Source of the DNA: a phage
Sequence record: PX880098.1
Direction: 5' to 3' (one strand)
Length of the DNA: 44,688 nt
In this document: in pieces, positions 1-44,688 of the stretch
Numbering within the stretch: the first letter of the stretch is position 1
Layout of the letters: each line of letters opens with the position of its first letter
Program-made: the position numbers and the translations under genes
Notes under the pieces: generated by a model
What the model saw: the letters and a program-made list of their open reading frames with translations, nothing else
Told to the model about the DNA's origin: nothing
The model's database searches: none

Positions 1-1227
1 ATGTTGCTTCTCCCCCACCAATACGAGCTATTGGCAGATACCACGACAAAGATAATCGGGCTGTGTTCCGGATTCGGGGGTGGTAAAACGTACAGTGCCG
101 CGCGTAAAGCGGTGCATCTGGCTCTTCTCAACCCTGGCGTAGACGGAATAATAACAGAGCCGACGTTCCCTCTGTTGGTGCAGGTTATGTTTCCAGAACT
201 TATGGCGGCGCTGGACTTCTTCGGCGTCAAATACAAGTTCAACAAGGTCGAGTCTATTTTTTATTGCGACATCAATGGCCAAACAACCCGTATTATTTGC
301 GGAAGCATGGAGAACTATCAGCGACTTATCGGTATAAACGCCGCGTGGTGTGTGTGCGACGAGTTTGATACCGCTAAGCAAGAAACGGCTTATGCCGCGT
401 ACATGAAGCTGCTGGGTCGTCTTCGCAGGGGTAACGTGCGTCAATTGGTAATAGTGTCCACCCCCGAGGGATTCAGGGCTATGTACCAGATATTCGTAAC
501 CGAAGCAGATGCCAGCAAACGGCTAATACGAGCGAAGACAACCGATAACTACCACTTGCCGGCAGACTACGTAGAGTCAATGCGCAGCCAGTACCCTGAG
601 CAACTCATAAACGCCTACCTGAATGGCGAGTTCGTAAACCTTACATCTGGGGTTGTGTATTACGGGTATCAACGGGGTAAATGTGAATCTAACGAAACTA
701 TTAAACCGGGTGAACCGCTATACATTGGGCAGGATTTTAACGTCGGCAAAATGGCGTCGTGCGTTTATGTAAAACGCGGTGCTGATTTTCATGCGGTAGC
801 CGAGTTGGTCGACCTTTTTGATACCCCTGATGTAGTTCGCGTTATCAAGGAGCGGTGGGCCGGGCATCATATAATTATGTACCCAGACGCCAGCGGACGT
901 AACCGTAAAAGCAACTCCGCTTCCACATCTGACATAGCTATCCTGGAGCAAGCAGGATTTGAGATTAGAGCTAAATCAAAGAACCCACCTGTGAAAGACC
1001 GTGTTGCCGCTAGTAACGCCGCATTTGAGAAAGGTAGAGTCTTTGTTAACTCGAAGGCTTGCCCAGCAACGACACGTGGGTTAGAGCAGCAGGCCTACGA
1101 TAAAAACGGTGAACCAGAGAAGAATGGTGTAATCGACCATATGGTTGACGCCGCGACATATTTGATCGCTTACGAGATGCCAGTAGTTAAACCTGTCATT
1201 AATATACCGGTTACTTTCGCTCTCTAA
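1..1227 (+). CDS. terL: terminase large subunit
   Basis: 408-aa ORF; Walker A P-loop GFGGGKT near the N-terminus; first gene of the head block, directly upstream of a portal-sized ORF; preceded by terS and HNH at the other window end. Confidence 0.8.
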   Translation: MLLLPHQYELLADTTTKIIGLCSGFGGGKTYSAARKAVHLALLNPGVDGIITEPTFPLLVQVMFPELMAALDFFGVKYKFNKVESIFYCDINGQTTRIICGSMENYQRLIGINAAWCVCDEFDTAKQETAYAAYMKLLGRLRRGNVRQLVIVSTPEGFRAMYQIFVTEADASKRLIRAKTTDNYHLPADYVESMRSQYPEQLINAYLNGEFVNLTSGVVYYGYQRGKCESNETIKPGEPLYIGQDFNVGKMASCVYVKRGADFHAVAELVDLFDTPDVVRVIKERWAGHHIIMYPDASGRNRKSNSASTSDIAILEQAGFEIRAKSKNPPVKDRVAASNAAFEKGRVFVNSKACPATTRGLEQQAYDKNGEPEKNGVIDHMVDAATYLIAYEMPVVKPVINIPVTFAL

Positions 1228-1246
1228 CGCGCATGTGTTACCCTTT

Positions 1247-1272
1247 AAAAAGCCGCTTAATTGCGGCTTTTG
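1247..1272 (+). terminator. stem-loop after terL
   Basis: AAAGCCGC-TTAATT-GCGGCTTTT hairpin just after the stop codon; T run is short. Confidence 0.4.
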
Positions 1273-1375
1273 CCGTGGGTGAGATTCCTTAGTGCAACTA
1301 TCGTGTGATACCCTGTCAGCACTAGGCGGGCGAATTCTTGCGCCCTGATATAGCCAACATGAGGGCCAGCGAACA

Positions 1376-2845
1376 ATGTTAACTACGAACGGTCAGAATC
1401 AGGGTGTTAAAACAAAACACCGGGAATGGCTGCACCACTTCGATAAATGGCAGAAGGTACGCCACGCTCTGGAAGGCGACCTTATCCGCTATCTGCGCAA
1501 CGTCGGGAAGAACGAACCGGACCAGAAGTACGCCGCCCAGCGCCAGGAAGAATATGAGAATGGCGCTATCTGCTACAACTTCACTAAACGTACCCTGGCC
1601 GGGATGGTCGGCAGTGTCATGCGCAAAGATCCCGAGCAAATTATCCCTCCTGAACTGGAATACCTGTTGCGTAATGCCGACGGTTCTGGCGTCGGGCTGT
1701 GGCAGCACGCGCAGGACACGCTAATGGAGATTGACTCGGTGGGTCGTGGTGGCTTGCTGGTGGACGCGCCGGAGACAGCCGCAGCGACGGCGGCAGAACA
1801 GAACGCAGGATTATTAAACCCGGTCATCGCATTCTATACCGCAGAGAACATCATCAACTGGCGACTGACACGCATCGGTTCCGTTAACCGCGTGACGATG
1901 GTCGTGCTACGCGAAGTATGGGAATACTCAGAACCCGGCGCAGAGTTCGAAACCAAGTTCGGTGAGCAGTATCGCGTCCTTGACCTGATTGACGGCCGTT
2001 ACCGCCAGCGCATTTACCGCTTCGATGCCGAAGGTGGTGCTCAGGACGAAGTAATCGAAATCTTCCCGGAACTGGGCGAACAGTTACGCGGCAAAATCCC
2101 GTTCACGTTCATTGGGGCTAGCAACAACGACGCTACTATCGACGATGCCCCTTTGCTGCCGTTGGCGGAGCTTAATATTGGGCATTTCCGCAACAGCGCA
2201 GATAATGAGGAATCCAGTTTCGTTGTAGGGCAACCCACTCTGTTCATCGCCCCTGGCGAGAACATGAGCATGGAGCAGTGGAAAGAAGCTAACCCACACG
2301 GCGTGCGTATGGGGTCACGTTCAGGCCATAACATTGGTTACGGCGGCAATGCGTTTCTGGTTCAGGCCGAAGAGAATAATCTCGCCAAACAGAACATGCT
2401 GGATAAAGAGAATCAGGCTATCCAGATTGGCGCGCAGCTTATCACCCCGACGCAGCAAATCACCGCTGAATCCGCCCGCCTGCAACGCGGCGCTGATACT
2501 TCAGTTATGGCGACAATCGCACGTAACGTAAGCATGGCGTATACCGATGCGTTGCGCTGGGTAGCGGCGATGCTGGGGATGCGTGAAGGCACAGAGATTG
2601 AGTTCAAGCTGAATATGGAGTTCTTCCTGCAACCAATGACCGCTCAGGACCGAGCACAGTGGATGGCAGACATTAACGCCGGTTTGCTGCCCGCGACTGC
2701 TTATTATGCTGCGTTGCGCAAGGCGGGTGTAACTGACTGGACAGATGAGGACATTCAGAACGCTATCGAGGATACACCGCTGCCGTTAGGTGCGGTTACT
2801 CAGGTAGCGGGAGAGATTCCGCAGTCGGCGCAGCAACAGGAGTAA
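1376..2845 (+). CDS. portal protein (putative)
   Basis: 489-aa ORF immediately after terL and before a Mu F-like head morphogenesis gene; size and position typical of portal; no motif confirmation. Confidence 0.65.
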   Translation: MLTTNGQNQGVKTKHREWLHHFDKWQKVRHALEGDLIRYLRNVGKNEPDQKYAAQRQEEYENGAICYNFTKRTLAGMVGSVMRKDPEQIIPPELEYLLRNADGSGVGLWQHAQDTLMEIDSVGRGGLLVDAPETAAATAAEQNAGLLNPVIAFYTAENIINWRLTRIGSVNRVTMVVLREVWEYSEPGAEFETKFGEQYRVLDLIDGRYRQRIYRFDAEGGAQDEVIEIFPELGEQLRGKIPFTFIGASNNDATIDDAPLLPLAELNIGHFRNSADNEESSFVVGQPTLFIAPGENMSMEQWKEANPHGVRMGSRSGHNIGYGGNAFLVQAEENNLAKQNMLDKENQAIQIGAQLITPTQQITAESARLQRGADTSVMATIARNVSMAYTDALRWVAAMLGMREGTEIEFKLNMEFFLQPMTAQDRAQWMADINAGLLPATAYYAALRKAGVTDWTDEDIQNAIEDTPLPLGAVTQVAGEIPQSAQQQE

Positions 2846-2849
2846 AGAA

Positions 2850-2869
2850 AAGGCCCCGTTATGGGGCCT
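2850..2869 (-). terminator. intrinsic terminator for the counter-oriented 71-aa gene
   Basis: AGGCCCC-GTTA-TGGGGCCT hairpin; on the minus strand it is followed by TTTTCTTT. Confidence 0.5.
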
Positions 2870-2876
2870 AATAACG

Positions 2877-3092
2877 TTATACGCCGTATTTTATGAAGTC
2901 GAAAGCCCATTGTGTCGGTCTGTATTCAACCCCATTCCCGTCGTCGACCATTACAAGAAAACCCTTATCCATTAGTTTTCTAATTGTGCGGTCCCCTTGC
3001 TGAAAGCTAGTGAAATGTGAGTCGTTTTTGAAGGTATAGCCATGTTTAATGGCTTCTTCTGTTGTTTTCTTCTCTAATTTAGTTAACTTCAT
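2877..3092 (-). CDS. hypothetical protein (counter-oriented moron, 71 aa)
   Basis: Only minus-strand ORF inside the plus-strand head block; visibly AT-rich; own promoter (3121-3149), GAGGA SD and own terminator. Confidence 0.6.
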   Translation of the reverse strand: MKLTKLEKKTTEEAIKHGYTFKNDSHFTSFQQGDRTIRKLMDKGFLVMVDDGNGVEYRPTQWAFDFIKYGV

Positions 3093-3120
3093 TTCTTTAT
3101 ATCCTCGTTTCGATAACTGA

Positions 3121-3149
3121 ATAGTACCCTATTATATTGGTGTCTGCAA
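3121..3149 (-). promoter_or_regulatory. sigma70-like promoter, family B (TTGCAG-N17-TACTAT)
   Basis: Minus-strand reading TTGCAGacaccaatataatagggTACTATTCA; 17-nt spacer; contains ATAG-N4-CTAT; upstream of the 71-aa gene. Confidence 0.55.
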
Positions 3150-3193
3150 ATATTATTTTTATGCGTTACACTGGTGATACTACAGGAGGGCCT

Positions 3194-4237
3194 ATGAGCT
3201 TACTTACATCCCTAATCAGCCACCAGATATGGCTGCAACGCACCGCATCCGGTGAAGTGAAAGACCTTGCGCCGTTTCTTCAGGAAATGCGGGACGAAAT
3301 CAAACAGCAGGTGCTGTTATTCGGTGACGACGGGCGAAGCACCGCGCGGTTGAATAAATTGTTACGCGACCTTGAAGAAGCACTGACCGGGATTACGGAC
3401 GACTGGCAGACAAAGCTGGCAGAAGACCTCAAAGAACTGGCAGCGTACGAGGCCGAGTGGAACGTAAAGACACTGACAGCCAACGTTAACGCGGAATTTG
3501 TTACGCCTACTGCCGAGCAAGTGTGGGCCGCCGCCGAGTTTCAACCTCTGTCACTAAGTGACAAGCCTGTCGATTTCACCAAGCTGATGTCTGGTTGGGG
3601 TGAAACGGAGGTGGCGCGCCTGGTAACTGGCGTTAAGATGGGCTTTGTTCAAGGCAAGACTACACGGCAGATTGTAAAAGAAGTAGTCGGTAAAGGCGGG
3701 CTGGCTGACGTATCGGAGAAATACGCAGCTACGGTAATCCGCACCGCGCTGTCTCACGTGTCCAATGAAGCACGCAACGAGACGTACCGCCAGAACGACG
3801 ACATCATCGAGAAGTATGAGTGGGTGTCAACGCTGGACAGCCGTACCAGTACGATTTGCAGAGCCCGGGACGGAATGACGTGGGAAATTGGTAAAGGGCC
3901 AATGCCCCCAGCCCATCCGAATTGTCGGTCGTGCACGGCCCCGGTAATCAGTTCAGAGTTCGACTTCCTCGATAAAGGTGCAAAACGTGCGGCTAAGGGT
4001 GCGGACGGGGGTACTCAGGTTAGCGCAGACACAACCTATTACGAGTTCCTGAAACAACAACCGGCATGGTTTCAGGATGAAGCACTCGGCCAGGTTCGGG
4101 GTAAGATTTTCCGCAACAGCGGTATATCACCGGAAGAGTTTCGCGTAATATCTGTAGATGGTTTCGGGAATCCGCTCACGCTTAAGCAGATGGCGGAACT
4201 CGATAAACGTGTTGCTGATTATCTGAAAGGGGAATAA
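3194..4237 (+). CDS. head morphogenesis protein (Mu gpF / SPP1 gp7-like)
   Basis: Follows portal; C-terminal region with PMPPAHPNCRSC resembles Mu F-like minor head proteins; start chosen at ATG 3194 after GGAGGG; listed ORF begins at TTG 3137 inside the promoter. Confidence 0.6.
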   Translation: MSLLTSLISHQIWLQRTASGEVKDLAPFLQEMRDEIKQQVLLFGDDGRSTARLNKLLRDLEEALTGITDDWQTKLAEDLKELAAYEAEWNVKTLTANVNAEFVTPTAEQVWAAAEFQPLSLSDKPVDFTKLMSGWGETEVARLVTGVKMGFVQGKTTRQIVKEVVGKGGLADVSEKYAATVIRTALSHVSNEARNETYRQNDDIIEKYEWVSTLDSRTSTICRARDGMTWEIGKGPMPPAHPNCRSCTAPVISSEFDFLDKGAKRAAKGADGGTQVSADTTYYEFLKQQPAWFQDEALGQVRGKIFRNSGISPEEFRVISVDGFGNPLTLKQMAELDKRVADYLKGE

Positions 4238-4698
4238 TGATGGGCTTTTTCAAAGTAACTGATGTGCCGTCGCGTCGTGTAGTCCAGTATGCCCGTGTGT
4301 CTGGCTCTAGAGAGAACGTGGTGTTTATTGAGGATGAAAGTGTACTAGGTACGCCAGTAGACGATATGCCGTTTGCGGACAAGACAGGTATCGCTTTACC
4401 CGCGGCAGGTATGCTTTACGAGATTCCGTATCTGGCGGACGCTGGTGACGTGTATTTCTCTGTGCAACCACAGGACGTTGAACTGGCAGACGGCAGCGCA
4501 ACTATCACTGTCGAGGTTAAGGCTGGTAAAGTGCCGTACGCTCTGACCTGGTACAAAGACGGTAGGGAAGTGGTTAATGCACCAGAAGAGGCTTTGTCTC
4601 TGACAGTTAATGCTGTTGGCGAATACTTCGTTAAAGTTACTGATGCCGATGGTGTAGAGGCTGTCAGCAAAGCGGCGAAGGTTACTAAGCCAGAATAA
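4237..4698 (+). CDS. Ig-like domain structural protein (possible decoration protein)
   Basis: 153-aa ORF; TAATG overlap with upstream gene; Ig-like signature YALTWYKDGREV...GEYFVKVTD. Confidence 0.5.
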   Translation: MMGFFKVTDVPSRRVVQYARVSGSRENVVFIEDESVLGTPVDDMPFADKTGIALPAAGMLYEIPYLADAGDVYFSVQPQDVELADGSATITVEVKAGKVPYALTWYKDGREVVNAPEEALSLTVNAVGEYFVKVTDADGVEAVSKAAKVTKPE

Positions 4699-4702
4699 AC
4701 TG

Positions 4703-4725
4703 AAGCCCCGAAAGGGGCTTTTTAG
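4703..4725 (+). terminator. rho-independent terminator
   Basis: AGCCCC-GAAA-GGGGCT hairpin followed by TTTTT, right after the stop at 4698. Confidence 0.7.
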
Positions 4726-4775
4726 TGTCTGTGATTATTCCATTTATTCCACCGAATTGTAAATGTTGGAATAAA

Positions 4776-4787
4776 CTATTCGAATAG
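4776..4787. promoter_or_regulatory. perfect 12-bp palindrome CTATTCGAATAG abutting a -35 element
   Basis: Self-complementary 12-mer immediately upstream of TTGACT at 4788; shares ATAG/CTAT half-sites with the promoter-embedded palindromes. Confidence 0.5.
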
Positions 4788-4816
4788 TTGACTTTTCACT
4801 AAAAATGTGCTAAGCT
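4788..4816 (+). promoter_or_regulatory. sigma70-like promoter (TTGACT-N17-TAAGCT)
   Basis: -35 TTGACT, 17-nt spacer, -10 TAAGCT; upstream of the spanin genes; preceded by ATGTTGGAATAA motif also found at about 5545. Confidence 0.45.
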
Positions 4817-4996
4817 CCACCTGAGCTTGTGAAGTATGAACAAGCGACCGCGGCGCGGGCAGGTAACGGAGCGGGACGTAAGTCCTGAGTGTAGTTACGC
4901 TGACGCGTTCGGAAGGGCCATACTCTATTGCTTGTGTAAAAAGGAACGGGTTTACTGAGATTACGCCGTTTCTATGTTTAAATGATAAGGACTAGC

Positions 4997-5023
4997 GCCC
5001 CGCTTTATGGCGGGGCTTTACTT
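4997..5023 (+). terminator. hairpin with T run upstream of the spanin start (terminator or attenuator)
   Basis: GCCCCGC-TTTATG-GCGGGGC followed by TTTACTT; lies between the 4788 promoter and the ATG at 5042. Confidence 0.45.
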
Positions 5024-5041
5024 ATCGAGAAAGGGGGAAAC

Positions 5042-5428
5042 ATGAATCTTAAAGCAACTGTCGTAGCGGGGGCATGTTTCATCATCCTGCTATACGCACA
5101 CGGCTACTATCAGTACCGCGTAGGCTGGACCGAAGGCCGGGCGAATCTCGTTTCGCAGCAACAGCAGAAAGCACAGGCTGAGTTAGCGAAGAAAACACAA
5201 CGGCAGCAGCAGGACGAATCAAAGGCCGCTGGTGCTGACAACGAAGGCAAGACGAAATCAGAGGTGATTACCCGTGAAGTCGTTAAGTACATTAAAACGC
5301 CTGGCCGCAGCGTGTGCACTTTCGACGATGCTCGCGTCCTGCTCAAGTCCCGCGCCGTCGCCAACGCCAATTCCATCCCCGGATACGACGATGATGCAGC
5401 CGCCGTGCAAACTGGCAGCGCCAAGTAG
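5042..5428 (+). CDS. i-spanin (Rz-like)
   Basis: N-terminal TM helix (ATVVAGACFIILLYAHGYY), Q/K/A/E-rich coiled-coil periplasmic region; SD AAGGGGGAA before ATG 5042; contains an overlapped lipoprotein ORF. Confidence 0.6.
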   Translation: MNLKATVVAGACFIILLYAHGYYQYRVGWTEGRANLVSQQQQKAQAELAKKTQRQQQDESKAAGADNEGKTKSEVITREVVKYIKTPGRSVCTFDDARVLLKSRAVANANSIPGYDDDAAAVQTGSAK

Positions 5429-5537
5429 CGACGCCGATGAGGATTTGGCTATCGACGTTCAGAACGCCGAATGCGTACGGCAATTGCGCCTGAAAGTGTT
5501 CATGTTGCAGGATTACGTGAGGAATATTCTGGAATAG
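5274..5537 (+). CDS. o-spanin (Rz1-like lipoprotein), overlapped with the i-spanin gene
   Basis: Signal peptide with lipobox LASC, proline-rich mature part SSPAPSPTPIPSP; starts in another frame inside the Rz-like gene and extends beyond its stop. Confidence 0.55.
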   Translation: MKSLSTLKRLAAACALSTMLASCSSPAPSPTPIPSPDTTMMQPPCKLAAPSSDADEDLAIDVQNAECVRQLRLKVFMLQDYVRNILE

Positions 5538-5619
5538 TTGCCTTGCATGTTGGAATAATTTATTCTTGACATGTAAATCCGGGTGGCCCGGGTTCCAACG
5601 TCCAGGGGACATACTGACT

Positions 5620-6324
5620 ATGAATCGTTTTTTACGTTATCCGTTCCAGGAAGAAGCTGGAGCAGAAGATAAATCTGGTGGCGGTGATGCGCCGAAAATG
5701 TTCACCGCTGAAGAAGTTCAGGCGCTGATTGAGAAAGAAGTCGCCGGGCTTAAGGCCAATCAGGAAGCATTGCTGGCGGAGAAGAAAGAAGCCGCCCGTA
5801 AAGCAAAAGAGGCTGAAGAAGAGCGGCAGCGCGCACACCAGGAGGCGTTAAAAGCCGCTGGTAAGATGGACGAGTTCGAAAAGACGATTCGTAGCCAGTA
5901 TGACCCGGTGTTAGCCGAGAAAGATGGTCGCATCTCCAGAATGGCAGAGCGCATCCTCGGCAGCGAACGTAAAGCGGTGCTAGGCTCTTTCGCGGGCGAC
6001 TTTATTACCCCGGAAGCAGTAGACATTCTTGCTCCGTTCGTTAAGACTGAGTTCGAAGGCGATGACGTGGTTACTAAGTTTGTCGGTGCAGATGGCAATG
6101 TAATCACGACTGACCCGGAACAGTTCCGCAAATACCTGCGTGAACACAAAGCGTTTTCGCATTTGATTAAAGCAAATGCAGCTTCCGGCGGCGGGGCTTC
6201 CGGCAGCAAAGGCGGCGGGGCCGCACCAGCGTTTAAAGACATGAGTGAAGCGGAGCGCATTGCTCTGTACGAATCGAACCCTGCCGAATTTGAACGGCAA
6301 CTTAAAGCCCTGAGGAAAAAATAA
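5620..6324 (+). CDS. scaffolding protein (putative)
   Basis: Directly upstream of the major capsid gene; highly charged alpha-helical sequence (KEAARKAKEAEEERQRAHQEALKAAG); start at ATG 5620 after AGGGGA. Confidence 0.6.
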   Translation: MNRFLRYPFQEEAGAEDKSGGGDAPKMFTAEEVQALIEKEVAGLKANQEALLAEKKEAARKAKEAEEERQRAHQEALKAAGKMDEFEKTIRSQYDPVLAEKDGRISRMAERILGSERKAVLGSFAGDFITPEAVDILAPFVKTEFEGDDVVTKFVGADGNVITTDPEQFRKYLREHKAFSHLIKANAASGGGASGSKGGGAAPAFKDMSEAERIALYESNPAEFERQLKALRKK

Positions 6325-7373
6325 TGGCAATTACTACTATCGGCGATATCGTAACTGGTAAAGAATCGGTAATTCTGTCTTATATGACCGAGGACCCGGT
6401 AGAAAAAACCGCGTTCTTCCAGTCCGGTATTCTTACCCCTACTCCGTACGCCGCTGAGATTGCTCGCGGTCCGTCCAACATCGCTAATATTCCTTTCTGG
6501 AAAGCTATCGATACGTCTATCGAGCCTAACTACTCGAACGACGTATACCAGGACATCGCAACCCCGCGTAACGTGCAGACCGGTGAGATGATGGCGCGCG
6601 TTGCGTACCTGAACGAAGGTTTCGGCCAGGCGGACCTGACTGTAGAACTGACCAGCCAGAACCCGCTGCAATCCGTAGCGTCCCGCCTGGATAACTTCTG
6701 GCAGCGCCAGGCGCAACGCCGTCTGATTGCTACCGCGCTTGGCCTGTACAACGACAACGTAGCTGCTACCGATGCCTACCACGAGCAGAACGACATGGTA
6801 ATTGACGTGTCCGCTACTCTGGGCTTCGACTCCGGCGCGTTCATCGATGCTACCCAGACTATGGGTGACGCTCTGATTGGCAACGGCGGCGAAGTGCTAG
6901 GCGCTATTGCTATGCATAGCTTCGTTTATGCGCAGGCACGTAAGCAACAGCTTATTGACTTCATCCGTGACGCCGACAACGACACCATGTTCGCCACCTA
7001 CCAGGGCTATCGTGTGATTGTTGACGACAGCATGACCGTAGTCGGTACAGGCGGCGACCGTAAGTTCATCTCCATCATCTTCGGCAACGGCGCTATCGGT
7101 TACGGGGAAGGCAACCCAACCAATCCGCTGGCCTATGAGCGCGAAGAGTCTCGCGGTAACGGTGGCGGTGTAGAAACCCTGTGGACCCGTAAGACTTGGT
7201 TGCTGCACCCGTTTGGCTACAGCTTCACCAGCGCGGTAATCACCGGCAACGGCACCGAGACTGTCGCACGCTCTGCTTCCTGGCAGGACCTGGCGAACGC
7301 CTCCAACTGGAACCGCGTTGTCGAGCGTAAGCATGTACCGATTGCCTTCCTGGTAACTGGTGTCGGTGCTTAA
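6324..7373 (+). CDS. major capsid protein
   Basis: 349-aa ORF after scaffold, strong SD GAGGA 7 nt upstream, followed by a strong terminator; position and size typical. Confidence 0.7.
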   Translation: MAITTIGDIVTGKESVILSYMTEDPVEKTAFFQSGILTPTPYAAEIARGPSNIANIPFWKAIDTSIEPNYSNDVYQDIATPRNVQTGEMMARVAYLNEGFGQADLTVELTSQNPLQSVASRLDNFWQRQAQRRLIATALGLYNDNVAATDAYHEQNDMVIDVSATLGFDSGAFIDATQTMGDALIGNGGEVLGAIAMHSFVYAQARKQQLIDFIRDADNDTMFATYQGYRVIVDDSMTVVGTGGDRKFISIIFGNGAIGYGEGNPTNPLAYEREESRGNGGGVETLWTRKTWLLHPFGYSFTSAVITGNGTETVARSASWQDLANASNWNRVVERKHVPIAFLVTGVGA

Positions 7374-7388
7374 GGTTAAGCTATAATC

Positions 7389-7417
7389 GAGAGGGACTTC
7401 GGTCCCTCTTTTCATTT
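7389..7417 (+). terminator. rho-independent terminator after the capsid gene
   Basis: AGAGGGAC-TTCG-GTCCCTCT hairpin followed by TTTCATTT. Confidence 0.7.
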
Positions 7418-7432
7418 ACTAAGAGGTAAATT

Positions 7433-7732
7433 ATGGCTAAGACCGGAAAAGGCTTACCGCGCAGCCTTCAGAACGTTGACTTTAGCGACCTAGATATCCC
7501 CGTCACGCCTGCTACTACCAGCGTAGTTGGTGGGGTTAAAAAGTCAGCTACTGTAGCTGCTCCCGCGGCCATTACTGCCGCTGCCGGAGTTCAGGCCGCC
7601 ACAGACCCGACTAAGGCAGAGTTTGATGCGCTTGTAGCGGAGTATAATAAACTCCGAACCGATGTTACCGCGCTGCGCACTACCGTAGCGAACCTGTTAA
7701 CCGCGCTTAAAAACGCAGGAACTGTAAGCTAA
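7433..7732 (+). CDS. hypothetical structural protein (99 aa, Ala/Thr-rich)
   Basis: ORF with SD AAGAGG upstream; in head gene block; no recognisable motif. Confidence 0.5.
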   Translation: MAKTGKGLPRSLQNVDFSDLDIPVTPATTSVVGGVKKSATVAAPAAITAAAGVQAATDPTKAEFDALVAEYNKLRTDVTALRTTVANLLTALKNAGTVS

Positions 7733-7744
7733 AGGAGCTTAAAA

Positions 7745-8095
7745 ATGGTTGATGTAATTAAACGTCGTATTACCGGTGTTTCTGACGATTCTCCTGCCGA
7801 CGGTCAGGTTGAAATCGACATGGCGAATATCTCACCAGCATCTTTTTCTACCGCACTCGCGGCTACCACCGCAGTTACGGCAGGGCAGACTATGACCCTG
7901 ACCGTCGCGGTAACCGGCGGTCTGGAGTCATATTCCTACCAGTGGTACAAGAACAACAACGCTATTGCCGGGGCAAACGCTGCTACCTATGCGAAGGCGT
8001 CCACTACTACCGCAGATTCAGGCACGTATAAAGTGGTTGTTCACGATGTGTATGGTAATATTATCTCCAGCAGCACTGTAGCAACTGTGTCTTAA
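7745..8095 (+). CDS. Ig-like domain protein (possible capsid decoration)
   Basis: SYQWYKNNNAI...SGTYKVVVHD Ig-like signature; SD AAGGAG upstream. Confidence 0.5.
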   Translation: MVDVIKRRITGVSDDSPADGQVEIDMANISPASFSTALAATTAVTAGQTMTLTVAVTGGLESYSYQWYKNNNAIAGANAATYAKASTTTADSGTYKVVVHDVYGNIISSSTVATVS

Positions 8096-8131
8096 TACAA
8101 CGGCCCCTCGGGGCCGTAATAAGGAAAGGTC

Positions 8132-8311
8132 ATGGCAGATAATTATGTAATCCGCGAAAAGTACACCCACGTTGACGTTGTTGACGGTCAGGTGATGCCT
8201 GTTCGCGGTGTGGTAGAGGCTGATGAACTGGTTGCGACTCAACCGGACAACGAAGAAGCGCACAACAACGGCGGTGGTGCTAAGCGTCGTCGCCGTAAAT
8301 CAGAGGAATAA
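8132..8311 (+). CDS. small basic protein (59 aa), absent from ORF track
   Basis: ATG 8132 preceded by AAGGAAAGG; uninterrupted 59 codons; C-terminus GGGAKRRRRKSEE; fills the gap between flanking genes. Confidence 0.5.
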   Translation: MADNYVIREKYTHVDVVDGQVMPVRGVVEADELVATQPDNEEAHNNGGGAKRRRRKSEE

Positions 8312-8314
8312 TTT

Positions 8315-8827
8315 ATGCCGCTAATCGTGGAAGACGGGTCGATAGTACCTAACGCCGACAGTTACATTAGTCTGGCTGACGCCCGCGCGTTAGCGGCTAA
8401 TTATGGTCTGGAGTTGCCAGAAGACGATACCGCTGCTGAAGTAGCCTTGCGCAACGGCGCCACTTATGTCGGGCTTGCAGAACCGCAGATGTGCAGTCGC
8501 CGTGTGTCCGCCGAACAGTCTCTTGCATACCCTCGCGCTGGTGTAACGCTAAACGGGTTCCCCGTAGCGAACAACGCCATCCCGAAGCAGGTGATTCTTG
8601 CGCAGGTAATCGCTGCCGCTACATATGGTGCAGGTACCGAGGTGCGGGCCAACTCAGACGGTCGTTCCGTGCAGACTGAGCGTGTCGAGGGTGCGGTAAC
8701 AGTGACCTACTTCAACAACGGCAGCAGTGGGGCTACAACCGCGATTACAGCTGCTGACGACGCATTACGCCCGTTACTGTGCGGCGGTCTTAACAATGGC
8801 TTCTCGTTTAACGTGTACCGGGGTTAA
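8315..8827 (+). CDS. putative head-tail adaptor / head completion protein
   Basis: 170-aa ORF between capsid and tail genes; assignment by position only. Confidence 0.4.
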   Translation: MPLIVEDGSIVPNADSYISLADARALAANYGLELPEDDTAAEVALRNGATYVGLAEPQMCSRRVSAEQSLAYPRAGVTLNGFPVANNAIPKQVILAQVIAAATYGAGTEVRANSDGRSVQTERVEGAVTVTYFNNGSSGATTAITAADDALRPLLCGGLNNGFSFNVYRG

Positions 8828-8829
8828 AA

Positions 8830-9444
8830 ATGGCGAAAACTAAAACAGAGATGTTCACCCTTATCGGGGCCAATCTCCCTGATAACACGACAGGGCTTAT
8901 CACCCCCGCAGCGTTGCGTGAGGTAATGACGCAGATGGCGGACTCGCCTATTTATGCCACTCCTGGTGTTAAAGAGGTTGAAGTTCTCCGTGCTGCATCG
9001 ACCGTGATACAAGCGCCTACCGCGGTAGACACAGCATTGCAGTTAACTTTTGGCTCTGCTCAGGGAAGTGCGTCTGACCCGGTAATGATTAATGCCGCTG
9101 GGCTAGTTACGTTTAACACCGCGGGTAGCTACGCTGTTCGCATCAAGTTACAGGCGGGGCGTACTGGCGCGAGCGGGACGTCCATCCTGTTATCGCGCAT
9201 TCTTCTTAACGGCGCTCAGTACGGCTCACCCGCCGCTACGAAACTGGTAAGCGCCGACGTAACAATCCCGATTGAGTCTCGGGTCGTTATTAACCCGACC
9301 GCGGGGCAGACTTTTGCCGTTCAGATTATGCGAGACATCGCCGGAAGCAACTTTGGCGGAGTATACTCTCAAGCGGCTACTGTAACCGCATGGGGCACAG
9401 CACCGTCAGCCCTACTGGTTATTTCGAGACTGGAGGCCGCCTGA
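8830..9444 (+). CDS. hypothetical structural protein (204 aa)
   Basis: Tightly packed ORF in head-tail joining region. Confidence 0.5.
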   Translation: MAKTKTEMFTLIGANLPDNTTGLITPAALREVMTQMADSPIYATPGVKEVEVLRAASTVIQAPTAVDTALQLTFGSAQGSASDPVMINAAGLVTFNTAGSYAVRIKLQAGRTGASGTSILLSRILLNGAQYGSPAATKLVSADVTIPIESRVVINPTAGQTFAVQIMRDIAGSNFGGVYSQAATVTAWGTAPSALLVISRLEAA

Positions 9445-9803
9445 TGAGCACAGCTTTCAGTAAACGTATGCAAGGCGTTGGTACACGCCTGTTAACCAAA
9501 TTCGGTAGCACGGTATCTCTGATTCGCGCTGGCTCGAAAGTGTGGGATGAAGTTCTCGGCGAGTACGTCTGGTCCGCGGATGAAGTGTTGCCATTAAAGG
9601 CCGTTCCGGTTCCGGTTAATGCAGGACTGGTGAACGGTACGACGATTCAGGCAGGCGATATGATTGTTAAAGCCGATTACAGCGTAGTTCCGAAGATGGA
9701 AGACAAGGTGCAATTTGGCGGCGAGCAATGGTCTGTCGCAGCTATTGAGAAGAAGATGGTTAACGATGATGTCGTGGCCTACTTTATTCAGGTGAGAAAA
9801 TGA
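9444..9803 (+). CDS. putative head closure / neck protein
   Basis: Start ATG 9444 overlaps upstream stop (CTGATGA); position in neck gene run. Confidence 0.45.
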   Translation: MSTAFSKRMQGVGTRLLTKFGSTVSLIRAGSKVWDEVLGEYVWSADEVLPLKAVPVPVNAGLVNGTTIQAGDMIVKADYSVVPKMEDKVQFGGEQWSVAAIEKKMVNDDVVAYFIQVRK

Positions 9804-10195
9804 GTTTCGCTCTCGATGTCTCTAAGTTCGTGGAAAAGGCGAAGAAGAATCCTGAGAAGGTGATGCGTCAGGTGTCTATCAAGCTGTTTTCCGCTATCAT
9901 AAAGGCGAGTCCGGTAGATACAGGCCGATTCCGTATGAACTGGATGGCGTCTGGCGGTACTCCTGCTTCCGGGATTATGGACGCTACGGATAAATCAGGA
10001 AACATAGCTATCGGAAACGCTACAAGTTTCGTGCTGAAAGCCGCCGACTGGCACGAGTTCACGCTGACAAATAATCTGCCGTATGCCCAACGGCTGGAAT
10101 ATGGCTGGTCGCAACAGGCCCCCGCCGGTATGGTCAGGACTAACGTGTCTCGCTTCCAGCAACTCATTAACGAAGAAGCCAACAAGGTGAAATGA
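9800..10195 (+). CDS. HK97 gp10-like tail component (neck/tail completion)
   Basis: C-terminal NNLPYAQRLEYGW matches the HK97 gp10-family signature; ATGA overlap with neighbours. Confidence 0.55.
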   Translation: MSFALDVSKFVEKAKKNPEKVMRQVSIKLFSAIIKASPVDTGRFRMNWMASGGTPASGIMDATDKSGNIAIGNATSFVLKAADWHEFTLTNNLPYAQRLEYGWSQQAPAGMVRTNVSRFQQLINEEANKVK

Positions 10196-10608
10196 TGGGC
10201 TACTTTGAGGACTTAACCAAAGCGTTCGATGTGCCGCTGGTAGCCTTTGGAACGACCAACGGCATCAAGGTAGCGCTTGAAAACATCGACGCGCCGACGT
10301 CAACAGATACGGCGTATCTGGCAAGCTACATGTTGCTGGCAGATACGGAACAGGCGGATTTGTTCTTCACGGAACAACGCTCAGGTGTTTATCAGGTTGA
10401 CATTAACTACGCATCGGTGAAAGGTAGCGCGCCAATCAATAAAATGGCAGACTTACTTAACACGGCGTTTAAAGCAGGTAAGTCATTTTCACGTAACGAC
10501 ATCTGCGCCGAGGTTCAATCGGTTAGCCTGGGGCCACTGATTGTAGAAAACGGATGGGCCAAACGACCATTGTCAATTAACTTTATTGCATTCACCAAGA
10601 GGCTGTGA
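10192..10608 (+). CDS. putative tail terminator protein
   Basis: 138-aa ORF immediately upstream of major tail protein gene; ATGA-coupled. Confidence 0.45.
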   Translation: MMGYFEDLTKAFDVPLVAFGTTNGIKVALENIDAPTSTDTAYLASYMLLADTEQADLFFTEQRSGVYQVDINYASVKGSAPINKMADLLNTAFKAGKSFSRNDICAEVQSVSLGPLIVENGWAKRPLSINFIAFTKRL

Positions 10609-10610
10609 AT

Positions 10611-11780
10611 ATGGCTACAACTCCTTTTAAGGGCGCGAATACCGCGCAATTCTATGTGGCGGAGACAACCCCTGGCGTAACCCCAGACAACCCTGTCTGG
10701 TCGCCGTTGCGTAACACCGGCGGTGTTCCTGCGGTAACCCGCGATGCGCTCACCTCCAACGAACTCGACGGCAGCCGTGAAACTACGTCCATCCGCACTG
10801 GTAACAAGCAGGTCAGCGGAGAGTACGCCATTGAGCTTAGCTCCCGTAGTCAGGATGATTTCCTCGCTGGTGCGATGACATCTACGTGGCAGGATGGGGT
10901 AACCTTATCCGCTGTCGGTATTACGGTAGACCCGGTAGCAAAAACTTTCACCCGCGACGCTGGCAGCTTCATTACTGACGGTGTAGAGGTCGGGGACCTT
11001 CTGTATTTTGACGCTTTAACTGGCGATAACTCTAAACCGTTCATCGTTACTGCCGTAACAGCTACTGTGGTTACAGGCGCAGGCATTCAGCACACCCTTA
11101 CCGCCGAAGGCCCTATTGAGACCGATGGAAAAACTGGCGACAAACTGGAAACCGGTAACGCATGTAAGACGTTCTCCATCCTGACATGGTTCAAAGGCCA
11201 GTGCGGGAACCCTGACGCGTACATGCTGACCAAAGGCGTGGAAATCTCCGGTTTCACCATTGAACAGGCCGTAAACGCGATGGTGACAGGAAGCTTCCCG
11301 TTCATCGGTCTGAGTCAGGAAATTCTTTCCGGCCCACCGGCAGGTTCCGACTTCTCTCAGGTCACATTCACCGATGAGCCGTTCTCATCTGTAGATGTGT
11401 CTGTGTCCGACGGTTCTACGCCGTTGCGTTGCGATACTCTGACCATCACCAACGACAACGGCGCATCTGCTCAGTTCGAACTTGGTAACAGTAGTGTTGC
11501 GTTCGTGGAGCGTGGTCGCGCGGCTAACACCTTCTCCATCTCCGGTAAGCTGTATGACATGGCGATGATTCAGAAGTTTATCAACGAGCAGCAGGTAGAG
11601 ATTAACTCTATTCTGGCTGGGGTAAACGGGGCCATGTCTTTCAGTTTGAAACGTGCGGAACTTACGGCGGTTACACCAGAGATTGGCGGACCTGAGTCAA
11701 TCACTCAGTCCATTGAAGGCCAGGCCACCGGCAATCAGTACCAGTCTTCTATTGTTATCCAGCGTATCACCTACGCATAA
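10611..11780 (+). CDS. major tail protein
   Basis: 391-aa ORF; SD AAGAGG 8 nt before ATG 10611; followed by strong terminator; position before chaperone and tape measure genes. Confidence 0.6.
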   Translation: MATTPFKGANTAQFYVAETTPGVTPDNPVWSPLRNTGGVPAVTRDALTSNELDGSRETTSIRTGNKQVSGEYAIELSSRSQDDFLAGAMTSTWQDGVTLSAVGITVDPVAKTFTRDAGSFITDGVEVGDLLYFDALTGDNSKPFIVTAVTATVVTGAGIQHTLTAEGPIETDGKTGDKLETGNACKTFSILTWFKGQCGNPDAYMLTKGVEISGFTIEQAVNAMVTGSFPFIGLSQEILSGPPAGSDFSQVTFTDEPFSSVDVSVSDGSTPLRCDTLTITNDNGASAQFELGNSSVAFVERGRAANTFSISGKLYDMAMIQKFINEQQVEINSILAGVNGAMSFSLKRAELTAVTPEIGGPESITQSIEGQATGNQYQSSIVIQRITYA

Positions 11781-11784
11781 AACT

Positions 11785-11810
11785 AAGGCCCCGAAAGGGG
11801 CCTTTTTCTT
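11785..11810. terminator. bidirectional intrinsic terminator
   Basis: AGGCCCC-GAAA-GGGGCCT followed by TTTTTCTT on plus strand; sits where plus and minus transcription converge; identical 29-mer repeated at 23352. Confidence 0.7.
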
Positions 11811-12363
11811 ACAAACCTAATTTTAAAGCAATGTCTATAACGTTCGATTTAACGTCACCGGGTATGATGTAGGTGTCGTAATCTTTTACACCATCAATAT
11901 CGTACAGGTAACTACGACTATCGCCGATGAACGTATAGCCGTCGCGGTGGAGGCGAACGATTCGCACGTCATGCCCCGCGGCGACGATAGGGGCAACTTC
12001 ACTGGCGAATCCACCGTCGGACACTACAAAAACTTCGTCGCCGTCAGGCAAGTTTTCAGCGAGATACTTACCGAAATAATCATCACCGAATACCGGTTTA
12101 ATGAATTGCTCAGAAATGGCAATCATGAACTGACGACGGGACAACCCATTAAGAAAACCCTCTGGCTTTTCTTTCCGTGCCCGGTCGTCGTAGCCGTCGA
12201 TAAATTCGTGGTAAGCATCCTGGCCTAACGCTGCCAAAGCAATATTGAACATTGGATTCTTGAAACTAGTAGTTCCTTTCGCAAAGCCCATTTCTACCAG
12301 CGCCATAGCAAGCGTGTCTTTCCCGCAACCCGCAGGGCCATTAAGAATGATTACCTTAGCCAT
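11809..12363 (-). CDS. deoxynucleoside monophosphate kinase (T4 gp1-like)
   Basis: P-loop GPAGCGKDT; C-terminal DGGFASE...VRIVRLHRDG resembles the T4 gp1 DTRQDHE...VIHVVRPG region. Confidence 0.55.
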   Translation of the reverse strand: MAKVIILNGPAGCGKDTLAMALVEMGFAKGTTSFKNPMFNIALAALGQDAYHEFIDGYDDRARKEKPEGFLNGLSRRQFMIAISEQFIKPVFGDDYFGKYLAENLPDGDEVFVVSDGGFASEVAPIVAAGHDVRIVRLHRDGYTFIGDSRSYLYDIDGVKDYDTYIIPGDVKSNVIDIALKLGL

Positions 12364-12851
12364 TATTTATTGCTCCCATGTGGTTTTAAGTGTGTAGAGT
12401 TCCCGTTACAGTCGTATTCAGTAACCGCGTGAGTGGTTATGCCGAGTTCGCGGAAATGCTTTATTACCGCCGGGGAGTCGTCGAACGCACACAAGATTCT
12501 TTCCAGCCCGATAGCGCGCAACACTTCTTCTTTAATTACGATGTCTTTTCTGTTGTCGTGTTTGCTGCGCATTATCAGCGTGTCAAACTTAACGTTATTT
12601 TCTCGCAACCATTTACGAGTCTCATCCTCAGCATCATCACTGCGCCCGGTAAGGATGATTATGGTCATCCCGGTATACCACAGTGTGTTGCACAAGTGAA
12701 TGTTGTCATATATCGGCGCATCATCTTTACAGGCTATGTTAAAAGGCTTCCACGCCCAGGTTTCGCCGTAGTTATCTTTCGGCAGCAGGTGTAACCGATG
12801 GGTGCCATCTGCCAATGTTCCATCTAAATCGAAAATTACAATATCTTTCAT
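12363..12851 (-). CDS. HAD-family phosphatase, T4 Pnk 3-prime-phosphatase-domain-like
   Basis: VIFDLDGTLA, ILTGR, NRKDIVIKEEVL and AFDDSPAVI align with T4 Pnk phosphatase motifs VIFDVDGTLA, VVSGR, TRKDDVVKEEIF, AIDDRTQVV. Confidence 0.65.
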   Translation of the reverse strand: MKDIVIFDLDGTLADGTHRLHLLPKDNYGETWAWKPFNIACKDDAPIYDNIHLCNTLWYTGMTIIILTGRSDDAEDETRKWLRENNVKFDTLIMRSKHDNRKDIVIKEEVLRAIGLERILCAFDDSPAVIKHFRELGITTHAVTEYDCNGNSTHLKPHGSNK

Positions 12852-13978
12852 CCCAGCATCTCCGGTGAAATAGTTAAACGTGCGACCTCGCCATATTCGG
12901 CGCTATAAGTAATTACGTTTGCACTACGGCCTGACATCCATCCGCCTCGCGAGGCGTAGGCATCTTTAGCCGCTAAGGTGCGGTGTTGCTCAACAATCAT
13001 GTTACGACTTTCTACAATCTTCTGGTGGTGCAGGTGGCCTACGTGGGCGTAGCTGTAAACACTCTCGCCGAACGCTTTACGGAACTTGGCAATCATAACC
13101 GGTTCAATAGCGTCGAACCGTGCTTTATGCCCGTGATGAAAGAACAGCGTCGTTTTGCCGTGTTGCACCATCTTGTAAACATCCGGCGACGTATCGACAA
13201 TCACTCGGCTGTCTTTTGAGTATAAAGTCGTGAACATTTCCGCCAACCACACAGACCCTACAGGGTCGTGATTTCCTTGCACGATAAGCAAGCGAACATT
13301 TTTGTGTTTAACCAGCGCCATATCAACAACACGACGCACCATACGAATCATGTAGCGGACCAGTTTCTGGTAGCGCGTATCTGCATCCAACACATGACGT
13401 GACTCAGGAGTAACGGCATCCAGACTATCAAAGTGCGCGAAGTCACCAAGAAGGTTAATAACCCCTGTTCCAGCATCCGGCGCTTTCTGGAACGCCGCAT
13501 CGAACCAACGAGAAAACAGGTCTTCCGCGATCTTCATGTCCCAATCGTCGCCGCTCTCGTCGGCCCATGCCAGCATACCGAGGTGGAAATCAGATACCGT
13601 GTAAAGATTAAGTAGCTTGTCGTCGCGTTTGGCGCGAACGGCTTTAACAGGTACAACTGGCGTAATCTCTGACTTCATGCCTTCGATTACGGCTTTCATC
13701 AACTCGACCTGACGTTCGGCGTCAGTATCGGTCTTAACCCATTGCAGTTTGGTGTTACCGAACTCATCCACCAGTGACGACGTTCCTTTAATCTTGTAGC
13801 CGTCCGGCACAAGGTGACTAACGTCACGCCCGTGGCCTACACCTTTCTTAGCCAGCTTCGCTTTACGGATACGAATCACGCGGTCTGAGATGCCGTATTT
13901 ACGTGCTATATCTATATTCTTCATCCCGGCGTTCAATTCTTCCTGTAACTGTTCGTCGGTTATTTTCTTATAGGCCAT
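12848..13978 (-). CDS. calcineurin-like metallophosphoesterase with N-terminal HTH-like region
   Basis: MPE motifs SDFHLG (DxH), GDFAHFD, QGNHD, HHGH, GHLHH; N-terminal NIDIARKYGISDRVIRIRKAK resembles an HTH. Confidence 0.6.
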   Translation of the reverse strand: MAYKKITDEQLQEELNAGMKNIDIARKYGISDRVIRIRKAKLAKKGVGHGRDVSHLVPDGYKIKGTSSLVDEFGNTKLQWVKTDTDAERQVELMKAVIEGMKSEITPVVPVKAVRAKRDDKLLNLYTVSDFHLGMLAWADESGDDWDMKIAEDLFSRWFDAAFQKAPDAGTGVINLLGDFAHFDSLDAVTPESRHVLDADTRYQKLVRYMIRMVRRVVDMALVKHKNVRLLIVQGNHDPVGSVWLAEMFTTLYSKDSRVIVDTSPDVYKMVQHGKTTLFFHHGHKARFDAIEPVMIAKFRKAFGESVYSYAHVGHLHHQKIVESRNMIVEQHRTLAAKDAYASRGGWMSGRSANVITYSAEYGEVARLTISPEMLG

Positions 13979-14016
13979 GCTTACTTCCTCGTGTTTAGGA
14001 TTTGTCCTATACTAGC

Positions 14017-14208
14017 TCACTTCTCTTTGACATTCGAGTTGCACGCCCAGATTAAAATAAATATCCATGGCAGCAGAACCCAGCCAAGAAACATATTAGC
14101 CATGAATATCGCCAGTTTCGCTTTATGACCCCGCATATGGGCCACTAAAAACGGGATAAAATAAACTAAAACGATAATGATTAAGAAGAACATAGTAATG
14201 CCGGTCAT
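14017..14208 (-). CDS. superinfection immunity (Imm-like) small membrane protein
   Basis: 63 aa, two TM segments; YFIPFLVAHMRGHKAKLAIFMANMFLGWVLLPWIFILIWA matches the Imm superinfection-exclusion family pattern; AT-rich. Confidence 0.6.
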   Translation of the reverse strand: MTGITMFFLIIIVLVYFIPFLVAHMRGHKAKLAIFMANMFLGWVLLPWIFILIWACNSNVKEK

Positions 14209-14249
14209 GCTGTAGCTCCTGTTTGAGTTAACATTGTTAGTGTAAGTGA

Positions 14250-14278
14250 ATAGTATCCTATTATGTTGGGGAGTGCAA
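14250..14278 (-). promoter_or_regulatory. sigma70-like promoter, family B (TTGCAC-N17-TACTAT)
   Basis: Minus-strand reading TTGCACtccccaacataataggaTACTATTCAC, almost identical to the plus-strand copy at 36092; drives the Imm/MPE/HAD/kinase operon. Confidence 0.6.
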
Positions 14279-14385
14279 GTAATGTGTTAGAATTATTTTG
14301 CGCCTAGTGTCGCACACGAAAAGCGGGTGGTTCCCGTCTGGCGCATTAACCTTAACCAGTAACCTCTTAACCAAAGGATTAAAGA

Positions 14386-14802
14386 ATGAAACTTTCTGAT
14401 TTTTATTACGAAGCTGAGGCGGAAAAAGGCGCCCGTATGCCAATCCCGCTGAAAGACGGCACCGATTCAGGGGAGTGGCTGAACGTTGTTTCACCGGAGG
14501 CAGACGTTGCCGTTAAAGCTATGAGGGCGTTTACACTTGCGTACCGTGCGGCATTAGGTAAATTGAAACCGCTTCGTGATAAATGCGAGGAACTGAAAGA
14601 TTTCTCGGAATACAATATCAAGATGGAAGACGCCGCGGCGGACCTTAACCGCCAGTTAGCACTTGAACTGGTTAACGGTTGGAGTCTCGATGATGAATTT
14701 AATGAAGAGAACCTGAATACTCTTTTTTCACAATATAAACGCCTCGCTGAACACGTTGTTGTTTTCCACAATGAACAGCTACGCCAATTGCAGGAAAAGT
14801 AG
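14386..14802 (+). CDS. tail assembly chaperone (gpG-like)
   Basis: 138-aa acidic ORF immediately upstream of tape measure gene, with downstream ORF in the -1 frame. Confidence 0.6.
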   Translation: MKLSDFYYEAEAEKGARMPIPLKDGTDSGEWLNVVSPEADVAVKAMRAFTLAYRAALGKLKPLRDKCEELKDFSEYNIKMEDAAADLNRQLALELVNGWSLDDEFNEENLNTLFSQYKRLAEHVVVFHNEQLRQLQEK

Positions 14803-14807
14803 ACGCG

Positions 14808-15167
14808 TTGCTCCAGTTTGCCCGTTGGAACTTCATAACCCGCCACAAACGGCGGGAGTTTGACAGTATCGCCGACGGGCATAAAGCCGCGCTAATTGCT
14901 ATGGGGGTTATGCAAGACGCGCCGGAAGCAACGCAGGACACAGGGCCGGAATGCCCCCCTGAGCTATTAACCACCTTCGAGAAGTACAGGGAAATCAAAT
15001 TCACCCGCCGAGTGGACGATGATGGCATCAAGATGTACCCGCGCGAACAGTTAAGATGGTCGGATTTAGTGGCGTATAGCACTGTTTCAGGCCAGAATAT
15101 AGGCATGTTTGAATCCGACATCATCATGAGCTTAGACGCTATTTTCGAGGGTAGAAACGATGGCTGA
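14808..15167 (+). CDS. tail assembly chaperone T-like segment (probably expressed as G-T fusion by -1 frameshift)
   Basis: ORF in -1 frame relative to 14386-14802, open from 14775; listed start is TTG; overlaps tape measure start. Confidence 0.45.
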   Translation: MLQFARWNFITRHKRREFDSIADGHKAALIAMGVMQDAPEATQDTGPECPPELLTTFEKYREIKFTRRVDDDGIKMYPREQLRWSDLVAYSTVSGQNIGMFESDIIMSLDAIFEGRNDG

Positions 15168-17499
15168 TGTAGCTAGTTTAGTTGTAAAAGTATCAGAGCA
15201 AGGCGCGAAAGCTACATCGGACCGTCTTGATAATCTCTCCAAGTCGGCAAAAGTAGCGGGGGCGGCCGTAGCTGGCCTCGCTTCCATCGTCGCCGCTACC
15301 GCGTACAAGGCCGCACAGGAACTGGTAGACTCCCAACGGCAACTGGACAAGATGTCCGCCAGCCTGAAAACGCTAACCGGAAGCACGCAGGGGGCAAGAC
15401 AGGCGTTAAGCATCCTGCAAGACTTCGCGCGCGACACTCCGTATGGCCTTGAACAGGCGGTAGAGGGATTCCGTAAACTGGTGGCTCTCGGCCTTACCCC
15501 CTCAGAAGAAGCGTTGCGCTCCTATGGCAACACTGCCGCTGCTATGGGCAAAGACCTTAATCAGATGATTGAGGCCGTTGCGGACGCTAGTACATTTGAA
15601 TTTGAGCGCCTTAAAGAATTTGGTATCAAGGCCAAGCAGAACAAAAACGATGTTGAATTTACATTCCAGGGCACCACTACGGTAGTTAAGAAGAGCGCCG
15701 CCGATATCGAGCAATACCTGCTCAACATTGGTAACGTAAACTTCGCGGGGGCTATGGCGGACCAGGCTAACACGCTTAATGGGGCTATCGCCAGTGCCAG
15801 CGATTCCTGGTCGCAGTTAAAAATGACACTGGCTACCAGCCTTGATGTTGGTGCTCTTGCGGAACCTATCCGGTACATCGATGATTTAATCCAGGAACTT
15901 AACGCACAGGTAGCATCCGGCGAACTCGCCGCTGAGATGCGTATGTGGGGTGACATCGCGTCGGAAGTAGGAAGCGCGATAGAGATGTCGTTCGATGCGG
16001 CATTTGGTTTCGTAGGTGATGCGATAAATGGACTTAATGAACTTTGGGATTTTAGCAGTAAAAGTATCACCGACAGCGGCGAACAAACTGCGACAACCAT
16101 CGCGGAATCAGCTGCCGATGCGCTCGATTTCATCGCAGAAGAATTTACCGCGATGGAGCGCTTCTTTGAAGATATGGTTAAAGGGGCACAGGACGCGGGC
16201 CGGTTGGTGAAAGCTGCCTTCACACCAGGGGAATCTGTAGACGTAGCAAAAAACATTAACTTCCAGCTAGGGATGGCACTGGATACTCAGCGCGATGTTG
16301 CAGACCTGACCCGTAAAAGTTTCCGCGAACAGGTGGAGGCTCAGCAAAACATAGTCGCGCTTAAACGCGCGGCATATGACATCGACAAAGAAGCCGCTAA
16401 GGAAGAAGGTCTTAGTAAATTTAAGGTAACTGGTACTGGTGGCGGATCCGAAGATGACAGCGCAGGTGCAAAAGCCGCTAAAAAAGCCGCAGATGCGTTC
16501 GAGCGCCAGAAGAAAGCCGCTGAGGATTTCTACTACCAGTCGATTCATCTCAATGATGACGTATTCCAGAAAATAGAAGCCAACCAGGAACAGCAGCTAA
16601 CCAAGCTACAGGAGTTTTACGGCAATCAGCTTCTTAGCGACCAGCAATACGAGAACGCTAAAACTCAGATTATGTTGGAGGCGGACACCGCTCGCCAGGA
16701 AGAACTCGCCAAGCGGGAGAAAGAACGACAGGAGAAAAAGCAGAAAGGCGACGACTTCATGGCTCAGATTATGGGCCAGAACGCTACTGAGCTTGAGCTT
16801 CTCGACATCCAGGAGCAGCAGAAACTGGCGGTCGCAGATAAGTACCGCGAACAGGGTCTGATTAACGAGGAACAGTATCAGGCGGCGCTTAACGCTATCA
16901 ATGAGCAGTATGCTATGAAGCGCGCCGACGCAACGGCAACGGCCTTTGGTAACATGGCCTCAAACATCGGGTCTGCGTTGGGCGAGGCTTCTGGAGCGTA
17001 TAAGGCATTCGCTATCGTACAGGCCACTATCGCCACGTACACCGCGGCTATTGAGGCGTATAAGTCAACGGCGGCCATCCCCATAGTCGGCCCGTTCCTG
17101 GCCCCTGTAGCCGCTGCCGCTGCTGTCGGGGCGGGTATGGCGCAGATTTCCGCTATCAGGTCCGCGCGTGAACAGGGTGGTCAGTTATCCGCGGGGCAGG
17201 CTTCCACCATCGCTGAACGCGGTAAACCCGAAGTTATCATGCCCGCTGGCGCATCGCGCGTGCGCACAGCACAGCAAATGAAAGAGATTATGGGGCAAAA
17301 CGGGTCTTCTTCCGGCCCGTCTAATGTTACCATTGTAAACAACACATCGAGTCAAATCGGCAACGTATCCACTGAGCAAGACGATGAGGGGCGTCTTCGT
17401 ATCATCATCGAAGAGCAAGTTGCCGCATCTTTGCAGAACAGCAACAGTAAGATTAGCAAGGCCCGCAAGGCCACAAGAAACGCGCCGGGGTTCAAGTAA
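15160..17499 (+). CDS. tail tape measure protein
   Basis: 779-aa mostly alpha-helical ORF after chaperone pair and before lambda-like tail tip genes. Confidence 0.8.
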   Translation: MADVASLVVKVSEQGAKATSDRLDNLSKSAKVAGAAVAGLASIVAATAYKAAQELVDSQRQLDKMSASLKTLTGSTQGARQALSILQDFARDTPYGLEQAVEGFRKLVALGLTPSEEALRSYGNTAAAMGKDLNQMIEAVADASTFEFERLKEFGIKAKQNKNDVEFTFQGTTTVVKKSAADIEQYLLNIGNVNFAGAMADQANTLNGAIASASDSWSQLKMTLATSLDVGALAEPIRYIDDLIQELNAQVASGELAAEMRMWGDIASEVGSAIEMSFDAAFGFVGDAINGLNELWDFSSKSITDSGEQTATTIAESAADALDFIAEEFTAMERFFEDMVKGAQDAGRLVKAAFTPGESVDVAKNINFQLGMALDTQRDVADLTRKSFREQVEAQQNIVALKRAAYDIDKEAAKEEGLSKFKVTGTGGGSEDDSAGAKAAKKAADAFERQKKAAEDFYYQSIHLNDDVFQKIEANQEQQLTKLQEFYGNQLLSDQQYENAKTQIMLEADTARQEELAKREKERQEKKQKGDDFMAQIMGQNATELELLDIQEQQKLAVADKYREQGLINEEQYQAALNAINEQYAMKRADATATAFGNMASNIGSALGEASGAYKAFAIVQATIATYTAAIEAYKSTAAIPIVGPFLAPVAAAAAVGAGMAQISAIRSAREQGGQLSAGQASTIAERGKPEVIMPAGASRVRTAQQMKEIMGQNGSSSGPSNVTIVNNTSSQIGNVSTEQDDEGRLRIIIEEQVAASLQNSNSKISKARKATRNAPGFK

Positions 17500-17999
17500 T
17501 GAGCGACTTATATTTCCCACGTAGCCTTAAGCCTATCGTATCGAAAGGCTATTCAATGACCAGACGCAACAACGTCTGGAGTGTAGATTTAGCTGGCGGC
17601 GGGGTGCGTCAGGGCCGTGACACGTACTACGACGTGTTCCCAGTGAGCGTAACCCTGATTACATCTGCAATGGGGCGGCAGGCGTTTCTGTCGTTCCTTG
17701 AGAAAGTCGATGGTGGTGCTTCAAGTTTCTGGATGGCGCACGACTTCGGCATGGGTATCGAGGATTATCAGGTAACAATCACGTCAACCATCGCGGAATC
17801 CACCGAAGACGGCATTAACTGGACAATTACCTTCACGGCAACCGCTGAGAAGTCTCCATTCCAGGACCTCGAGAATCAGTGCCTGATTAATAATCTGCCC
17901 GATTTGTACGGCTGCTATGGTGATGGGCTGGGATGTTTCCTTAAAGCATACGGAACCGCACAATCAACGTTTCCACGAATTTGGGACCCGATGCAATGA
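17499..17999 (+). CDS. minor tail protein (gpM-like position)
   Basis: First gene after tape measure; ATGA overlap. Confidence 0.5.
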   Translation: MSDLYFPRSLKPIVSKGYSMTRRNNVWSVDLAGGGVRQGRDTYYDVFPVSVTLITSAMGRQAFLSFLEKVDGGASSFWMAHDFGMGIEDYQVTITSTIAESTEDGINWTITFTATAEKSPFQDLENQCLINNLPDLYGCYGDGLGCFLKAYGTAQSTFPRIWDPMQ

Positions 18000-18511
18000 G
18001 CCAGGAATCAGTAGAAGCCGCCTATCGCCGCAAGCTGGCCTCAAATCCCGACGGCGAGATGGACTACATCACGTTACAAATCAGCCACCCGTTGCTGTCA
18101 AAGACGTATTATCTTGTGCGCGGGTTACAGGAACTCACAGCAACACTGGAGACGGGCGAAACTATCACGTTTGAGCCGACCCCGATGGAGGCGTCGGGGG
18201 CTGCTAATAATAACGACATGGACCAGACTACGACGTTTACCCTTCCTGACGTCGGAAATTTACTGGACGATGAGCTGGATAATATTCCGATGGACAGTAC
18301 TGAGTTGCCGAAGTTCGTATTTCGCCGTTATGTCAGCACCGACCTGTCTTACCCAGCAGACGGCCCTGTGGTATACGAGGCGCAGACAATAGCCCAGGAC
18401 AAGGGACGATTCTCTGCTAATTTAGGGACACCTATGCTTAACCAACGAAGCACTGGTATACTCATGACACCTAAAGAGATACCTTTATTACGCGGCCTGT
18501 TAATCACATGA
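17996..18511 (+). CDS. minor tail protein (gpL-like position)
   Basis: Start ATG 17996 overlapping upstream stop; second gene after tape measure. Confidence 0.5.
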   Translation: MSQESVEAAYRRKLASNPDGEMDYITLQISHPLLSKTYYLVRGLQELTATLETGETITFEPTPMEASGAANNNDMDQTTTFTLPDVGNLLDDELDNIPMDSTELPKFVFRRYVSTDLSYPADGPVVYEAQTIAQDKGRFSANLGTPMLNQRSTGILMTPKEIPLLRGLLIT

Positions 18512-18873
18512 ACATTAACGACTACACGGGGATACCCTACGACTTTCGCAAACGCAATTGCTGGCATCACGTGCGTATTGTCCGTGCGGATGCCGGGTTA
18601 GCTACACCGGCGTTCGACGCCACAAGCCCAACGGCAATTAACGACGCGTTTGATGAAGGCCGTCGTGACACGAAGGGGCTTACGAAAATTGATAAGCCTG
18701 AAAACTTGTGCGCGGTTCTTATGGGTAGGCGTCGCGGTGGTAGAATCGTATGGCACGCCGGGGTCTACTTTGACGGAATGGTGAGTCATTGCGAAATGGC
18801 CTCCCGTCAGGTACGGCTTGACAGGCTTGTTGACCTAAGAGACTTGTACACGGAGATTGAATTTTGGCGATAA
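18508..18873 (+). CDS. tail assembly protein with NlpC/P60-like Cys-His motif (gpK-like)
   Basis: RNCWHHV and HAGVY motifs suggest a Cys/His peptidase fold; position matches lambda K. Confidence 0.5.
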   Translation: MNINDYTGIPYDFRKRNCWHHVRIVRADAGLATPAFDATSPTAINDAFDEGRRDTKGLTKIDKPENLCAVLMGRRRGGRIVWHAGVYFDGMVSHCEMASRQVRLDRLVDLRDLYTEIEFWR

Positions 18874-21410
18874 TCCTGCACTACACGCGAAATGCTAACG
18901 GTGTTTTCGACCGCACAAAACACGTCGGGACGCCGATGGAGTTTGTCGTCAACAATATCCCCGACGGCGTTCCTGTGCGCGTATATCTCGGTGAGATTGG
19001 TGATGACACCGATATCACTGACGACTTCGACGCGCTTAAAGACGAGGACGCGGTGTTCCACATAGTAGAAGGAGCTGGTGGCGGTGCGCTTGTAGTAGGT
19101 GCGCTTGTTGCGTTGGTCGTCGTCGCGGCTACGGTTTTACTAACTAAGAAACCTAGTCTGGCGGTAACAGCGACAAATAACCAAGCAAAATCCGCTAATA
19201 ACAGCCTCACAGACCGCTCCAACAAACCACGGCCTTATGAGCGCTCTTATGATATCTGCGGGACGGTGCAGACTATACCCAACGACCTGATGCAGACGTA
19301 TAAGGCGTTCGACAATATCGGGAATTTACTAGAATACTCGTACTATGACGCGGGGCGCGGGTATCTGCATATTGAGGCTGACGGTGTCACAGAGGGCGAC
19401 ACCCTGATAAGTGACATCACAGGCTCCTCTGTTGCCGTGTATGCGCCATATACCTCCCCGAACAACACCGCGTCACCGCAACTACAAATCGGCGACGTCA
19501 TTGACCAGAAACTCTATGTAACATACTCCAACGACGACGTTGACGGTATTGTACTAAAAGCGCCAAACGACATTGGGGCTAACCCAAGCGCCGACGGCAC
19601 AGCTAAACGCATTTCAAACACCGGCTACATCTATGACCCGTCAGGAGACTCTGCTTTTTCTGAGTTTCTTAGCGTTGGTGATATCGCGGTGCTGAGCAAC
19701 TTCGATGTTGCTGATGTCACTAACCTGAACGGCTCGTTTGAGGTTTTATATGTTGACGACTTCGAAGTGAGATTAGCCGTAAACGGTGCTTCTAACTGGA
19801 CAGCGTTGACCAGCGGGCAGACGTACACACTAACTGAGCGTTCGGATACTTTCATAGGCCCGCGCGACACCTATGATGTGTCCTTGACCGACTGGTACTA
19901 CATGGTACGGGGAGAGGTTGACCGCGTGCTCGCTAACGTTGCCGGGCAGAACGGCCTCTACAAATACGACGGAGGTTATAGTCGCGCCAACGTAACCGTA
20001 GAACTCCAGTACCAGATGATTGATTCTCAACGTAACCCGTTGGGGGATATCTACACAGTACAGGCCACAGTTACCGGTAATAGCACTGATTACGTCGGCA
20101 CGTCCATTTATGGGCAATTGCCTACTGCATCGCGTTTCCGCGCCCGCATGCGCCGTGTAACTAATTTCGATAAAGACTACGACGGTACGGTAAGCGACGA
20201 GATAACATTCACCAACCTGTATGGGCAGTCTCTGGACACAACCCCGCACTACGGAAACCGAACTACCGTACATTGCGCACGTAAACAGACGCCGCGGGCC
20301 GCAAGTATCGATAACCCTGAACTACGCATGATTGCGACCGAGATGTGCTACAAATACCTCGGCAACGGGGTATTCGATACCGAGATGACCCCTAATACAC
20401 AGGCGGTGCAGTCGCTAATCAGACTTGCCAGAGACCCCGCAGTGGGTAATCTGGAACTGACAACGGCAAACATGGACAAGTTACTTGCTGTGCAGGAAGA
20501 AATTGAGTCCTATTTCGGAAGTGAATTAGCGGGGCAATTCTGCTACACGTTCGACGACTATGACACAACTATGCAGGACATTGTTCAGACCATAGCGGAA
20601 GCCGTGTTCTGTACTGCATACCGTAAAGGTGCGGATATTATGCTGCGATTCGACCGTCCTGTCGCGGGTCCTGAAATGGTGTTCACCCACCGCAGTAAGA
20701 CGACAGGAACGGAGAAATGGACGCGCACATTCAACGATTCGACAACCTACGATAGCCTGTCGTTCTCGTACATTGACCCGGATACAAACGTGCGGGAAAC
20801 TATTTATATCCCGGAAGAACTCGGCGCAAACACCGAGGAATATGAATCGAAGGGCGTGCGTAACTATCAGCAAGCGTACTGGCTGGCATGGCGTCGTTAC
20901 CAGCGCAATGCGTTAAGTAAAGTTGTCGTAGAGTTCGAAGCTACGGAAGAAGGTGCTCTCGCTACTCCCGGCGGCGTAATCAGTGTGGTTAAAGGCTCGC
21001 GTATCGCGCCGCAGGATGGCTATGTTGTTGCCGTTAATGGGCTTACGCTGACACTGTCGCAGCCTGTTACGTTTACCCCCGGCGATGACCACTCCATCAT
21101 CCTCAAGAAGCGCGACGGCTCTGTTCAGAGTATCTCTGTTATCAAAGGAAGCCACGACCGCGAGGTGATTATGCTATCCGCGCCGGAGGAGGCAATCTAC
21201 ACGGGGAATAGCGCGCTAAAAACCGAGTTTTCATTCGGCAACGAAGCAAGGCATAATGCTCAGAAGATAGTTGTTTCTTCAATCGACCCGGGCGACGACC
21301 GCACGGTCAAGATTACTGGCTACAACTATGACGACGGATTCTATAAATACGACGGCGTCGCGCCTCACGGCAGCGGTTTCTCCGACGGATTAAGCAACGG
21401 TTTTAGTTAA
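18864..21410 (+). CDS. tail tip / central fiber protein (gpI-like N-terminus fused to gpJ-like body)
   Basis: 848-aa ORF; N-terminal GAGGGALVVGALVALVVVAATVLL hydrophobic patch typical of lambda I-like proteins; listed start is TTG, true start may be ATG 18936. Confidence 0.55.
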   Translation: MAIILHYTRNANGVFDRTKHVGTPMEFVVNNIPDGVPVRVYLGEIGDDTDITDDFDALKDEDAVFHIVEGAGGGALVVGALVALVVVAATVLLTKKPSLAVTATNNQAKSANNSLTDRSNKPRPYERSYDICGTVQTIPNDLMQTYKAFDNIGNLLEYSYYDAGRGYLHIEADGVTEGDTLISDITGSSVAVYAPYTSPNNTASPQLQIGDVIDQKLYVTYSNDDVDGIVLKAPNDIGANPSADGTAKRISNTGYIYDPSGDSAFSEFLSVGDIAVLSNFDVADVTNLNGSFEVLYVDDFEVRLAVNGASNWTALTSGQTYTLTERSDTFIGPRDTYDVSLTDWYYMVRGEVDRVLANVAGQNGLYKYDGGYSRANVTVELQYQMIDSQRNPLGDIYTVQATVTGNSTDYVGTSIYGQLPTASRFRARMRRVTNFDKDYDGTVSDEITFTNLYGQSLDTTPHYGNRTTVHCARKQTPRAASIDNPELRMIATEMCYKYLGNGVFDTEMTPNTQAVQSLIRLARDPAVGNLELTTANMDKLLAVQEEIESYFGSELAGQFCYTFDDYDTTMQDIVQTIAEAVFCTAYRKGADIMLRFDRPVAGPEMVFTHRSKTTGTEKWTRTFNDSTTYDSLSFSYIDPDTNVRETIYIPEELGANTEEYESKGVRNYQQAYWLAWRRYQRNALSKVVVEFEATEEGALATPGGVISVVKGSRIAPQDGYVVAVNGLTLTLSQPVTFTPGDDHSIILKKRDGSVQSISVIKGSHDREVIMLSAPEEAIYTGNSALKTEFSFGNEARHNAQKIVVSSIDPGDDRTVKITGYNYDDGFYKYDGVAPHGSGFSDGLSNGFS

Positions 21411-21422
21411 AGAGGACTCTAT

Positions 21423-23354
21423 ATGTCAAGCGGATGCGGTGACGTTTTAAGCCTGGCGGATTTACAGACCGCCAAGAAACACCAGATTTTCGAGGCCGAG
21501 GTTATCACGGGTAAATCCGGCGGCGTAGCCGGTGGCGCCAATATCGATTACGCTACAAATGCCGTTACAGGGCAGACGCAGAAGACACTCCCTGCCGTGT
21601 TGCGTGACGCCGGGTTCAGACCTGCGTCTTTCACATTCGAAACAGGTGGGACGCTGGGCGCGAATGACGCCGACTTGGCGGTGTTGTGGCCAGGGCCATC
21701 TGGCGACGGCAACTATTATGCGTGGAAAGGTGCTCTGCCAAAAACTATCCCTGCATCTTCGACGCCAGCCTCGACGGGCGGAGTAGGTCAGACCGCATGG
21801 GTTGCCGTTAGCGAAGCTGCATTGCGCCGTGATTTGGCCCTAAGCACTGGCGCAGGGTTAGTTGGTACGTCTTCGGGGCGCACGGTGCAGGGCGAGGTCG
21901 ATCATTTCAAAATAGGGTATATGACCCCCGATGATTTCGGCGCGGTAGGTGATGGTGCCACCGACGACACCACGCCTTTGCAACAGGCTATTGACTATTG
22001 TTCAAGCAACGGTATCGCGTTAAGAATCCCCGCAAAATCTTATGTTTGGAATGGCGGTATTATAACTTCACCCATAACAATAATCGGTGACAGACGTCCA
22101 GATTACAATTTTAGCTCCAATTCTATGTCTAACGGGTCTGTCATAATTGGCAATTTAAGATTTTCCGCAAGCCAGGTGATTATTAAGTCACTTGGTGTGC
22201 GTAGGCCTACAGGCTCCCCCGGAGATTGTCTGGTGTTATCGACCGATAACTATGCTGGTGGGGCTTGTATTGTTCAAGATGTAGTTGCCGCGGGCCTTTC
22301 CGGTTCGGACACGTACCACAGCGTTCTTGTTGAAGGCTACGATTCCGCGCATGTATCTCAAATAACTGGCGGTTATAATCTTTTTGGCCTCGCGATTAAG
22401 TCAAGAAACGTTGTTGCCAGAGGCGTAATAACCGTAAGCTGTGATACTGGCGTTATCATTAAATCTGATAGTGAGTTCAGCACGGCAAAAAATGTGGTGC
22501 TGGACGGGCACATTAATGTCGGTAATGGTGTTTCTAGTCAAGGTGTTTGGATTTACAGCACAACCGCACAACTTGAGCGTATTACCTGCGCAAACTTACA
22601 AAGCATCGATTCCGCTATACATATGCGGATTAAGTCCGAAAACGTAGCTAATGACGTGCAAATTGTTGGGGCAAATTATTCAGGATCTACTTATGCGGAT
22701 GTGCTCGTCGAAGGCACTTCGGCTGGCACGTTGTACAATGTTAGTTTAGATAGTATAACCGCAGTAAATAGCCAGAAATTTATGGCTGCAGGTTTCTGTG
22801 AACAACTGATGGTAACAGGATTCTATGGGTCCCTGAAACCTGGCGCTCCCGCCGATACTGCGTTTGAGGTTAGCGCCGCCGTAGGGCTTTTTAGCGGGTC
22901 AAATATCCAACTAGTCCGTCAATACAGCAGTGACCTAATGACAATGAATCTCGGTAACAGTTATCTTAATAATAGATTATCATCTGTTAAGGCGAAAGTA
23001 ATAGGAAACGGCAAACCTAGGCCGGGGTATAAAGAACAGAATCTTAGCGGCGCTGCGGCTACAATGATTGTTGGCGACAGTTTGGGGCCCTCTGGGGTTG
23101 TGTCTGTCACCGCGATATCCACCGGCAGTTCATTCAGCAGTATTGCTATTAATGACGACTATGGTCAGCCGGTTAAGCCAGGTTTTCTTCTAATAATCCG
23201 AAACGCATCCGCTATCTCGTTCGTTATGAACCATAATCCAGGGTCTGGTGGAATCGCAAATAACGGGGCGGTTGGTAAGACCATTGCGGGCGGAGACACT
23301 ATAATGTACGTTTTTGACGGGACGAATTGGCGTCAAACTCCATCTATAGCTTAA
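21423..23354 (+). CDS. tailspike / receptor-binding protein with pectate-lyase-like beta-helix
   Basis: 643 aa; DDFGAVGDGATDDTTPLQQAID is the pectate-lyase-superfamily beta-helix signature common in phage depolymerases; last gene of tail block. Confidence 0.65.
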   Translation: MSSGCGDVLSLADLQTAKKHQIFEAEVITGKSGGVAGGANIDYATNAVTGQTQKTLPAVLRDAGFRPASFTFETGGTLGANDADLAVLWPGPSGDGNYYAWKGALPKTIPASSTPASTGGVGQTAWVAVSEAALRRDLALSTGAGLVGTSSGRTVQGEVDHFKIGYMTPDDFGAVGDGATDDTTPLQQAIDYCSSNGIALRIPAKSYVWNGGIITSPITIIGDRRPDYNFSSNSMSNGSVIIGNLRFSASQVIIKSLGVRRPTGSPGDCLVLSTDNYAGGACIVQDVVAAGLSGSDTYHSVLVEGYDSAHVSQITGGYNLFGLAIKSRNVVARGVITVSCDTGVIIKSDSEFSTAKNVVLDGHINVGNGVSSQGVWIYSTTAQLERITCANLQSIDSAIHMRIKSENVANDVQIVGANYSGSTYADVLVEGTSAGTLYNVSLDSITAVNSQKFMAAGFCEQLMVTGFYGSLKPGAPADTAFEVSAAVGLFSGSNIQLVRQYSSDLMTMNLGNSYLNNRLSSVKAKVIGNGKPRPGYKEQNLSGAAATMIVGDSLGPSGVVSVTAISTGSSFSSIAINDDYGQPVKPGFLLIIRNASAISFVMNHNPGSGGIANNGAVGKTIAGGDTIMYVFDGTNWRQTPSIA

Positions 23355-23358
23355 AACT

Positions 23359-23382
23359 AAGGCCCCGAAAGGGGCCTTTTCT
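23359..23382. terminator. bidirectional intrinsic terminator
   Basis: AGGCCCC-GAAA-GGGGCCT plus T run; between convergent tailspike and minus-strand operon. Confidence 0.7.
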
Positions 23383-23523
23383 CTACTCTTCTGATAACTT
23401 CTCCAGTACAAACGCCAGTTGTGCATTAGCGGCATCTCTCTGTTGCCGTAGGCGTAGAACCTCCTCTTCAATTTCCTTGATACGTTTTTGCAATGCCGGA
23501 ATCGGGGCTATGATGTTCATCAT
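23383..23523 (-). CDS. small coiled-coil protein (46 aa), absent from ORF track
   Basis: ATG overlaps the stop of the upstream gene (ATGA); uninterrupted 46 codons; last gene before the terminator. Confidence 0.4.
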   Translation of the reverse strand: MMNIIAPIPALQKRIKEIEEEVLRLRQQRDAANAQLAFVLEKLSEE

Positions 23524-23708
23524 TTGAACTCCACCAAACCGTTGTTAAAGAACTCGGCGATTATGTAGCCCGAGTCATCGTCGTAATCGGCGACTATCTC
23601 GCCATCGTCCTCATAAGTTACGCGGTACTCAATGCCGTTATAGTAGGCCTGATATTCTTCACCCTCTTTGAACTCAGGTACGTTTGAGCTAACACAAAAC
23701 AATTTCAT
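23520..23708 (-). CDS. hypothetical protein (62 aa, acidic)
   Basis: ATGA-coupled ORF in minus-strand operon. Confidence 0.5.
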   Translation of the reverse strand: MKLFCVSSNVPEFKEGEEYQAYYNGIEYRVTYEDDGEIVADYDDDSGYIIAEFFNNGLVEFK

Positions 23709-23890
23709 TTCTTACCTTCGCTTTTCTTGAAACTGCACTTTATGTCCGGCAGCGTGTAGCACCGTGATTTTTCGTATTTACCGTTCGAGCTTACCAAAAC
23801 AAAGCTGTTGCCGTCTTTTGATATGTACTCGACAATAAAAGTATTGGATGTATGTACGCTGTATATTTCGTCTCCAACATTAAGCTTCAT
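23705..23890 (-). CDS. hypothetical protein (61 aa)
   Basis: ATGA-coupled ORF downstream of helicase gene. Confidence 0.5.
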   Translation of the reverse strand: MKLNVGDEIYSVHTSNTFIVEYISKDGNSFVLVSSNGKYEKSRCYTLPDIKCSFKKSEGKK

Positions 23891-26352
23891 TTCTTACCTC
23901 GTCTCTTCATGTAATTAAGCAATTCTTCCTGGACAGATTTCTTCTCGTCAGTGCGCGCGGCGACAACCTCATCCAGCGTGTCTTTAGCAACGATGTGGTA
24001 TAGGAACACAGGGCGCTCGTGACCCGCCTGTTTCTGGCGTACTGGGCCTATACGCTCAACAACCTGCAAATAGTGCTCAAGGTTCCAGCCTTGTGAAATG
24101 AATGCCAGATGATGCCCTCCGTCCTGTAAATTCAAACCATGGCCCGCTGACGCAGGATGCACGCATAATATTTCGATTTCCCCGCGGTTCCACGCTTCCA
24201 TCTGCTTATTACCTTTAACGCCTTTGGCAAACGCCTGCGCCTGCGGGAATCGCTTAAGGATGCGCTCCAGTTCGTGCTTGAACTGATAGGCCACTAGTAA
24301 CGGCGCACCCTGTAGCTCCTCAACAATGGACTCCAGAGCATCCAGTTTCGTGTCGTGTACTTTCTCCCAGTCTTTCGTTGCTTCGCCATCTGGCCCTGAT
24401 ACGTATACGGCACCGGATGCAATCTGCAGACACTTAGAGGTCTTCGCCGCAGCGTTAGCCGCTTCAACTTCTCCGCTCTCCAGTTCAGCAAATAACTTCT
24501 CCTCCATATCGATGTACGCCTGACGCGCTTTCTTCGGCAGGTCAATTTCAACCGGTACAATTATTGGCGCTTCACAACCAAACCACTCGGCAGCGTCAAT
24601 CGTGAGACTAATGTCCTTCATCTTCTGGTGAATTTCGTTATCCGCACCTGGGCGGGCGTGGTATTCGCGCGCCATAGCCGATTTGCCTTTCTGTACCGAG
24701 TTAAACCAGCGGTCGGTGAATGCTGTGTATGATGACCCCAGGCGCTCGCCAGCGTCGATAAACCAGTTCTGGCCCCACAAGTCCTTGAGGCCGTTTGGTG
24801 ACGGTGTACCGGTCAGATTGATGAAACGTTTAACATTACCGAACGCCACTTTGCTTAGTGCCTTTGCTCGCTTGCTTCCGCCAGAACGGCTGCGGAATGA
24901 TTTCAACTTCGTGCTCTCATCGGCAACAATAACCGTAAAAGGCCAGTCGTCTTTGCCGTAGTAGTCAATCAGCCACTCGATTACCTCATAGTTCGTGCAC
25001 ACCACGTTAGCGTCGGACTCCAGCGCCGCGATGCGGCGCTTCTCTGAACCGGTCGCATCTACGACGCGCAGACAAGGGAAACCCCACTTAGTTTGTTCTG
25101 CCGGCCATGTGCCGGACGCAACACGCAACGGCGCAAGGATTAACACACGGTCGTCATCATTAAGTTGGCCGTTGCGGAACAGCCGATTGAGAACCCACAT
25201 CGTCGAGCTTGTGTTGTGCGTTACGGTGAAGTCGCCTAATAGAAACCGGTGGTCACCGTCGATAGTGAAGCCGTAATAATCATCTACGCCGACCGGGGTT
25301 ATAGATTCTATTCCAACGTTAAGTACGTTTTTATTAATATTACGCTTCGGTAAATTCTGGTGGCGGCCACGCACGAAAGGCACCTCAGAAAAATCGCCTG
25401 ATACCGATACGCGGAAGTAATCCCCCCAAACATCAGTGTTTGCGCAACGCTTACGAGTTTTCTTCTTGTAAGCGGCGAAACCAAGAGAACGGCATAGATA
25501 GCAAAAATCATCAGCGAGTCGCTCGCTTACCGAAATCCAGTCAAAACCTGCTTTAGACAAATCACAATAACCGTCGCTATCCAGAAGCCCCGCCAGCAAT
25601 TCTAAACGTTGCTGCCGGTCGCCGCATTTGTAATTATGCGGTATATGCTTATGGTTCAAGACCCCCGCCGACCTCAGCGCGTGCGTAAGCCCGTGCTTCT
25701 TATTGCCAGTATTGCCGTAAGATATACTCCATGTAAGTCCTTCTTTTCGTATTTGCATCCCATTACGCGCTGCGTACGATTCAAGATACTCCCTTATTTC
25801 CTTTTCGTTTTCCCCAGATGTTATGGCTCCCGACGATGAGGTGCCATCACCAAGCCACAGCCCCATAAGGTACGGGGGCAATAAAGCATCGTCCTGATCT
25901 TTCCTCGGGAAATCGACAGGTACTCGCCAACCCTTAAGATACCCATTAGGTCCGGTTACATATTTCGGCAACTTAAGCCAGTCGCGGACGCTTATGTCGA
26001 AAACGGTATTATCCGGCCATGAACCCTTTGCTATCCCTGTAGTAGTTCGCAGTGATAATATATGGCTTTCGTTTACCGTATACGACTCTCCTTTTCGCGG
26101 TTTAACCTCGTACATCATCTCCCGGCCTCTACCGAGAGACAGTACATTTCTAGGCGTTGAATCTGGCCCCATAAGCACGTCACCGACGATGACGTCTTCT
26201 ACTTTCTTGGTCGTACCGTCAAACATAATAACTTCAGTCCCGCGTTTCAGGCACTTGCCGCTACCCATACTTGCCCAGATATTACAGCGCGGGTTCCGCA
26301 GCATGAACGAGGTCATGAGCTTTTGATAAGGCCTTCTAGTGAATTTACTCAT
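23887..26352 (-). CDS. SNF2-family helicase interrupted by an intein
   Basis: Walker A split as MGSGK|intein|TSS; DExx-like box VIVADESTKLK; NLTGTPSPNGLKDLW and GHGLNLQDGG helicase motifs. Confidence 0.75.
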   Translation of the reverse strand: MSKFTRRPYQKLMTSFMLRNPRCNIWASMGSGKCLKRGTEVIMFDGTTKKVEDVIVGDVLMGPDSTPRNVLSLGRGREMMYEVKPRKGESYTVNESHILSLRTTTGIAKGSWPDNTVFDISVRDWLKLPKYVTGPNGYLKGWRVPVDFPRKDQDDALLPPYLMGLWLGDGTSSSGAITSGENEKEIREYLESYAARNGMQIRKEGLTWSISYGNTGNKKHGLTHALRSAGVLNHKHIPHNYKCGDRQQRLELLAGLLDSDGYCDLSKAGFDWISVSERLADDFCYLCRSLGFAAYKKKTRKRCANTDVWGDYFRVSVSGDFSEVPFVRGRHQNLPKRNINKNVLNVGIESITPVGVDDYYGFTIDGDHRFLLGDFTVTHNTSSTMWVLNRLFRNGQLNDDDRVLILAPLRVASGTWPAEQTKWGFPCLRVVDATGSEKRRIAALESDANVVCTNYEVIEWLIDYYGKDDWPFTVIVADESTKLKSFRSRSGGSKRAKALSKVAFGNVKRFINLTGTPSPNGLKDLWGQNWFIDAGERLGSSYTAFTDRWFNSVQKGKSAMAREYHARPGADNEIHQKMKDISLTIDAAEWFGCEAPIIVPVEIDLPKKARQAYIDMEEKLFAELESGEVEAANAAAKTSKCLQIASGAVYVSGPDGEATKDWEKVHDTKLDALESIVEELQGAPLLVAYQFKHELERILKRFPQAQAFAKGVKGNKQMEAWNRGEIEILCVHPASAGHGLNLQDGGHHLAFISQGWNLEHYLQVVERIGPVRQKQAGHERPVFLYHIVAKDTLDEVVAARTDEKKSVQEELLNYMKRRGKK
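25213..26253 (-). mobile_element. intein with LAGLIDADG homing endonuclease domain (347 aa)
   Basis: Begins with Cys after GSGK, ends THN followed by Thr; two LAGLIDADG-like motifs LMGLWLGDGTS and LAGLLDSDGY; C-terminal block FLLGDFTVTHN. Confidence 0.75.
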
Positions 26353-26540
26353 TTCAGCACCAGTACCAGTTCTTTACGCCCGAACGCCGTAACGTTACCG
26401 GTTACATCTTCGATAACCAGTTTACCGTTCGACCCGACGAACACCGTATCAACGGCAACAGGACGACGTGTCTTAACGTTGAAAATCATGTCGCCAGGTA
26501 CGATGTCACGTGCTGGTTTGCGGTCGTATTCGTGTTTCAT
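26349..26540 (-). CDS. hypothetical protein (63 aa)
   Basis: First ORF downstream of promoter 26574-26602; ATGA-coupled to the helicase gene. Confidence 0.5.
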   Translation of the reverse strand: MKHEYDRKPARDIVPGDMIFNVKTRRPVAVDTVFVGSNGKLVIEDVTGNVTAFGRKELVLVLK

Positions 26541-26570
26541 TTCTCAATTCCTTATATTGTTGGTGTAGGG

Positions 26571-26858
26571 CTAACTATAATAGTATGCTATTAGGGTGTC
26601 AACCTGTTTTATAGAGCCAACCACAAAAACATTCGCACCACGTTTACGCATCCGCTCGTGTTCACGTAACTGGTGCGGGTCTGGCTTCGTGTTTTCGTCT
26701 TTCTTCACCTCGACGAACCAGACTATGCCGCCAGGGAGAATTACCAGCAGGTCAGGAGCGCCGGAACGTCCTTCGTAGGAGAGCTTACGAACGAGGCCAC
26801 CCAGGGCCTCGAATCGCCCCTTCGCATATTTCTGTACGCGCCCCTCAGGCGTACTCAT
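26571..26858 (-). CDS. VRR-NUC domain nuclease
   Basis: PD-(D/E)xK signature GAPDLLVILPGGIVWFVEVKK; SD GAGAGGGG upstream. Confidence 0.55.
   Translation of the reverse strand: MSTPEGRVQKYAKGRFEALGGLVRKLSYEGRSGAPDLLVILPGGIVWFVEVKKDENTKPDPHQLREHERMRKRGANVFVVGSIKQVDTLIAYYYS
26574..26602 (-). promoter_or_regulatory. sigma70-like promoter, family A (TTGACA-N17-TATAGT)
   Basis: Minus-strand reading TTGACAccctaatagcatactatTATAGT with AT-rich upstream region; contains ATAG-N4-CTAT. Confidence 0.6.
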
Positions 26859-26939
26859 CTACGCACCCCTCTCGTTTTGTGTGCTCAATCCCGCAGCGCG
26901 GACAGATTCGATAGTCTTCTTCGTAGAACCAGTAAATTT

Positions 26940-27071
26940 TCATTCCAGCACCCACAGATAAATTGCGACGAACATACCTAATACGGCGACAATCATGCCG
27001 TATTGACCCTCGTGACAGTAGACCCCGGCGGCAAATCCCGCCAGTACCGCGATAATCAGTTTACTTAGCAT
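26940..27071 (-). CDS. small hydrophobic protein (43 aa), absent from ORF track
   Basis: ATG overlaps the 3-prime end of the polymerase gene; sequence MLSKLIIAVLAGFAAGVY...FVAIYLWVLE predicts a membrane hairpin. Confidence 0.35.
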   Translation of the reverse strand: MLSKLIIAVLAGFAAGVYCHEGQYGMIVAVLGMFVAIYLWVLE

Positions 27072-29301
27072 AACGCATCATCTCCGCGCCTTCTGCTACA
27101 AGAGGGAACCCCTCGGCCCATTCAGGTAATTCGCACATCAACCGCTCAAGTTCAGCCACCGTGTACTCGGGGGTATCTGGTGTCTCGCAGATAATCTCAT
27201 CGTGGACATGAAGTACAATCGGATAACCGTTTGCTTCTACGTTCAGCAGCGCGTTGGCCAGCAAATCACGGCACAACGCCTGGGTGCAGTTTTCCACCAG
27301 TTTACCGGAGTAGGTGTACTGGAAGCCCCACTGGCGGGTTAGCTGATTTTCGCCCTGGTACTTGATGCGCACGTTAGTAGACACCTTTCCGTCTTCATCT
27401 GTCTCTTTCGATACACTTAACCCGACGCCAGGGTATGACATAACGCGACCCGACGGCAACGTCATGCGCAGCCACCAACCAGCGACCTTGTTGCCGTTGT
27501 TGTCTGTTTCTACGTTGCGCGAAAACTTAACCCCCCGCGGCCCTGCGGTGAACTCTTTACCCGGATTGCGGATAGCCGCCATAGCCGCGTCTTCAATATC
27601 GCGCCAGAATTGGACTATTGCAGGATTAGCTTCCCGGTACATGCGCTTTAAAGCGTCACAGGTACGCCAGACTTTCTTATCAAGAATATACGATGGTCTG
27701 TCATCCTTTTCACCAGGACGTGGGGGGCGCTTGGCTTCCTGAATACGCGCCCACTCATAGCCTCGCGCGGTAGCAGCCCAGATATGGTCCGGGAAAGTCC
27801 CGTCTAAAGTGCAGGTCATATCGTTCAAATCAAGACCTAAGTTTTTAGCAAACGTGACGAAAGCACCGACGCCCCCCGCGTAGCCGAGGCCCAGAACCAT
27901 TGCTTTGGCTATTTGTCTTTGGTCCTTTGTTACGGCTTCATACGCAACGTTGAACACCGTTGATGCGAGTTTCTTGTACACATCAACCCCGTTTACAAAT
28001 ACTTCGATTAAATCGTCTTCTCCGGCCAGCCACGCAAGCCCGCGGCCCTCGACGTTGGAGTAATCGGCAACAACAAACTTATGCCCTGCTTCCGGTATTA
28101 TGCAGCTGCGCACCGTCGACGCCGTTAGTTTGGCTACATCGAAACGGCGATGTGCGCGTCCTTTAAGCAGAAGGTCTATTCCGTAGGACAATGGGTGCGT
28201 TACTCGCCACCAGTCCTTCTCTGACATCCAGTCGTAACGTACTTTCTTCTTTTCATTCTTCGGGTCGTCGTGATAGTACCCGCGCGCCAGGTTCTGTGGC
28301 TGAAAGCCTTTACCCGCAAACCGCAATGTACGCTTAGCCCCACCATACTGGATGCAGCCACGGCGGCGGTCGTCCGACGAGCGGCCCAACAGCAGCGGGT
28401 TATATTTCGTTGACGCAGTGGACGCGGCGCCGAGGCGCATTTCGATAATCGTGCGGGCGTCGTCCGGTAAATCATCATCTGCTAGCAGGTCATTCAGCAT
28501 CGACTTCTGTGCGTTATGGATGCGGTGCGCTGGCGCAAGTTCACGCAGAATCGGCAAGAAGTCTTTACCAGTAAGTGAGCCGCCGTATTTACGTTGGGCT
28601 TCTTCCTGTAACTGCGCCTTGTGTTTCTCTACCGCTTCAATCGCTGCTTCTGCAAGCGCGACGTCAACCTTAAACCCGCGGTCATTGATTAACTGGTCCA
28701 GCTCCAGTACACGGTCTTCGAACTCGGAGTTACCCCACCGCGGCAGCTTATGGAAGACTTCGCGCATCGCAGTGATGTCGCTAACGGCGTACTTGATGAA
28801 CAGCGACCACTCATCCGGGTGCGTTTCCGCGGTGTAGCGTCTGATTTTGTAGTTCTTCGGTGTCGGTTTAGAGAAACGCTGAATCAGTGCCTTGCCGCGT
28901 TTGTCTTTCGCGTTGTCGGCGGATACACCAAGCACTTCACACAAGGCGTCAAGTGAACCGGGCAGCGCGTGACGAAAAGCCCAAATCATCGTATCAATAG
29001 TGTTGCTTACCGGAATATCAAAACCCCAGCAGTGCTTCATGATGAGCCTGTCGAACATTGAGCCGTTGTGCCACACCATCTTGATGCGGCTGTTTGGCTT
29101 AACCAGTCGGCGTAGCGCGCGGTGCAAATCGCCCGGCATATCGCTGCCGTCAGTGCAATCCCATACCTGCACAGGCTCGTCGTCAAAAGCATAGGTACAG
29201 ATAAGCACTTCTGTAGTTGGGTGTTCGGCGTAAGCGTAAGAACCGACTTTCTTTAAATCGGCTTCGGAGAATGTTTCAAAGTCTAAGAACAGGTAACTCA
29301 T
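27061..29301 (-). CDS. DNA polymerase, family A, with 3-prime-5-prime exonuclease domain
   Basis: Exo I motif LDFETFS; motif A DYSNVEGRGLA, motif B RQIAKAMVLGLGYAGG, motif C HVHDEII. Confidence 0.85.
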   Translation of the reverse strand: MSYLFLDFETFSEADLKKVGSYAYAEHPTTEVLICTYAFDDEPVQVWDCTDGSDMPGDLHRALRRLVKPNSRIKMVWHNGSMFDRLIMKHCWGFDIPVSNTIDTMIWAFRHALPGSLDALCEVLGVSADNAKDKRGKALIQRFSKPTPKNYKIRRYTAETHPDEWSLFIKYAVSDITAMREVFHKLPRWGNSEFEDRVLELDQLINDRGFKVDVALAEAAIEAVEKHKAQLQEEAQRKYGGSLTGKDFLPILRELAPAHRIHNAQKSMLNDLLADDDLPDDARTIIEMRLGAASTASTKYNPLLLGRSSDDRRRGCIQYGGAKRTLRFAGKGFQPQNLARGYYHDDPKNEKKKVRYDWMSEKDWWRVTHPLSYGIDLLLKGRAHRRFDVAKLTASTVRSCIIPEAGHKFVVADYSNVEGRGLAWLAGEDDLIEVFVNGVDVYKKLASTVFNVAYEAVTKDQRQIAKAMVLGLGYAGGVGAFVTFAKNLGLDLNDMTCTLDGTFPDHIWAATARGYEWARIQEAKRPPRPGEKDDRPSYILDKKVWRTCDALKRMYREANPAIVQFWRDIEDAAMAAIRNPGKEFTAGPRGVKFSRNVETDNNGNKVAGWWLRMTLPSGRVMSYPGVGLSVSKETDEDGKVSTNVRIKYQGENQLTRQWGFQYTYSGKLVENCTQALCRDLLANALLNVEANGYPIVLHVHDEIICETPDTPEYTVAELERLMCELPEWAEGFPLVAEGAEMMRYAK

Positions 29302-29320
29302 TATTTTGACCCTTAGTAAA

Positions 29321-29340
29321 AAGGCCCAATGAAGGGCCTT
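29321..29340 (-). terminator. hairpin with downstream T run (possible attenuator before polymerase gene)
   Basis: AAGGCCC-AATGAA-GGGCCTT; minus-strand reading followed by TTTTACT. Confidence 0.4.
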
Positions 29341-29359
29341 AGTTAAATTGATTCAGATA

Positions 29360-29986
29360 TTAGCGGCGGCGACGTTCGCGGCGCGGTGCCCCATCTTCTT
29401 CGTCGTCTTCCAGGTCATTGACGCTTGCTGCGACTTTAGAACCGCCGAACGCTTTACCTTCACCAACGTATTTAATTGCCAGAAGGTTAACACCGAGAAC
29501 TTTATATTTCTGGCTGAACCAGATTTCGACGCTTGCGTTAGCGACACAGCCGCTGTAAACCTGTTCGCCTTCAATCTGTTCTCCGTCTACATTGAAGTCC
29601 TGCTCTACCTGAGTCTCACCTTTTTTAGAGGTTACAATCAGCGGCTGTTTCTGTGCCTTCGCTTTGAAGTAGAAGCCTTCCGGGAAGTCTTCAAACGGAT
29701 TGTCGCGCTCAGCAATGTCTTTAATCGCGCATTTATCCATGTGCTTACCTTCACCGTAGTTGGACTTCATCCACTTCTCGGCAGCGGCTGCACCTAACGC
29801 TTCTTCAACTACAGCGTACACAGTGTCGTAGAGCGCATCGATTTGAGCATGGTCTGACGGCAGGATGATAGTCGCGCTGTACTGGCCTTTAGTGATGGAG
29901 CCATCATCGTTTTCACGGTCTTTTTCGCGTTCAAATACGTTAACCCATGCAGTGTTTACTTTACGCAGATTTAATTTCAGTCCCAT
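29360..29986 (-). CDS. putative single-stranded DNA-binding protein (T7 gp2.5-like organisation)
   Basis: 208 aa; position between exonuclease and polymerase; C-terminal acidic stretch DLEDDEED followed by basic RRERRRR; assignment tentative. Confidence 0.4.
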   Translation of the reverse strand: MGLKLNLRKVNTAWVNVFEREKDRENDDGSITKGQYSATIILPSDHAQIDALYDTVYAVVEEALGAAAAEKWMKSNYGEGKHMDKCAIKDIAERDNPFEDFPEGFYFKAKAQKQPLIVTSKKGETQVEQDFNVDGEQIEGEQVYSGCVANASVEIWFSQKYKVLGVNLLAIKYVGEGKAFGGSKVAASVNDLEDDEEDGAPRRERRRR

Positions 29987-30041
29987 TTCTCGATTCCTCA
30001 GTTTTCAGTTTACTCCGGGAGCTGCCCGGCCAGTGATTAGA

Positions 30042-30070
30042 ACTATAATAGCTAACTATTCAGGTGTCAA
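30042..30070 (-). promoter_or_regulatory. sigma70-like promoter, family A (TTGACA-N17-TATAGT)
   Basis: Minus-strand reading TTGACAcctgaatagttagctatTATAGT; near-identical to the copy at 32491. Confidence 0.6.
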
Positions 30071-30074
30071 CACT

Positions 30075-31316
30075 TTATTCTAAATCTTCTTCACTAACCT
30101 GATTCCACTCAGGCCGTTTGTCGTCTGCCGTTGCGACGCATGGCGCGCCTGGCTTACGTGTAATGAAGTCTTTCAGTTCTTCTTCGGGTATTACTTTAAC
30201 AGCTTCTGTCGGCGTCATGAGCACTTGCTTCATTAGTGCTATGCCATACTCGCCAGCCACTTTCTCTGTATCTTTCCACGCACGATTGCCCATCTTACCT
30301 TCAACCAGCTTGTACCCCGGAACTTTCTTACCGGAATGCAAAGCGGCGGCCATCGCTTTCTCAACCTTGTCGATGTGCTGGCGCAACAACGGCAACTTCT
30401 CATACTCAGCTACGAGTTGCTCTGGTGTAAGTTCCAGTGCAAAGTCGTCTTCCAGTTCTTCCGCCAGTACAGAATTAACCGTTTTTGTACGCGCTGCGCA
30501 CTGTTCAGAGAAACGACACCACTGGCATCCATCGACCGACGGCTTGAAGTCAGACGCTTTCAGGTTCTTTTTACCGCGAGAATAAGCATCAAGGGCTAAC
30601 AATGCACGTTTCTGTGCGAACTTAGCGAACAGTTCCAGACCTTCAACCGAGATGTCCCACTCGGACGCCCCGCCAGCATACGGCTGGAAGATGACCAGAC
30701 GAACCACGGTGATGTTATAACGTCTCTTGAGTCGGCGATAGACACCGAGAGCATAAAGCATAAGCTGCTTGTTTTCTTTCGCTTCAACACGATGTCGTCC
30801 AGTTTTCAGGTCGCCGACAATGAGCATGTGCTCGTCTGTGTTTGCCAGTTCCTGAACGGCAACAAGGTCAGCGGTTCCGAACGTCTCAACGCCTTCATAC
30901 CCGGGATGCAACACCTCAGTAAGATTGACGCGCATTTCCAGCTTGGCGTAAGTCGCTACGTCGATAATCGCTTTGCAATAGTCTGTGTACTTGCGCACCT
31001 GCTCAATCATGTCAGCCGTAATCAGTACCGCGCCTTTCATCTGGCTGATTAGCGCCTTAATCTGGCCTTTACCCTCGTCCAGCACATAAGCGCCGAGTTC
31101 GCGCTCTAGCGGCAGCGCAGTGCCTTTGATGTACTGATTTAAATGGACCTCAGCTATAGTGTGCATAGCTGTGCCTAATACCGCAGATTTACCTGACGTG
31201 TTAGGGATATCTTTTTCACAGGCCAGCGATGCGGCGCAGCTTAACCACTTTTTAGCACCTGACGGCGACAGTAAGGCGTGCACATCGTTATTGCCGCCGC
31301 GTTCTTTTAAAATCAT
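30075..31316 (-). CDS. Cas4/RecB-like PD-(D/E)xK exonuclease with Fe-S cysteine cluster
   Basis: Nuclease core LIVGDLKTG; N-terminal Cys (LSCAASLAC) plus C-terminal CQWCRFSEQC as in Cas4-type nucleases; C-terminus SEEDLE. Confidence 0.6.
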   Translation of the reverse strand: MILKERGGNNDVHALLSPSGAKKWLSCAASLACEKDIPNTSGKSAVLGTAMHTIAEVHLNQYIKGTALPLERELGAYVLDEGKGQIKALISQMKGAVLITADMIEQVRKYTDYCKAIIDVATYAKLEMRVNLTEVLHPGYEGVETFGTADLVAVQELANTDEHMLIVGDLKTGRHRVEAKENKQLMLYALGVYRRLKRRYNITVVRLVIFQPYAGGASEWDISVEGLELFAKFAQKRALLALDAYSRGKKNLKASDFKPSVDGCQWCRFSEQCAARTKTVNSVLAEELEDDFALELTPEQLVAEYEKLPLLRQHIDKVEKAMAAALHSGKKVPGYKLVEGKMGNRAWKDTEKVAGEYGIALMKQVLMTPTEAVKVIPEEELKDFITRKPGAPCVATADDKRPEWNQVSEEDLE

Positions 31317-31453
31317 TCCGTAATCTCCTCAATCCACGCGCAATCAAAACTGTCTGCGTCAAGTTCGTCTAGCATGTATTCAGCATCAGCGTAAGTTAGG
31401 TATCGACTGTGCTCGTAATCTTTATCGCCAATTGAGTACATAACCGCAAACAT
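31313..31453 (-). CDS. small acidic protein (46 aa), absent from ORF track
   Basis: SD GGGAGG before ATG 31453; stop overlaps exonuclease start (ATGA); overlaps the end of ORF 31422-31721 by about 30 nt, so uncertain. Confidence 0.3.
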   Translation of the reverse strand: MFAVMYSIGDKDYEHSRYLTYADAEYMLDELDADSFDCAWIEEITE

Positions 31454-31721
31454 TCCGTACCTCCCACTGGTCAATTAAATGCCGCGTCTGGTGCTGGCAG
31501 TGCATAGCCCACCCATACATCGATTCGAAGACATAAAAGTCAGGTTTGGCGAAAGTCGTGCGCTTAATCTGCAACACGTGGCGGCCTATATCTTTAGGCC
31601 GCGGCACTTTGCCTAAGTATGCCATCTCTTCCATCTGGTGCGCACCGGACGGCGCACGCAACAGCCACAACGCCTCTGTGTTATCTCGCCCGTCTACGGC
31701 GCGGTAGAGTTGGTAAATCAT
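31422..31721 (-). CDS. hypothetical protein (99 aa)
   Basis: ATGA-coupled ORF in replication operon. Confidence 0.5.
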   Translation of the reverse strand: MIYQLYRAVDGRDNTEALWLLRAPSGAHQMEEMAYLGKVPRPKDIGRHVLQIKRTTFAKPDFYVFESMYGWAMHCQHQTRHLIDQWEVRNVCGYVLNWR

Positions 31722-31927
31722 TCTGCAACCTCACATTCGCCGGCGGCCAAGCTAAAATAGAACACATCATCATCACACTCAGACCTAATATTTAACCCAA
31801 ATTTGTCAAATTCTGTCTCGCTAACATCGAAGCCCTTACCAGCCCAATCATATCCATTGACTTCCACTGGAAAATTAATACTCGACAGTTCGGCGTATCC
31901 GTCGTCGTTCAGTAGCCTTATTTTCAT
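31718..31927 (-). CDS. hypothetical protein (69 aa, acidic)
   Basis: ORF in replication operon. Confidence 0.5.
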   Translation of the reverse strand: MKIRLLNDDGYAELSSINFPVEVNGYDWAGKGFDVSETEFDKFGLNIRSECDDDVFYFSLAAGECEVAE

Positions 31928-31970
31928 ATTTCCGACCCTCAGTTAAAGCGGCCCGAAAGCCGCCGGATAA

Positions 31971-32459
31971 TTATTCTTCTTCGAAATACTTGTTCTTGAT
32001 TGCCGTCAGGCGTTCCAGGTACTCCGCCAGGTCTTCGTCTTTAATCGCGGCAATCTTCATTTTCTTACCAGTGAACTCTTCCAGCAGTTCATCAGAATCA
32101 TCGCACGCGGCATCGCTCGGACCTTCGTTAATAGCGTCATCGATAGCCTGAATCTGGTCACGAAGAGACTGGTAATCTACTTCTTCCTGCTCTGGCGCTG
32201 GCTCCTCTGCTTTAGCTTTACGCGGCTTGCGTTTTGACTTCTCTTCTTCTTCCGGTTTAGTGTCAACGATGTCTTCACCTTCGACCGGAATTTCTTTTGA
32301 AGGTTTAGTTAAAGCCTCTTTTACGCTTACACCCTGCAACTTACAAAACTCAGCAAAATGTTCTGGTGAGCCAATCACAGGTTCTTTCACACTGTTCGCG
32401 GCAATCAGTTCATGCGCAACTACGAAACGTTCCAGTAATACTAAGAATTTCTCTAACAT
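31971..32459 (-). CDS. hypothetical acidic protein (162 aa)
   Basis: First gene after promoter 32491-32520; conserved leader TAAACGAGAGGAGAGAAACAA before ATG. Confidence 0.55.
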   Translation of the reverse strand: MLEKFLVLLERFVVAHELIAANSVKEPVIGSPEHFAEFCKLQGVSVKEALTKPSKEIPVEGEDIVDTKPEEEEKSKRKPRKAKAEEPAPEQEEVDYQSLRDQIQAIDDAINEGPSDAACDDSDELLEEFTGKKMKIAAIKDEDLAEYLERLTAIKNKYFEEE

Positions 32460-32490
32460 TTGTTTCTCTCCTCTCGTTTAGTATGGGCTA

Positions 32491-32520
32491 ACTATAATAG
32501 CTAACTATTCATGTTGTCAA
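32491..32520 (-). promoter_or_regulatory. sigma70-like promoter, family A (TTGACA-N18-TATAGT)
   Basis: Minus-strand reading TTGACAacatgaatagttagctatTATAGT; divergent from the HTH gene. Confidence 0.6.
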
Positions 32521-32584
32521 TGGGCTTTTCTAAAATAATTAATATGGTACTATTCACATATCAACTGACTAAGGAGTAATTGAC

Positions 32585-32800
32585 ATGCAACCATCTGAGC
32601 TAGGTATCCGTGTAGAACAACGCCGCAAAGAACTCGGCATCTCCCAGCGCCGTCTGGCTGTCCTGGCCGGCGTTTCCCAGGGCGCGATTAACCAACTGGC
32701 TCTCGGGGTAACTCAGGACGTCCGCCCGGCAACTCTGTTTAAACTGGCGGAAGTGCTGCAAGTAGACGCCAAGTGGCTGGCGTTCGGTGAAGGGGCTTAA
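32585..32800 (+). CDS. XRE-family HTH transcriptional regulator (Cro-like)
   Basis: 71 aa; HTH ISQRRLAVLAGVSQGAINQLALG; only plus-strand gene in the replication block, divergent from a family A promoter. Confidence 0.7.
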   Translation: MQPSELGIRVEQRRKELGISQRRLAVLAGVSQGAINQLALGVTQDVRPATLFKLAEVLQVDAKWLAFGEGA

Positions 32801-32816
32801 CGCCCCTTTCTTTTTG
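32790..32816 (+). terminator. intrinsic terminator after HTH gene
   Basis: GGGGC-TTAAC-GCCCC followed by TTTCTTTTTG. Confidence 0.6.
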
Positions 32817-32817
32817 C

Positions 32818-35100
32818 CTATTCCAAATCCTCCTCTGTCACCACCAGCATTTCATTAGGTTCGTATATTGTCTTCGGCCTTAGTCTATCCCCTATTCTTT
32901 CAGGTATACGATACGTTCGCGGCACTACTTCGCCGTTAGCGTCACAGCCTAGCATTAGTTCGCCATCTTTCAGCATTTTATCAAGATGGGTGTTAGTCAC
33001 AGAAAAGTCACCGGAACGGGCAACTATCTGCTGCTGAGTAAAACCGCGACCTGTGTCATCTGACTGTTGCAGGTCTTCCAGTGCCGAAAGTATTGACTCC
33101 TTTCTCCCTTCATCCCTGCCGCGTTTAACTTCTTCCTTTACTTTTTCTTTACCTTTATCGGATAGCCCTTCTTCCCGCTCCTTCTCCTCGTCAGTTTTGA
33201 ACGGCTCGAAGCCCCACGGCATCAATACAAGCGCTTTGTGCGGTTCAGGCAGGTCGAGGTTTACGATTGTGCCGTATTCCTCTGTGCTACCCCGGAACTC
33301 AACCGCGCGGTACTCTTTCGGCGGCGGGGCTTCGCGGAACTGTACGGACTCAAGCACCATGCCAACCGTTTTCTGCTGAGGCCCGTGCTTAAATTTTGAG
33401 TGGTATACGTTTATCTGACGGTCGGTAGCGCGTTCGATTGTCAGCTCTACGTCAACGCCCGCGTACAGCGCCCCACTGCCACGGGCTTTCTTTCCACCCT
33501 TCGGCGTATGGTGGACGACGCCTACCGCGGCTTTAGTCGCGTCGCGTACTTCTTTCAGGATGGCGATGACTTTACCCATGCCGATTGCCGTTGATGAACT
33601 GTTCTCGTCGAACTTATCAATCGTCAGGGCCAGGGTCTGGTTAAGGGTGTCGAACGCGACCATGCCAATTGGCTCGTCGCCAGCAGTTTCTCGCATCAGC
33701 TTAATCAGGCTTTTCAGTTTTCCGACTTCACCCATATCGATGACGTGTACATAATCTTTACCTTCCACGCCATATTTAGCCGCGAGCGCGTCAATACGTG
33801 TGCGGGTGGCGGCACCGCCCTCCCCGTCGATATAGAAATGGTGGCAACGCTGGGTGTCCGCCCCTGCAAACCTGTATCCGGCGGCGCTGAGGTACATCAT
33901 CCCCAGCGTATAAAACGATTTGTACGTACCGGATTCCCCAACAATATCCCAGATGCAATCTGACGGCATGTACCCTTCAACGACGAAATCAGCCTTTACC
34001 GGTTCCGGCAACTCGCCCTCCTCTGAGTCTTCGTCATCTTCCAGGTCGTCAAGGCTGCATGAAACGGACTCCCGCGCACCCCAACCTATAGCCTCTGCAA
34101 CCTCACTGAACGGAAGCCCGGTCGCGTCGCACGCGTATTTCCACACCTCTTTCGGTGACATGCCTTCGGTCGCCGTAATGTCGGTGTCGTGAATCATGGT
34201 TACGTTCGGCGCTTCGTACCCCTCGCGCGGGAAGCACAGCAGGAAGTCATCTGGCCTCGGCGTCGGGTCGCTGTATTTTTCTGCGTGTTCCGGCGTAGCT
34301 GGCATCTTAAGGCCGCGCGGCGTCATGATACCGCCGTATTCAAACGCCAGCGCCTCAAACGCATCGGTAAACGCTGTGCGCAGTTCTTCCGGTATCTGGT
34401 AATCCGACGCGCTGCTAACGTCGACGGCTGGGATGCCTTCCAGTAACTCGTCCGGGTCAATCAGGTCGTTGCGACGAGACCAGATAACCTGAGAGCCGAC
34501 CGGCGGCAGGTACATCGGCTGCGACAGAGTGAACCCGCTGCGGTCAGCACCCATGCCTTTAAAGAAGTGCTCCAGCAATCCGTGACGAACGCGGATGATG
34601 TCACCGCCTTCAACCGGACGACCCAGAGGCATGACTACGCGAAAGCGCGGTGACTCATCGGTATGTGATGCCGTGGTGTAGAGACACATAGCCCGACGGC
34701 TGCGCTTAACCAGACGCACTGCTTCCTGGTACTCTTCCGGTGTTGCACTGTCGAAGTCCAGATACGCCAGCGACGATTTGCTTACAGACGCGTCACAGCG
34801 ATAAAAGAAACCTTTGCGCGCTTGCTTAAAGTCACCGGTTTCCGGGTCTTTTACGGTGCTGTGCGTTGAGTCGCACGCGGCAGTGATATAGCCAGGCGCT
34901 GTCTTCGGGTTAACCCCGTCTCGAATGGCATCGAGCGGCTGTATTAACTCTTTCAGGTCGTCCAGTGTTGCCGTGTGCGTGGTTCTGACGTTTATATCCT
35001 TTTTCTCAGCCCGCGCGTTGCGACGTGACCACGAGTAGGATAAAATTACATCGGACATGTTGTATATTCCTTCAGCAAGTAATTTGGCCTCGGCGTTCAC
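32818..35100 (-). CDS. primase-helicase (AEP-type primase domain fused to P-loop NTPase)
   Basis: AEP-like DxD motif AYLDFDSATPEEY and SH-TDE motif in N-terminal half; Walker A GESGTYKS in C-terminal half; C-terminus TEEDLE. Confidence 0.6.
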   Translation of the reverse strand: MNAEAKLLAEGIYNMSDVILSYSWSRRNARAEKKDINVRTTHTATLDDLKELIQPLDAIRDGVNPKTAPGYITAACDSTHSTVKDPETGDFKQARKGFFYRCDASVSKSSLAYLDFDSATPEEYQEAVRLVKRSRRAMCLYTTASHTDESPRFRVVMPLGRPVEGGDIIRVRHGLLEHFFKGMGADRSGFTLSQPMYLPPVGSQVIWSRRNDLIDPDELLEGIPAVDVSSASDYQIPEELRTAFTDAFEALAFEYGGIMTPRGLKMPATPEHAEKYSDPTPRPDDFLLCFPREGYEAPNVTMIHDTDITATEGMSPKEVWKYACDATGLPFSEVAEAIGWGARESVSCSLDDLEDDEDSEEGELPEPVKADFVVEGYMPSDCIWDIVGESGTYKSFYTLGMMYLSAAGYRFAGADTQRCHHFYIDGEGGAATRTRIDALAAKYGVEGKDYVHVIDMGEVGKLKSLIKLMRETAGDEPIGMVAFDTLNQTLALTIDKFDENSSSTAIGMGKVIAILKEVRDATKAAVGVVHHTPKGGKKARGSGALYAGVDVELTIERATDRQINVYHSKFKHGPQQKTVGMVLESVQFREAPPPKEYRAVEFRGSTEEYGTIVNLDLPEPHKALVLMPWGFEPFKTDEEKEREEGLSDKGKEKVKEEVKRGRDEGRKESILSALEDLQQSDDTGRGFTQQQIVARSGDFSVTNTHLDKMLKDGELMLGCDANGEVVPRTYRIPERIGDRLRPKTIYEPNEMLVVTEEDLE

Positions 35101-35117
35101 CGCGTCGGGGCTTTCTT

Positions 35118-35351
35118 TTATTCCAGGTCTTCTAAAGTAGCGGTCATTCCGCGAACTTCAGCAACAGCGCTATATTTCCCGCCCACATTTTTCACGACAC
35201 CGGATTTAACCAGTACTCGTAACGACGCTTCAATAATGGCGGAACTATAGTACTTAAAATAACTACGGCGCAAGTCGATAACACTGCACGACCCTTTTTT
35301 ACGTGTTAACGAAACTACAGCTGTGAATACCCGTGACTGAAACTCGGTCAT
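35118..35351 (-). CDS. hypothetical small protein (77 aa), possible winged-helix
   Basis: ATGA-coupled to upstream HTH ORF; C-terminus TATLEDLE. Confidence 0.5.
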   Translation of the reverse strand: MTEFQSRVFTAVVSLTRKKGSCSVIDLRRSYFKYYSSAIIEASLRVLVKSGVVKNVGGKYSAVAEVRGMTATLEDLE

Positions 35352-35518
35352 TTCACGTTCTCCTTAATCCATGCTTCCACTTTCTCCGGGTCGAACGTGC
35401 CTGGCTGCCGGCGGCCCATAATGCGAATACAACAATCCGGGAACTTCCCACTCTTTAACCAGTTATTGAGCGTGCGGCGAGTAACCCCGATACGCTCAGC
35501 TACTTCATTCTGTGTCAT
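35348..35518 (-). CDS. AlpA/Xis-like HTH DNA-binding protein (56 aa), absent from ORF track
   Basis: SD AAGGAG before ATG 35518; HTH VAERIGVTRRTLNNWLKSGKFP; stop overlaps next start (ATGA). Confidence 0.6.
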   Translation of the reverse strand: MTQNEVAERIGVTRRTLNNWLKSGKFPDCCIRIMGRRQPGTFDPEKVEAWIKENVK

Positions 35519-35657
35519 CTTTAATCTCCTTAATTATTTCACGCGCTAACGCTGTAGCTGTGCCGTATTTATTGGGGCAGTATCTGCTCTCATTATGCCC
35601 ACTAAACCACGCTTCTATCAGCAACTCTTTCAACTGTTCTTCTGTCAAAGTAACCAT
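35505..35657 (-). CDS. small protein (50 aa), absent from ORF track
   Basis: First ORF after minus-strand promoter 35690-35718; SD GAGGG; overlaps downstream gene start. Confidence 0.4.
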   Translation of the reverse strand: MVTLTEEQLKELLIEAWFSGHNESRYCPNKYGTATALAREIIKEIKDDTE

Positions 35658-35689
35658 TCTCAAACCCTCATTATCAGTTAACGAAACCG

Positions 35690-35718
35690 AGTATACATTG
35701 CGAATAATGGGAAATCAA
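35690..35718 (-). promoter_or_regulatory. sigma70-like promoter (TTGATT-N17-TATACT) of the leftward operon
   Basis: Minus-strand reading TTGATTtcccattattcgcaatgTATACT; back-to-back with the plus-strand promoter at 35734. Confidence 0.5.
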
Positions 35719-35733
35719 ACACAATCGCACCTA

Positions 35734-35762
35734 TTGACATTAAGAAAATCTTCGTTTAAGGT
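35734..35762 (+). promoter_or_regulatory. sigma70-like promoter (TTGACA-N17-TAAGGT), rightward
   Basis: Consensus -35 TTGACA with 17-nt spacer and TAAGGT; no ORF for about 380 nt downstream; terminator at 35999. Confidence 0.45.
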
Positions 35763-35998
35763 GCTTCTATATCTTAGTTACTTTGATTCCTGTTCACCTT
35801 GTAAAACCCGCCGAAAACGAGCGCCCAACGCGAAGTGTTAGGCGGCAGTTTACTGAACACGAGAATTATTGTAACTTTCCGTCCTTAGTATCTCCGGTTG
35901 CCATGGGCAAGCTCTATTCTCATCGGCAGCATATCTCTTAAGTATCTGATTTTCTTAATGTGCCGTAGATTCGCAACCGTAAAAATGTAACGATTATT

Positions 35999-36026
35999 GG
36001 GCAGGCTTAAGGCCTGCCCTTTAGTT
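35999..36026 (+). terminator. intrinsic terminator in divergent control region
   Basis: GGGCAGGC-TTAAG-GCCTGCCC followed by TTTAGTT. Confidence 0.6.
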
Positions 36027-36091
36027 ACCAAGTAATAAGAATAATGGCACAACAGTTCCTAAATAATCACAACGGCAACGCAATTAATCTC

Positions 36092-36120
36092 TTGCACGCC
36101 CCAACATAATAGGATACTAT
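36092..36120 (+). promoter_or_regulatory. sigma70-like promoter, family B (TTGCAC-N17-TACTAT)
   Basis: TTGCACgccccaacataataggaTACTATTCAC; contains ATAG-N4-CTAT; upstream of the PAPS-reductase-like gene. Confidence 0.6.
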
Positions 36121-36154
36121 TCACTTATAGTGACGAGACAGAGGAGTGATGGTC

Positions 36155-36916
36155 ATGAGCAAGCCGGTAATAGCGGTCTGGTTTTCGTGTGGTGCTGCCA
36201 GTGCGGTAGCTGCAAAAATAACTATCGAGAAATACAGTCATACTCATGATGTGCGTGTGCTTAACAACCCGGTGGCAGAGGAGGACGCTGACAACATACG
36301 TTTTCTTCATGATGTTGAAAATTGGATAGGTGTGAAAATTGAATCAGTAATTAACCCTATGTTCCCGAACGCCAGCGCTGTAGAGGTCTGGGACCATCAG
36401 CGTTATATGTCCGGCATTGCTGGAGCACCATGTACGAAGGCACTTAAGAAGCTCGCCAGAAAGCATTGGGAGCAATCAAATCGCTGTGACCATATCGTGC
36501 TTGGTTTTACTGCTGATGAGGCGCATCGCGCAGATAATTTCGTCAAAAACGAAAGGCGCAGTTTGATTCCAGTTCTGATTGAAGCCGGATACACAAAAGG
36601 AGACTGCTTTCGAATCCTTCTGGAGAACGGCATTCGACTTCCTCGTATTTATCACTTGGGTTACCCAAACGCGAACTGCATAGGATGTGTAAAAGCCACA
36701 TCTCCAACCTACTGGAATCTTGTCCGTCGCGTTCATCCTGAGGTATTTGTCCAACGTGCAGAGCAATCACGACGATTGGGTGTTCGTCTTGTTAGATATT
36801 CCGGAGAGCGCATCTATCTCGACGAGTTGCCGCCAGACGCAGTTGGCCGCCCAATAAAAAGTCTTGATTTTGAATGTGGGATTTTCTGTAAACCAGCAGA
36901 TGAGGATGAAGAATGA
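36155..36916 (+). CDS. PAPS reductase-like / PP-loop ATP pyrophosphatase superfamily protein with C-terminal Cys pairs
   Basis: N-terminal VWFSCGAAS at the position of a PP-loop SGGxDS; C-terminal CIGC and CGIFC; start ATG 36155 chosen 8 nt after GAGGAG. Confidence 0.5.
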   Translation: MSKPVIAVWFSCGAASAVAAKITIEKYSHTHDVRVLNNPVAEEDADNIRFLHDVENWIGVKIESVINPMFPNASAVEVWDHQRYMSGIAGAPCTKALKKLARKHWEQSNRCDHIVLGFTADEAHRADNFVKNERRSLIPVLIEAGYTKGDCFRILLENGIRLPRIYHLGYPNANCIGCVKATSPTYWNLVRRVHPEVFVQRAEQSRRLGVRLVRYSGERIYLDELPPDAVGRPIKSLDFECGIFCKPADEDEE

Positions 36917-37254
36917 AAACTGATATCACCGAACTGACTCAGAGAGAGCTTTATGCAAAAGTTGAGAAGCAAGCTCATTCCCTTCGAGGAAATCCATTTG
37001 AATATATGGTAATAACCGGGATGTGTCCTGTGAACGTTGTCGAATTACATGCTAAGAAAATACAATCCTTACTAACAGATCAAATTGGTTATAAAGAGGA
37101 GATTGCAGCACTCCGCCAGCGCATCGCTGAGCTGGAGTCACGCACCGTGACTTCCTATTGCGATACCGACAACCACCAGTTCGAAAGACTCAGCGACCAC
37201 AAACATCACTTCATCAACGGCACTTGCGTAGAGTGCCTGGCTAAAAGTGAATAA
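36913..37254 (+). CDS. hypothetical protein (113 aa) with C-terminal Cys/His cluster
   Basis: ATGA-coupled; coiled-coil middle; CDTDNHQF...HKHHFINGTCVEC suggests metal binding. Confidence 0.5.
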   Translation: MKTDITELTQRELYAKVEKQAHSLRGNPFEYMVITGMCPVNVVELHAKKIQSLLTDQIGYKEEIAALRQRIAELESRTVTSYCDTDNHQFERLSDHKHHFINGTCVECLAKSE

Positions 37255-37439
37255 CTACCTGTTCATATTAATTATAAGTGCGCTCTATGTGGCGCACGCT
37301 TTAGTGGAGACGCATCTATGACCAGACACCAACGACGTCGCTACACACTAACAAAGTTCAGTTTCAACACGGATTTTAAAGAACGAACGGCATCGAATCA
37401 TGATGCCCGTGCCTACGACTCTGAGGGAGGTTGCCGTTA

Positions 37440-37631
37440 ATGAAAATTCGTATAACTGATGTTGATTATGTGCTGCCGCCGGATTATGGCGACCATTCAC
37501 TGCGTTACTTTGGCATCTCCGTCGGGGATGATTTCGATGTTACGTCAAGTAATGATTTTGGCCACTTCGTCGAACACTGCGGTGAGGAACTGTACGTGCG
37601 TAACCGTGAATGTGAAGTTCTGGAGGACTAA
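37440..37631 (+). CDS. hypothetical protein (63 aa)
   Basis: ATG 37440 preceded by GAGGGAGG; listed ORF starts at upstream TTG. Confidence 0.5.
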   Translation: MKIRITDVDYVLPPDYGDHSLRYFGISVGDDFDVTSSNDFGHFVEHCGEELYVRNRECEVLED

Positions 37632-37634
37632 GTT

Positions 37635-37784
37635 ATGAGAGAAGCATTCGAACGGTGGGCCGTAGTCGAGGGTCTGCCGGTTAACAAGGGTTCGAAGAAA
37701 GAGTACCTGAACGTTAAGACGCGTCTCGCGTGGCGGGCGTGGAAAGCTGGTGCGCAATTTCGTGCTGGTGTAACAGGTCAATAG
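37635..37784 (+). CDS. small basic protein (49 aa), absent from ORF track
   Basis: SD GGAGGA before ATG 37635; 49 uninterrupted codons; followed by terminator. Confidence 0.5.
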   Translation: MREAFERWAVVEGLPVNKGSKKEYLNVKTRLAWRAWKAGAQFRAGVTGQ

Positions 37785-37807
37785 GTTACTATTTTGCTTT
37801 GTGTCTT

Positions 37808-37837
37808 ACGCTGCTACACAGCAGCGTATCATTTTTC
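37808..37837 (+). terminator. rho-independent terminator
   Basis: ACGCTGCT-ACAC-AGCAGCGT followed by ATCATTTTTC. Confidence 0.65.
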
Positions 37838-37921
37838 TCATTTTTGTTCTATTTCACCAAACGCAACAATCGAAGCGACTATTGCAGGAGATGCAACAAT
37901 ACAGGCACCAATAAAATTTAC

Positions 37922-37950
37922 TTGCACGCTAAGATAGAATAGGCTACTAT
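37922..37950 (+). promoter_or_regulatory. sigma70-like promoter, family B (TTGCAC-N17-TACTAT)
   Basis: TTGCACgctaagatagaataggcTACTATTCAT; contains ATAG-N4-CTAT; followed by conserved leader. Confidence 0.6.
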
Positions 37951-37981
37951 TCATTTACACAAACGAGAGGAGAGACAGAAG

Positions 37982-38131
37982 ATGGTTACTTTGATGGTTA
38001 TGGAATTCGAAAACAGCGTAGCAACTTACCGCGAGATGACTATGGCGCAGGCGTATCACCTGGCCTCAAACGGCAACTTCTACAAGGCGCAAATCATCAA
38101 TGAGTTCGGGGTAATTGACTATGAATTTTAG
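37982..38131 (+). CDS. small protein (49 aa), absent from ORF track
   Basis: ATG preceded by the conserved 21-nt leader AAACGAGAGGAGAGACAGAAG; 49 uninterrupted codons. Confidence 0.5.
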   Translation: MVTLMVMEFENSVATYREMTMAQAYHLASNGNFYKAQIINEFGVIDYEF

Positions 38132-38393
38132 CAGCTACACCGTGACCGTTGATTTTGAGGGGCTGGAGTTGCCCCTCCCAAACAACTATCGGTATATAAC
38201 CCGTGACCGTTTCGGTTTTATTCAGGGGTGGCGGGACAAACCAACAGACACTGAGTTCGGGATGTCAGGCGGAGAAGAGTTGCCGATTACTTTCGGGCAT
38301 CAGAGTAGTAATGAAGAACTTAAAACTGTGATTCGTAAGTACCGCCGCCGCGGTAACACCGGGCTTATAGCTATAACCGGCGTTGTTGAGTAA
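38121..38393 (+). CDS. hypothetical protein (90 aa)
   Basis: ATG 38121 overlapping upstream stop; listed ORF begins at TTG 38115. Confidence 0.5.
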   Translation: MNFSSYTVTVDFEGLELPLPNNYRYITRDRFGFIQGWRDKPTDTEFGMSGGEELPITFGHQSSNEELKTVIRKYRRRGNTGLIAITGVVE

Positions 38394-38412
38394 ACGAGAG
38401 GAGAGACAGAAG

Positions 38413-39111
38413 ATGAGTAACAAAAACGAAGTATTCGAGTACCTGATTGACCAGTTACGGCAGCACGTAAATAGCCACCCATACAAGCAACAGTGCGAAG
38501 ACCTGGCGCATGAGGTGCAGTCACTCAAGAATCAGTTACGTGATGCGTCGGCGCTGGTGGCGGAGTTGCAGGAAGACAACATTAAGAAATCCGACCATAT
38601 ATCACATCTGACCGGGCAATTGTCCGCGTATCGCAATGATGCGTTGCGCTTTCAAGCGCAAGTCGGGGACCTGGTAAAACGACTGGCTAAGGCCACTGGT
38701 GACGAGTCTGTGCAGATTAAGGAGTTGACGCTCGCGCTAGATAGTTTAGATAACGAGGTTATGTGTCTTCGTTCAATCGTTTACCTGGACCCTAAAGGCG
38801 CGATTGGGTACATCCGGCGGGCAAATAGTGCAATGACTGACACCCTGCGCCGCCAATACCTTAGCAAAGCACTTGAGGAACTCGGATGTAAGGATGCGCC
38901 AGAACAATCCGGTTGCCGAAAGGAAGACGTGCAGGAATGTGCGCACGATTGGGTGCTAGATGAAAAAGGGGACTACTTCATTTGCGCTAAATGCGGTAAG
39001 CAAGAATCGGAATTGAGCGATTGCCAACACGCTAATACCGTCGGTTTGCGCAAAGGCTTTGCGCCGGGTTTTACTAAAAAGTGTCTTGATTGCGGGGCTA
39101 AACTGAAATGA
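38413..39111 (+). CDS. hypothetical protein with N-terminal coiled coil and C-terminal zinc-ribbon-like Cys pairs
   Basis: Preceded by identical 21-nt leader; Cys pairs CAKCGK and CLDCGAK near the C-terminus; 232 aa from ATG 38413. Confidence 0.55.
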   Translation: MSNKNEVFEYLIDQLRQHVNSHPYKQQCEDLAHEVQSLKNQLRDASALVAELQEDNIKKSDHISHLTGQLSAYRNDALRFQAQVGDLVKRLAKATGDESVQIKELTLALDSLDNEVMCLRSIVYLDPKGAIGYIRRANSAMTDTLRRQYLSKALEELGCKDAPEQSGCRKEDVQECAHDWVLDEKGDYFICAKCGKQESELSDCQHANTVGLRKGFAPGFTKKCLDCGAKLK

Positions 39112-39311
39112 CCAGCATCTTATTTATCTGGGTACTGTCCGCAGGCCAGATGCACCTGGCGGCATCAGAAACGTTTTACTCGATGGAGGCGTGCCAGTCA
39201 GCGGCACGCGCCGCAGAGAACGCGCACTTCCTGTTTCAGGGCGACAAGCCCAACGATTCAGAGGTACGCGCTATCTGCTCACCTAAGCGACTTGGTAAAC
39301 AGGAGAAATAA
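39108..39311 (+). CDS. hypothetical protein (67 aa) with N-terminal hydrophobic segment
   Basis: ATGA-coupled; N-terminus MTSILFIWVLSAGQMHLAAS resembles a signal peptide or TM. Confidence 0.45.
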   Translation: MTSILFIWVLSAGQMHLAASETFYSMEACQSAARAAENAHFLFQGDKPNDSEVRAICSPKRLGKQEK

Positions 39312-39312
39312 C

Positions 39313-39498
39313 ATGGTACAGAGATACGATGTATGGTGCATAGAAGATATTTTTAAGAATAGCCACGACGGTAGCTACGTTAAGTACGAAGATTACGCGA
39401 AACTTGAAGCTGAGTTACAGAAATACAAAGACCAGTACCCTGATTACGTCGAGTGCGCGAACTGTGGGTCAGTTACACATGTGGAAGGGGTGGAGTGA
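39313..39498 (+). CDS. small protein, paralog 1 (61 aa)
   Basis: SD AGGAGA before ATG 39313; N-terminus MVQRYDVW and YEDYAKLEAELQKY shared with the next gene. Confidence 0.5.
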   Translation: MVQRYDVWCIEDIFKNSHDGSYVKYEDYAKLEAELQKYKDQYPDYVECANCGSVTHVEGVE

Positions 39499-39677
39499 TG
39501 GTGCATAGATACGAAAACGACCACGGCGATATGTTTCAGGCCGCGGGAGGGCGCTGGGTCCTATACGAAGACTACGCGGAGCTGGCGCGTAAACTGCGCG
39601 AGCTTGCTAAGCAGGTAGTAAACAGTCCGTGCGACTGGAAGACGGATGAATTAGCGCGCGAGATTCTGGACCTATGA
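39498..39677 (+). CDS. small protein, paralog 2 (59 aa)
   Basis: TGATG-coupled; N-terminus MVHRYENDH and YEDYAELARKLREL parallel the upstream gene. Confidence 0.5.
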   Translation: MVHRYENDHGDMFQAAGGRWVLYEDYAELARKLRELAKQVVNSPCDWKTDELAREILDL

Positions 39678-39967
39678 GCCTTGCAACTGACATCCTGAAA
39701 CGGAGCGGCCTTGCGCCGCTGTCGCCGAGAGCGAACACACGAATATACAAGCGCCGCCGTAATGCGCTGTACCCTGAGATTCAGGCCAGACGCAAAGCAG
39801 TCCGCGCCTGCGGATTCCAGAACGGGAAGGCTGTGAATCTCGGTGAGTTTAAAACAAAGGAACGTGCGGCTATCGCTAATCGGTTATTTAATTACTGGAA
39901 ATCGCTGGGTTATGAAGATATTCCGACGAAACCACAGAGACGACAATACATCTGGCGTCATAAATAA
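39674..39967 (+). CDS. hypothetical basic protein (97 aa)
   Basis: ATGA-coupled ORF; last gene before the lysis cassette. Confidence 0.5.
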   Translation: MSLATDILKRSGLAPLSPRANTRIYKRRRNALYPEIQARRKAVRACGFQNGKAVNLGEFKTKERAAIANRLFNYWKSLGYEDIPTKPQRRQYIWRHK

Positions 39968-39997
39968 ACCGTTATTAAGATAATTCCTAACCGTGCT

Positions 39998-40037
39998 ATC
40001 CTCCAGTTACTGCATACTTAATACGCACCTGGAGGAT
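39998..40037 (+). promoter_or_regulatory. hairpin able to sequester the holin Shine-Dalgarno
   Basis: ATCCTCCAG (39998-40006) pairs with CTGGAGGAT (40029-40037), which includes the GGAGGA SD of the TTG-initiated holin gene. Confidence 0.45.
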
Positions 40038-40042
40038 TCATC

Positions 40043-40351
40043 TTGGATAAATTTACTGAAACAGTGACTGGGTGGCTTCTGGCAGCCGCACTAGCTGGTG
40101 GGGTAATCGGACTACGACAACATAAGTCTGTTATTTCTGGCCCCATCGACGGATTCTGCTTTATCGCAACCGGCTTCACTTGCGCTGTATTCGGCGCGCC
40201 TCTTGCCGCTCAATGGTTCGGTATTACCGGCGAGCGCGAGATAGCTGGCCTCGGATTCATCATCGCTATTCTCTGGATGCCCATCTATTCCCGTCTCTCC
40301 GGTATCGTCTCTGGAGAATACATCGCTCGTCGAGGAGGCACAGATGAATGA
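40043..40351 (+). CDS. holin (putative, multi-TM)
   Basis: 102-aa protein with several hydrophobic helices; TTG start 6 nt after GGAGGA; immediately upstream of endolysin. Confidence 0.55.
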   Translation: MDKFTETVTGWLLAAALAGGVIGLRQHKSVISGPIDGFCFIATGFTCAVFGAPLAAQWFGITGEREIAGLGFIIAILWMPIYSRLSGIVSGEYIARRGGTDE

Positions 40352-40616
40352 GTTATTCTGGTTCGGTGGTATGCTGGCAATCGGGGGCACATCGCTGTTT
40401 AATGTGTATCATCCCAGCGTTGACGACGGGCTATTTGGTCGGGTGCTCTATATCCTGACCGCTATCGTCTGCGCCGCCGGATGTATCCACCTGTTACAGG
40501 GCAGCATGTCGCCGACGCTGCCTGAGACGTTAATCACATTAGTTGCGCTGCGCCAGATTCGTCAGGCGTGGCTGTCATACGGAGGGTATAAGCGTGTCTC
40601 GAAATATTTCAGATAA
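40344..40616 (+). CDS. second small membrane protein of lysis cassette (holin or antiholin-like)
   Basis: 90 aa, two predicted TM helices; overlaps both holin and endolysin genes. Confidence 0.45.
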   Translation: MNELFWFGGMLAIGGTSLFNVYHPSVDDGLFGRVLYILTAIVCAAGCIHLLQGSMSPTLPETLITLVALRQIRQAWLSYGGYKRVSKYFR

Positions 40617-41082
40617 TGGATTGCAGTTCAAGAAAGCGTGGGAAAAGTTTCGCGGAACTGCATACAAAGCAACGCCGAACGAGAAATACTGGACTATAGG
40701 CTGGGGCCATACCGGGCCTGATGTGTACGAAGGGCAGAAGATTACAGAAGGCCAGGGGTTGCTGTTACTGAACCGCGATATGCAGTGGGCTGTGAAAGCA
40801 GTCGATGACGTCGCACACCCCTCCCTGACCCAGGCCCAGTTTGATGCTGTTGTTGACCTGGTGTTCAACGCAGGGACTGGCGTGATCGCGGCTACTACTG
40901 GCACGGGTAAGGCCCTGCGCTCCGGTGATGTTGCGACGCTGCGGGCTAAGCTGGCGCTGTTCATCAATCAGAACGGCAAACCGTTACTCGGCCTGCGTCG
41001 CCGTACCGCCGGTCGTCTGGCGCTGTTCGACGGTAAACCGTGGCAGGAGGCTGAGGCTATTGGGCGCGCGGTGAAAGGTTGA
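40594..41082 (+). CDS. endolysin, T4 lysozyme-like (GH24)
   Basis: KATPNEKYWTIGWGHT matches the T4-lysozyme-type YxxIGxGH catalytic region; GTG start 8 nt after GGAGG; listed ORF has longer N-terminal extension. Confidence 0.7.
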   Translation: MSRNISDNGLQFKKAWEKFRGTAYKATPNEKYWTIGWGHTGPDVYEGQKITEGQGLLLLNRDMQWAVKAVDDVAHPSLTQAQFDAVVDLVFNAGTGVIAATTGTGKALRSGDVATLRAKLALFINQNGKPLLGLRRRTAGRLALFDGKPWQEAEAIGRAVKG

Positions 41083-41147
41083 CACCTAAGACTAATCCGA
41101 CGATACTTAAATCACCTCCTGTTCCATCCCTCTACTCTCCAGTTTTA

Positions 41148-41178
41148 TCCCGGCCCTGACCCAGCCGGGATTTTTTTA
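41148..41178 (+). terminator. rho-independent terminator after lysis cassette
   Basis: TCCCGGC-CCTGACCCA-GCCGGGA followed by TTTTTTT. Confidence 0.75.
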
Positions 41179-41261
41179 TCTATTTTCTGCAATGACTAGT
41201 GGACTATTATTCTCGACCCTATTATACTTACTCCATCGACAGCGAGAACGGAGTAGAGAAT

Positions 41262-41411
41262 ATGAAAATCACAGATATCGAAGCATTCAAAGATGCACAA
41301 CTGATGGCACGCATTGCCGTTAGTAACCTAAGCAACAATATTCCGGCGGACGCTTTCTGGTCCGCGGCGATGCAGACACTGAAAGCAGCTTATGCAGGTG
41401 ATAAGAAATGA
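41262..41411 (+). CDS. small protein (49 aa)
   Basis: ATG 41262 after GGAGTAGAG; listed ORF starts further upstream at a non-ATG codon. Confidence 0.45.
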   Translation: MKITDIEAFKDAQLMARIAVSNLSNNIPADAFWSAAMQTLKAAYAGDKK

Positions 41412-41566
41412 GCGAACAAGGTCCAGCAAGCCAGCCATTACGAGTAGGCCGTAAAGTCAGTCACACCCCGTTCCCGACACGCGAGGAACTGATGAAACGT
41501 AACAGTTTCCCGGGGCCGGACAAGAACAAGTATCTCAATCGCATGTGGGGAGAGCGTAAAGAATGA
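41408..41566 (+). CDS. small protein (52 aa), absent from ORF track
   Basis: ATGA-coupled at both ends; 52 uninterrupted codons. Confidence 0.45.
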   Translation: MSEQGPASQPLRVGRKVSHTPFPTREELMKRNSFPGPDKNKYLNRMWGERKE

Positions 41567-41799
41567 CTGACCGTGAATACGAAAAGATGATGGTAGAGGC
41601 TGTTAACGGCGGCGTAGACATCGGTCACGTGATGCACGTCCTGAATACTAAAATAGCGGTAGCCGAGCAAATGGTAGAGTCGCTTTACGAGACACGCCGT
41701 GAACTTATTAACCGCTTCAACCTGAACAAGGGGCGAGCTATTTCTGACGATTTCGATGGGGATTACCGAAATGGCGATTTTTATGAGGGAGCCGAATAA
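41563..41799 (+). CDS. hypothetical protein (78 aa)
   Basis: ATGA-coupled ORF. Confidence 0.5.
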   Translation: MTDREYEKMMVEAVNGGVDIGHVMHVLNTKIAVAEQMVESLYETRRELINRFNLNKGRAISDDFDGDYRNGDFYEGAE

Positions 41800-42077
41800 T
41801 GCCTAAAATCACAATCGCATCACTCGAACACCGTATTATGGTGCTTGAGTCAGAGAAACAGACGTTAGGCGGGCAACTGTCGATTAACGGTGAGTTTCAA
41901 CTGGAGGCGTTTAAGTTGTTACTCGCACTCACGGCGGACATAGAAAATATGCTCAGCTTGCTGGAGTCAGGAGAGTGGTCAGAGCATTGCACTAAATCAG
42001 AGTCAGGCCAACGGCTTGAGTCGGAGATTACTAACATGCTTAGTGGTCTTGGGTGGTCGCCAGATGAAAGCGCCTGA
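41799..42077 (+). CDS. hypothetical protein (92 aa)
   Basis: TAATG-coupled ORF. Confidence 0.5.
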   Translation: MPKITIASLEHRIMVLESEKQTLGGQLSINGEFQLEAFKLLLALTADIENMLSLLESGEWSEHCTKSESGQRLESEITNMLSGLGWSPDESA

Positions 42078-42246
42078 ACCAGTAGTTATTGATGGCGTCC
42101 TGTGGAAACCTTACTCGGTTAACCACATCGACGCCGACGGGAAGAAGTTCAGCTTCTACATTTTTGCAATTAGCCGTGAGCACGCCGCTTGTGTGGTAAA
42201 CGACATACGAGAAACGGCGTGGCTCGGTGATGAGATAGTGGGGTGA
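42064..42246 (+). CDS. hypothetical protein (60 aa)
   Basis: ATG 42064 chosen; weak SD, alternative TTG start at 42016. Confidence 0.4.
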   Translation: MKAPEPVVIDGVLWKPYSVNHIDADGKKFSFYIFAISREHAACVVNDIRETAWLGDEIVG

Positions 42247-42248
42247 GT

Positions 42249-42509
42249 ATGGAACAGATTGAGCAACTCAAGAAGAACAACAAAGACCTTAAAAAAGCAT
42301 TGGATAAGATTAACGGCAAATATTCAAAAGCGACTCAGGAGCTGACCGCTGCGAAACTGGAGATTGAACACTTAACGCGTGTTCGCGACATTCTGGAGAA
42401 CGCCGAAACTTTGCGCAGCCAGCGGGCTCGGATTAATACGACAGTATCAATTCTGATTGGCGTCGCGGTTGGGATGTTAGTTATGTGGGGTGTTGGGTAT
42501 GGGTCTTGA
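42249..42509 (+). CDS. coiled-coil protein with C-terminal TM segment (86 aa)
   Basis: SD GGTGAG before ATG; C-terminal ILIGVAVGMLVMWGVGYG hydrophobic segment. Confidence 0.5.
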   Translation: MEQIEQLKKNNKDLKKALDKINGKYSKATQELTAAKLEIEHLTRVRDILENAETLRSQRARINTTVSILIGVAVGMLVMWGVGYGS

Positions 42510-42581
42510 GACGGTTACTGTCCTTGTAACGGCAAGCTATTTTATCGGCGTATTGGTTGGATTTCTGTGGGGTCGTAGATA

Positions 42582-42863
42582 ATGGCACGTACTGTTTCCG
42601 CGAGATTCACTGATATTGAATCCGCTATAGAAGAAGCCGTTTATTGTAGATTTTGCAACCCCTCCGCAGTACATAACTACGGAGTTATTGTTAAATACGG
42701 CAAGTTTGAGGTTAGAAGGGTGCGCGCCGACCGTCCGTACGAGTTTTTATGGACAACAGAAAGCCTCATCCCGCGGTGCCACATTTACACAAGCGGTGCA
42801 CATACGATTTTTGTAGACCTTAACAAGAAAGATATTACCGTCACTAAAGGAGAGACAAATTGA
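42582..42863 (+). CDS. hypothetical protein (93 aa)
   Basis: ORF with ATG 42582. Confidence 0.5.
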   Translation: MARTVSARFTDIESAIEEAVYCRFCNPSAVHNYGVIVKYGKFEVRRVRADRPYEFLWTTESLIPRCHIYTSGAHTIFVDLNKKDITVTKGETN

Positions 42864-43096
42864 TTACCAGCATCCCTAAACTGATTGAAGAGTACGGAAA
42901 TATGTCGGAGACTTGCCGACAAACCGGTATCTGCGAGATGACGATTGCCAAGTACAGCAAAGACGTGAACTGCGAGCGCCACGTAATTTATAACAACCGT
43001 CTGATGACGCACGTTAAGACAAGCCCGGTGTTATTCACGCGCCGGGGTATCACTAAAACTGAGCAACGTATCGCACGAGGTGAGAGCGGGGAATGA
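42860..43096 (+). CDS. hypothetical protein (78 aa), possible HTH
   Basis: TTG start 6 nt after AAGGAGAGACA leader; ETCRQTGICEMTIAKY could form an HTH. Confidence 0.45.
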   Translation: MITSIPKLIEEYGNMSETCRQTGICEMTIAKYSKDVNCERHVIYNNRLMTHVKTSPVLFTRRGITKTEQRIARGESGE

Positions 43097-43197
43097 GACT
43101 ATTAATCATCCCTAACGCCTGGGCTATTGCCGTAGCCAACGACCACTACGGCGGAGATGGTAAAAGAGCACCACGACACGGCCTATACAACTGATGC

Positions 43198-43223
43198 AAG
43201 CCCTCTACGGAGGGCTTTTCTGT
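43198..43223 (+). terminator. rho-independent terminator
   Basis: AAGCCCTC-TACG-GAGGGCTT followed by TTCTGT. Confidence 0.6.
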
Positions 43224-43315
43224 ACATCCCGCCCAATCCCCTTATATAATCCCTTTAGACGCGTAGGGCGCGTCTGGTGCGCTCTGATGGTCAGACGCAT
43301 ATGCAAGGGGATTCT

Positions 43316-43825
43316 ATGAAGCTGAAACTTAAGCAGCCATCGCCGGAGGTGGTGCAAGCTGCACATGAAGAAGCTGTTAGCGCAAACCGTCGCCGTAAAC
43401 GACCGCGCGGTAAACAGAGCCTTTATCAATCATCCCATAATTCCGCCGCGTTGTGGGACCCGGACTATTGCGACGCGTTAATCGAGTTCTTCGACCGCAC
43501 GTCGTGGGAACTTGTGCCCACGTCCAAAGGCGACGAACGTCCGCTGATTAAGGATAAACCACCATCACTGGCCCGCTTCGCCTTACACATCGGCGTCACT
43601 ATCCCGATTATTAAGCTGTGGTTGCGCGAGATTCCCGCATTTGCAGAAGCCTATGAAACGGCACAGGCACTGGAAGAGGCATATTTCACTGAGACAGGCG
43701 CGGCGGGTATCTCTGCTACGTTTGCCGCTGCGAAGCTGGGGTTGAATAAGAAAGACGAACCTGAGAGCGAAGGCAATACATCGCAGAACATCACAGTAGT
43801 GATAAAGAAAGATACAGGCGAGTAA
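43316..43825 (+). CDS. terS: terminase small subunit (putative)
   Basis: Position upstream of terL across the window junction; basic N-terminal region RRRKRPRGK; SD AAGGGG 6 nt before ATG 43316; no motif confirmation. Confidence 0.5.
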   Translation: MKLKLKQPSPEVVQAAHEEAVSANRRRKRPRGKQSLYQSSHNSAALWDPDYCDALIEFFDRTSWELVPTSKGDERPLIKDKPPSLARFALHIGVTIPIIKLWLREIPAFAEAYETAQALEEAYFTETGAAGISATFAAAKLGLNKKDEPESEGNTSQNITVVIKKDTGE

Positions 43826-43849
43826 TAGACGGGCTAGATAATTGATGTT

Positions 43850-43883
43850 AGTATCAACCCATCCATTGAAGTGGGTTGATACT
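43850..43883 (+). repeat. perfect 12-bp inverted repeat abutting the HNH start codon
   Basis: AGTATCAACCCA (43850-43861) and TGGGTTGATACT (43872-43883) with 10-nt loop; ATG at 43884. Confidence 0.6.
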
Positions 43884-44681
43884 ATGAATTACGAAAAGAT
43901 ATACGAAAGCCTGATAGCTCGTTGTAGGTCGTTACCCCGCCAGGGCTACACCGAAAGACACCACATACTGCCGAGGTCCTTAGGCGGTGATGACTCCCCT
44001 GAGAATCTTATTGATCTATCCGCAAGAGAACATTTCTTCGCGCATCTCCTTCTGGCAAAAATCCACGGTGGTAACATGTGGGCCGCTCTGGCATACATGT
44101 CAAGAGGCGGCACTAAGTCAAGCAAACTGCATAAATGCACATCCCGTCAGTATGAGTTTATAAAGCGTAAAGACGCTGAATGGCGTAGCTTGAGGTACCG
44201 CGGGGATAAGAACCCGTTCTACGGGAAAACACATTCACCACAAGCCCTGGTGAAAATGCGCAAACCTAGGGTCAATAAAGAGAGACTTTTTGGGCGGACG
44301 GTGCCAGGTGTCGGGGCTATCATATCGTTTGTGCAGACGTATAAACCCCGCGCGGTAGAAATAGATACTACGGTTAGAGACCGAATTGATAGTTGGTTCA
44401 CGGTAGACGAGGAACTGCGGCAGCTTAATGTATTCCTCGCCCGTAGCCAGGGGCAGAAAGCGCTCAATCGCGACCACCGCGGCGAAAAGAACCCAAACTA
44501 CGGCAATGGGAAAGCCATATCAGGCGAAAAGAACCCGATGTTTGGAAAGAAACACAGCGAAAGCACCAGGGCCAAAATTGCGGAGAAAATGAAACGCACT
44601 ATGGTGTGCCCGCACTGCGGCAAAGAATCTAACATAGCAAACGCACATAGGTGGCACTTTGACAACTGCAAACACAAATGA
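43884..44681 (+). CDS. HNH homing endonuclease with NUMOD-like DNA-binding repeats
   Basis: HNH core YTERHHILPRSLGGDDSPENL...EHFFAH; repeated NPFYGKTHS and KNPNYG/KNPMFGKKHSESTRAKI NUMOD3-like motifs; C-terminal CPHCG...C zinc finger. Confidence 0.7.
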   Translation: MNYEKIYESLIARCRSLPRQGYTERHHILPRSLGGDDSPENLIDLSAREHFFAHLLLAKIHGGNMWAALAYMSRGGTKSSKLHKCTSRQYEFIKRKDAEWRSLRYRGDKNPFYGKTHSPQALVKMRKPRVNKERLFGRTVPGVGAIISFVQTYKPRAVEIDTTVRDRIDSWFTVDEELRQLNVFLARSQGQKALNRDHRGEKNPNYGNGKAISGEKNPMFGKKHSESTRAKIAEKMKRTMVCPHCGKESNIANAHRWHFDNCKHK

Positions 44682-44688
44682 GAAAGAG

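Follow-up and report, generated by a model that had tools for sequence, protein, structure and literature searches.

A PI-SceI/VMA1-type intein predicted in the Walker A motif of a phage SNF2-like helicase, and the probable footprint of its homing

The closest described counterparts of the element analysed here are the helicase inteins of Jerseyvirus and Kagunavirus phages, which occupy the same site (GSGK/C...HN/TSST, the slashes marking the junctions), have the same 347 aa and share with it 95-99% aa identity. Carriers are the Salmonella phages SETP3 (EF177456), vB_SenS-Ent1 (HE775250), Ent2 and Shelanagig, and the Escherichia phages Shashou (MK931440), Sciku and buks. This helicase intein is already known: its annotation in GenBank dates from SETP3 and vB_SenS-Ent1, and the records of SETP3, Ent1/Ent2, Shashou and Sciku annotate an intein with a LAGLIDADG homing endonuclease as a mat_peptide, HE775250 with the words 'intein: encoding splicing domains and a homing endonuclease of the LAGLIDADG type'. 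A literature search for SETP3 and intein returned incidental mentions only. The primary descriptions are reportedly those of De Lappe in 2009, Turner in 2012 and Anany in 2015. The genome announcement of Shashou states that the helicase of this phage has an intein (PMC6776780). Among solved structures, the closest is that of PI-SceI, the VMA1 intein of S. cerevisiae (PDB 1dfa, 1lws, 1vde and 9cop). What is new here is the allele mosaic of the copy described below, with its putative homing footprint, together with the purifying selection on the endonuclease domain and the lower synonymous divergence of intein copies relative to their host genes.

The window, that is, the whole stretch of 44,688 nt of phage DNA that was analysed (sequence record PX880098.1), contains a single ORF of 821 aa plus stop (23887..26352, minus strand) without internal stop codons, the product of which matches the DNA helicases of PHROG 62 (1.6e-201). 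The original prediction, in which the strand was unmentioned, had described this helicase ORF and an in-frame insert of 347 aa starting with Cys and ending in THN. Both were recovered, and the coordinates of the insert (25213..26253, minus strand) proved to be exact, its 1041 nt being translated without any stop. The insert opens with CLKRGTEV and closes with FTVTHN. It is preceded by an N-extein of 33 aa (26254..26352, minus strand), whose translation ends in the first half of the Walker A motif (ASMGSGK), and followed by a C-extein of 441 aa plus stop (23887..25212, minus strand), in which Pfam and motif positions locate the DEST, TGTP and Helicase_C motifs. The C-extein begins with TSSTMW and its first codon (25210..25212, minus strand) specifies the +1 Thr that completes the Walker A motif as GSGK-T.

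By profile and motif evidence, the insert falls among the canonical class-1 inteins of PI-SceI/VMA1 type, composed of a Hint domain with an embedded two-motif LAGLIDADG endonuclease. The intein HMM search agreed with the original prediction: Pfam finds in the insert Hom_end_hint (the Hint domain; 1e-23, 85 bits against a cutoff of 32.1 bits) and LAGLIDADG_3 (1.4e-8, 35.3 bits against a cutoff of 22.5). The insert as a single sequence matches PI-SceI in phmmer (1e-18), and a profile built from the insert and remote homologs hits PI-SceI, the VMA1 intein of yeast, at about 1e-46, so that chance resemblance is far from sufficient; the homology found with the same profile also covers other solved inteins (PRP8, gp41-1 and DnaB). 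Family membership can be regarded as settled because the E-values range from 1e-23 to 1e-46.

The intein features are all encoded on the minus strand. Splicing block A, CLKRGTEVIMFDG (26215..26253), aligns to residues 1-53 of PI-SceI and starts with the codon of the putative nucleophile Cys1 (26251..26253). Splicing block B, N61-E-S-H64 (26062..26073), is an NxxH variant of TxxH with Asn where Thr is usual, and PI-SceI is said to carry the same substitution; His64 is invariant in distant relatives. The LAGLIDADG homing endonuclease domain (25354..25893, about intein aa 121-300, with approximate limits) is delimited by the LAGLIDADG_3 and Hom_end matches in Pfam and aligns to PI-SceI 209-454. 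The two predicted LAGLIDADG-type motifs are found in this domain with their acidic residues kept: LMGLWLGDGT (25840..25869), in which Asp136 aligns with PI-SceI Asp218, and LLAGLLDSDGY (25567..25599), in which Asp227 aligns with PI-SceI Asp326, both Asp residues being invariant in homologs. In two-motif LAGLIDADG endonucleases the motifs lie about 90-100 aa apart and each one ends in a catalytic acidic residue; here, 91 aa separate LMGLWLGD136G from LLAGLLDSD227G. The C-terminal splicing block that had also been predicted corresponds to blocks F and G, VGVDDYYGFTIDGDHRFLLGDFTVTHN (25213..25293), and ends in His346-Asn347, a pair that is invariant in homologs. Thus, Cys1, N61xxH64, D136, K202, D227, H346-N347 and the +1 Thr are all present in the window copy, and H64, D136, D227, H346 and N347 are invariant across six diverse homologs with 23-50% identity. 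The reading of the insert as a PI-SceI/VMA1-type intein between the Lys and the Thr of the helicase Walker A motif, one that would be spliced out and would home, is very probable.

Removal of the intein in silico restores the Walker A sequence GSGKTSS, as had been anticipated, and yields a helicase of 474 aa with GSGKT at residues 30-34. The SNF2-related Pfam match improves from 3e-9 with the intein to 2.2e-12 after excision (SNF2-rel_dom, above the cutoff), when it reaches over the Walker A motif, while the Helicase_C match of the spliced extein (1.5e-3, 19.2 bits) stays below its cutoff of 23.5 bits. An SNF2-like SF2 helicase is expected to have motifs I (GxGKT), II (DExx) and III and a C-terminal RecA-like Helicase_C domain; GSGKT, DEST and TGTP are found in the spliced extein. 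The host protein can be assigned, from Pfam SNF2-rel_dom and PHROG 62, to the SNF2-like SF2 ATPases. Some records name this helicase DarB-like. Replicative helicases are hexameric proteins of the DnaB, gp4 or MCM type, or are linked to a primase, and drive the replication fork. The label of replication helicase that the original prediction gave to the host was not borne out: the extein is SNF2-like SF2, not SF4 or SF6 (Pfam), and a separate AAA_25 protein of 760 aa (32818..35100) has as its counterpart in relatives the protein annotated 'replicative helicase-primase'.

The full gene of 2466 nt is carried by 169 phage records. In intein-free orthologs with 92-97% aa identity, the helicase is encoded by one uninterrupted gene of 1425 nt that is devoid of exactly these 1041 nt. 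Homologs thus do not share the segment as a domain that is conserved and left in place, the finding that would have spoken against the original prediction. Among Guernseyvirinae helicase alleles, about 170 are occupied and more than 250 are empty, the presence/absence polymorphism falling exactly at the K/T boundary. Intein-bearing and intein-free genes were aligned by position, which is valid because the extein lengths are identical; a whole-gene MAFFT alignment with and without the intein was discarded, as the intein-free N-extein was misaligned against the C-terminus of the intein. The site is changed in all five intein-free alleles examined, the forms being GAGK.SSAT, GGGK.TSST and GSGK.SVAT. 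At the junction, the flanks of the window gene, taken as a candidate synthetic target of the endonuclease, read GCAAGTATGGGTAGCGGCAAG before and ACAAGCTCGAC after the insertion point; the reconstructed empty site reads TGGGCAAGTATGGGTAGCGGCAAG and ACAAGCTCGACGATG, and the natural empty allele of CR01/UTEC10 reads GGCGGCGGCAAG and ACCTCGTCGAC; Ro145clw and SB3 have further natural empty alleles. The exact empty target site had no match in IMG/VR, and the best unoccupied near-match to the junction flanks among 50,697 phage records was 83% over 60 nt. As these searches turned up no empty site that looks cleavable, the endonuclease may currently have few targets.

A possible decaying copy of the intein in Salmonella phage GE_vB_M5, suggested by a three-piece tblastn match with 70% identity, was left out of the analysis: the record is marked UNVERIFIED and shows, at 91.6% nt identity, 14 indels within 1.3 kb, for which sequencing errors are the most likely cause. 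In relatives, the minor head (Mu-F) protein and the DNA polymerase are also annotated as intein-bearing. The counterparts in the window, a Mu-F protein of 366 aa and a polymerase of 746 aa, gave no match to Hint or endonuclease domains that would point to a second intein.

Selection was assessed by computing dN/dS and dS over eight intein-bearing copies (28 pairs). The dN/dS was 0.055 in the intein and 0.025 in the C-extein; the endonuclease domain, at 0.063, matched the splicing domains in its low value. Purifying selection acts on both intein domains. The value of the C-extein indicates that intein-bearing phages keep a functional host helicase, for which splicing would be needed. The mean dS of the intein copies (0.23) is about three-fold lower than that of their C-exteins (0.72).

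Compared with the Jerseyvirus and Kagunavirus phages, the C-extein and the upstream flank of the window gene are of Kagunavirus type, and its N-extein and intein are of Jerseyvirus type. The Jerseyvirus-type (donor-type) patch, defined by identity in 60-nt bins and by informative sites, comprises the intein and its co-converted flanks in a Kagunavirus-type backbone (25202..26400, minus strand). Its 5' end is approximate, lying 0-50 nt upstream of the ATG, and its 3' crossover lies between nt 6 and 21 of the C-extein, the first 6-11 nt of which are still of Jerseyvirus type. The N-extein and intein are 94-97% Jerseyvirus type: the first 78 nt of the N-extein show 2-5 differences from Jerseyvirus intein-bearing alleles versus 19-23 from intein-free alleles, and all 15 of its informative sites are of donor type. 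In the C-extein, the first four informative sites are of donor type and thereafter 26 are of Kagunavirus and 6 of Jerseyvirus type; its nearest relatives are intein-free Kagunavirus alleles, nt 31-150 being 97.5% identical to those of UTEC10. The best DNA identity of the intein itself is 95.6%, and the exact allele of the window is absent from the phage collection. Phage Shashou has a different tract end: nt 1-78 of its N-extein belong to the type of intein-free CR01 and the final 21 nt to the intein-bearing type. Crossovers of donor-type patches next to the site of insertion are thus seen in two or more independent lineages. Read from these allele types, the Jerseyvirus-type patch in its Kagunavirus-like backbone would be the gene-conversion footprint of homing.

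In the pathway established for inteins, which the phage element would follow, the gene is translated as a precursor of 821 aa with an interrupted ATP-binding loop. Cys1 would form a thioester at the N-terminal junction, the +1 Thr would attack this thioester, Asn347 would cyclise with the help of His346, freeing the intein, and an acyl shift would link GSGK to TSS, giving an active helicase of 474 aa and a free endonuclease of 347 aa. Upon co-infection with a related phage bearing an unoccupied and cleavable helicase allele, the endonuclease would cut that allele, and its repair would copy in the intein and a little of the adjoining extein. From the sequence we infer that the phage intein does splice and does cleave DNA. 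In the literature searched, no experiment showing that inteins of this family splice or cleave was found. A tentative reading, the chances of which we put a little short of even, is that a Jerseyvirus-type intein has recently homed across genera into a Kagunavirus-type phage, with strongly asymmetric co-conversion that extends about 100-150 nt in the 5' direction but no more than 6-21 nt in the 3' direction; the approximately 32 bp common to all occupied alleles (21 nt preceding the insertion point and 11 nt following it) would then approximate the recognition site of the endonuclease, and all surviving empty alleles, in which codons flanking the P-loop are changed there (GGGK, GAGK, SSAT and SVAT), would be resistant to cleavage. 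If this is true, an essential loop for ATP binding has its sequence shaped by intein pressure in this subfamily of phages.

The footprint could also have arisen by ordinary homologous recombination between co-infecting phages, with no homing initiated by the endonuclease. Guernseyvirinae genomes are highly mosaic, Jerseyvirus-type informative sites are scattered over the C-extein (6 of 32 after nt 11), and the intein itself is uneven, gene nt 792-1139 being 98-100% identical to S10 and buks and nt 432-790 only 80-97%. However, the 3' crossover of the window lies 6-21 nt from the intein boundary and the 5' crossover of Shashou within about 21 nt of the other one; two crossovers hugging the boundaries are rarely expected by chance in a gene of 2.5 kb, which argues against ordinary recombination and makes it an unlikely explanation. 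A similarly low probability is assigned to an intein that splices but, with its endonuclease inactive or out of targets, is inherited only vertically, as expected late in the homing cycle. Such an intein could persist because it is difficult to delete precisely from a P-loop, and both the scarcity of close unoccupied sites and the alterations at the site itself in every intein-free allele examined fit this idea. On the other hand, the low dN/dS of the endonuclease domain, the conserved catalytic Asp136 and Asp227, an intein dS of one third that of the extein and the crossovers near the insertion site in separate lineages point to an intein that has probably been mobile recently.

The insert might also be a permanent accessory domain, an exapted Hint/LAGLIDADG module that is never excised, and the deduction of precursor splicing from sequence leaves room for it. 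Nevertheless, an insert that splits GSGK/T would abolish nucleotide binding unless removed, the orthologs lack exactly this segment, and C1, H64, H346, N347 and the +1 T are kept in the 23-50% identity relatives within unrelated ATPases. The strong purifying selection on the extein of intein-bearing phages likewise speaks against such a domain, which is highly improbable.

In annotation, the gene is best entered as that of a helicase precursor that contains an intein and gives two mature peptides. Among the roughly 170 homologous records, many say only 'DNA helicase' or 'hypothetical protein', some have a truncated start and one has a split gene. The Guernseyvirinae alleles, with their varied ends of co-conversion tracts, are a good natural set for studies of homing, escape by change of the target site and spread between Salmonella and E. 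coli phages. As a selfish element lodged in a P-loop, the helicase intein is a textbook case and leaves current understanding unchallenged.

PI-SceI and the phage intein have in common block A, both LAGLIDADG motifs (D218/D326 corresponding to D136/D227), a lysine (K301 and K202, respectively), the C-terminal block DDYYG...DHxFLL...HN, and a host P-loop NTPase split in its Walker A motif. However, the phage intein is shorter (347 aa versus 454 aa), and its stretch from block B to the first LAGLIDADG motif, where PI-SceI has its DNA-recognition region, is much shorter and unalignable. The +1 residue is Thr instead of Cys, the host is an SF2 helicase instead of a eukaryotic V-ATPase, and the K/T insertion lies three residues further along the P-loop than the G/CGKT insertion of VMA1. 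Homologous inteins are also found in the Walker A motif of another phage ATPase, the terminase large subunit (mycobacteriophage TerL1-a, Klebsiella YX3973, Vibrio pYD38-A and Lactococcus LW81). These terminase inteins show 29-39% aa identity to that of the window, and their host is TerL, not a helicase. Those of YX3973 and pYD38-A are inserted at G/SGK[ST], three residues upstream of the window site, whereas that of Lactococcus phage LW81 lies, like the window helicase intein, at K/T, which has been described as the classic P-loop insertion (PMC5050341).

The helicase precursor ORF (23887..26352), placed here on the minus strand, which the original prediction left unstated, encodes 821 aa. An insert of 347 aa (25213..26253, minus strand) has a stop-free translation from CLKRGTEVIMFDG to FTVTHN and is flanked by ...NIWASMGSGK and TSSTMWVLNR, so that its predicted location between GSGK and TSSTMW is borne out. 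Excision in silico leaves 474 aa, in which GSGKT falls at residues 30-34, DEST at 131 and TGTP at 167, and the Walker A motif is restored as proposed.

An intein HMM search agrees with the proposed identity, since in Pfam the insert matches Hom_end_hint at 1e-23 (85 bits; cutoff 32.1), as well as LAGLIDADG_3 (1.4e-8) and Hom_end (2.7e-4). The spliced extein matches SNF2-rel_dom (2.2e-12), with Helicase_C below threshold; when the unspliced precursor is scanned, the SNF2 match drops to 3e-9 and begins only past the insert. The PHROGs assignment is phrog_62 ('DNA helicase', 1.6e-201), and the insert also matches PHROGs terminase and primase families with inteins. The nearest solved structure to the insert is the yeast VMA1 intein PI-SceI (1e-18). 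A profile built from the insert aligned with five relatives (23-50% identity; Klebsiella, Vibrio, Lactococcus and Clostridium phages) hits VMA1/PI-SceI at about 1e-46, and also the PRP8, gp41-1 and DnaB inteins. His64 (block B), Asp136, Asp227, His346 and Asn347 are invariant across these six sequences, and in the five of them whose flanks are readable the insertion falls in a Walker A loop, at K|T or at G|SGK[ST]. Both predicted LAGLIDADG motifs, with Asp136 and Asp227, and the predicted C-terminal splicing block, with His346-Asn347, align to PI-SceI. The insert is a genuine intein, and its original interpretation was right.

The alternative, that the segment is a conserved domain which is not excised, is contradicted by its distribution. 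When the phage collection was searched by tblastn with the spliced extein, many records gave one uninterrupted match of 1422 nt at 92-97% aa identity (Ro145clw, fFiEco03, fEg-Eco06, STP03 and SB3), and others matched it as two pieces over 2463 nt. ASMGSGK|C...HN|TSST is read in all eight intein-bearing alleles extracted; in the five without an intein, the site is MGAGK.SSAT, MGGGK.TSST (in three of them) and MGSGK.SVAT. Because of these uninterrupted orthologs and allele reads, the insert is polymorphic, being present or absent precisely at the junction Lys|Thr. The full 2466-nt gene is present in 169 records of the collection and intein DNA in 177 (170 Salmonella phages, four Escherichia phages, and one each labelled Proteus, Pseudomonas and Jerseyvirus).

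The helicase intein is already known and is not novel. Many records name the gene 'putative intein containing helicase precursor', SETP3 (EF177456) carries 'putative intein containing helicase', and vB_SenS-Ent1 (HE775250) has mat_peptide features for 'helicase (extein)' and 'intein: encoding splicing domains and a homing endonuclease of the LAGLIDADG type'. Equivalent features exist in the Kagunaviruses Shashou and Sciku, the Shashou announcement reports the helicase intein (PMC6776780), and SNF2/HepA helicases rank in the top 15 of intein hosts in bacteria (PMC4760082). The sole, modest addition from the window is a clean footprint of gene conversion across genera.

Over its first 25 kb, the window shares about 90% identity with Kagunavirus-type phages of E. 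coli. The best matches of the C-extein (23887..25212, minus strand) are Kagunaviruses (CR01, 91.7%; UTEC10, 91.4%), and those of the intein are Salmonella Jerseyviruses (95.6%). The first 78 nt of the N-extein (26254..26352, minus strand) show two differences from buks and Ent1, against 19-23 from intein-free alleles. The intein is 94.7-95.6% identical to those of buks and S10 (98-100% in the last 350 nt), and C-extein nt 1-11 are identical to the intein-bearing type; over nt 31-150, only 3 of 120 positions differ from intein-free UTEC10, against 19-24 from buks, S10 and Ent1. A site counted as informative when buks, S10 and Ent1 share one base and CR01 and UTEC10 share another. All 15 such sites in the N-extein are of Jersey type, as are the first four of the C-extein (nt 3-6); beyond nt 11, 26 are of Kaguna type versus six of Jersey type. 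The three upstream bins that run from -228 to -49 are again of Kaguna type, with identities of 95-97% to CR01 and UTEC10 and 92-98% to TPH05A and Shashou, versus 85-92% to buks and S10. The N-extein, the intein and the start of the C-extein form a donor-type patch. In Shashou, N-extein nt 1-78 match intein-free CR01 and STP03 (three mismatches) and nt 79-99 match the intein-bearing type, so its 5' tract end differs from that of the window. Such near-site crossovers in separate lineages are the footprint expected of double-strand-break repair begun at the homing site. Within the intein (25213..26253, minus strand), gene nt 792-1139 (the final ~350 nt) match S10 and buks at 98-100%, and nt 432-790, the central endonuclease-coding part, match every copy compared at only 80-97%; this heterogeneity suggests recombination between intein lineages.

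Across eight intein-bearing genes (28 pairs), dN/dS by the Nei-Gojobori method is 0.055 over the intein as a whole, 0.041 in either Hint half, 0.063 in the LAGLIDADG domain and 0.025 in the C-extein. Since these values are low in intein, LAGLIDADG domain and C-extein, splicing and endonuclease activities both seem to be under maintenance. Phages with the intein keep a working helicase, which implies that the precursor is spliced. Mean dS in the same pairs is 0.23 for the intein and 0.72 for the C-extein; the intein copies share a more recent common ancestor than their host genes, implying horizontal spread.

By established intein chemistry, Cys1 would undergo an N-S acyl shift, followed by trans-esterification onto the +1 Thr and cyclisation of Asn347 aided by His346, and an O-N shift would link GSGK to TSS. 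The freed 347-aa protein would be a monomeric two-motif LAGLIDADG endonuclease acting on intein-free alleles in mixed infection. IMG/VR holds five occupied sites and no exact empty site. In the phage collection, no uninterrupted site resembles the occupied flanks; the best match to the 60-nt spliced junction reaches 83.3%, and the best uninterrupted 40-aa match 90%. These results are compatible with a homing cycle that would have filled all cleavable alleles, the remaining empty ones having diverged at the site.

In Salmonella phage JD01 (NC_073189.1, minus strand of the locus, about 3001..3201), the helicase gene retains its first ~23 nt, fused to some 50 nt of foreign sequence that encode ...PDIEEAKRLLNYDPETG, which is presumably similar to the N-terminal end of HNH endonucleases from phages. 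After this come the final 128 nt of the intein, 100% identical to the window; the frame meets a stop, and the annotated helicase start is the Met past the intein. Either the allele is broken or the record is misassembled. Salmonella phage GE_vB_M5 (MG969410.1, UNVERIFIED) shows 14 indels over 1.3 kb of the intein region, in three frames; it was rejected as a decaying intein, the indels of this unverified record being probably sequencing errors.

The label 'replication helicase' is unsupported, the extein being an SNF2-like SF2 protein (DarB-like in some records) and a separate AAA_25 protein (760 aa, 32818..35100) matching the annotated replicative helicase-primase of relatives. Relatives also have annotated inteins in the polymerase (3099 nt in S10 and Ent1) and the minor head protein ('minor head protein with inserted intein' in KMB36 and fEg-Eco06). 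Because of these annotations, at least three intein sites are polymorphic in the subfamily, and only the helicase site is filled in the window: no Hint or endonuclease match was found in its family A DNA polymerase (746 aa, 27061..29301, minus strand) or Mu-F-like minor head protein (366 aa, 3137..4237, plus strand). Downstream of the helicase, small minus-strand ORFs of 61 aa (23705..23890), 62 aa (23520..23708) and 46 aa (23383..23523) occupy 23383..23890, and for most of this stretch (roughly 23530..23880) blastn found no match among the nine relatives compared; this looks like a window-specific cassette between helicase and tailspike. Upstream, the stop of a 63-aa ORF (26349..26540, minus strand; no Pfam match) overlaps the helicase ATG (ATGA), and relatives keep this ORF as a hypothetical protein. 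UTEC10, FSL SP-101, Shashou and Kenya-K6 carry a methyltransferase gene (Dcm or another) or one for an HNH endonuclease in the general area upstream of the helicase; because such genes occupy this neighbourhood, the region is a mobile-gene insertion hotspot.

The alignment with PI-SceI takes in block A, the two LAGLIDADG motifs, Lys202 and the C-terminal block. Within motif 1, YLLGLWIGDG of PI-SceI faces YLMGLWLGDG (Asp218 corresponding to Asp136), and in motif 2 FLAGLIDSDGY faces LLAGLLDSDGY (Asp326 corresponding to Asp227); Lys301 of PI-SceI is Lys202 here. Block B reads N-E-S-H instead of T-x-x-H, and PI-SceI probably has the same Asn in this block. At the C-terminus, DDYYGITL..DHQFLL..VVHN of PI-SceI corresponds to DDYYGFTIDGDHRFLL..VTHN of the window intein.

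Follow-up and report, generated by a model that had tools for sequence, protein, structure and literature searches.

Three near-consensus promoters ahead of replication genes

The window analysed here (the whole 44.7-kb stretch of DNA) is the genome of a Kagunavirus-type (Guernseyvirinae) E. coli siphophage. Its minus strand carries three promoter sequences, P1–P3, which precede replication and recombination genes, in keeping with the first-pass annotation that they serve the replication block. P3 (32520-32491, TTGACAacatgaatagttagctatTATAGT) has a −35 TTGACA at 32520-32515, an 18-nt spacer, a −10 TATAGT at 32496-32491 and a predicted start near 32484; it lies back-to-back with the promoter of a gene for a 71-aa regulator and is followed by a 162-aa gene, small genes and a PD-(D/E)XK exonuclease. 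P2 (30070-30042, TTGACAcctgaatagttagctatTATAGT; TTGACA 30070-30065, 17-nt spacer, TATAGT 30047-30042, predicted start near 30035) precedes a Gp2.5/Enc34-type ssDNA-binding/annealing gene. P1 (26602-26574, TTGACAccctaatagcatactatTATAGT; TTGACA 26602-26597, 17-nt spacer, TATAGT 26579-26574, predicted start near 26567) falls inside the last 10 codons of a VRR-NUC ORF with its TAG stop at 26573-26571; downstream come a 63-aa gene and a SNF2 helicase that contains an intein. A minus-strand start codon equipped with a Shine-Dalgarno sequence follows each promoter at a distance of 32-56 nt.

A search of both strands of the window for TTGACA-N16-19-TATAGT returned exactly these three matches, with 0.01 expected from shuffles, confirming the three annotated promoters. 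They are also the sole 11/12 matches to the sigma-70 consensus in the whole window. By sequence, P1–P3 are the genome's best sigma-70-type promoter candidates and would be expected to fire at the predicted starts. The AT-rich upstream tracts that had been ascribed to all three are present at two: over the 25 nt preceding the −35, A+T content reaches 72% at P2 (30070) and 80% at P3 (32520), which ranks them in the top 2.6% and the top <1% of 25-mers, respectively, but is just 60% at P1 (26602), a site within coding sequence.

The proposal that the promoters delimit three transcription units held only in part. A minus-strand intrinsic-terminator-like hairpin at 29318..29340 (AAGGCCC-ttcatt-GGGCCTT plus a T run; dG −13 kcal/mol, z −3.5) lies between the ssDNA-binding and DNA polymerase genes, where the P2 unit ends, and phages Ent1 and Shemara have annotated terminators at the corresponding position. 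This was the sole convincing terminator in the replication block, with none found before P2 or P1. Because no terminator precedes either promoter and P1 lies within the end of the VRR-NUC gene, neither P1 nor P2 looks like a clean boundary between units; both seem instead to boost transcription internally, amid readthrough. At its 5′ end, the predicted P2 transcript contains a conserved 5-bp GC hairpin (CCGGG-loop-CCCGG; 30015..30029, minus strand), with a compensatory CCTGG/CCAGG pair in Shemara, though its energy by itself is unremarkable.

A palindrome in the spacers and its copies elsewhere

Spacers described as nearly identical are so for P2 and P3 in this genome, which have gaatagttagctat in common and a 19-nt identity (AATAGTTAGCTATTATAGT), but the central TTAG that they share is not conserved in relatives; the P1 spacer departs from both in the middle (aatagCATActat). 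The further claim, that the spacers are more conserved than RNA polymerase requires, was borne out, and the odd conservation is explained by a 14-bp palindrome, AATAG-N4-CTATT, whose final T is the first T of the −10 in P1–P3. Its copies occupy 26579..26592 in P1 (AATAGCATACTATT in the minus-strand reading; about −25 to −12), 30047..30060 in P2 and 32496..32509 in P3 (both AATAGTTAGCTATT). A 1-nt indel in P3 falls between the −35 and the palindrome, leaving the position of the palindrome fixed relative to the −10.

The palindrome is not private to these promoters. The window holds eight exact copies (0.01 expected), and the relaxed form AATA-N6-TATT occurs 10 times (0.57 expected), nine of them in promoter-like contexts. 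Four of the five additional exact copies belong to a second promoter class, class B, built as TTGCAC-N10-palindrome (TTGCAC-N17-TACTAT) with the −10 TACTAT within the right arm. Class-B promoters are weak, at about 7/12 of consensus, yet head major non-structural operons. On the minus strand, they precede a 71-aa minus-strand gene (3120..3133; TTGCAG 3149-3144, N10, TACTAT 3126-3121) and a superinfection-immunity/exonuclease/kinase operon (14249..14262; TTGCAC 14278-14273, TACTAT 14255-14250). On the plus strand, they precede a PAPS-reductase-like gene (36108..36121; TTGCAC 36092-36097, TACTAT 36115-36120) and a rightward small-gene operon whose first gene is DUF7170 (37938..37951; TTGCAC 37922-37927, TACTAT 37945-37950). 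The remaining exact copy, which is also the tenth relaxed one, is an orphan at 37780..37793 with no recognisable −35; it lies 13 nt upstream of a terminator hairpin (37807-37828) and is kept in relatives. An imperfect copy (AATATGGTACTATT; 32541..32554, plus strand) covers the putative −10 of the regulator gene promoter (TACTAT, 32548-32553), 45 bp centre-to-centre from the P3 copy. Two other promoters, at 4783 and 41195, have the sequence AATAG directly against their −35.

The palindrome sits at about −25 to −12 in P1–P3 and at about −19 to −6 in class B, a shift of 6 bp, and the bases flanking it, which are asymmetric (TG.../...AT), have opposite orientations to transcription in the two classes. 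A separately bound protein would tolerate two registers and opposite flank orientations, whereas an element contacted by RNA polymerase would not. These features bear on earlier annotation of the same repeat in the Kagunavirus phages fBC-Eco01 and VB_EcoS-Golestan, where PHIRE predicted seven copies of tgAATAGTa-ccTATTat-T as 'phage promoters' (PMC9825357, PMC7203180). That repeat is the palindrome described here, and its genome positions match class-B, regulator and P1-type sites. Both papers attribute it to an RNA polymerase of the phage, although those genomes encode none; the dyad symmetry is not noted, the repeat is not linked to an HTH regulator, and the three TTGACA/TATAGT minus-strand promoters are missing from the host-promoter lists.

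That the motif is a promoter element, either a phage-specific promoter or a site for a phage factor that redirects the host polymerase (by sigma appropriation or as an activator), would agree with the two genome papers, which list seven copies of the 20-nt repeat under 'phage RNAP promoters' (PMC9825357, main text and Table S2; PMC7203180). In class B, where the right arm doubles as the −10 and is paired with a weak −35, a helper factor is conceivable, and the AATAG next to the −35 at 4783 and 41195 also counts for this reading. We nevertheless consider this reading improbable. Neither the window nor the annotated relatives have an RNA polymerase gene: the ORFs of at least 250 aa that were checked encode structural, replication, PAPS-reductase-like or homing-endonuclease proteins, or proteins of no assigned function. 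The twofold symmetry, the two registers and the opposite flank orientations also argue against it, and the near-perfect sigma-70 hexamers of P1–P3, at optimal spacing, would make a helper needless.

Conservation and distribution among related phages

Homologous P1, P2 and P3 regions were retrieved from relatives by flanking similarity rather than by motif, yielding 100 unique sequences, and each arm of the palindrome was intact in 97 of them (left and right arms, respectively: P1, 31/33 and 33/33; P2, 34/35 and 34/35; P3, 32/32 and 30/32). By contrast, 7-11 different central tetramers occur at each promoter (11 variants at P1, 8 at P2, and at P3 mostly TTCG in relatives versus TTAG here), and the linker between −35 and palindrome is variable, including a 1-nt indel. 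Within the P1 coding sequence, synonymous positions in the arms are invariant, while changes in the centre alter the encoded amino acids. In these alignments, the pattern is one of selection on the palindrome arms. The imperfect site at the regulator promoter is invariant in Kagunavirus relatives, and imperfect sites occur at the equivalent place in Jerseyvirus and in Shemara.

AATAG-N4-CTATT is common to Kagunavirus (E. coli) and Jerseyvirus (Salmonella). The Cornellvirus Shemara (Salmonella) contains no copy; its equivalent promoters instead carry ATTAG-N4-GTAWT (5 copies versus 0.15 expected), and its regulator is just 39% identical. Phage phiEap-2 has 8 copies of AATA-N6-TATT (0.62 expected) at its promoters, one of which adjoins an HTH_3 homologue. 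Across these genomes, the motif follows phage lineage, not host.

Such a distribution is difficult to reconcile with the absence of any phage-encoded trans-acting factor. The promoters might be recent duplicates of a cassette, as suggested by the 19 identical nucleotides of P2 and P3 in this phage and by the cassette-like mobility of P2, in which conservation begins at the −35 and the DNA upstream is unrelated and mosaic in different relatives. Spacer sequence can also affect promoter strength, so the spacer might be kept for that purpose or for a host nucleoid or transcription factor. We regard this as very unlikely: the arms stay fixed while centre and linker diverge repeatedly across Kagunavirus and Jerseyvirus, the reverse of what neutral decay of duplicates would leave, and the palindrome recurs at an orphan site as well as in a promoter class of different build. 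Nor would one expect from a host factor a motif that differs between Jerseyvirus and Cornellvirus, both infecting Salmonella, yet is the same across E. coli and Salmonella phages.

A 434 Cro-like regulator as candidate binder

The regulator gene (32585..32800, plus strand) is divergent from P3, has the operator-like site over its own promoter and is accompanied by a terminator-like hairpin at 32789-32809. It encodes a 71-aa HTH_3 (XRE) protein (HTH_3 E 1.2e-12). Among homologues of solved structure, 434 Cro, likewise 71 aa, matches best, over the full length (E 4.9e-7). The AlphaFold model (pLDDT 84) has five helices, with 2cro as its top PDB fold match and the 434 repressor next. By sequence and predicted fold, the protein is a phage 434 Cro homologue. 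Operators of 434 are 14 bp long (ACAA-N6-TTGT) with a variable, uncontacted centre, and a Gln of 434 Cro contacts operator base 1. The aligned Gln of the regulator is kept throughout the four lineages, each of which has A as base 1. Because of the homology to 434 Cro and the shared 14-bp operator geometry, the regulator is most likely the operator-binding protein. Protein-operator covariation across the four lineages is suggestive but not clean, because recognition helices differ while operator arms stay identical: Kagunavirus and Jerseyvirus regulators share 52% identity and have recognition helices SQGAINQ and SQSLITH, respectively.

On a rival reading, a different phage protein binds a genuine operator, either a small unannotated protein or a 56-aa HTH_17 (excisionase/MerR-like) protein (35348..35518, minus strand). 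HTH_17 shows 86-88% identity between Kagunavirus and Jerseyvirus, whose operator arms are the same, compared with just 52% for HTH_3, and Shemara lacks both the HTH_17 gene and AATAG-N4-CTATT. MerR-type proteins classically bind within promoter spacers. However, phiEap-2, in which HTH_17 has no homologue (best tblastn E 0.6), carries eight AATA-N6-TATT promoter sites and an HTH_3 homologue, and Shemara has a related motif at the equivalent promoters despite lacking HTH_17. The 17/18-bp spacers of P1–P3 also contrast with the 19-20 bp of MerR-type promoters, no solved homologue of HTH_17 was found by sequence, and its gene adjoins no operator copy. We therefore judge another binder unlikely and retain the 71-aa regulator as the candidate.

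In favour of the regulator, coarse RNA-seq of a Kagunavirus placed an HTH-domain gene among just four 'early' genes (PMC12645636). The published RNA-seq also classed DNA polymerase and superinfection-immunity genes as 'late', but since its time points far exceed one latent period, it neither supports nor refutes the timing of the circuit proposed below. Our search of the literature on Guernseyvirinae phages found no experimental reports of binding, footprints, reporters or start sites.

Likeness to known repressor systems

The resemblance to 434 extends beyond a single-domain HTH_3 protein of 71 aa with 434 Cro as its best sequence and fold match. In both systems the operators are 14 bp and twofold symmetric, with the outer 4-5 bp conserved and the central 4-6 bp variable; they overlap sigma-70 promoters, and the regulator gene adjoins a regulated promoter and has a weaker site on its own. 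The half-site, however, is AATA(G) here and ACAA in 434; single operators are dispersed at about ten promoters rather than arranged in two triplets (OR1-3, OL1-3) with cooperative binding; the P1–P3 operator lies wholly inside the spacer; and a CI partner, an integrase and a lysogeny module are all absent. This phage group is regarded as virulent.

Repressor sites between or over strong sigma-70 hexamers, with repressor and polymerase mutually exclusive, are found in lambdoid PR/PL and P22 Pant and in the engineered PLtetO-1 and PA1lacO-1. These involve other repressor families and sites, whereas here one operator type occurs in two registers and two promoter classes. The stoperators of mycobacteriophages L5 and Bxb1, which are temperate, are asymmetric 13-bp repressor sites oriented with transcription that act on elongation. 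They are likewise short repressor sites in many dispersed copies, some off promoters (compare the orphan at 37780), but the sites here have twofold symmetry, and almost every one of them overlaps a promoter hexamer.

A proposed control circuit

The best explanation, and in our view probably the correct one, is that host sigma-70 promoters are occluded by the phage's own 434-Cro-like repressor. P1–P3 would recruit host sigma-70 RNA polymerase to the replication and recombination genes. A dimer of the 71-aa regulator would bind the AATAG-N4-CTATT sites, contacting the outer 4-5 bp of each half-site and leaving the centre uncontacted, and once bound would occlude RNA polymerase. As it accumulates, the regulator would turn down early, replication and accessory promoters together with its own, and the imperfect operator over its −10 would be deliberate. 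Against this reading, the first gene after P3 is annotated as '13.88 kDa late protein' in relatives. Repressing class-B promoters that are already weak is also not an obviously sensible design, and the regulator could have a second role there. Control circuits of this kind, a Cro-like repressor with a set of operators, are ordinary among phages; if the proposal is true, one small phage protein controls about ten promoters across the genome.

Strong predicted promoters in the replication block

This near-complete 44.7-kb genome belongs to an E. coli siphophage of the Kagunavirus type (subfamily Guernseyvirinae), with ~90% identity to phages Sciku, Bas76, K1G relatives and others. Its minus-strand replication/recombination block encodes, in transcription order, a 162-aa gene, three small genes and a PD-(D/E)XK/DUF2800 exonuclease; a Gp2.5/Enc34-type ssDNA-binding protein; a family-A DNA polymerase, small genes and a VRR-NUC nuclease; and finally a 63-aa gene and an SNF2 helicase with a Hint/LAGLIDADG intein. 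The 821-aa helicase (23887-26352, minus strand) carries its Hint and LAGLIDADG homing-endonuclease domains under the same annotation as in Salmonella phage Ent1, and several close relatives have a helicase without the intein, plus a methyltransferase, at this position.

Within the block lie P1 (26602-26574), P2 (30070-30042) and P3 (32520-32491), which the first-pass annotation described as near-identical sigma70-type promoters. That observation holds and is not explained by chance: a search of both strands for TTGACA-N16-19-TATAGT gave three matches, all at these coordinates, where 0.01 would be expected. P1, P2 and P3 (hereafter family A) are also the only sites in the genome to match 11 of the 12 sigma-70 consensus bases, with an exact TTGACA at -35, five of six consensus bases in the -10 hexamer TATAGT, and spacers of 17, 17 and 18 bp. 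Each is co-oriented with its genes, with a start codon 32-56 nt downstream and a Shine-Dalgarno sequence. In relatives TTGAC is retained, and at P1 the sixth -35 base varies. The interpretation of P1-P3 as promoters is well supported in silico, with predicted starts near 26567, 30035 and 32484; a literature search found no 5'-end or start-site mapping in Guernseyvirinae.

Two further parts of the original description apply unevenly. The AT-rich upstream tracts are marked at P2 (72% A+T) and P3 (80%) but modest at P1 (60%), where the upstream DNA is coding. P1 and its palindrome (26571-26602) fall within the final 10 codons of an ORF for the VRR-NUC nuclease, which resembles Holliday-junction resolvases; the stop codon TAG of this ORF comes right after the P1 -10 hexamer. 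Likewise, P2 and P3 have 19 identical bases in common (AATAGTTAGCTATTATAGT), whereas the centre of the P1 spacer reads CATA, not TTAG; the TTAG centre behind the near-identical look of P2 and P3 is itself not conserved in relatives.

A probable 14-bp operator in two promoter registers

The suggestion that the spacers are more conserved than RNA polymerase would need proved sound, and the common spacer resolves into a 14-bp palindrome, AATAG-N4-CTATT, the last T of which is the first T of the -10 hexamer in family A. Eight exact copies of this putative operator occur in the window (0.01 expected), and the looser form AATA-N6-TATT occurs 10 times (0.57 expected). Four of the additional copies define a second, weaker promoter class (class B, TTGCAC-N10-AATAGGNTACTATTCA), in which the -10 hexamer TACTAT falls within the right arm of the operator, 17 bp from the -35. 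All four stand in front of non-structural operons, two on the minus strand (3120 and 14249) and two on the plus strand (36108 and 37938). The operator overlaps promoter hexamers: in family A it spans approximately -25 to -12, and in class B approximately -19 to -6. Divergent from P3 is a 71-aa HTH gene (32585-32800, plus strand), and its own promoter also carries an operator site, since a copy with one mismatch, AATATGGTACTATT (32541-32554), lies over its putative -10. This copy lies 45 bp from the P3 operator, and no two operators are closer; all are single sites. A candidate target of the regulator that this gene encodes is the sequence AATAGTTAGCTATT.

Several other features accompany these sites. 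The extended motif is asymmetric in all operator copies (e.g., 30045-30062 and 36106-36123), reading TG-AATAG...CTATT-AT and never TG...CA, and the asymmetric flanks point in opposite directions relative to transcription in family A and class B. An orphan copy, AATAGGTTACTATT, in the 37780-37828 region has no -35 or promoter and stands 13 nt upstream of a strong terminator hairpin, a layout kept in relatives; it could act as a roadblock or give rise to a tiny transcript. Downstream of the class-B promoter at 36108, the nearest gene (36155-36916, plus strand) matches a phosphoadenosine-phosphosulfate reductase PHROG (E 1e-40), an unusual accessory gene in such a setting. The strand opposite each site has a perfect TATAAT, and the plus strand can be read as a class-B-like -10 (AACTAT); we rejected antisense promoters, as no usable -35 stands 16-18 bp from either hexamer. 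We also rejected the idea that the palindrome works as a hairpin or cruciform, given arms of 5 bp around a 4-nt centre and, in family A, a location upstream of the predicted transcription start.

Operator conservation and candidate binders

Regions homologous to P1, P2 and P3 were extracted from 40 related loci (IMG/VR contigs, K1G, Bas76, and the Jerseyviruses Ent1 and LSPA1) by flanking similarity, not by motif, and the unique sequences were aligned. The left arm AATAG was present in 97 of 100 unique sequences and the right arm CTATT likewise in 97, while the central tetramer took 11 forms at P1, 8 at P2 and 7 at P3. A linker of 4-5 nt separates the -35 from the palindrome; it is variable and holds the 1-nt indel that gives a spacer of 17 or 18, so the palindrome keeps a constant position with respect to the -10. 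At P2, relatives have unrelated DNA upstream of the -35, and conservation starts abruptly at that hexamer. Within the VRR-NUC coding sequence at P1, synonymous positions in the arms never change, whereas changes in the centre alter the encoded residues. Judged from these alignments, fixed arms around a varying centre and next to a varying linker are characteristic of a dyad that a protein binds without contacting its centre, and not the pattern expected from duplication or RNA-polymerase contacts. A direct repeat, ATAGTTAGC, present twice in P3 with 13-bp spacing, is not kept in relatives, most of which have TTCG at the centre of P3, and we treat it as coincidence.

Of the two small HTH proteins encoded nearby, the 71-aa regulator is the stronger candidate binder. 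It matches Pfam HTH_3 (E 1.2e-12), and its best solved homologue is phage 434 Cro (likewise 71 aa; E 4.9e-7, residues 6-68). A single-sequence AlphaFold model (pLDDT 84) has five helices, with 2cro (TM 0.72-0.78) and the 434 repressor domain as top PDB fold matches. The operators of 434 are 14 bp long, ACAA-N6-TTGT, with a variable and uncontacted centre, and the operator described here matches that geometry; the small five-helix HTH_3 protein and the 14-bp dyad with a variable centre are both as expected of a 434 Cro-type system. These similarities suggest that the genome-wide operator is most likely bound by the phage's 434-Cro-like protein.

More distant lineages point in the same direction. 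The Salmonella phage Shemara (Cornellvirus) has no AATAG-N4-CTATT, and the only partly symmetric ATTAG-N4-GTAWT appears instead at positions equivalent to P2, P3 and the regulator gene, with five exact copies (6873, 8264, 31402, 35221 and 38487; 0.15 expected). Phage phiEap-2 has eight AATA-N6-TATT sites (0.62 expected) and uses AATAG-N4-GTATT and AATAT-N4-CTATT. In both phages an HTH_3 homologue is encoded next to an operator copy (39% identity in Shemara, 36% in phiEap-2), and the site at the regulator promoter is imperfect in all lineages examined. This co-variation across lineages and the linkage of gene and site lend indirect support to regulator-operator binding, and the Shemara and phiEap-2 variants would suit a specificity-swap study. 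Henuyfy11N, picked as a possible fifth lineage, proved Kagunavirus-like in the region compared. Distant HTH_3 homologues on viral contigs, most of them in surroundings that look temperate and have unrelated 14-bp palindromes, were not directly informative about the present operator.

The same comparisons bear on other possible binders. The second HTH protein, HTH_17 (56 aa, 35348-35518), might occupy the operator in place of the regulator, and it is better conserved between Kagunavirus and Jerseyvirus (86-88% identity, versus 52% for the regulator). It is absent, however, from Shemara and phiEap-2, both of which keep related operators, and we disfavour it. A MerR-type promoter activated through its spacer also fits poorly, since the spacers are 17/18 bp rather than 19-20 bp and the only MerR-like candidate, HTH_17 (a weak MerR_1 match), is missing from lineages retaining the motif. 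Binding by a host transcription factor is disfavoured as well: the motif is common to E. coli and Salmonella phages yet differs between two Salmonella phage genera, thus following phage lineage and not host.

Transcription units and leader structures

The family A promoters had been proposed to divide the replication block into three transcription units. A boundary is apparent after the ssDNA-binding gene, where a terminator-like hairpin (29340-29318) folds with a dG of -13 kcal/mol (z -3.5) and terminators are annotated at the matching spot in Ent1 and Shemara. This hairpin was found by reading and folding the sequence, as a consensus terminator scan missed it owing to its short T run. No terminator precedes P2 or P1, however, and P1 is intragenic, indicating nested, reinforcing transcripts rather than three separate units; a candidate hairpin after the first P3 gene was dismissed as weak (z -0.9). 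P2, its leader hairpin, the ssDNA-binding gene and the terminator thus make up a compact cassette. The leader hairpin (30015-30029, minus strand) is a 5-bp GC stem, CCGGG-loop-CCCGG, ~6-20 nt past the predicted P2 start. All relatives keep the stem, with loops of differing length, and Shemara shows a compensatory CCTGG/CCAGG. Taken by itself, the energy of folding is ordinary (z -0.08). The hairpin may stabilise the 5' end or act as an operator controlling translation of the ssDNA-binding protein.

Half-sites at other promoters

Operator half-sites also occur in other arrangements. At 4770-4816 (plus strand), a perfect palindrome, ACTATTCGAATAGT, contains the half-sites in inverted order. It is centred near -41.5, directly next to the -35 of the TTGACT-N17-TAAGCT promoter that precedes spanin, scaffold and capsid genes; just upstream is another inverted repeat, TTATTCC-N17-GGAATAA. 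K1G, LSPA1 and fBC-Eco01 (HP1) share the arrangement, and Ent1 does not. A third mode of combining half-site and promoter is seen at 41195-41228 (plus strand), where a degenerate copy, ACTAGTGGACTATT, overlaps the -35 of a TGGACT-N17-TATACT promoter, and the Ent1 counterpart has AATAG immediately 5' of TTGACT. Promoters lacking a full operator include TTGACT-N17-TAAGCT at 4788 and TTGACA-N17-GATACT at 41079.

A proposed Cro-like circuit in a subfamily regarded as virulent

From the observed sequence anatomy, statistics, conservation and protein family, we infer regulator binding, the sign of regulation and its timing. Host sigma-70 polymerase would recognise P1-P3 unaided, given their near-perfect hexamers at optimal spacing. 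A Cro-like dimer on the operator, at -25 to -12 when the promoter is of family A and at -19 to -6 when it is of class B, would then exclude polymerase, and the imperfect site on the regulator's promoter would give weaker autoregulation. The net outcome would be feedback on, or shut-down of, the replication and accessory operons, from which promoters lacking a full operator (e.g., 4788 and 41079) would escape.

This would be a new, uncharacterised case of a very well known kind of circuit. In the 434 Cro system, tripartite adjacent operators (OR1-3) are shared with CI in a lysis-lysogeny switch, whereas the operators here are single, and neither a CI-like second repressor nor an integrase was found in the window's ORF map or the annotation of relatives. 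Guernseyvirinae are regarded as strictly virulent. A far broader view, which we consider improbable, would make one 434-Cro-like protein the master timer of the whole infection in this virulent subfamily, a dual-function global regulator and not a leftover Cro: it would repress the strong replication promoters through the spacer site and the weak class-B promoters through the -10 site, with a positive or roadblock role elsewhere (candidates being the late promoter at 4783, with ACTATTCGAATAGT abutting its -35, and the orphan copy at 37780).

The repeat itself has been seen before under another interpretation. Seven PHIRE repeats were reported in the Kagunavirus fBC-Eco01 (PMC9825357, Table S2) and in Golestan (PMC7203180), and the fBC-Eco01 consensus, tgAATAGTa-ccTATTat-T, was termed 'phage RNAP promoters' in a study whose host-promoter list omits the three TTGACA/TATAGT promoters (PMC9825357). 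That reading fails because no phage RNA polymerase is found among the window's ORFs or in annotated relatives, the element is palindromic, and it sits in two registers 6 bp apart, with flank orientation reversed between family A and class B. In the only Kagunavirus transcriptome, an HTH gene is among four early genes, from sampling up to 120 min against a 30-min latent period and without 5'-end information (PMC12645636). Our literature search returned no paper linking the repeat to the HTH regulator, and nothing usable on the motif sequence or on promoters of phage MB78. Old MB78 papers reportedly describe a strong promoter without a -35 that interacts with a phage factor.

Because the mechanism is textbook, the advance lies in the assignment and not in a principle, and it concerns mainly phage biologists and those who annotate or engineer therapy-relevant phages. 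An untenable published annotation of 'phage RNAP promoters' can be replaced by a concrete, testable circuit in which one Cro-like protein would act on ~10 operators of 14 bp, set in promoters of two architectures. The circuit would offer a small, naturally occurring collection of sigma-70 promoters that are strong and can be repressed. Guernseyvirinae, which comprise Jersey-like phages of Salmonella and coliphages of the Kagunavirus type, rank among the candidates isolated most often for use in phage therapy and biocontrol, and how they regulate their genes has hardly been studied. Our analysis suggests that the 'repressor' gene of these supposedly virulent phages is probably a regulator of the lytic cycle, not a remnant of lysogeny.

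Follow-up and report, generated by a model that had tools for sequence, protein, structure and literature searches.

A shared acidic C-terminal peptide on replication proteins of a Kagunavirus-like phage: conservation and candidate partners

In a Kagunavirus-like phage, three unrelated proteins of DNA replication and recombination end with the same acidic peptide, EDLE, directly before the stop codon. This raises the question of whether the ending is a coincidence, a by-product of DNA-level signals or a tag that is read by a common partner. In the following, the window denotes the whole stretch of 44,688 nucleotides that was analysed (PX880098.1).

The EDLE endings and their carriers

Re-translation of all three ORFs, which lie on the minus strand, confirmed their coordinates. 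The nuclease (DUF2800/RecB-family, Cas4-like; gene 30075-31316) ends in VSEEDLE (30078..30098), the primase-helicase (ORF 32818-35100, with the ATG at 35058 as the probable true start) in VTEEDLE (32821..32841), and p77, a 77-aa winged-helix protein (gene 35118-35351), in TATLEDLE (35121..35144). The first-pass annotation had claimed that three replication proteins end in EDLE and that their differing codons point to a conserved peptide instead of a DNA repeat, and both statements hold. The codons read gaa gaa gat tta gaa taa in the nuclease, gag gag gat ttg gaa tag in the primase-helicase and tta gaa gac ctg gaa taa in p77; since they differ among the three genes, the tails do not represent a DNA repeat.

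The common ending of the three window proteins is not due to chance. Among 302 ORFs of at least 40 aa, only these three end in [DE][DE]L[DE]. As a null model, the last 15 residues of each likely gene (n=71) were permuted, such that each tail kept its own composition; one C-terminal 4-mer common to three proteins appeared once in 20,000 shuffles, and the same test over all 302 ORFs gave 16 cases in 5,000. The motif [DEN]DLE occurs five times in the gene set, compared to 0.79 expected occurrences and a maximum of 4 in 2,000 shuffles, and all five copies belong to replication proteins.

Two of these [DEN]DLE copies, one in the linker of the primase-helicase and one in the gp2.5-like SSB, had been overlooked in the first-pass annotation. 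The linker copy, SLDDLEDDEDSEEGE (aa 349-363; 34012..34056, minus strand), is located before the AAA_25 helicase domain and contains SLDDLEDDED. It is kept as C[STD]x[DE][DE]DL[EAGD] in the primases of the Kagunavirus, Jerseyvirus-like and L051-L058 lineages and is doubled in L039; in the primase comparison, no such copy was found in the Dhillonvirus-like lineage. The SSB copy, SVNDLEDDEED (aa 188-198; 29393..29425, minus strand; gene 29360-29986), immediately follows the OB fold and belongs to the proximal tail. Of 71 SSB homologues, 66 show a pattern of this kind, and in the alignment with the DUF2815 crystal construct 4jg2, SVNDLEDD falls on its ADDFTTIEDD end.

The nuclease matches DUF2800 (PF10926, E=3e-67) and PDDEXK_1 (PF12705) and has a RecB-type fold, with Foldseek matches to AdnA, Dna2, MGME1, AddAB and Cas4. 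Within its four-cysteine cluster, C...CxxCx5C, the residues C27, C267 and C273 are invariant among homologues and C264 is nearly so. The tail lies beyond the domain, because Pfam DUF2800 spans aa 13-402. Matches of the primase-helicase are AAA_25 and phrog_3228 (aa 15-760), those of the SSB Enc34_ssDNA-bd (PF10991, E=1e-15), phrog_112 'Gp2.5-like' (E=8e-41) and 4jg2. For p77, AlphaFold2 predicts an H-H-H-hairpin winged-helix topology (mean pLDDT 89), i.e., three helices (H3-19, H24-30, H37-50) and then a beta-hairpin wing (E53-56, E59-66). Its best PDB matches, the LexA DNA-binding domain, the MotA N-terminal domain and the RPA32 winged helix (TM 0.6-0.7, all E>0.001), are generic winged-helix matches only. 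The pLDDT of p77 residues 61-77, tail included, is 76 and 67 in the last two blocks, and that of nuclease residues 401-413 is 76-87, with a short helix at 409-412. Both tails score below their cores (above 90) but do not reach the values under 50 that free, disordered tails usually show; they may therefore pack in cis to some extent.

Conservation of the tail peptide and its lineage-specific versions

The first-pass annotation had proposed to check whether orthologues in related phages keep the tail. They do so in all 69 primases, all 23 p77 proteins and 72 of 74 nucleases. In the primases, which share 25-99% identity, the core [ST]-[DE]-x-D-L is found throughout, even where a non-homologous N-terminal domain has replaced the original one, and every p77 homologue ends in [LP]EDLE. 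The nucleases show the strict tail pattern in 70 of 74 cases, and D-L is truly missing in 2 of 74. The tail is better conserved than its flanking sequence: it is kept at 25-47% identity, where the preceding residues have diverged. In L051-L058, the genes for SSB and polymerase flank genes for proteins of 62-67 aa, which terminate in TATDEDLE or DATDEDLE and resemble p77 solely over the last 11 residues; judged by these sequences, the motif occurs on unrelated scaffolds. In the DUF2800 family as a whole, the last 15 aa carry a net charge of -3.2 versus -0.44 in internal windows, and an acid-aromatic motif is present in 66 of 146 representatives versus 11 expected, which marks the acidic tail as a family-wide trait on comparative grounds.

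The codons of the tail might also serve a purpose at the DNA level. In the arrangement GAGGAGGAT-TTGGA-ATGA they would provide a Shine-Dalgarno sequence, followed by a spacer and an overlapping start for the next gene, and the peptide would be incidental. Such an arrangement is present in about half of the relatives, among them phage Bas73. When downstream ORFs of 40 aa or more are counted, an ATGA overlap with the next ORF occurs in 24 of 42 nuclease homologues, 22 of them with the SD-like GAGGAT, and in about 14 of 48 primase homologues, 12 of these 14 with GAGGAT. However, the other 18 nuclease homologues, which have a TAA stop and no overlap, keep the peptide unchanged, and 16 of these encode it with GAAGAT, which is not SD-like; the tails of other lineages (DDEDDDEV, DDFDEL) lack SD-like coding. 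In the window, the three tails are followed by TAA, TAG and TAA without any ATGA overlap; the coupling cassette, an SD-like sequence placed 5-9 nt before a start codon that overlaps the stop, is absent at all three, and the nuclease uses GAA GAA. A near-consensus sigma-70-type promoter (30042..30070, minus strand; 11 of 12 hexamer matches) is located 5 nt beyond the nuclease stop, so translational coupling is not needed here, and a terminator-like hairpin (32789..32809), common to the convergent HTH_3 gene 32585-32800, directly follows the primase-helicase stop. Coupling as the origin of the tail motif is thus contradicted for this window, as no coupled gene follows any of the three stops, and we regard it as an extremely improbable explanation of the tails in general. 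As far as the homologous sequences tell, selection acts on the tail peptide and not on the DNA.

Other lineages of phages with the duf2800-gp2.5-polA module also have common tails, each in its own version (DDEDDDEV, EFEELE, DDFDxL). In Klebsiella phage KPN N137, the primase ends in DDEDDDEV, the nuclease in DDEDDDDEV and the SSB in GDEDDDV. Scapp has EEFEELE on the primase and SDFENLE on the nuclease, and Javan639 DDDYDFLD on the primase and DDDDDFLN on the SSB. Nuclease and SSB, respectively, end in AEDDFDKL and AEDDFDEL in Staphylococcus phage SBK1, in SAFDALGDED and DVFDELGDED in Achromobacter phage AchV4, and in DDFDDLD and DDFDELE in RcGingersnap. For a set of lineages that were picked by hand, four of them related, the within-genome matching of nuclease and primase tails was reached in 0 of 20,000 permutations (p < 5e-5), and that of nuclease and SSB tails gave a permutation p of about 0.005. 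The primases of GB2A, CL31, Logan and RcGingersnap lack the common tail, so sharing among all three proteins is not universal in the more distant lineages. Enterobacterial phages alone use at least three different versions (EEDLE, EFEELE, DDEDDDEV), which suggests that the receptor is encoded by the phage and co-evolves with the tails.

A docking model and its alternatives

Since the tail is kept in relatives and differs between phage lineages, the shared acidic peptide most likely serves, by analogy with the T7 replisome, as a common plug for a single partner encoded by the phage. More specifically, we consider it rather probable that the EDLE tails are this phage's version of a short linear docking motif, a copy of the SSB tail, which binds the OB groove of the SSB and/or the polymerase. 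The motif would consist of the core [ST]-[DE]-x-D-L followed by negative charge, supplied by the C-terminal carboxylate or by additional Asp/Glu residues. In duf2800-gp2.5-polA phages, the OB fold of the gp2.5-like SSB is directly followed by an acidic tail that has a single hydrophobic anchor, and a copy of this peptide is borne by the nuclease, by small accessory proteins and in many cases by the primase-helicase. As copies of the SSB tail, these clients could occupy the same site as the tail itself. Two candidate sites are suggested by known structures and interactions. In crystals of gp2.5 and of DUF2815 proteins such as Enc34 ORF6, the C-terminus of one molecule rests in the concave beta-sheet of an adjacent one, burying 842 A2 (PMC5686142), and in T7 the gp2.5 and gp4 tails bind basic patches on gp5 (bioRxiv 10.64898/2026.05.20.726333). 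The OB fold of gp2.5 is also bound by the T7 tails. The corresponding sites here would be the ssDNA-binding groove in the concave beta-sheet of the SSB and a basic patch on the phage polymerase. This family A DNA polymerase with a 3'-5' exonuclease domain (27061..29301, minus strand; Pfam DNA_pol_A, phrog_17) ends in RYAK, bears no tail in any lineage examined and, with 61-65% identity, is the best-conserved protein of the module across the D-L lineages. We infer that resection nuclease, helicase-primase and p77 may be tethered to one SSB/polymerase hub, where they could hand ssDNA to the SSB or swap by competition; with two motif copies per subunit, the helicase-primase would contribute 12 copies per hexamer, if a hexamer is formed.

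That the proteins share a docking tag comparable to the tails of T7 gp4 and gp2.5 had already been proposed in the first-pass annotation, and the comparative support for this idea is good, as the tails co-vary within genomes and selection appears to operate at the peptide level. The same annotation named the Arg-rich C-terminal end of the SSB, PRRERRRR (29363..29386, minus strand), as the partner, a suggestion that finds no support as far as a general receptor is concerned. The acidic tails would then bind this end electrostatically, with the usual SSB polarity reversed. The charges are indeed complementary, and the basic end is kept in every lineage with a D-L tail (Kagunavirus, Jerseyvirus-like, L051-L058, Dhillonvirus-like). 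However, SVNDLEDDEED immediately precedes the basic end, so the SSB itself bears the tag, and this acidic copy, 2-3 residues upstream, would compete in cis. The basic end is missing from the SSBs of KPN N137, SBK1, AchV4, GB2A, Logan and Javan639, yet nuclease and SSB tails are alike in the first three of these phages, and in KPN N137 and AchV4 the primase has the common tail, too. The strictly kept Leu and the preceding Ser/Thr moreover suggest a shaped pocket and not plain charge. Altogether, the basic end appears unlikely as the receptor, while the tails may make a local electrostatic contact with it.

Each tail could instead act as a DNA mimic that folds onto the DNA-binding surface of its own protein and inhibits it, without any common partner. 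Acidic SSB tails are known to compete with ssDNA for the OB fold of the same protein (PMC10359462), the Enc34 ORF6 tail influences the discrimination of ssDNA and dsDNA (PMC5686142), and the tail pLDDT of the nuclease and p77, moderate and not very low, fits as well. This would, however, demand a surface recognizing the same sequence, Ser/Thr-acid-acid-Asp-Leu, on a RecB-type nuclease, a RecA-type helicase, a winged helix and 62-aa proteins alike, and the within-genome co-variation of non-homologous proteins fits a shared partner and not independent cis contacts; a purely intramolecular role is therefore doubtful in our opinion. Reading by a host factor, either a protease or chaperone that takes the tail as a degron or a replication protein deceived by mimicry of the host SSB tip, seems to us very unlikely. 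The motif does resemble the SSB-Ct principle of acidic residues with a hydrophobic anchor, but it is unlike DDDIPF and unlike the clamp motif QL[SD]LF. Known C-terminal degrons are non-polar, which counts against a host degron. The tails of host SSBs are known as interaction hubs (e.g., PMC3632105 and PMC3401449); a conserved host receptor would, however, not be expected to go along with three tail versions in phages whose enterobacterial hosts are identical or close relatives.

Likeness to known systems

The preferred reading, a common plug for an SSB and/or polymerase site, finds its closest counterpart in T7. Both systems comprise a gp2.5-like SSB, a family A polymerase without tail and a bifunctional primase-helicase, and in both the SSB and helicase-primase of one genome bear the same acidic peptide with a single hydrophobic anchor. 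The T7 ends compared are ...EDGDF in gp2.5 and ...NDTDF in gp4, and gp6 has no tail; stimulation of the gp6 exonuclease requires the gp2.5 tail (PMC4124056). In contrast to T7, where the essential anchor is the terminal Phe, the anchor in the window is a Leu at -2 with a terminal Glu, although Phe does occur in more distant lineages with the module (DDFDEL, DFLN). Further differences are the internal position of the SSB copy, which is followed by the Arg-rich end, the second copy within the primase-helicase linker, and the presence of the putative docking tag on a RecB-type nuclease and on small accessory proteins.

The SSBs of the Enc34 ORF6/DUF2815 type (PDB 4jg2) belong to the same family, and their proximal acidic tail docks in trans on a neighbouring SSB. 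The respective study (PMC5686142) considered the SSB's own tail alone and did not report the peptide on a nuclease or primase of the same phage. Tails of the Enc34 type consist of a long acidic stretch with a final V (WDEDEV, deduced from a published primer). The bacterial SSB tip (DDDIPF) is alike in principle, as an acidic flexible peptide with a hydrophobic anchor serves many genome-maintenance proteins. There, however, only the SSB bears the tip and the clients bear pockets, whereas here the clients bear the peptide; the sequences also differ, and the window SSB ends in PRRERRRR with an internal motif. The pairing of a resection nuclease with an adjacently encoded ssDNA-annealing or -binding protein is shared with lambda Exo-Beta, RecE-RecT and T7 gp6-gp2.5. 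In lambda, a folded C-terminal domain of Beta contacts Exo (PDB 6m9k), whereas the nuclease of the window would provide a short peptide.

Composition and shared tail of the replication module

The replication and recombination module of the window lies between 27 and 35.5 kb, with its genes on the minus strand. It comprises genes for a family A DNA polymerase (27061-29301), a gp2.5-like SSB / annealing protein (29360-29986; PF10991, phrog_112), a DUF2800 PD-(D/E)XK nuclease (30075-31316), a primase-helicase (32818-35100; AAA_25, phrog_3228) and a 77-aa protein, here p77 (35118-35351; phrog_5169, function unknown for this PHROG), together with several small ORFs and an excisionase-like HTH protein. 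The region shows about 90% identity over 7 kb with Kagunavirus-type E. coli phages (Bas73, ULINTec2, NTEC3) and is matched by 449 phage records, mostly from Salmonella and Escherichia phages.

The AlphaFold2 model of the nuclease (pLDDT 90.8) has its matches among nuclease domains of the RecB family, in AdnA, Dna2, MGME1, AddAB and Cas4, and four cysteines are kept in the family, C27 and C264-x2-C267-x5-C273; the label "Cas4-like exonuclease" from the first-pass annotation is therefore a fair one. p77 is predicted to be a winged-helix protein, and a fold search with it returned generic winged-helix matches only, without a specific function. For the primase-helicase, the mechanical start is GTG 35100. 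Both the PHROG profile and the Bas73 annotation begin at ATG 35058 (MSDVILSY), so that the protein probably has 746 aa rather than 760 aa. An SNF2-type DNA helicase (23887-26352, minus strand) has 821 aa versus 474 aa in Bas73; at residues 34-305 it contains an intein-like insert, in which Hint and LAGLIDADG homing endonuclease domains are recognised. In several relatives the polymerase has about 1,032 aa, a length that points to an insert in this protein too.

Three proteins of the module were initially noted to end in EDLE by way of different codons. Translation gives the same ends, i.e., VSEEDLE for the nuclease, VTEEDLE for the primase-helicase and TATLEDLE for p77, and not only the tail codons but also the stop codons differ among the three genes. 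Such an ending occurs in just these 3 of the 302 ORFs of the window. With shuffling confined to the 15 C-terminal residues of each protein, which is a conservative null, a terminal 4-mer common to three proteins arose in 1 of 20,000 trials, and chance sharing is thereby ruled out. Two further copies had been overlooked: SLDDLEDDEDSEEGE in the primase-helicase linker ahead of the helicase domain, and SVNDLEDDEED in the SSB, right after the OB fold and just ahead of the basic end PRRERRRR. Across the gene set of the window, [DEN]DLE is observed five times (0.79 expected), and all five sites lie within the nuclease, the primase-helicase, p77 and the SSB.

Conservation and lineage versions of the tail

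The first-pass annotation had asked whether orthologs keep the tail. We scored the core [ST]-[DE]-x-D-L, with 0-3 residues after it, in 74 IMG/VR loci plus Bas73, and found it in the primases, the p77 homologues and nearly all nucleases. All 69 primase-helicases carry it at identities of 25-99%, including sets with a replaced N-terminal domain (the distant forms read ATDDDLKD and ASDEDLNS), as do all 23 p77 homologues. The strict pattern is present in 70 of 74 nucleases; the exceptions are one TAEDLE, one end with four extra residues and two real losses, namely an L-to-S change and a truncated gene. Between lineages D-L is unchanged, while the ten residues preceding the motif have diverged. 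The SSB copy is found in 66 of 71 homologues. The primase linker copy occurs in three of the four D-L lineages (Kagunavirus, Jerseyvirus-like, L051-L058 and Dhillonvirus-like) and is duplicated in one locus.

In the loci L051-L058, small genes lie between those for SSB and polymerase, and their products of 62-67 aa have MTATDEDLE or DATDEDLE at the C-terminus; their likeness to p77 is confined to the last 11 residues, and otherwise they are unrelated to it. Some minor features were seen in the same set. The duplicated linker motif is a tandem one at residues 328-345 of the primase-helicase of the Jerseyvirus-like locus L039 (DEEDLADEEDLADEE). A 70-aa ORF in L019 (11209-11421), which may or may not be a gene, likewise ends in ...KKEDLE and overlaps the nuclease 3' end in another frame. 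In the Dhillonvirus-like, L051-L058 and Scapp lineages (L051-L074, L076-L077) the SSB tail is built of repeated Lys/Arg and Asp/Glu blocks in alternation, e.g., (KPRKRRKPRDDEDEDDDEDE)n, whose repeat number differs among close relatives.

As a homologue search with the nuclease gave identities of at least 94% only, the distant survey made use of a representative library, with 146 full-length representatives of DUF2800. Their last 15 residues have a mean net charge of -3.2, compared with -0.44 for internal windows (n = 146), and 66 of the 146 carry an acid-aromatic motif in the last 25 residues, where 11 are expected. The lineages themselves were surveyed by tblastn against a phage collection, in which roughly 1,470 phage records have a DUF2800 gene, and in 12 annotated regions of related phages, and the tails of 11 annotated phages of other lineages were compared. 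In most of these 11, tails are alike within a genome and unlike between lineages. The fullest set is that of Klebsiella phage KPN N137, with primase ...FDDEDDDEV, nuclease ...DDEDDDDEV, SSB ...GDEDDDV, a 130-aa protein ...SEEDDV and SNF2 helicase ...WDDEDD. Nuclease and SSB share their form in Staphylococcus phage SBK1 (...AEDDFDKL, ...AEDDFDEL...), Achromobacter phage AchV4 (...SAFDALGDED..., ...DVFDELGDED...) and Rhodobacter phage RcGingersnap (...DDFDDLD, ...DDFDELE...), primase and nuclease in Serratia phage Scapp (...EEFEELE, ...SDFENLE), and primase and SSB in Streptococcus phage Javan639 (...DDDYDFLD, ...DDDDDFLN).

Permuting within-genome against across-genome pairs, for lineages that were hand-picked and in part related, gave 0 of 20,000 permutations for nuclease versus primase tails and p of about 0.005 for nuclease versus SSB tails. 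The primases of GB2A, CL31, Logan and RcGingersnap do not have the shared tail, and none was found on the polymerase in any lineage examined. Corynebacterium phage CL31, whose shared [DN]VFxxI is weak, yielded no PolA in the 18.8 kb examined and may represent a lineage with nuclease and SSB but no PolA. Given tail sharing within genomes and versions by lineage, EDLE would seem to represent, in its D-L form, the enterobacterial variant of an acid-acid-hydrophobic-acid motif found throughout the family. The principal place of this motif is the gp2.5-like SSB, in its proximal tail.

Peptide versus DNA signal, and flanking promoters

The tail codons GAG GAG GAT TTG GAA TGA are also readable as a Shine-Dalgarno sequence, a spacer and ATGA, that is, as a translational-coupling cassette, and about half of the relatives (L001-L075) do use nuclease or primase tail codons as SD plus ATGA start. 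Among 42 nuclease homologues, 24 have an ATGA overlap with a downstream ORF, 22 of them with GAGGAT; the remaining 18 have no overlap and a TAA stop, mostly with GAAGAT (16 of 18). The encoded peptide is the same in all. For the window we reject this reading: a near-consensus promoter begins 5 nt after the nuclease stop, a terminator-like hairpin comes after the primase stop, and the probable primase start lies 60 nt past the p77 stop. A DNA repeat or RBS signal as the cause of EDLE in the window is ruled out by the codons and these flanking elements, and relatives keep the peptide without an overlapping downstream gene. Since the stops in the window lack coupled starts and the same peptide is found in homologues with or without overlap, we conclude from the sequences that the peptide is what is under selection, with RBS use overlaid secondarily in some genomes. 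The relatives provide a clear case of dual coding constraint, with GAGGAT where there is overlap, GAAGAT where there is none, and the peptide unchanged.

The promoter after the nuclease stop (30042-30070, minus strand), ahead of the SSB and polymerase genes, has a counterpart at 32491-32520 (minus strand) ahead of a gene for a 162-aa protein. Both are near-consensus sigma-70-type promoters with TTGACA, a 17-18 nt spacer and TATAGT (11 of 12 matches), and both have the identical spacer TGAATAGTTAGCTAT, a possible operator for the neighbouring repressor-like gene of HTH_3 type (32585-32800).

A proposed docking role

T7 is the nearest understood system, and there gp2.5 (...EDGDF) and gp4 (...NDTDF) share acidic tails. 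The gp5 polymerase has two basic patches to which gp4 tails bind and for which the gp2.5 tail competes (bioRxiv 10.64898/2026.05.20.726333), and gp2.5 stimulates the gp6 exonuclease only with its tail present (PMC4124056). In crystals of Enc34 ORF6, two other DUF2815 proteins and gp2.5, C-termini lie in the concave beta-sheet of neighbouring molecules, burying 842 A2 (PMC5686142); SVNDLEDD of the window aligns with the end of the DUF2815 construct 4jg2. On this basis we interpret the ends of nuclease, primase-helicase and p77 as probable copies of the SSB tail that would share its docking site or sites, whether these lie in the SSB groove, on the polymerase or on both. A single hub would in this way tether the winged-helix protein, the helicase-primase and the resection nuclease, and competition for the site could lead to hand-off or exchange. 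We infer binding, the identity of the receptor and hand-off alike; SSB and polymerase are both candidate receptors, between which we make no choice. Two weak indications in the sequences suggest that the receptor is phage-encoded: enterobacterial phages use at least three tail versions, and the polymerase is the best-conserved protein of the module across the four D-L lineages (61-65% identity).

A shared docking tag, as the first-pass annotation proposed by analogy with T7, is favoured by the sharing, conservation and co-variation of the tails. Against it counts the anchor, which here is Leu at position -2 and in T7 a terminal Phe. The AlphaFold2 pLDDT also counts against it: with 76-87 for the nuclease tail and 67-76 for the C-terminal blocks of p77 it is unlike that of a free disordered peptide, so that the tails may pack in cis. 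On balance we regard a docking tag as somewhat the better bet. The other part of the earlier proposal, in which the SSB end RRERRRR is the partner of the acidic tails, is probably not correct: the SSB itself bears the motif adjoining its basic end, and the same tail sharing exists in lineages without such an end. RRERRRR is nevertheless kept in the D-L lineages, and for this reason a local electrostatic role, which it may have, is kept in view. A clamp-binding motif and a degron were set aside on sequence mismatch.

The principle of tail docking is already known for bacterial SSB and T7; the present case varies it in which proteins bear the tag, in having internal copies, in its Leu anchor and in an SSB that ends in Arg. 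The duf2800-gp2.5-polA module has been named and the SSB tail described (PMC5686142). Our limited literature search found no report of a shared SSB tail peptide on nuclease, primase-helicase and accessory proteins, nor of lineage co-variation of tails. If the docking tag holds, it would give a simple wiring diagram of the replication/recombination machinery of Guernseyvirinae-type phages, which are common Salmonella and E. coli phages, some of them used in therapy, and likewise for the much larger set of duf2800-gp2.5-polA phages. The concept known from T7, in which several clients with tails are served by one polymerase/SSB hub, would be extended to a resection nuclease of RecB type and to small accessory proteins. 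A docking tag also predicts replisome membership for proteins of unknown function that bear the tail of their lineage, e.g., p77 and the 62-aa proteins, and suggests a compatibility rule for the mosaic exchange of replication genes between phages.

A more speculative joint reading, which we put forward tentatively and consider rather unlikely, is that a tail-mimicry code organises the whole duf2800-gp2.5-polA module, found in more than a thousand sequenced phages. Any protein acquiring the SSB-type acidic-hydrophobic peptide of its lineage, be it nuclease, primase-helicase, SNF2 helicase, winged-helix protein or tiny accessory protein, would be recruited to the SSB/polymerase hub. In the Guernseyvirinae-like group, an SSB tail with alternating acidic and Arg/Lys blocks and two motif copies per helicase subunit could form a multivalent electrostatic network that concentrates replication/recombination proteins on ssDNA, and version differences would hinder phages from exchanging modules.

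For the DUF2800 nuclease Bas14_0045 of the related BASEL-collection phage Bas14, the reported trigger of retron type IX, a C-terminal disordered region is described (bioRxiv 10.64898/2026.07.14.737667); tail function may therefore bear on infection sensing by this retron type.

Upstream of the nuclease, the 162-aa protein (31971-32459, minus strand; phrog_3127), which is conserved and of no known function, has an acidic-aromatic C-terminus, ...KNKYFEEE, that is itself conserved. Its positional counterparts next to other nuclease genes have the ends ...EEFYDAE (L051 group), ...TYFELED (Bas84) and ...YEEFDE (Scapp), and in KPN N137 and AchV4 the protein at this position bears the tail of its lineage (SEEDDV, DDDMLA). 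The 162-aa protein may belong to the clients of this hub as well.

Follow-up and report, generated by a model that had tools for sequence, protein, structure and literature searches.

The nearest working model for the small regulator described here comes from mycobacteriophage D29, which grows lytically: its Gp36, a small Xis-related MerR-like protein without the long dimerisation helix, binds DNA sequence-specifically at GC-rich direct repeats, with weak oligomerisation, and represses phage genes, modulating phage gene expression (PMC12266134). A similar fold, in which a helix-turn-helix (HTH) is followed by a beta wing and a last helix at the C-terminus within about 55 residues, occurs in Pukovnik Xis (4j2n), RdfS (8dgl), BldC (6amk/6ama) and the DNA-binding domain of RacA (5i44), none of which has a dimerisation domain; RdfS is described as oligomerising on DNA. 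Other systems resemble our locus in their gene arrangement. E. coli AlpA (CP4-57) and P4 Vis are small HTH proteins that head an operon with a primase-helicase gene, which is how P4-like elements and the PICIs of Gram-negative bacteria are typically laid out. The Cro-type first-gene regulators of lambda are likewise small HTH proteins, encoded by the first gene of an early operon beside a divergent promoter region, and there regulator and promoter region are inherited as a single module that comes in discrete sequence types. Finally, RNA-seq of phage K1B4 placed vB_Eco_K1B4_008 among only four early genes, with transcripts peaking at or before 30 min, and classed K1B4_004, the positional ortholog of an XRE/HTH_3 gene, as a middle gene.

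We analyzed a window of 44,688 nt (PX880098.1, the whole stretch of DNA under study), which is a Kagunavirus (Guernseyvirinae) genome with about 92% identity to EF2-1 and ZCEC5, and whose phage is a virulent E. coli phage. An earlier note had drawn attention to two short, unlisted genes at the head of a leftward operon, and the following features are needed to evaluate them.

35690..35718, minus strand: P_L, early leftward sigma-70-type promoter (consensus scan, conservation)
35505..35657, minus strand: ORF50, 50-aa accessory protein of PHROG 20928 (PHROG match, tblastn homologs)
35348..35518, minus strand: gene for a 56-aa HTH_17 (MerR-like winged-helix, excisionase-type) DNA-binding protein (HTH_17, PHROG 66, conservation)
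35118..35351, minus strand: 77-aa winged-helix protein of PHROG 5169 with a disordered acidic ...LEDLE tail (PHROG, AlphaFold)
32818..35058, minus strand: replicative helicase-primase, 746 aa, ending ...EEDLE, the last gene of the four-gene unit (PHROG 3228, AAA_25)
32585..32800, plus strand: 71-aa HTH_3 protein of the Cro/XRE type, encoded convergently to the helicase-primase (HTH_3)

Two short genes at the start of an early leftward unit

Both the coordinates and a conserved sigma-70-type promoter bear out the claim that the two short genes lie directly 3' of a promoter at 35690-35718. In a consensus scan P_L consists of TTGATT (35718..35713), a 17-nt spacer and TATACT (35695..35690), from which transcription would start near 35683. 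The promoter is invariant among seven Kagunaviruses, and each of the 43 loci examined has a match to TTGnnn-17-TATACT ahead of its HTH gene, 29-43 nt before the ATG in 40 of them and 171-174 nt before it in the three that carry the ORF50 cassette; no second copy of the promoter sequence was found in the window. The two genes do stand at the start of this promoter's unit, but the unit comprises four genes and not the whole leftward cluster; a new strong leftward promoter lies at 32520..32491.

ORF50 runs from an ATG at 35657 to a TGA at 35507..35505 on the minus strand, with the ribosome-binding site (RBS) GAGGG (35669..35665) 7 nt before its ATG; the TTG at 35663, which the ORF tool had taken as the start, is unlikely because only 1 nt separates it from this site. 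The minus-strand 56-aa frame begins with an ATG at 35518, within a 14-nt overlap with ORF50, and ends with a stop codon at 35350..35348. It has the strong AAGGAG that the earlier note had reported, seen at 35531..35526 with a spacing of 7 nt, and its coupling to the next gene was likewise confirmed: the 77-aa gene overlaps it in an ATGA start/stop, ends in ...LEDLE and has its own AAGGAG 8 nt upstream. The 77-aa protein matches PHROG 5169 (E = 4e-39), and its AlphaFold model (pLDDT 88.1) has the N-terminal domain of MotA, the DNA-binding domain of LexA and RPA32C as Foldseek neighbours (TM 0.6-0.7). The helicase-primase, with its ATG at 35058, matches PHROG 3228 (E = 1.4e-299) and Pfam AAA_25, and is annotated in relatives as a 2241-nt gene.

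Open frames arise frequently by chance (46 ORFs of at least 25 aa overlap the surrounding 3-kb stretch), and the gene status of the 56-aa and 50-codon ORFs therefore rests on comparative evidence. On that evidence both are real genes of this Kagunavirus window. The abundance of short ORFs in the region, and the fact that the annotators of EF2-1 did not call ORF50, could suggest that one or both are untranslated chance frames, yet we consider this extremely improbable. Between our phage and four other Kagunaviruses the 56-aa gene shows 9-14 synonymous and no non-synonymous differences (dN = 0, dS 0.3-0.56), and its dN/dS against more distant relatives is 0.05-0.11. ORF50 has a dN/dS of about 0.3 against EF2-1 and ZCEC5 (the value against L017 is invalid because of a one-codon indel), its protein is conserved at constant length across unrelated phage families, and both ORFs have strong RBSs.

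The 56-aa gene is a core early gene of the Guernseyvirinae subfamily. Its homologs were found by tblastn in 443 phage records, with at least 80% identity in all except 21, and the K1ind1 ortholog, annotated as "excisionase and transcriptional regulator", is 100% identical. Against Jerseyvirus Ent1 the HTH protein is better conserved (87.5% identity) than the 77-aa protein (69%) or the helicase-primase ortholog (64%), and word-indexed searches with all three small proteins returned close relatives only. Both short genes are missing from the ORF track for no other reason than its 60-aa cut-off; they are already annotated in GenBank records of relatives, so that "unlisted" holds for the track and not for the databases, and the finding is an ordinary one.

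The ORF50 cassette

Comparison with relatives places ORF50 in a precise insertion between the leader RBS and the HTH start codon.

35519..35657, minus strand: ORF50 cassette, 139 nt (absence and junctions in relatives)

The cassette is missing from K1ind1, WAO78-1, BUCT789 and Bas73, in which the HTH ATG occupies the position of ORF50's ATG, after an identical GAGGG site. Most other relatives also lack it, only 3 of the 43 loci examined carry it, and the junction of the K1ind1 type shows that a phage is viable when the cassette is missing. Its 3' end brings a new AAGGAG for the HTH gene. These junctions are consistent with a model in which ORF50 is a separate accessory gene, acquired as a self-contained 139-nt cassette that would have usurped the former RBS of the HTH gene and supplied a new AAGGAG within ORF50's last codons, so that the HTH gene would still be translated. 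The HTH gene is the second cistron in this phage, after ORF50, whereas in most relatives it is the first, followed by a small variable gene and the helicase-primase.

The homologs of ORF50 are mostly distant: tblastn recovered homologs in 78 phage records, 75 of them under 60% identity, and they are carried by Vectrevirus K1E, Klebsiella T7-like phages, Kayfunavirus and Xuquatrovirus, with 38-58% protein identity in unrelated T7-like and other phages. Residues 1-50 align with positions 1-50 of the 51 in the PHROG 20928 profile (E = 1.5e-20). The family alignment has 11 invariant columns, which include A16, W17, G20, H21, S24, Y26, N29, A34 and R39, and shares the motif AW[FW]xGHxxSxYxPN. Among 1.84 billion proteins the matches fell into 14 clusters at 50% identity, one of them spurious; P0057 (2155 aa) was rejected as a homolog, being a low-complexity repeat artefact.

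The closest parallel is gene 1.5 of K1E, which likewise contains an AAGGAG and runs 14 nt into the gene that follows it. Like the Klebsiella T7-like genes it encodes a protein of about 50 aa with 44-54% identity to ORF50 in the alignment and the shared motif. The genomic contexts differ: in K1E the gene lies in the early region beside an ocr-like gene, in Przondovirus it follows the DNA polymerase gene, and here it precedes the HTH gene. A 49-aa CDS in EcoPhCCP1 had hinted at an insertion hot spot before the HTH gene, and we rejected this idea because that CDS is unsupported and overlaps the promoter.

Predicted fold of the 56-aa protein and its promoter region

The classic HTH claimed for the 56-aa protein was upheld by Pfam HTH_17 (PF12728; 31.6 bits against a gathering cut-off of 27, residues 1-54 on profile positions 2-50 of 51), and the predicted fold agrees. 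The same Pfam model is also present in the precomputed annotation of close homologs, and PHROG 66, "excisionase and transcriptional regulator", matches with E = 5e-10. An AlphaFold model built from the single sequence (pLDDT 75.8) has helices at residues 3-10, 14-23 and 44-54 and a wing, with a bridge between residues 30 and 41. Its Foldseek neighbours in the PDB are RacA, Pukovnik Xis, BldC and RdfS, with TM 0.52-0.74 and a probability of up to 0.97, every E-value being 0.03 or worse; a PDB search by sequence gave E = 0.45 at best. The protein differs from these four in sequence (24-31% identity) and in the absence of a recombinase partner among the genes scanned. These results place the protein in the MerR-like winged-helix (HTH_17, excisionase-type) class, and as a small DNA binder with sequence specificity it enters the main explanation given below, to which as a whole we attach a probability of about 0.5.

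Upstream of P_L, three non-coding elements attracted our attention.

35719..35738, minus strand: GTCAATAGGTGCGATTGTGT, a conserved stretch of 20 non-coding nt spanning about -36 to -55 (identity across classes)
35737..35750, minus strand: arm 1, GATTTTCTTAATGT, of an inverted repeat with perfectly matching 14-nt arms, lying upstream of the -35 element at a distance of 19 nt
35948..35961, plus strand: arm 2 of this inverted repeat, at the end of the sequence common to class A and class B phages

The HTH protein occurs in two variants, A (RRTL...IRI) and B (RQTI...KV...RN), which are told apart by residues in the wing and where the predicted recognition helix begins, and these co-vary with two classes of P_L region in all 43 loci, a correlation that is confounded by physical linkage, as gene and promoter are 30-200 bp apart. 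The gene downstream and the blocks upstream are mosaic across loci, and the putative rightward-promoter region follows the genus; amid such neighbours, the co-variation indicates that the HTH gene and about 270 bp of upstream DNA form one exchangeable module. Such perfect agreement between HTH class and promoter class would also be expected if the protein regulated through the promoter region of its own gene. The stretch GTCAATAGGTGCGATTGTGT, which adjoins the -35 element upstream, is 95-100% identical in class A1 and 75-85% identical in the Jerseyvirus class A2, but only 55-60% identical in class B loci, which bear the other HTH variant; like the promoter core, it co-varies with HTH class in 43 of 43 loci, with the confounding by linkage just mentioned. 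It is a candidate binding site for the HTH protein, a proposal drawn from this pattern of conservation.

The earlier note had expected the regulator to bind promoter palindromes, and this expectation was not supported: none was found at 35690-35718, and across 35640-36160 perfect inverted repeats were no more frequent than in shuffled sequence (for minimum arm lengths of 5, 6 and 7 bp the counts were 9, 3 and 2, against shuffle means of 7.1, 1.9 and 0.5). Proteins with this type of fold usually recognise direct repeats. The sole strong inverted repeat in that interval is a GC-rich hairpin at 35999-36019, which holds all the long ones. Repeated 8- to 11-mers in 35660-36150 were likewise not above shuffles. 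The significance of the 14-nt inverted repeat is uncertain. The homology of XY2 (class B1) to the window, read towards the HTH gene, ends at approximately arm 2, and GATTTTCTTAATGT has no further perfect copy in the window; with up to three mismatches it occurs 8 times against a shuffle mean of 4.15, a number reached by 6 of 100 shuffles and thus not clearly above chance. In relatives the two arms pair at only 11-13 of 14 positions, and we rejected an RNA stem given the 2-3 mismatches there and the absence of compensating changes. Rfam, searched with 35000-36400, had no family matching at E up to 1. A putative terminator was noted near 35812-35850, and an antisense RNA is predicted at 35053-35120.

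Candidate roles of the 56-aa protein

The reading we prefer, at a probability of about 0.5, is that the 56-aa protein is made very early from P_L and probably regulates phage transcription near its own promoter. Host RNA polymerase would transcribe the gene very early from 35718..35690, and the protein would most likely act by binding sites without palindromic symmetry in the non-coding DNA, roughly 270 bp long, beside this promoter. The outcome may be autoregulation, or a shut-down or modulation of early transcription as for D29 Gp36; both the DNA target and the direction of regulation are our inferences. The comparison with Gp36 has a limit in that Gp36 targets GC-rich direct repeats, none of which is evident near P_L of the window. 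It also counts against the preferred reading that the repeat and palindrome searches brought no binding site to light, and that Dhillonviruses have no HTH gene of this kind alongside their related helicase-primase. The arrangement also recalls lambda Cro, all the more as in Serratia phage Smarc3 a distantly related helicase-primase operon begins with a small XRE-type HTH gene in the same position. Unlike Cro, our protein has a MerR-like winged helix instead of a Cro/XRE domain, and palindromic operators were not found here.

Early transcription is supported in a related phage, via an ortholog identified by position. The gene vB_Eco_K1B4_008 is 183 nt long and overlaps the next gene by 4 nt, and gene lengths and order in K1B4 match those of XY2, whose HTH protein is 85.7% identical to that of the window. 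Gene position, order and length, rather than the K1B4 sequence itself, thus point to K1B4_008 as the HTH ortholog.

Two other roles could account for part of these observations. The HTH protein may instead mark or bend a replication origin in the adjoining non-coding block, perhaps with the 77-aa protein, and help to load the helicase-primase. This is a minority possibility that draws on the gene's place at the head of a short unit ending in helicase-primase across the subfamily, on the unusually strong conservation between genera of the 370-bp non-coding block beside it, on the oligomerisation on DNA described for its structural neighbours Xis and RdfS, and on the acidic ...EDLE C-terminus common to the 77-aa protein and the helicase-primase, since in T7 both gp4 and gp2.5 bind the polymerase through acidic tails of this sort. 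Against it, class B phages keep the HTH gene while exchanging the 77-aa partner for unrelated genes of 96, 70 or 77 aa, the conserved block in the centre, made up of the hairpin and blk1, is mosaic and absent from class B2 phages, Dhillonviruses encode a related helicase-primase but lack the HTH gene, and the repeat search of 35660-36150 found no iterons. Somewhat less likely still is a division of labour in which the Cro/XRE-type HTH_3 protein (32585-32800) controls the divergent early promoters and the 56-aa protein targets host DNA or a host factor. The HTH_3 protein matches Pfam HTH_3 (E = 1.2e-12) and PHROG transcriptional-repressor families, is 100% identical to EF2-1 gp3, annotated "repressor", and its gene comes with a terminator-like hairpin on the plus strand, at 32789-32809. 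XRE/Cro dimers are classic palindrome binders, and three overlapping 5-bp palindromes lie at 36108-36133 beside the putative rightward promoter; for any palindromic operator the HTH_3 protein is at least as good a candidate as the 56-aa protein. Yet the palindrome count is no higher than chance, K1B4_004 is a middle gene while the HTH gene is early, and nothing points to a host target: HTH class follows the phage promoter class and not the host genus, class A being found in E. coli and Salmonella phages alike.

The inherited label suggests a further role, that of an excisionase or recombination directionality factor, or of an AlpA-type activator of an integrative element, and here we see scarcely any likelihood. 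The PHROG 66 match, the label borne by relatives and the presence of Pukovnik Xis and the RdfS excisionase among the Foldseek neighbours all speak for it, and to this extent the description "AlpA/Xis-like" is correct at the level of superfamily and fold. It goes no further: NCBIfam TIGR01764 "excise" scores 23.4 bits against a curated cut-off of 28.8 and aligns only residues 1-27, the NCBIfam results contain no AlpA model, and Phage_AlpA (PF05930) is not among the best 25 of the 26 Pfam families matched at E<=1 (these 25 reach E 0.17). No integrase or recombinase was found among the subset of window ORFs scanned or among the 72 annotated genes of EF2-1, the closest annotated relative, and an excisionase would therefore lack its partner. 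In this the phage differs from D29, which derived from temperate relatives, and from the AlpA (CP4-57) and P4 Vis systems, as there is also no island context around the 56-aa gene. We dropped an analogy with antitermination by P. aeruginosa AlpA because that protein, of at least 142 residues and with a fold like 21Q, is not comparable. The 56-aa protein is thus almost certainly not an excisionase.

If early regulation by the 56-aa protein is the preferred reading, a bolder extension of it seems doubtful to us: the HTH gene and its roughly 270 bp would be a specificity module of at least two types (A and B) that sets the early programme of virulent Guernseyvirinae, a Cro-like switch built on an excisionase fold without lysogeny, and ORF50 would serve host takeover or counter host defences, as a new gene spreading between unrelated phage families in a cassette with an RBS for the following gene.

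For the Kagunavirus group, these results mean that two genes, one for a core early regulator and one accessory, escape an ORF list cut off at 60 aa. The practical value of the finding is small. The inherited label "excisionase" nevertheless misleads where, as in this phage, no integrase was found, and, if wrong, it can get a strictly lytic phage flagged as temperate; phage therapy and biocontrol draw widely on Kagunavirus and Jerseyvirus isolates as candidates. Should the HTH protein indeed control early transcription, it would offer, together with its promoter region, a natural handle for engineering or timing expression.

Two small genes at the head of the leftward operon

Both small ORFs, the AAGGAG, the ATGA coupling, the promoter and the EDLE-tailed 77-aa ORF lie where the earlier note had placed them, in a unit of four genes: ORF50 (the 50-codon ORF), the gene for the 56-aa HTH protein, the 77-aa gene and the helicase-primase gene. 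The features below were read from the sequence, with a consensus scan for the first promoter.

Features of the leftward operon and its surroundings
35718..35690, minus: promoter P_L (TTGATT 35718..35713, 17-nt spacer, TATACT 35695..35690)
35669..35665, minus: GAGGG ribosome-binding site
35657..35505, minus: ORF50, ATG 35657 to TGA 35507..35505
35531..35526, minus: AAGGAG
35518..35348, minus: 56-codon HTH ORF, ATG 35518 to TGA 35350..35348; 14-nt overlap with ORF50
35351..35118, minus: 77-codon ORF; ATGA start/stop overlap with the 56-codon ORF, C-terminus LEDLE
35058..32818, minus: helicase-primase gene, from ATG 35058; 59-nt gap after the 77-codon ORF
32585..32800, plus: convergent HTH_3 gene (71-aa Cro/XRE-type protein), past the helicase-primase stop codon
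32789-32809, plus: terminator-like hairpin of the HTH_3 gene, between it and the convergent helicase-primase gene
32520..32491, minus: strong near-consensus leftward promoter TTGACA-18-TATAGT (11/12 matches), downstream of the HTH_3 gene

Chance ORFs of 50 to 56 codons are frequent in this region, so we judged both ORFs on comparative evidence. The 56-aa protein scores 31.6 bits against Pfam HTH_17 (cut-off 27), also matches PHROG 66, and was found by tblastn in 443 phage records, essentially all Guernseyvirinae, with at least 80% identity in all but 21. Relative to EF2-1, ZCEC5, K1ind1 and Bas73, its gene carries 9-14 synonymous and 0 non-synonymous differences (dS 0.31-0.56), and dN/dS is 0.05-0.11 against XY2, Ent1 and EcoPhCCP1. 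ORF50 gave a full-length match to PHROG 20928 (E = 1.5e-20); the ZCEC5 record lists it as hypothetical, and the EF2-1 annotation missed it. Homologs with 38-58% protein identity occur in Vectrevirus K1E, Klebsiella T7-like phages, Kayfunavirus and Xuquatrovirus, and the family motif is AW[FW]xGHxxSxYxPN, with eleven invariant alignment columns. These profile matches, the wide conservation, the synonymous-biased changes in the HTH gene and the ORF50 motif bear out the earlier claim that both are genes; judged by these comparisons both are genuine, and it is very hard to credit that they are not.

A time-course RNA-seq study of Kagunavirus vB_Eco_K1B4 classed just four genes as early, the sole annotated one being vB_Eco_K1B4_008, "helix-turn-helix" (PMC12645636). 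That gene (6308..6490, minus strand, 183 nt) shares 4 nt with 007 (291 nt) (PMC12645636, supplementary gene table); 006 (129 nt) and 005 (AAA helicase-primase) come after 007, and the helicase-primase was classed as middle (PMC12645636). Since phage XY2 has the same gene order and lengths as K1B4 008-005, and its HTH protein is 85.7% identical to the window's, we conclude that the HTH ortholog is transcribed early in K1B4, an orthology resting on gene position and length.

The leftward replication genes would form at least two transcription units, split by promoter 32520..32491 and hairpin 32789-32809; farther leftward lie genes for a PD-(D/E)XK nuclease, an ssDNA-binding protein, DNA polymerase A and an SNF2 helicase. 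This SNF2-type helicase (821 aa, 23887-26352, minus) is split by an intein, with matches to Hom_end_hint (E = 8.8e-23, aa 34-108), LAGLIDADG_3 (aa 248-305) and SNF2-rel_dom (aa 387-532); its EF2-1 counterpart, at the same place, has 474 aa. An acidic EDLE C-terminus is common to the 77-aa winged-helix protein (...ATLEDLE, 35118-35141) and the helicase-primase (...TEEDLE, 32818-32838), both on the minus strand, and the Jerseyvirus ortholog of the former retains it (...TPEDLE). This common end suggests that the two may dock to one partner; the acidic tails of T7 gp4 and gp2.5 offer a parallel. Opposite the helicase-primase start there is a possible cis-antisense RNA (35018-35122, plus), with promoter-like TTGCGA-17-TAAAAT at 35018-35046, a hairpin at 35086-35112 and then TTCTTTTATT. 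Because 4 of its 11 pairs are G-T, the hairpin folds well in plus-strand RNA only. The predicted RNA (about 70 nt, dG -22.1 kcal/mol, z = -3.5) would span the stop codon of the 77-aa gene as well as the ATG and ribosome-binding site of the helicase-primase gene. The candidate is kept in Kagunaviruses, and Jerseyvirus Ent1 has promoter-like hexamers (TTGCTA-17-TAGATT) and a hairpin with other stem bases at the site.

ORF50 as a cassette

We placed the boundaries of the ORF50 insertion with BLAST and MAFFT alignments to relatives. Because 35657..35519 (139 nt) is missing from K1ind1, WAO78-1, BUCT789 and Bas73, where the HTH start codon occupies the exact site of the window's ORF50 ATG behind an identical GAGGGTTTGAGA leader, ORF50 is a precise cassette insertion. 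It has taken over the older HTH ribosome-binding site, and its last codons (IKEIKDD, ATTAAGGAGATTAAAGATGAC) provide a new AAGGAG and ATG for the HTH gene. K1E gene 1.5 has a similar 3' end: an AAGGAG lies inside the gene, which overlaps the unrelated gene downstream of it by 14 nt. The family's 3' end looks shaped for translational coupling to any following gene.

The cassette is present in 3 of 43 loci (the window plus 42 from IMG/VR) and, in GenBank, in two phages beyond the window. Among 1.84 billion proteins the family forms 14 clusters at 50% identity, one being a spurious repeat protein. In K1E its gene is found close to an ocr-like gene, in the early region, and in Przondovirus it comes directly after the DNA polymerase gene; these contexts give no specific hint of function. 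ORF50 is an accessory gene, and a host-takeover or anti-defence role is our guess from these contexts. The rightward early operon's first gene (36146-36916, plus) encodes a 256-aa PAPS-reductase-like protein (PHROG 424, E = 7e-41) without a Pfam match. Small hypothetical genes hold its position in EF2-1 and the other relatives examined, so both divergent operons of the window phage begin with an accessory gene.

Fold, family and the excisionase label

An AlphaFold model built from the single sequence (pLDDT 75.8) places helices at residues 3-10 and 14-23, a two-strand wing at about 30-41 and a C-terminal helix at 44-54; the first two helices, like the HTH_17 match, agree with the helix-turn-helix seen earlier. 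Its best PDB neighbors are the RacA DNA-binding domain, mycobacteriophage Pukovnik Xis, BldC, the RdfS excisionase and MerR N-terminal domains (TM 0.52-0.74, probability up to 0.97), with every E-value 0.03 or worse, no surprise in a protein this short.

Relatives label the gene "helix-turn-helix domain protein" or "excisionase and transcriptional regulator," and the earlier note had called it AlpA/Xis-like. That family assignment did not hold: TIGR01764 "excise" scores 23.4 bits, under its cut-off of 28.8, and AlpA models appear neither among the Pfam matches listed (best 25 of 26) nor in the NCBIfam results. An excisionase would also lack its partner. A 1.3-kb query around both ORFs matched 359 phage records, the best all Kagunavirus (Guernseyvirinae), with Escherichia phages EF2-1 (92.8%) and ZCEC5 (91.8%) at the top. 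We found no integrase among EF2-1's 72 annotated genes or in Pfam and PHROG scans of the window-specific and leftward ORFs, and for this reason the window has the look of a virulent siphovirus genome. Despite the excisionases among its structural neighbors, an excisionase role is thus extremely improbable. We also dropped AlpA-type antitermination: the P. aeruginosa AlpA that acts so has at least 142 residues and a 21Q-like fold, whereas the window protein has 56.

A putative exchangeable module and the proposed role of the HTH protein

The promoter reported ahead of the small genes is well conserved: TTGnnn-17-TATACT precedes the HTH ATG in 43/43 loci, at 29-43 nt, or 171-174 nt with ORF50 inserted. 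The HTH proteins fall into class A (...TRRTLNNWL...C[IV]RIMGRR...; A1 in Kagunavirus, A2 in Jerseyvirus) and class B (...TRQTINNW...[IV]KVMGRR...DRNK; B1 and B2), whose differences fall in the wing and where the predicted recognition helix begins. Across the 43 loci each HTH class goes without exception with one of two promoter-region classes, TTGATTTCCCATTAT... and TTGCTTTTACA.... The 20 nt immediately preceding the -35 element (35738..35719) and a block (blk2) are kept between genera within class A, not in class B. Other neighbors do not track the HTH class: the downstream gene is mosaic, coding for the winged-helix EDLE protein of 77 aa in class A phages but for unrelated proteins (96, 70 or 77 aa) in B1 and B2, the central hairpin and an upstream block (blk1) are mosaic across HTH classes, and the putative rightward-promoter region (TTGCAC-17-TACTAT, plus strand 36092-36120, read by eye under the scan tool's threshold) follows genus. 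Between genera, identity is 87.5% for the HTH protein, 69% for the 77-aa protein and 64% for the helicase-primase. Given that promoter-region class tracks HTH class while other neighbors do not, the HTH gene and about 270 bp of upstream DNA behave as one exchangeable module, although linkage alone could give the same pattern, since the co-varying elements are only 30-200 bp apart. A regulator with its own cis sites would look like this.

About 90 nt upstream of P_L is a hairpin with a T-run (CCGCC...GGCGGGTTTTAC, 35812-35850, minus). Its stems vary (ZCEC5 TGTTTAACCC/GGGTTAAACA, Bas73 CGCTTAA/TTAAGCG, Ent1 another) and its flanks are kept; it looks like a genuine terminator of a putative leftward transcript from the conserved non-coding block. 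This block (35850-36090), between the divergent early operons, is near-identical in Kagunavirus and Jerseyvirus and absent or replaced in class B2 phages, e.g. EcoPhCCP1. It contains hairpin GGGCAGGCTTAAGGCCTGCCC (35999-36019), scored as a plus-strand terminator, and gave no Rfam match; in some GenBank records (Bas73, BUCT789) ORFs of 85 to 106 aa are annotated across it. The block may serve as an origin, encode a small RNA or hold a cluster of operators.

We consider the 56-aa protein an early sequence-specific DNA-binding regulator of its own module's non-coding DNA, with a probability of roughly 0.5. The promoter palindromes proposed as its target were not found: 35690-35718 holds no perfect inverted repeat, and those in 35640-36160 are no commoner than in shuffles, the sole strong one being the GC-rich hairpin 35999-36019. 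A 14-nt perfect inverted repeat, GATTTTCTTAATGT (arms 35750..35737 and 35948..35961), is a statistical outlier; its arms agree at just 11-13/14 positions in relatives, with no compensating changes, and the motif has no clear recurrence elsewhere in the window. Small MerR-like winged-helix proteins without a dimerization helix are reported to bind direct repeats or oligomerize on DNA, as does D29 Gp36, which represses phage genes in a lytic phage (PMC12266134); the same is reported for RdfS. On the D29 Gp36 model, the 56-aa protein would regulate its own expression or shut off early transcription.

For any palindromic operators, the HTH_3 protein is an equally good or better candidate; that it is the real promoter regulator, the 56-aa protein acting on something else, is unlikely. 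A role of the 56-aa protein in origin marking or helicase loading is slightly less so.

Annotated GenBank proteins, K1ind1 YP_009597321.1 among them, match the HTH protein at 100% identity, and ORF50 is both annotated in ZCEC5 and a member of an established PHROG; both genes are therefore already known as annotation. Our additions are modest: the exact boundaries of the ORF50 cassette, the A/B co-variation of HTH and promoter-region class, and the case that these phages have inherited a wrong "excisionase" label.

Follow-up and report, generated by a model that had tools for sequence, protein, structure and literature searches.

A conserved promoter-to-hairpin unit in the early control region of Guernseyvirinae phages, a candidate locus for a non-coding RNA

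Introduction

What is the purpose of an early phage promoter that is followed for about 240 nt by no convincing gene and then by a terminator-like hairpin? The question is raised by positions 35658-36154 of sequence record PX880098.1 (44,688 nt; "the window" hereafter means this whole stretch of DNA as analysed), which amounts in essence to the complete genome of a siphovirus of the Guernseyvirinae, close to Kagunavirus. The interval is the divergent early control region between two diverging early operons, and a preliminary description, made from the letters alone, had suggested that it holds a small non-coding RNA or a regulatory leader and is also a candidate replication origin.

The Guernseyvirinae (Jerseyvirus, Kagunavirus) count among those phages of Salmonella and Escherichia coli that are isolated most frequently, and are in use in phage-therapy and biocontrol cocktails as well as synthetic-biology chassis. 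Database records leave their early control region blank or carry doubtful small CDSs there. If an RNA locus were defined here, the annotation of more than 440 phage genomes could be corrected, and an early non-coding RNA of a strictly lytic siphovirus would become available as a testable example. The sole Kagunavirus transcriptome, an RNA-seq study of phage K1B4 (vB_Eco_K1B4) in which annotated genes only were analysed, assigns the HTH gene beside the region to the early class (PMC12645636). We found no study in the literature describing this region or element.

Results

Divergent promoters in a widely conserved control region

A megablast search with positions 35500-36300 matched 366 phage records, and a blastn search with the intergenic part alone matched 448, which indicates that the region is more than a product of chance. 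Identity to the window is 90-93% in E. coli Kagunavirus phages and approximately 70-78% in Salmonella Jerseyvirus phages. One further Jerseyvirus-like copy, 76% identical over 447 nt, was found at positions 1983-2418 of Taishania pollutisoli scaffold22 (NZ_JACVEL010000022.1), a scaffold that also gives a full hit to model R1; the presence of this copy in a Bacteroidota assembly is probably due to phage contamination. The genes and promoters that frame the region are the following:

Leftward genes, minus strand: 50-aa ORF (phrog_20928), HTH_17 "excisionase-like" regulator, 77-aa protein, AAA_25 helicase-primase
35505-35657, minus strand: the extra 50-aa ORF (phrog_20928), inserted between the HTH gene and P_L
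35690-35718, minus strand (read from 35718 to 35690): P_L, leftward sigma-70-type promoter, TTGATT-17-TATACT, listed by the promoter scan
35734-35762, plus strand: P_A, rightward promoter, TTGACA (35734-35739), 17-nt spacer, TAAGGT (35757-35762)
36155-36916, plus strand: first rightward gene, PAPS-reductase-like (phrog_424, E 1.3e-40), ATG at 36155

P_L serves the small ORF, the HTH_17 regulator gene and the helicase-primase operon, and its -10 (AGTATA on the plus strand) and -35 elements are invariant or equivalent across all the module types described below. P_A is absent from the list of the promoter scan because its -10 hexamer matches at three of six positions only. A promoter of the P_A form, TTGA[CA][AT]-16..18-TAnnnT, is nevertheless present at the same position in 51 of 51 distinct relatives, four unrelated types of promoter-proximal module included, and transcription from P_A in the window would start near 35769. 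The -35 hexamers of the two promoters are separated by 15 bp (35719-35733), a spacing that recurs in Jerseyvirus sequences. The preliminary description had given both promoters these coordinates and this spacing, and our analysis agrees with it in each respect.

Several features of the surroundings were observed in passing. The 50-aa ORF at 35505-35657 probably has its real start at the ATG at 35657, with GAGG upstream, and occurs only in this phage and a few relatives (L028, L029, L075, L081). Where the window has its PAPS-reductase-like gene, directly behind the rightward promoter and ribosome-binding site, most relatives have a gene for a small protein starting with MFKKGQLV, as if the cassette at the first early position had been swapped. 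An inverted repeat that is perfect over 14 nt, ACATTAAGAAAATC and GATTTTCTTAATGT, connects the -35 element and spacer of P_A (35737-35750) with the start of the conserved core described below (35948-35961; short-match search of the whole genome, E 0.035); it is retained at 13/14 positions in Bas73 and at 11/14 in K1ind1, and is absent in Jerseyvirus.

A predicted RNA with a variable hairpin, an invariant core and a terminal hairpin

Folding of the putative plus-strand RNA (35769-36027) gave -76.4 kcal/mol with a z score of -3.98, and three domains are predicted in this RNA of approximately 255 nt, namely a rod-like hairpin (P1), an unstructured core and a terminator domain. Its elements, together with the conserved tail that follows it, are listed here:

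35776-35876, plus strand: P1, rod-like hairpin of 100 nt, MFE -34.6 kcal/mol, z -5.3
35898-35910, plus strand: P2, small hairpin UUGCC-AUG-GGCAA
35925-35998, plus strand: ultra-conserved core with UGCCGUAG in it, forming the 5' part of module B1 and predicted to have little structure
35999-36026, plus strand: predicted intrinsic terminator, hairpin GGGCAGGCUUAAGGCCUGCCC followed by UUUAGUU
36027-36062, plus strand: conserved B1 tail downstream of the terminator, AAGUAAUAAGAAUAAUGGCACAAC, 77-88% identical across genera

The base of P1 consists of the conserved helices AGUUAC/GUAACU, UGUUCA/UGAACA and GUAAA/UUUAC, in which three pairs show compensatory changes (C-G/U-A, G-C/A-U and A-U/G-C) and the remainder are invariant. 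A fourth compensatory pair in the aligned helices lies in the terminator stem, where C-G is replaced by U-A in four relatives. The apex of P1 (approximately 35804-35848) is hypervariable and is exchanged as a block between phages with about 90% identity elsewhere, giving at least six variants of 46-60 nt (46, 48, 51, 58 and 60), every one of which folds with its stem at the same position. When the Kagunavirus variants were aligned, the apical helix showed compensatory changes in four of ten pairs, with 90% of cells paired as opposed to at most 49% with the partners slid, and a covariation score of 0.34 compared with 0.17 for shuffles. Only one change, from U-A to U-G, occurs in the stem of P2, in nine Jerseyvirus sequences. 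The comparison of structures across related phages, proposed at the outset as a check, thus finds the pairing of the hairpins conserved, with compensatory changes in both P1 and the terminator stem.

Folding does not separate the two strands: RNAalifold gave -84.8 for the plus and -84.4 for the minus strand, and per-sequence energies favour the plus strand in Kagunavirus and the minus strand in Jerseyvirus, in which P1 is more stable on the minus strand. We infer that the plus strand is transcribed because of the orientation of P_A and of the U-tract. Three other readings of this stretch were tried and rejected. A minus-strand RNA across P1 would depend on an antisense promoter that occurs only in K1ind1 and is not conserved; the K1H-type apical hairpin scored 16 against the type I-E CRISPR repeat, below the shuffle maximum of 21; and GCUCUAUUCUCA, which follows P2, is by eye a poor fit to the boxA consensus, which speaks against a boxA/nut-like element.

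The core is 93-97% identical between this phage and Salmonella Jerseyvirus phages, a comparison in which the promoters are approximately 71%, the base of P1 56-71%, the apex of P1 approximately 32% and the flanks overall 56-77% identical. Of 337 records, 335 show an identity of 90% or more over module B1 as a whole. Its two to three genus-specific differences suggest slow divergence rather than a very recent transfer, and, as judged from these alignments, the block appears to have diverged along with the genera, roughly ten times more slowly than its surroundings. A 75-nt core evolving at such a rate would imply a conserved interaction partner. The segment 35895-35975 folds no better than shuffled sequence (z 0.07), and the helices predicted inside the core (helices 6-9), for which there is likewise no compensatory support, were discarded.

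The terminal hairpin has a 9-bp stem with 7 GC pairs (35999-36019) followed by TTTAGTT, and was classed as terminator-like by the hairpin scan. It is preceded by the AU-rich single strand GUAAAAAUGUAACGAUUAUU and enclosed by an outer helix, GUAAC (35986-35990) with GUUAC (36024-36028), the whole domain (35985-36029) reaching -22 kcal/mol with a z score of -4.9. The preliminary description had called this a strong terminator; its position at 35999-36026 holds, but the adjective overstates the case because the U-tract is short, with only three consecutive U residues. Given this tract and the three-of-six match of the P_A -10 hexamer, both the start and the stop of transcription could be inefficient. 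Conservation of B1 continues for about 35 nt past the terminator, and this tail is not explained by an RNA that ends near 36026.

Two observations concern B1 itself. B1-like fragments inside the small ORF at 35559-35581 are within the range of shuffled sequence and were not considered meaningful. The Jerseyvirus records templet (position 1) and celemicas (record ends) are opened inside B1, at points 16 nt apart that are equivalent to 35963/35964 and 35979/35980; this offset and the lack of a terminal repeat led us to reject a packaging site within B1, the start of these records being probably arbitrary.

Coding potential of the interval

The longest plus-strand ATG ORF between P_A and the terminator has 12 codons (35903-35941) and not 11, as had been counted previously, and no ORF is conserved, so that the earlier statement that the interval lacks a convincing ORF stands. 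If TTG and GTG starts are admitted, ORFs of up to 52-55 aa appear, namely a 52-aa TTG ORF at 35783-35941 (plus strand) and a 55-aa TTG ORF at 35885-36052 (minus strand), and these are disrupted in relatives by indels of 1, 5, 7 and 9 nt. Coding is excluded by a 1-nt indel inside B1 (AAAAA/AAAA) and by the lengths of the apex, which differ by 2, 3, 5, 7 and 9 nt. Most database records annotate nothing in the interval. The Bas73 record carries a 106-aa hypothetical CDS (3156-3476, minus strand) and that of Sciku a 35-aa CDS across the unit (1262-1369, minus strand), both of which are doubtful in view of the indels in relatives.

A mosaic of modules with a constant architecture

Phage records, IMG/VR and metagenomes yielded 89 related loci, which reduced to 51 distinct versions downstream of the HTH start codon. 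These versions present the control region as a mosaic of modules. Module A, comprising the promoters and roughly the first 170 nt of the transcript, exists in four types without detectable similarity to each other (window/K1ind1/Jerseyvirus, fBC-Eco01, Sciku and K1H), and a covariance model of the window type picks up only that type. All 51 versions combine a near-consensus -35 and a TAnnnT -10 at the same place with an ORF-free, hairpin-rich stretch of 200-280 nt, and 48 of the 51 carry a terminator-like hairpin, even where the sequence in between has been replaced by unrelated sequence. The terminal hairpin is of different kinds: the B1 hairpin that the window has, a compound one termed B2 (-32.6 kcal/mol, z -4.7) or, in Sciku, a UUCG hairpin. 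Three SETP3-like relatives have a different module, B3, and no terminator, and their RNA would therefore be a leader. The retention of one architecture despite the replacement of its sequence is the strongest argument for a functional unit that extends from promoter to hairpin. Conservation of the region in relatives, on which the preliminary description had made its proposal depend, is evident from these counts as well as from the 448 matching records.

In some Jerseyviruses (SE2, approximately 1574-2100; celemicas, 1-316; SS3e), two or three non-coding modules stand in tandem in the order B1, P_B-type promoter, B3, second P_B-type promoter and, in some cases, a further unit. B1 and B3 share a common start, GTAnCTGA..TGCCGnA(A)GATTC, and a common end, AAGAATAnAAGGCAC, which makes them look like copies of a single unit that have diverged.

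An independent promoter for the rightward genes

Downstream of B1, the first rightward gene is preceded by a promoter of its own, P_B, whose core recurs throughout the genome:

36063-36154, plus strand: module C, comprising an upstream box AATCACAACGGCAACG, P_B, a 5' UTR and the Shine-Dalgarno sequence AGAGGAG (36140-36146), then the ATG at 36155
36092-36120, plus strand: P_B, TTGCAC (36092-36097), 17 nt, TACTAT (36115-36120)
3120-3135 and 14249-14264, minus strand: P_B-core copies
26577-26594, both strands: P_B-core copy
30045-30060, 32494-32509, 32539-32554, 36106-36121, 37778-37793 and 37936-37951, plus strand: P_B-core copies

The core ATAATAGGATACTATT has 10 matches in the window, compared with 0.26 expected, and forms a palindrome, AATAG-N4-CTATT, that overlaps the -10 hexamer TACTAT. 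The copy at 14250-14281 (minus strand) shares 29 of 32 nt with 36089-36120 and serves a gene directly, without a leader of the kind seen here. Since P_B belongs to a 10-copy family of which this member works leaderless, the genes downstream do not need P_A. These copies probably define a regulon specific to the phage, with the early HTH protein perhaps as its regulator. The consensus of the "phage promoter" predicted by PHIRE in fBC-Eco01 corresponds to the P_B core (PMC9825357). The family B promoter that had been noted ahead of the first protein gene is thus corroborated.

Searches for known families and targets

The window and seven relatives covering all module types gave no match in Rfam 15 at gathering thresholds; the best sub-threshold hits were Hrs12 (19.6 bits against 70) and AS-pc01 (16.4 against 79), in which only the terminator aligned. 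A tRNA/tmRNA scan found none. A search for targets in the phage genome returned chance-level matches of 9-11 nt only, except for the 14-nt match of the RNA to the DNA of its own promoter. B1 and module A had no match in 5,426 E. coli genomes even at E <=10, in a search that detects similarities of about 22 nt or longer. A 19-mer from B1 had two hits in 185,579 species genomes, the first without further similarity and probably due to chance, and the second in the Jerseyvirus-like contig of the Taishania assembly.

Discussion

The preliminary description had offered a choice between a small non-coding RNA and a regulatory leader. What these two have in common is borne out by the conserved promoter, the ORF-free interval, the hairpin and the compensatory pairs, which do not by themselves decide between them. 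On balance, we consider it somewhat probable that the interval serves as an early transcription unit devoted to a phage-encoded non-coding RNA that has not been described previously, a reading drawn from comparison of sequences. Host sigma-70 RNA polymerase would start at P_A, near 35769, and transcribe an RNA of approximately 255-260 nt, and would mostly stop at the hairpin terminator near 36026. The rightward protein-coding genes would rely on P_B, a phage-family promoter of their own, with the terminator insulating them from the unit upstream. P1 would probably be a stability or processing element, as its apex is conserved in pairing only and not in sequence. The invariant single-stranded core would then be the working part and would recognize a conserved partner in a sequence-specific manner, either an RNA by base pairing or a protein, and the RNA may act in trans by analogy with bacterial and phage trans-acting sRNAs.

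It is tempting to speculate further that this is the first Guernseyvirinae RNA made after infection, a modular host-takeover or anti-defence RNA whose core binds or titrates a conserved enterobacterial RNA or protein and whose 5' cassette is under diversifying selection; as a whole, we regard this extension as rather unlikely. Phages that are otherwise nearly identical have indeed exchanged this 5' hairpin cassette, which comes in at least six apex variants and at least four non-homologous module types, and host defences or competition between phages could be the source of such selection.

The alternative that survives best, unlikely though we hold it to be, is a cis-acting leader or attenuator, in which transcripts from P_A continue rightward and the structured leader and a leaky terminator set the level of early read-through; put- or Q-like antitermination, or processing by RNase III at P1, could be the mechanism. 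A promoter, an ORF-free leader of approximately 200-260 nt, a terminator and then genes is the classical lambdoid layout, and the short U-tract, the SETP3-like phages whose terminator-less P1 RNA is necessarily a leader and the conservation of B1 beyond the terminator all fit it. P1 is, moreover, a long imperfect duplex of the kind that RNase III cuts, from which a link to this enzyme may be conjectured. A complete P_B, however, lies between the terminator and the genes, and its close copy at 14250-14281 works leaderless. Furthermore, the scan of six flanking ORFs, among them those for the HTH_17, AAA_25 helicase-primase and PAPS-reductase-like proteins, found no Q-family antiterminator, the HTH_17 protein being the only regulator among the genes tested, and an attenuator has no need of an unstructured, invariant 75-nt core.

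A replication origin is, in our estimation, improbable. The P1 inverted repeat, B1 or both would in that case be DNA elements for the adjacent helicase-primase, and transcription from P_A would activate or prime replication, for which the promoter-activated origins of T7, T4 and lambda are precedents. The location suits this proposal, as the region lies directly upstream of the AAA_25 helicase-primase operon, at the minimum of the cumulative GC skew (approximately 35-37 kb), and the local GC content falls to 0.35 in the lowest 100-nt window; a DNA site bound by a protein could likewise account for an unstructured segment being so strongly conserved. However, the switch in GC skew coincides exactly with the switch in gene orientation, which confounds the minimum. 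The interval contains no iterons or tandem repeats, its direct repeats being short, two-copy and chance-like families; there is no DnaA box in 35600-36200, and a lowest GC content of 0.35 does not amount to an extended AT-rich unwinding stretch. For the earlier suggestion of an origin, location and the confounded skew minimum thus speak, whereas the usual sequence hallmarks are absent. In addition, the helicase-primase is only about 65% identical between genera in which B1 is 93-97% identical, and some phages that retain a helicase-primase 85-88% identical to that of the window have a non-homologous module A.

We find it still harder to credit control purely at the level of DNA, with the blocks serving as operators for the early HTH_17 protein or host factors acting on P_L, P_A and P_B and with the transcript as a by-product. 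The gene for an early HTH regulator adjoins the region, the palindromic P_B core is repeated genome-wide, and the perfect 14-nt inverted repeat links the spacer of P_A to B1. Compensatory changes that preserve long hairpins are, however, unexpected for protein operators, the 14-nt repeat is decayed in K1ind1 and missing from Jerseyvirus, and the conserved combination of promoter and terminator would be purposeless. Finally, a small protein can practically be dismissed, as the 52-aa and 55-aa ORFs and the minus-strand CDSs annotated in Bas73 and Sciku are its only advocates, neither candidate ORF begins with ATG and no Shine-Dalgarno sequence is seen before the ATG at 35958, the ORFs span the hypervariable apex with length differences that are not multiples of three as well as the 1-nt indel in B1, and most records leave the interval without annotation.

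Returning to a non-coding RNA with its own transcription unit, the element can be compared with several known systems. It resembles a terminator-bounded sRNA of the Hfq type in that its own promoter and a hairpin terminator delimit an ORF-free RNA. Such sRNAs have a long U-tail of about six or more residues; here the tail is UUUAGUU, with the AU-rich segment ahead of the hairpin. A conserved unstructured core that could serve as a seed is present, and complementarity to it within the phage genome does not exceed chance.

The hairpins in the early transcripts of T7 that are processed by RNase III are sites between the genes of a polycistronic mRNA. Here, too, an early promoter of the host type is followed by a long duplex, P1, which is imperfect and interrupted by internal loops. 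Its predicted fold has the duplex geometry of an RNase III site (at least about 20 bp, imperfect and with internal loops), and its basal stem is conserved whereas the distal stem is free to vary. P1, a candidate for such cleavage, differs in lying inside a terminator-ended unit.

The late leader of lambda between pR' and tR', which gives the 194-nt "6S" transcript, and the put leaders of HK022 consist of a constitutive sigma-70 promoter, an ORF-free structured leader of approximately 200 nt and a terminator ahead of an operon. The order of promoter, structured ORF-free leader and terminator is the same here. In contrast to the lambdoid late leader, in which no promoter separates the terminator from the operon, the independent P_B (36092-36120) intervenes in the window; some relatives have no terminator, there is no sequence similarity, and the six flanking genes include no Q-like gene.

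The closest published annotation is that of phage fBC-Eco01 (OM272052.1), where the B1 hairpin (as a terminator) and P_B (as a "phage promoter") are marked in the homologous interval together with a host promoter (PMC9825357). These annotations are program predictions without interpretation, and no RNA gene, structure or conservation is described there (PMC9825357); module A of fBC-Eco01 is, furthermore, of a different, non-homologous type.

The phage-encoded, trans-acting sRNA LPR1/PreS of lambda regulates dnaN (bioRxiv 10.1101/2024.10.31.621285). Like the element proposed here, it is phage-encoded, short and non-coding, with its own promoter and a hairpin terminator (predicted in our case) and a conserved single-stranded stretch adjoining the 3' hairpin. 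The two have no relationship in sequence or in Rfam. The Guernseyvirinae element is much longer (approximately 255 nt), begins with a 100-nt rod hairpin, has a short U-tail and belongs to a strictly lytic siphovirus subfamily. By analogy, then, it most resembles phage trans-acting sRNAs such as PreS/LPR1 in its putative mode of action and the pR'-tR' leader of lambda in its layout, and it belongs to neither family.

Follow-up and report, generated by a model that had tools for sequence, protein, structure and literature searches.

The gene at positions 36155 to 36916 (plus strand) of the window, i.e., the whole 44,688-nucleotide stretch of phage DNA analyzed here, encodes a 253-amino-acid phage PP-loop (PAPS-reductase-fold) protein of the PptA/NinC type, whose most likely role is the modification of nucleic acid with host sulfur, not sulfate assimilation. 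The explanation that we favor, at about even chances, is that this protein is a solitary IscS-dependent sulfurtransferase of the DndC/SspD type that marks phage DNA against phosphorothioate-based defense, with DNA as the presumed target. Phage "PAPS reductase" genes are among the auxiliary metabolic genes (AMGs) most often reported in virome surveys, where they are read as boosters of sulfur assimilation. The main value of the present gene, one more member of a known family with few publications, is that it argues against the routine "cysH AMG" annotation in a concrete and testable way.

Reading frame and conserved motifs

Three in-frame start candidates (GTG 36146, ATG 36149, and ATG 36155) belong to the same open reading frame ending at 36916. 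ATG 36155 is the best of the three, because a Shine-Dalgarno sequence, AGAGGAG (36140 to 36146, plus strand; read from the sequence), lies 8 nt upstream and because the N termini of homologs read MSKP/MKET..IAVWF. The predicted structure is that of a single-domain protein of 253 residues, with pLDDT values of <50 for residues 240 to 253.

A preliminary description of this DNA had quoted three motifs, and all of them were present when the translation was read directly: FSCGAAS (residues 10 to 16), CIGC (residues 175 to 178), and CGIFC (residues 241 to 245). Given their conservation in a close alignment of 48 homologs (62 to 87% identity), they are not chance features. The nucleotide-binding loop F10-S-C-G-A-A-S16 (36182 to 36202, plus strand), an S-x-G-x-x-S variant of SGGxDS, is invariant in these homologs. 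So is C175-I-G-C178 (36677 to 36688, plus strand), which lies in the motif NC[IV]GC[VLI]K and keeps at least 90% conservation among distant phage clades. By residue, W9-F10-S11-G13-A14-A15-S16-A17-V18, C175, C178, and C241 were invariant in the alignment, and C12, C93, and C245 were at least 90% conserved. The longer motifs WFSCGAASAVAA, GAPCT..LKK.AR, VLGFT.DE..R, GYPNANCIGCVKATSPTYWN, and ECGIFC were invariant or nearly so, a pattern that points to strong purifying selection.

The loop had been called a degenerate PP-loop, a label that the alignments contradict. It is invariant throughout the family, and it resembles the S-x-G loop of genuine CysH (FSCGAASAV versus SSFGIQAAV in E. coli); on these two grounds FSCGAAS is best regarded as a conserved variant rather than a decayed PP-loop.

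The suggestion that the two C-terminal cysteine pairs hold a metal or Fe-S center survived in part. One Cys plus a CxxC as cluster ligands is the pattern of Fe-S APS reductases and of TtuA/TtcA, and the CxxC of the window protein sits where Fe-S APS reductases carry theirs. C175 and C178, together with C93 (36431 to 36433, plus strand), which lies in GAPCT..LKK and is a candidate third cluster ligand, are kept family-wide in such an Fe-S-like arrangement, and by this analogy they probably form an Fe-S cluster site. C241 and C245 (C241-G-I-F-C245; 36875 to 36889, plus strand) are not an equivalent pair. They belong to a C-terminal tail that is modeled as disordered, and C241 aligns with the catalytic Cys in the ECGLH of CysH; for both reasons, C241 is more likely to be a mobile sulfur-carrying or nucleophilic Cys than half of a static metal site.

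Membership in a large phage protein family

The protein matched PHROG 424 ("PAPS reductase") over its whole domain (residues 3 to 250; E = 1.3e-40). Lambda NinC, PptA, CysH, and the proteins of Huey, Barriga, and LESphi4 also match this PHROG. More than 7,300 homologs, mostly unnamed, were found in a collection of 5.8 billion proteins, and the nearest of them (80 to 88% identity) reside in enterobacterial prophages. For one longer homolog (P0013; 363 aa), a domain fusion was considered, but we judge that its extension more probably comes from reading through into the gene that follows than from a recognizable domain.

A wider alignment combined the window protein with PptA, sequences from Pseudomonas, Nitrincola, and Vibrio, the homologs from E. 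coli phage Huey and mycobacteriophage Barriga, lambda NinC, and E. coli CysH. Even with CysH included, S11, G13, R49, L97-K98, G117, and R125 were invariant. S16, C93, E122, N174, C175, G177, C178, and C241 were at least 90% conserved, i.e., present in essentially all of the phage proteins. The four cysteines in this set (C93, C175, C178, and C241) keep that level of conservation across clades down to 22 to 26% identity, whereas C12, C151, and C245 are specific to the PptA-like clade.

Within PHROG 424, NinC and the window protein are only distantly related (22 to 25% identity). The two have in common the S-x-G loop, C-T..LK, [AT]-[DE]-E..R (ADE in both), and NC..C.K, but in NinC the loop reads SGGRTS, the C-terminal region is longer, and C12 and C151 have no counterparts. 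NinC and the PHROG 424 "PAPS reductases" are likewise dispensable early-region genes. A 2024 paper stated that phage PAPS-reductase homologs, including that of lambda, await investigation (PMC11437467).

Comparison with assimilatory CysH

If the protein were a genuine APS/PAPS reductase, it would be an AMG boosting host sulfate assimilation. Its S-x-G loop and its tail do align with the SSFG and ECGLH of CysH, the flexible C-terminal tail with E-C-G-[IL] being a feature of CysH-type proteins (PDB 1sur and 2goy), and the annotation of PHROG 424, which CysH itself matches, points the same way, as does a glutaredoxin gene next to the family member in 3 loci. Several virome papers also treat such genes as cysH AMGs (PMC13369170; bioRxiv 10.64898/2026.02.18.706556), but they do so without functional tests or data.

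The similarity to CysH proved slight. The Pfam model PAPS_reduct (PF01507) scored 14.1 bits, below its gathering cutoff of 22.5 bits (E = 0.047), and no NCBIfam model matched at E ≤ 1, including those for CysH and APS reductase. BLASTP against E. coli CysH gave an E value of 0.088 for a local alignment of 133 aa with 19% identity, and identity in the full alignment was 16%. In the tail, E240-C241-G242-I243 aligns with the ECGL of CysH, but the His that follows is replaced by Phe, and then comes an extra Cys. C175-x-x-C178 aligns with the cysteine-free segment ..SVGDTHT.. of E. coli CysH, and C12, C93, and C151 are likewise conserved cysteines that the window protein has in addition to those of CysH.

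The setting differs as well. Unlike CysH, the window protein occurs in a context of phage DNA metabolism and has a homolog deposited with IscS, and a stable IscS complex is not expected for CysH. No cys or other sulfate-assimilation genes were found among the neighbors in 86 loci of the family, and the host already has a cysH gene of its own, which adjoins cysI. The earlier statement that the gene does not serve sulfate assimilation agrees with the subthreshold PF01507 score, the absence of an NCBIfam match, and the 16% identity to CysH. As judged from its sequence, the gene does not encode a PAPS reductase of the assimilatory type (CysH), and we consider genuine PAPS or APS reduction to be very improbable.

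A structure entry that pairs a homolog with IscS

A sequence search of the PDB returned a single close solved relative, chain C of entry 21fy, named "PptA" (E = 6e-48; residues 3 to 247 against 25 to 263); the profile match to PptA had an E value of 5e-62. Identity between the two proteins was about 45% in the local HMMER alignment and 41% in the multiple alignment. PptA shares with the window protein the FSCGA loop, the length class, and all seven conserved cysteines (C12, C93, C151, and those of the CxxC and the tail CxxxC).

The aligned PptA sequence is 100% identical to the hypothetical protein QGH73774 of Vibrio phage vB_VhaP_VH-5. Like the window gene, the VH-5 gene is solitary and lies in a lytic phage. 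The phages differ, VH-5 being an Autographiviridae podovirus of another host genus and the window phage a Kagunavirus-like siphovirus, and so do the positions of the genes: that of VH-5 directly follows the phage RNA polymerase gene, whereas the window gene is the first after an early promoter.

The partner of PptA in 21fy came to light only through a search with E. coli IscS as the query. Exactly two PDB entries, 1p3w and 21fy, contain the wild-type IscS sequence, with four chains in total, and PptA contributes two chains to 21fy. From the sequence listings of the entries alone, the simplest reading is that 21fy is an IscS2-PptA2 complex. No phage partner for PptA emerged, as about 2,900 aa of concatenated VH-5 ORFs had no match in the PDB. 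A literature search found no paper describing PptA; the name might, as a guess, echo "dpt" (DNA phosphorothioation).

This pairing of PptA with IscS suggests a route for sulfur. In the mechanism that we favor, the gene would be transcribed first from the conserved early promoter, and its product would dock on host IscS and receive persulfide sulfur. The acceptor could be C241 of the mobile tail, acting as carrier or nucleophile, an Fe-S cluster at C93/C175/C178, or both. The nucleotide-binding loop would be used in delivering the sulfur to a nucleic-acid target, most probably the backbone phosphates of the phage's own DNA (phosphorothioation, as by DndC/SspD), and the phage genome would thereby carry the "self" mark of the DndFGH or SspE defenses. 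We suggest more tentatively, at somewhat less than even chances, that the lone 253-aa protein, despite its noncanonical nucleotide loop and its lack of an ATPase or DNA-binding partner, needs only host IscS to place a sulfur mark on phage DNA, be it a phosphorothioate or an undescribed thio-modification.

The same entry fits two other explanations equally well, namely, tRNA thiolation and inhibition of IscS, which counts against the mechanism just outlined. As a hijacker or inhibitor with little or no catalysis, the protein would block or redirect host sulfur destined for phosphorothioate (PT) modification, Fe-S assembly, or tRNA thiolation, in the service of host takeover or of anti-defense. 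A homolog deposited with IscS in one entry, a place as the first early gene after a promoter, which is typical of takeover factors, and the solitary nature of the gene would all suit such a role. However, the loop, R49, K98, E122, R125, and the four cysteines are kept over thousands of homologs, down to about 25% identity, which is the signature of an enzyme active site and not of a binding surface. Blocking IscS alone would also presumably fail to shield unmodified phage DNA from DndFGH-type restriction, and we regard sequestration of IscS as unlikely.

DndC/SspD and thiolases as models

Among defense-system models, the window protein matched only SspD of PADLOC, a model without a curated cutoff (27.9 bits; E = 4.5e-7; residues 13 to 202); the PADLOC DndC and BrxP models did not match it. 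The SspD model scored higher for PptA (42.5 bits) and NinC (52.2 bits), and the CysH control reached 14.3 bits. DndC/SspD and the window protein have the PAPS-reductase fold in common. DndC/SspD also depend on a cysteine desulfurase (DndA, IscS, or SspA); a comparable partnership is suggested for the ~45%-identical PptA, with IscS in 21fy, and may extend to the window protein itself. In E. coli, DNA phosphorothioation draws on IscS as its desulfurase, and IscS interacts with DptC/DndC (PMC3519819). DndC is described as an Fe-S protein assembled by DndA in passages of two papers that cite this result (PMC11662687 and PMC8569181). The known anti-Dnd protein JSS1_004 is a kinase and is unrelated.

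The parallel has clear limits, the first of which lies in the loop. DndC and SspD carry the canonical SGGKDS ATP-pyrophosphatase loop, whereas the window loop S11-C-G-A-A-S16, invariant family-wide, lacks the Asp of SGGxDS and is more CysH-like, which argues against simple DndC-like ATP chemistry. DndC and SspD are also larger, are encoded in operons with DndD/E or SspB/C, and need these DNA-binding and ATPase partners (DndDE and SspBC), whereas no such partner gene was found in the 86 loci, and no DNA-binding domain is evident in the protein.

A second use of IscS-derived sulfur would be the thiolation of RNA or of a free nucleotide, in the manner of TtcA, TtuA, NcsA, or ThiI. With sulfur placed on tRNA of the host or the phage, or on some other small substrate, the phage might tune translation or evade tRNA-targeting defenses. 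In E. coli, tRNA thiolation takes its sulfur from IscS, and the three conserved cysteines of the phage family match the TtuA/TtcA layout of a Cys plus a CxxC with a nucleotide loop; as noted above, the IscS-PptA entry would suit RNA thiolation just as well. The combination of an SGGxDS loop with a match to a tRNA-thiolase family (TtcA, TtuA, or NcsA) was not found in the window protein: neither Pfam nor NCBIfam yielded a tRNA-thiolase match, and the Asp on which base adenylation depends is missing from the loop. Nor does its single domain of 253 aa include an RNA-binding domain. The family's neighbors are genes for DNA replication, recombination, and methylation, not tRNA genes, and the one defense-family model matched is SspD. 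We therefore consider RNA or nucleotide thiolation to be unlikely, although it ranks first among the alternatives, ahead of IscS sequestration, PAPS/APS reduction, and non-sulfur PP-loop chemistry, in this order.

The last of these, an adenine-nucleotide alpha-hydrolase reaction such as amidation or nucleobase conjugation (as in QueC/Cap9 or TilS), would act on DNA or on a defense signal without using sulfur. The conserved set of cysteines and the deposition of PptA with IscS point instead to sulfur, the Asp of ATP pyrophosphatases is missing, and a Pfam scan of the neighbors revealed no 7-deazaguanine or amidotransferase genes. We give this chemistry the least credence of all.

Genomic neighborhoods and anti-defense slots

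We compared 86 loci, comprising 80 IMG/VR contigs together with isolates, prophages, and the window, by all-against-all clustering of the ORFs within 3.5 kb of each family member. No neighbor family was common to more than 7 of the 86 loci, and the neighbor clusters included no ABC/ORC-type ATPase and no DndE/SspB. A Pfam scan of the 147 immediate neighbors identified DNA polymerase A (6), 5'-3' exonuclease (4), glutaredoxin (3), and C5 DNA methylase (2), along with primase-helicases (AAA_25, 5; DUF5906, 4; DnaB_C, 3; also Toprim and RepB), PD-(D/E)XK nucleases, endonuclease I, and the small terminase. The prophage copies lie within early operons for recombination, alongside Erf, SSB, exonuclease, RdgC, and NinX, and the mycobacteriophage homolog is followed by a NifU-like gene. 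From this scarcity of shared neighbors and from the replication and recombination settings, we conclude that the gene is solitary and highly mobile and lodges in regions that are early and variable or devoted to DNA metabolism.

Published work links phage proteins of this general type to conflicts with host defense. A 2026 paper in NAR described Aca-regulated phage PAPS reductases and proposed that they are anti-defense DNA modifiers (PMC13551039). Protein p0018 of Vibrio phage 44E38.1 (Piel et al. 2022) has a PAPS-reductase-type domain in a variable anti-defense slot, but this domain is fused to a Dam methylase, whereas the window protein stands alone. When the fusion gene and an adjacent gene were moved to a sister Vibrio phage, the latter escaped host Dnd (Piel et al., preprint 10.1101/2021.05.05.442762); that two genes were moved at once weakens the support for our preferred mechanism. 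The Dnd-escape protein was not among the tblastn matches and may represent a different branch.

The preliminary description had proposed a role directed at nucleic acids or defense, and a sulfur-based version of that role remains the best reading of the data, as indicated by the deposition of PptA with IscS, the SspD scores (28 to 52 bits versus 14 bits for CysH), the neighboring genes, and the Dnd-escape relative (preprint 10.1101/2021.05.05.442762). For the PptA/PHROG 424 family, the reading as a sulfur-assimilation AMG is probably wrong, since CysH models fail, SspD scores exceed that of CysH, the genes occupy DNA-metabolism or anti-defense slots, and PptA shares an entry with IscS. If the lone protein and host IscS do suffice to mark phage DNA, thousands of virome "cysH/PAPS reductase" AMGs would largely be counter-defense DNA-modification enzymes and not sulfur metabolism genes.

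An imported cassette behind a conserved early promoter

The window is the genome of a Kagunavirus/Guernseyvirinae-like E. coli siphophage, whose tail region is about 92% identical to that of, e.g., vB_EcoS_fPoEco01; E. coli is the likely host. The gene is the first cistron of a rightward early operon that diverges from the helicase-primase module. A promoter-like element upstream of it (36092 to 36120, plus strand) consists of TTGCAC (36092 to 36097), a 17-nt spacer, and TACTAT (36115 to 36120). This element, the "family B" promoter of the preliminary description, scored below the threshold of a generic sigma-70 scan and was not reported there; by hand count, it matches the sigma-70 consensus at 7 of 12 positions. 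The 34-nt promoter element has a second copy, with 2 mismatches, at 14247 to 14280 (minus strand), against a chance expectation of 0 matches, and a third at about 3135 (minus strand); in the relative vB_VIPECOTPH05A, the element is identical base for base. Placement of the gene as the first after the promoter at 36092 was thus upheld, with a conserved element that recurs elsewhere in the genome. Farther upstream, a terminator-like GC-rich hairpin followed by a T run (35999 to 36019, plus strand), the sequence of which is kept in the relative L001, would insulate the rightward early operon.

In a blastn comparison, homology to vB_VIPECOTPH05A ends at 36157, inside the start codon, and restarts at 37248. 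These breakpoints define an imported unit of 1.09 kb (36158 to 37247, plus strand) that contains exactly two genes and is absent from the closest relatives; in vB_VIPECOTPH05A, small hypothetical genes occupy the slot. Although hundreds of relatives match the flanks, a megablast search with the gene itself returned nothing from 50,697 phage records and from 5,426 complete E. coli genomes. The gene therefore belongs to a cassette of recent import that no sequenced relative carries, which makes it a candidate host-range determinant on E. coli strains with Dnd, Ssp, or BREX type 4 systems.

The second gene of the cassette, ORF113 (36913 to 37254, plus strand), encodes 113 aa, and its start codon overlaps the upstream stop codon (ATGA). 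No homolog of ORF113 was found beside the other 85 family members examined. Its product has a coiled-coil region and a Cys/His-rich C terminus, and both ORF113 and the neighboring gene in L004 match phrog_1138 weakly.

Gene neighborhoods of the PptA-like family

In Mycobacterium phage Barriga (locus L093, 1489-2828), the PAPS-reductase-like gene overlaps a downstream gene for a NifU-like Fe-S scaffold. This overlap independently ties the family to the IscS/Fe-S machinery. Among the 86 family loci, a glutaredoxin gene directly adjoins the PptA-like gene in three, and a C5-cytosine DNA methyltransferase is encoded a few genes away in five (L056, at 1704-3086, and four other IMG/VR loci).

In the window, the PptA-like gene was imported along with ORF113 (36913-37254), and an ATGA overlap translationally couples the two. 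ORF113 encodes a protein with a coiled-coil region and a Cys/His-rich C terminus, and its sole match, a weak one, was to phrog_1138. No ORF113 homolog was found beside any of the 85 other family members examined.

Repeated promoter-like elements and probable terminators

The promoter-like element upstream of the PptA-like gene, TTGCA[CG]-N17-TACTAT, recurs twice on the minus strand. The second copy (14247-14280; 2 mismatches in 34 nt) lies ahead of a set of minus-strand genes that ends at 13978. The third, at about 3135 and also with the same 5' untranslated region, precedes a 71-amino-acid minus-strand ORF (3092..2877). This ORF is antisense and sandwiched by plus-strand morphogenesis genes, a moron-like placement.

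A second repeat family, at about 26573-26603, 30041-30071, and 32490-32514, stands before the leftward replication genes; its minus-strand sequence forms a near-consensus sigma-70 promoter (TTGACA, 17-nt spacer, TATAGT). Two successive early genes are each preceded by a perfect 24-nt direct repeat, AAACGAGAGGAGAGACAGAAGATG (37961-37984 and 38392-38415), that comprises a ribosome-binding site and ATG. A GC hairpin with a T run after it, AAGGCCCCGAAAGGGGCCTTTT, occurs three times (4692-4723, 11775-11806, and 23349-23380), probably as a shared intrinsic terminator where modules meet.
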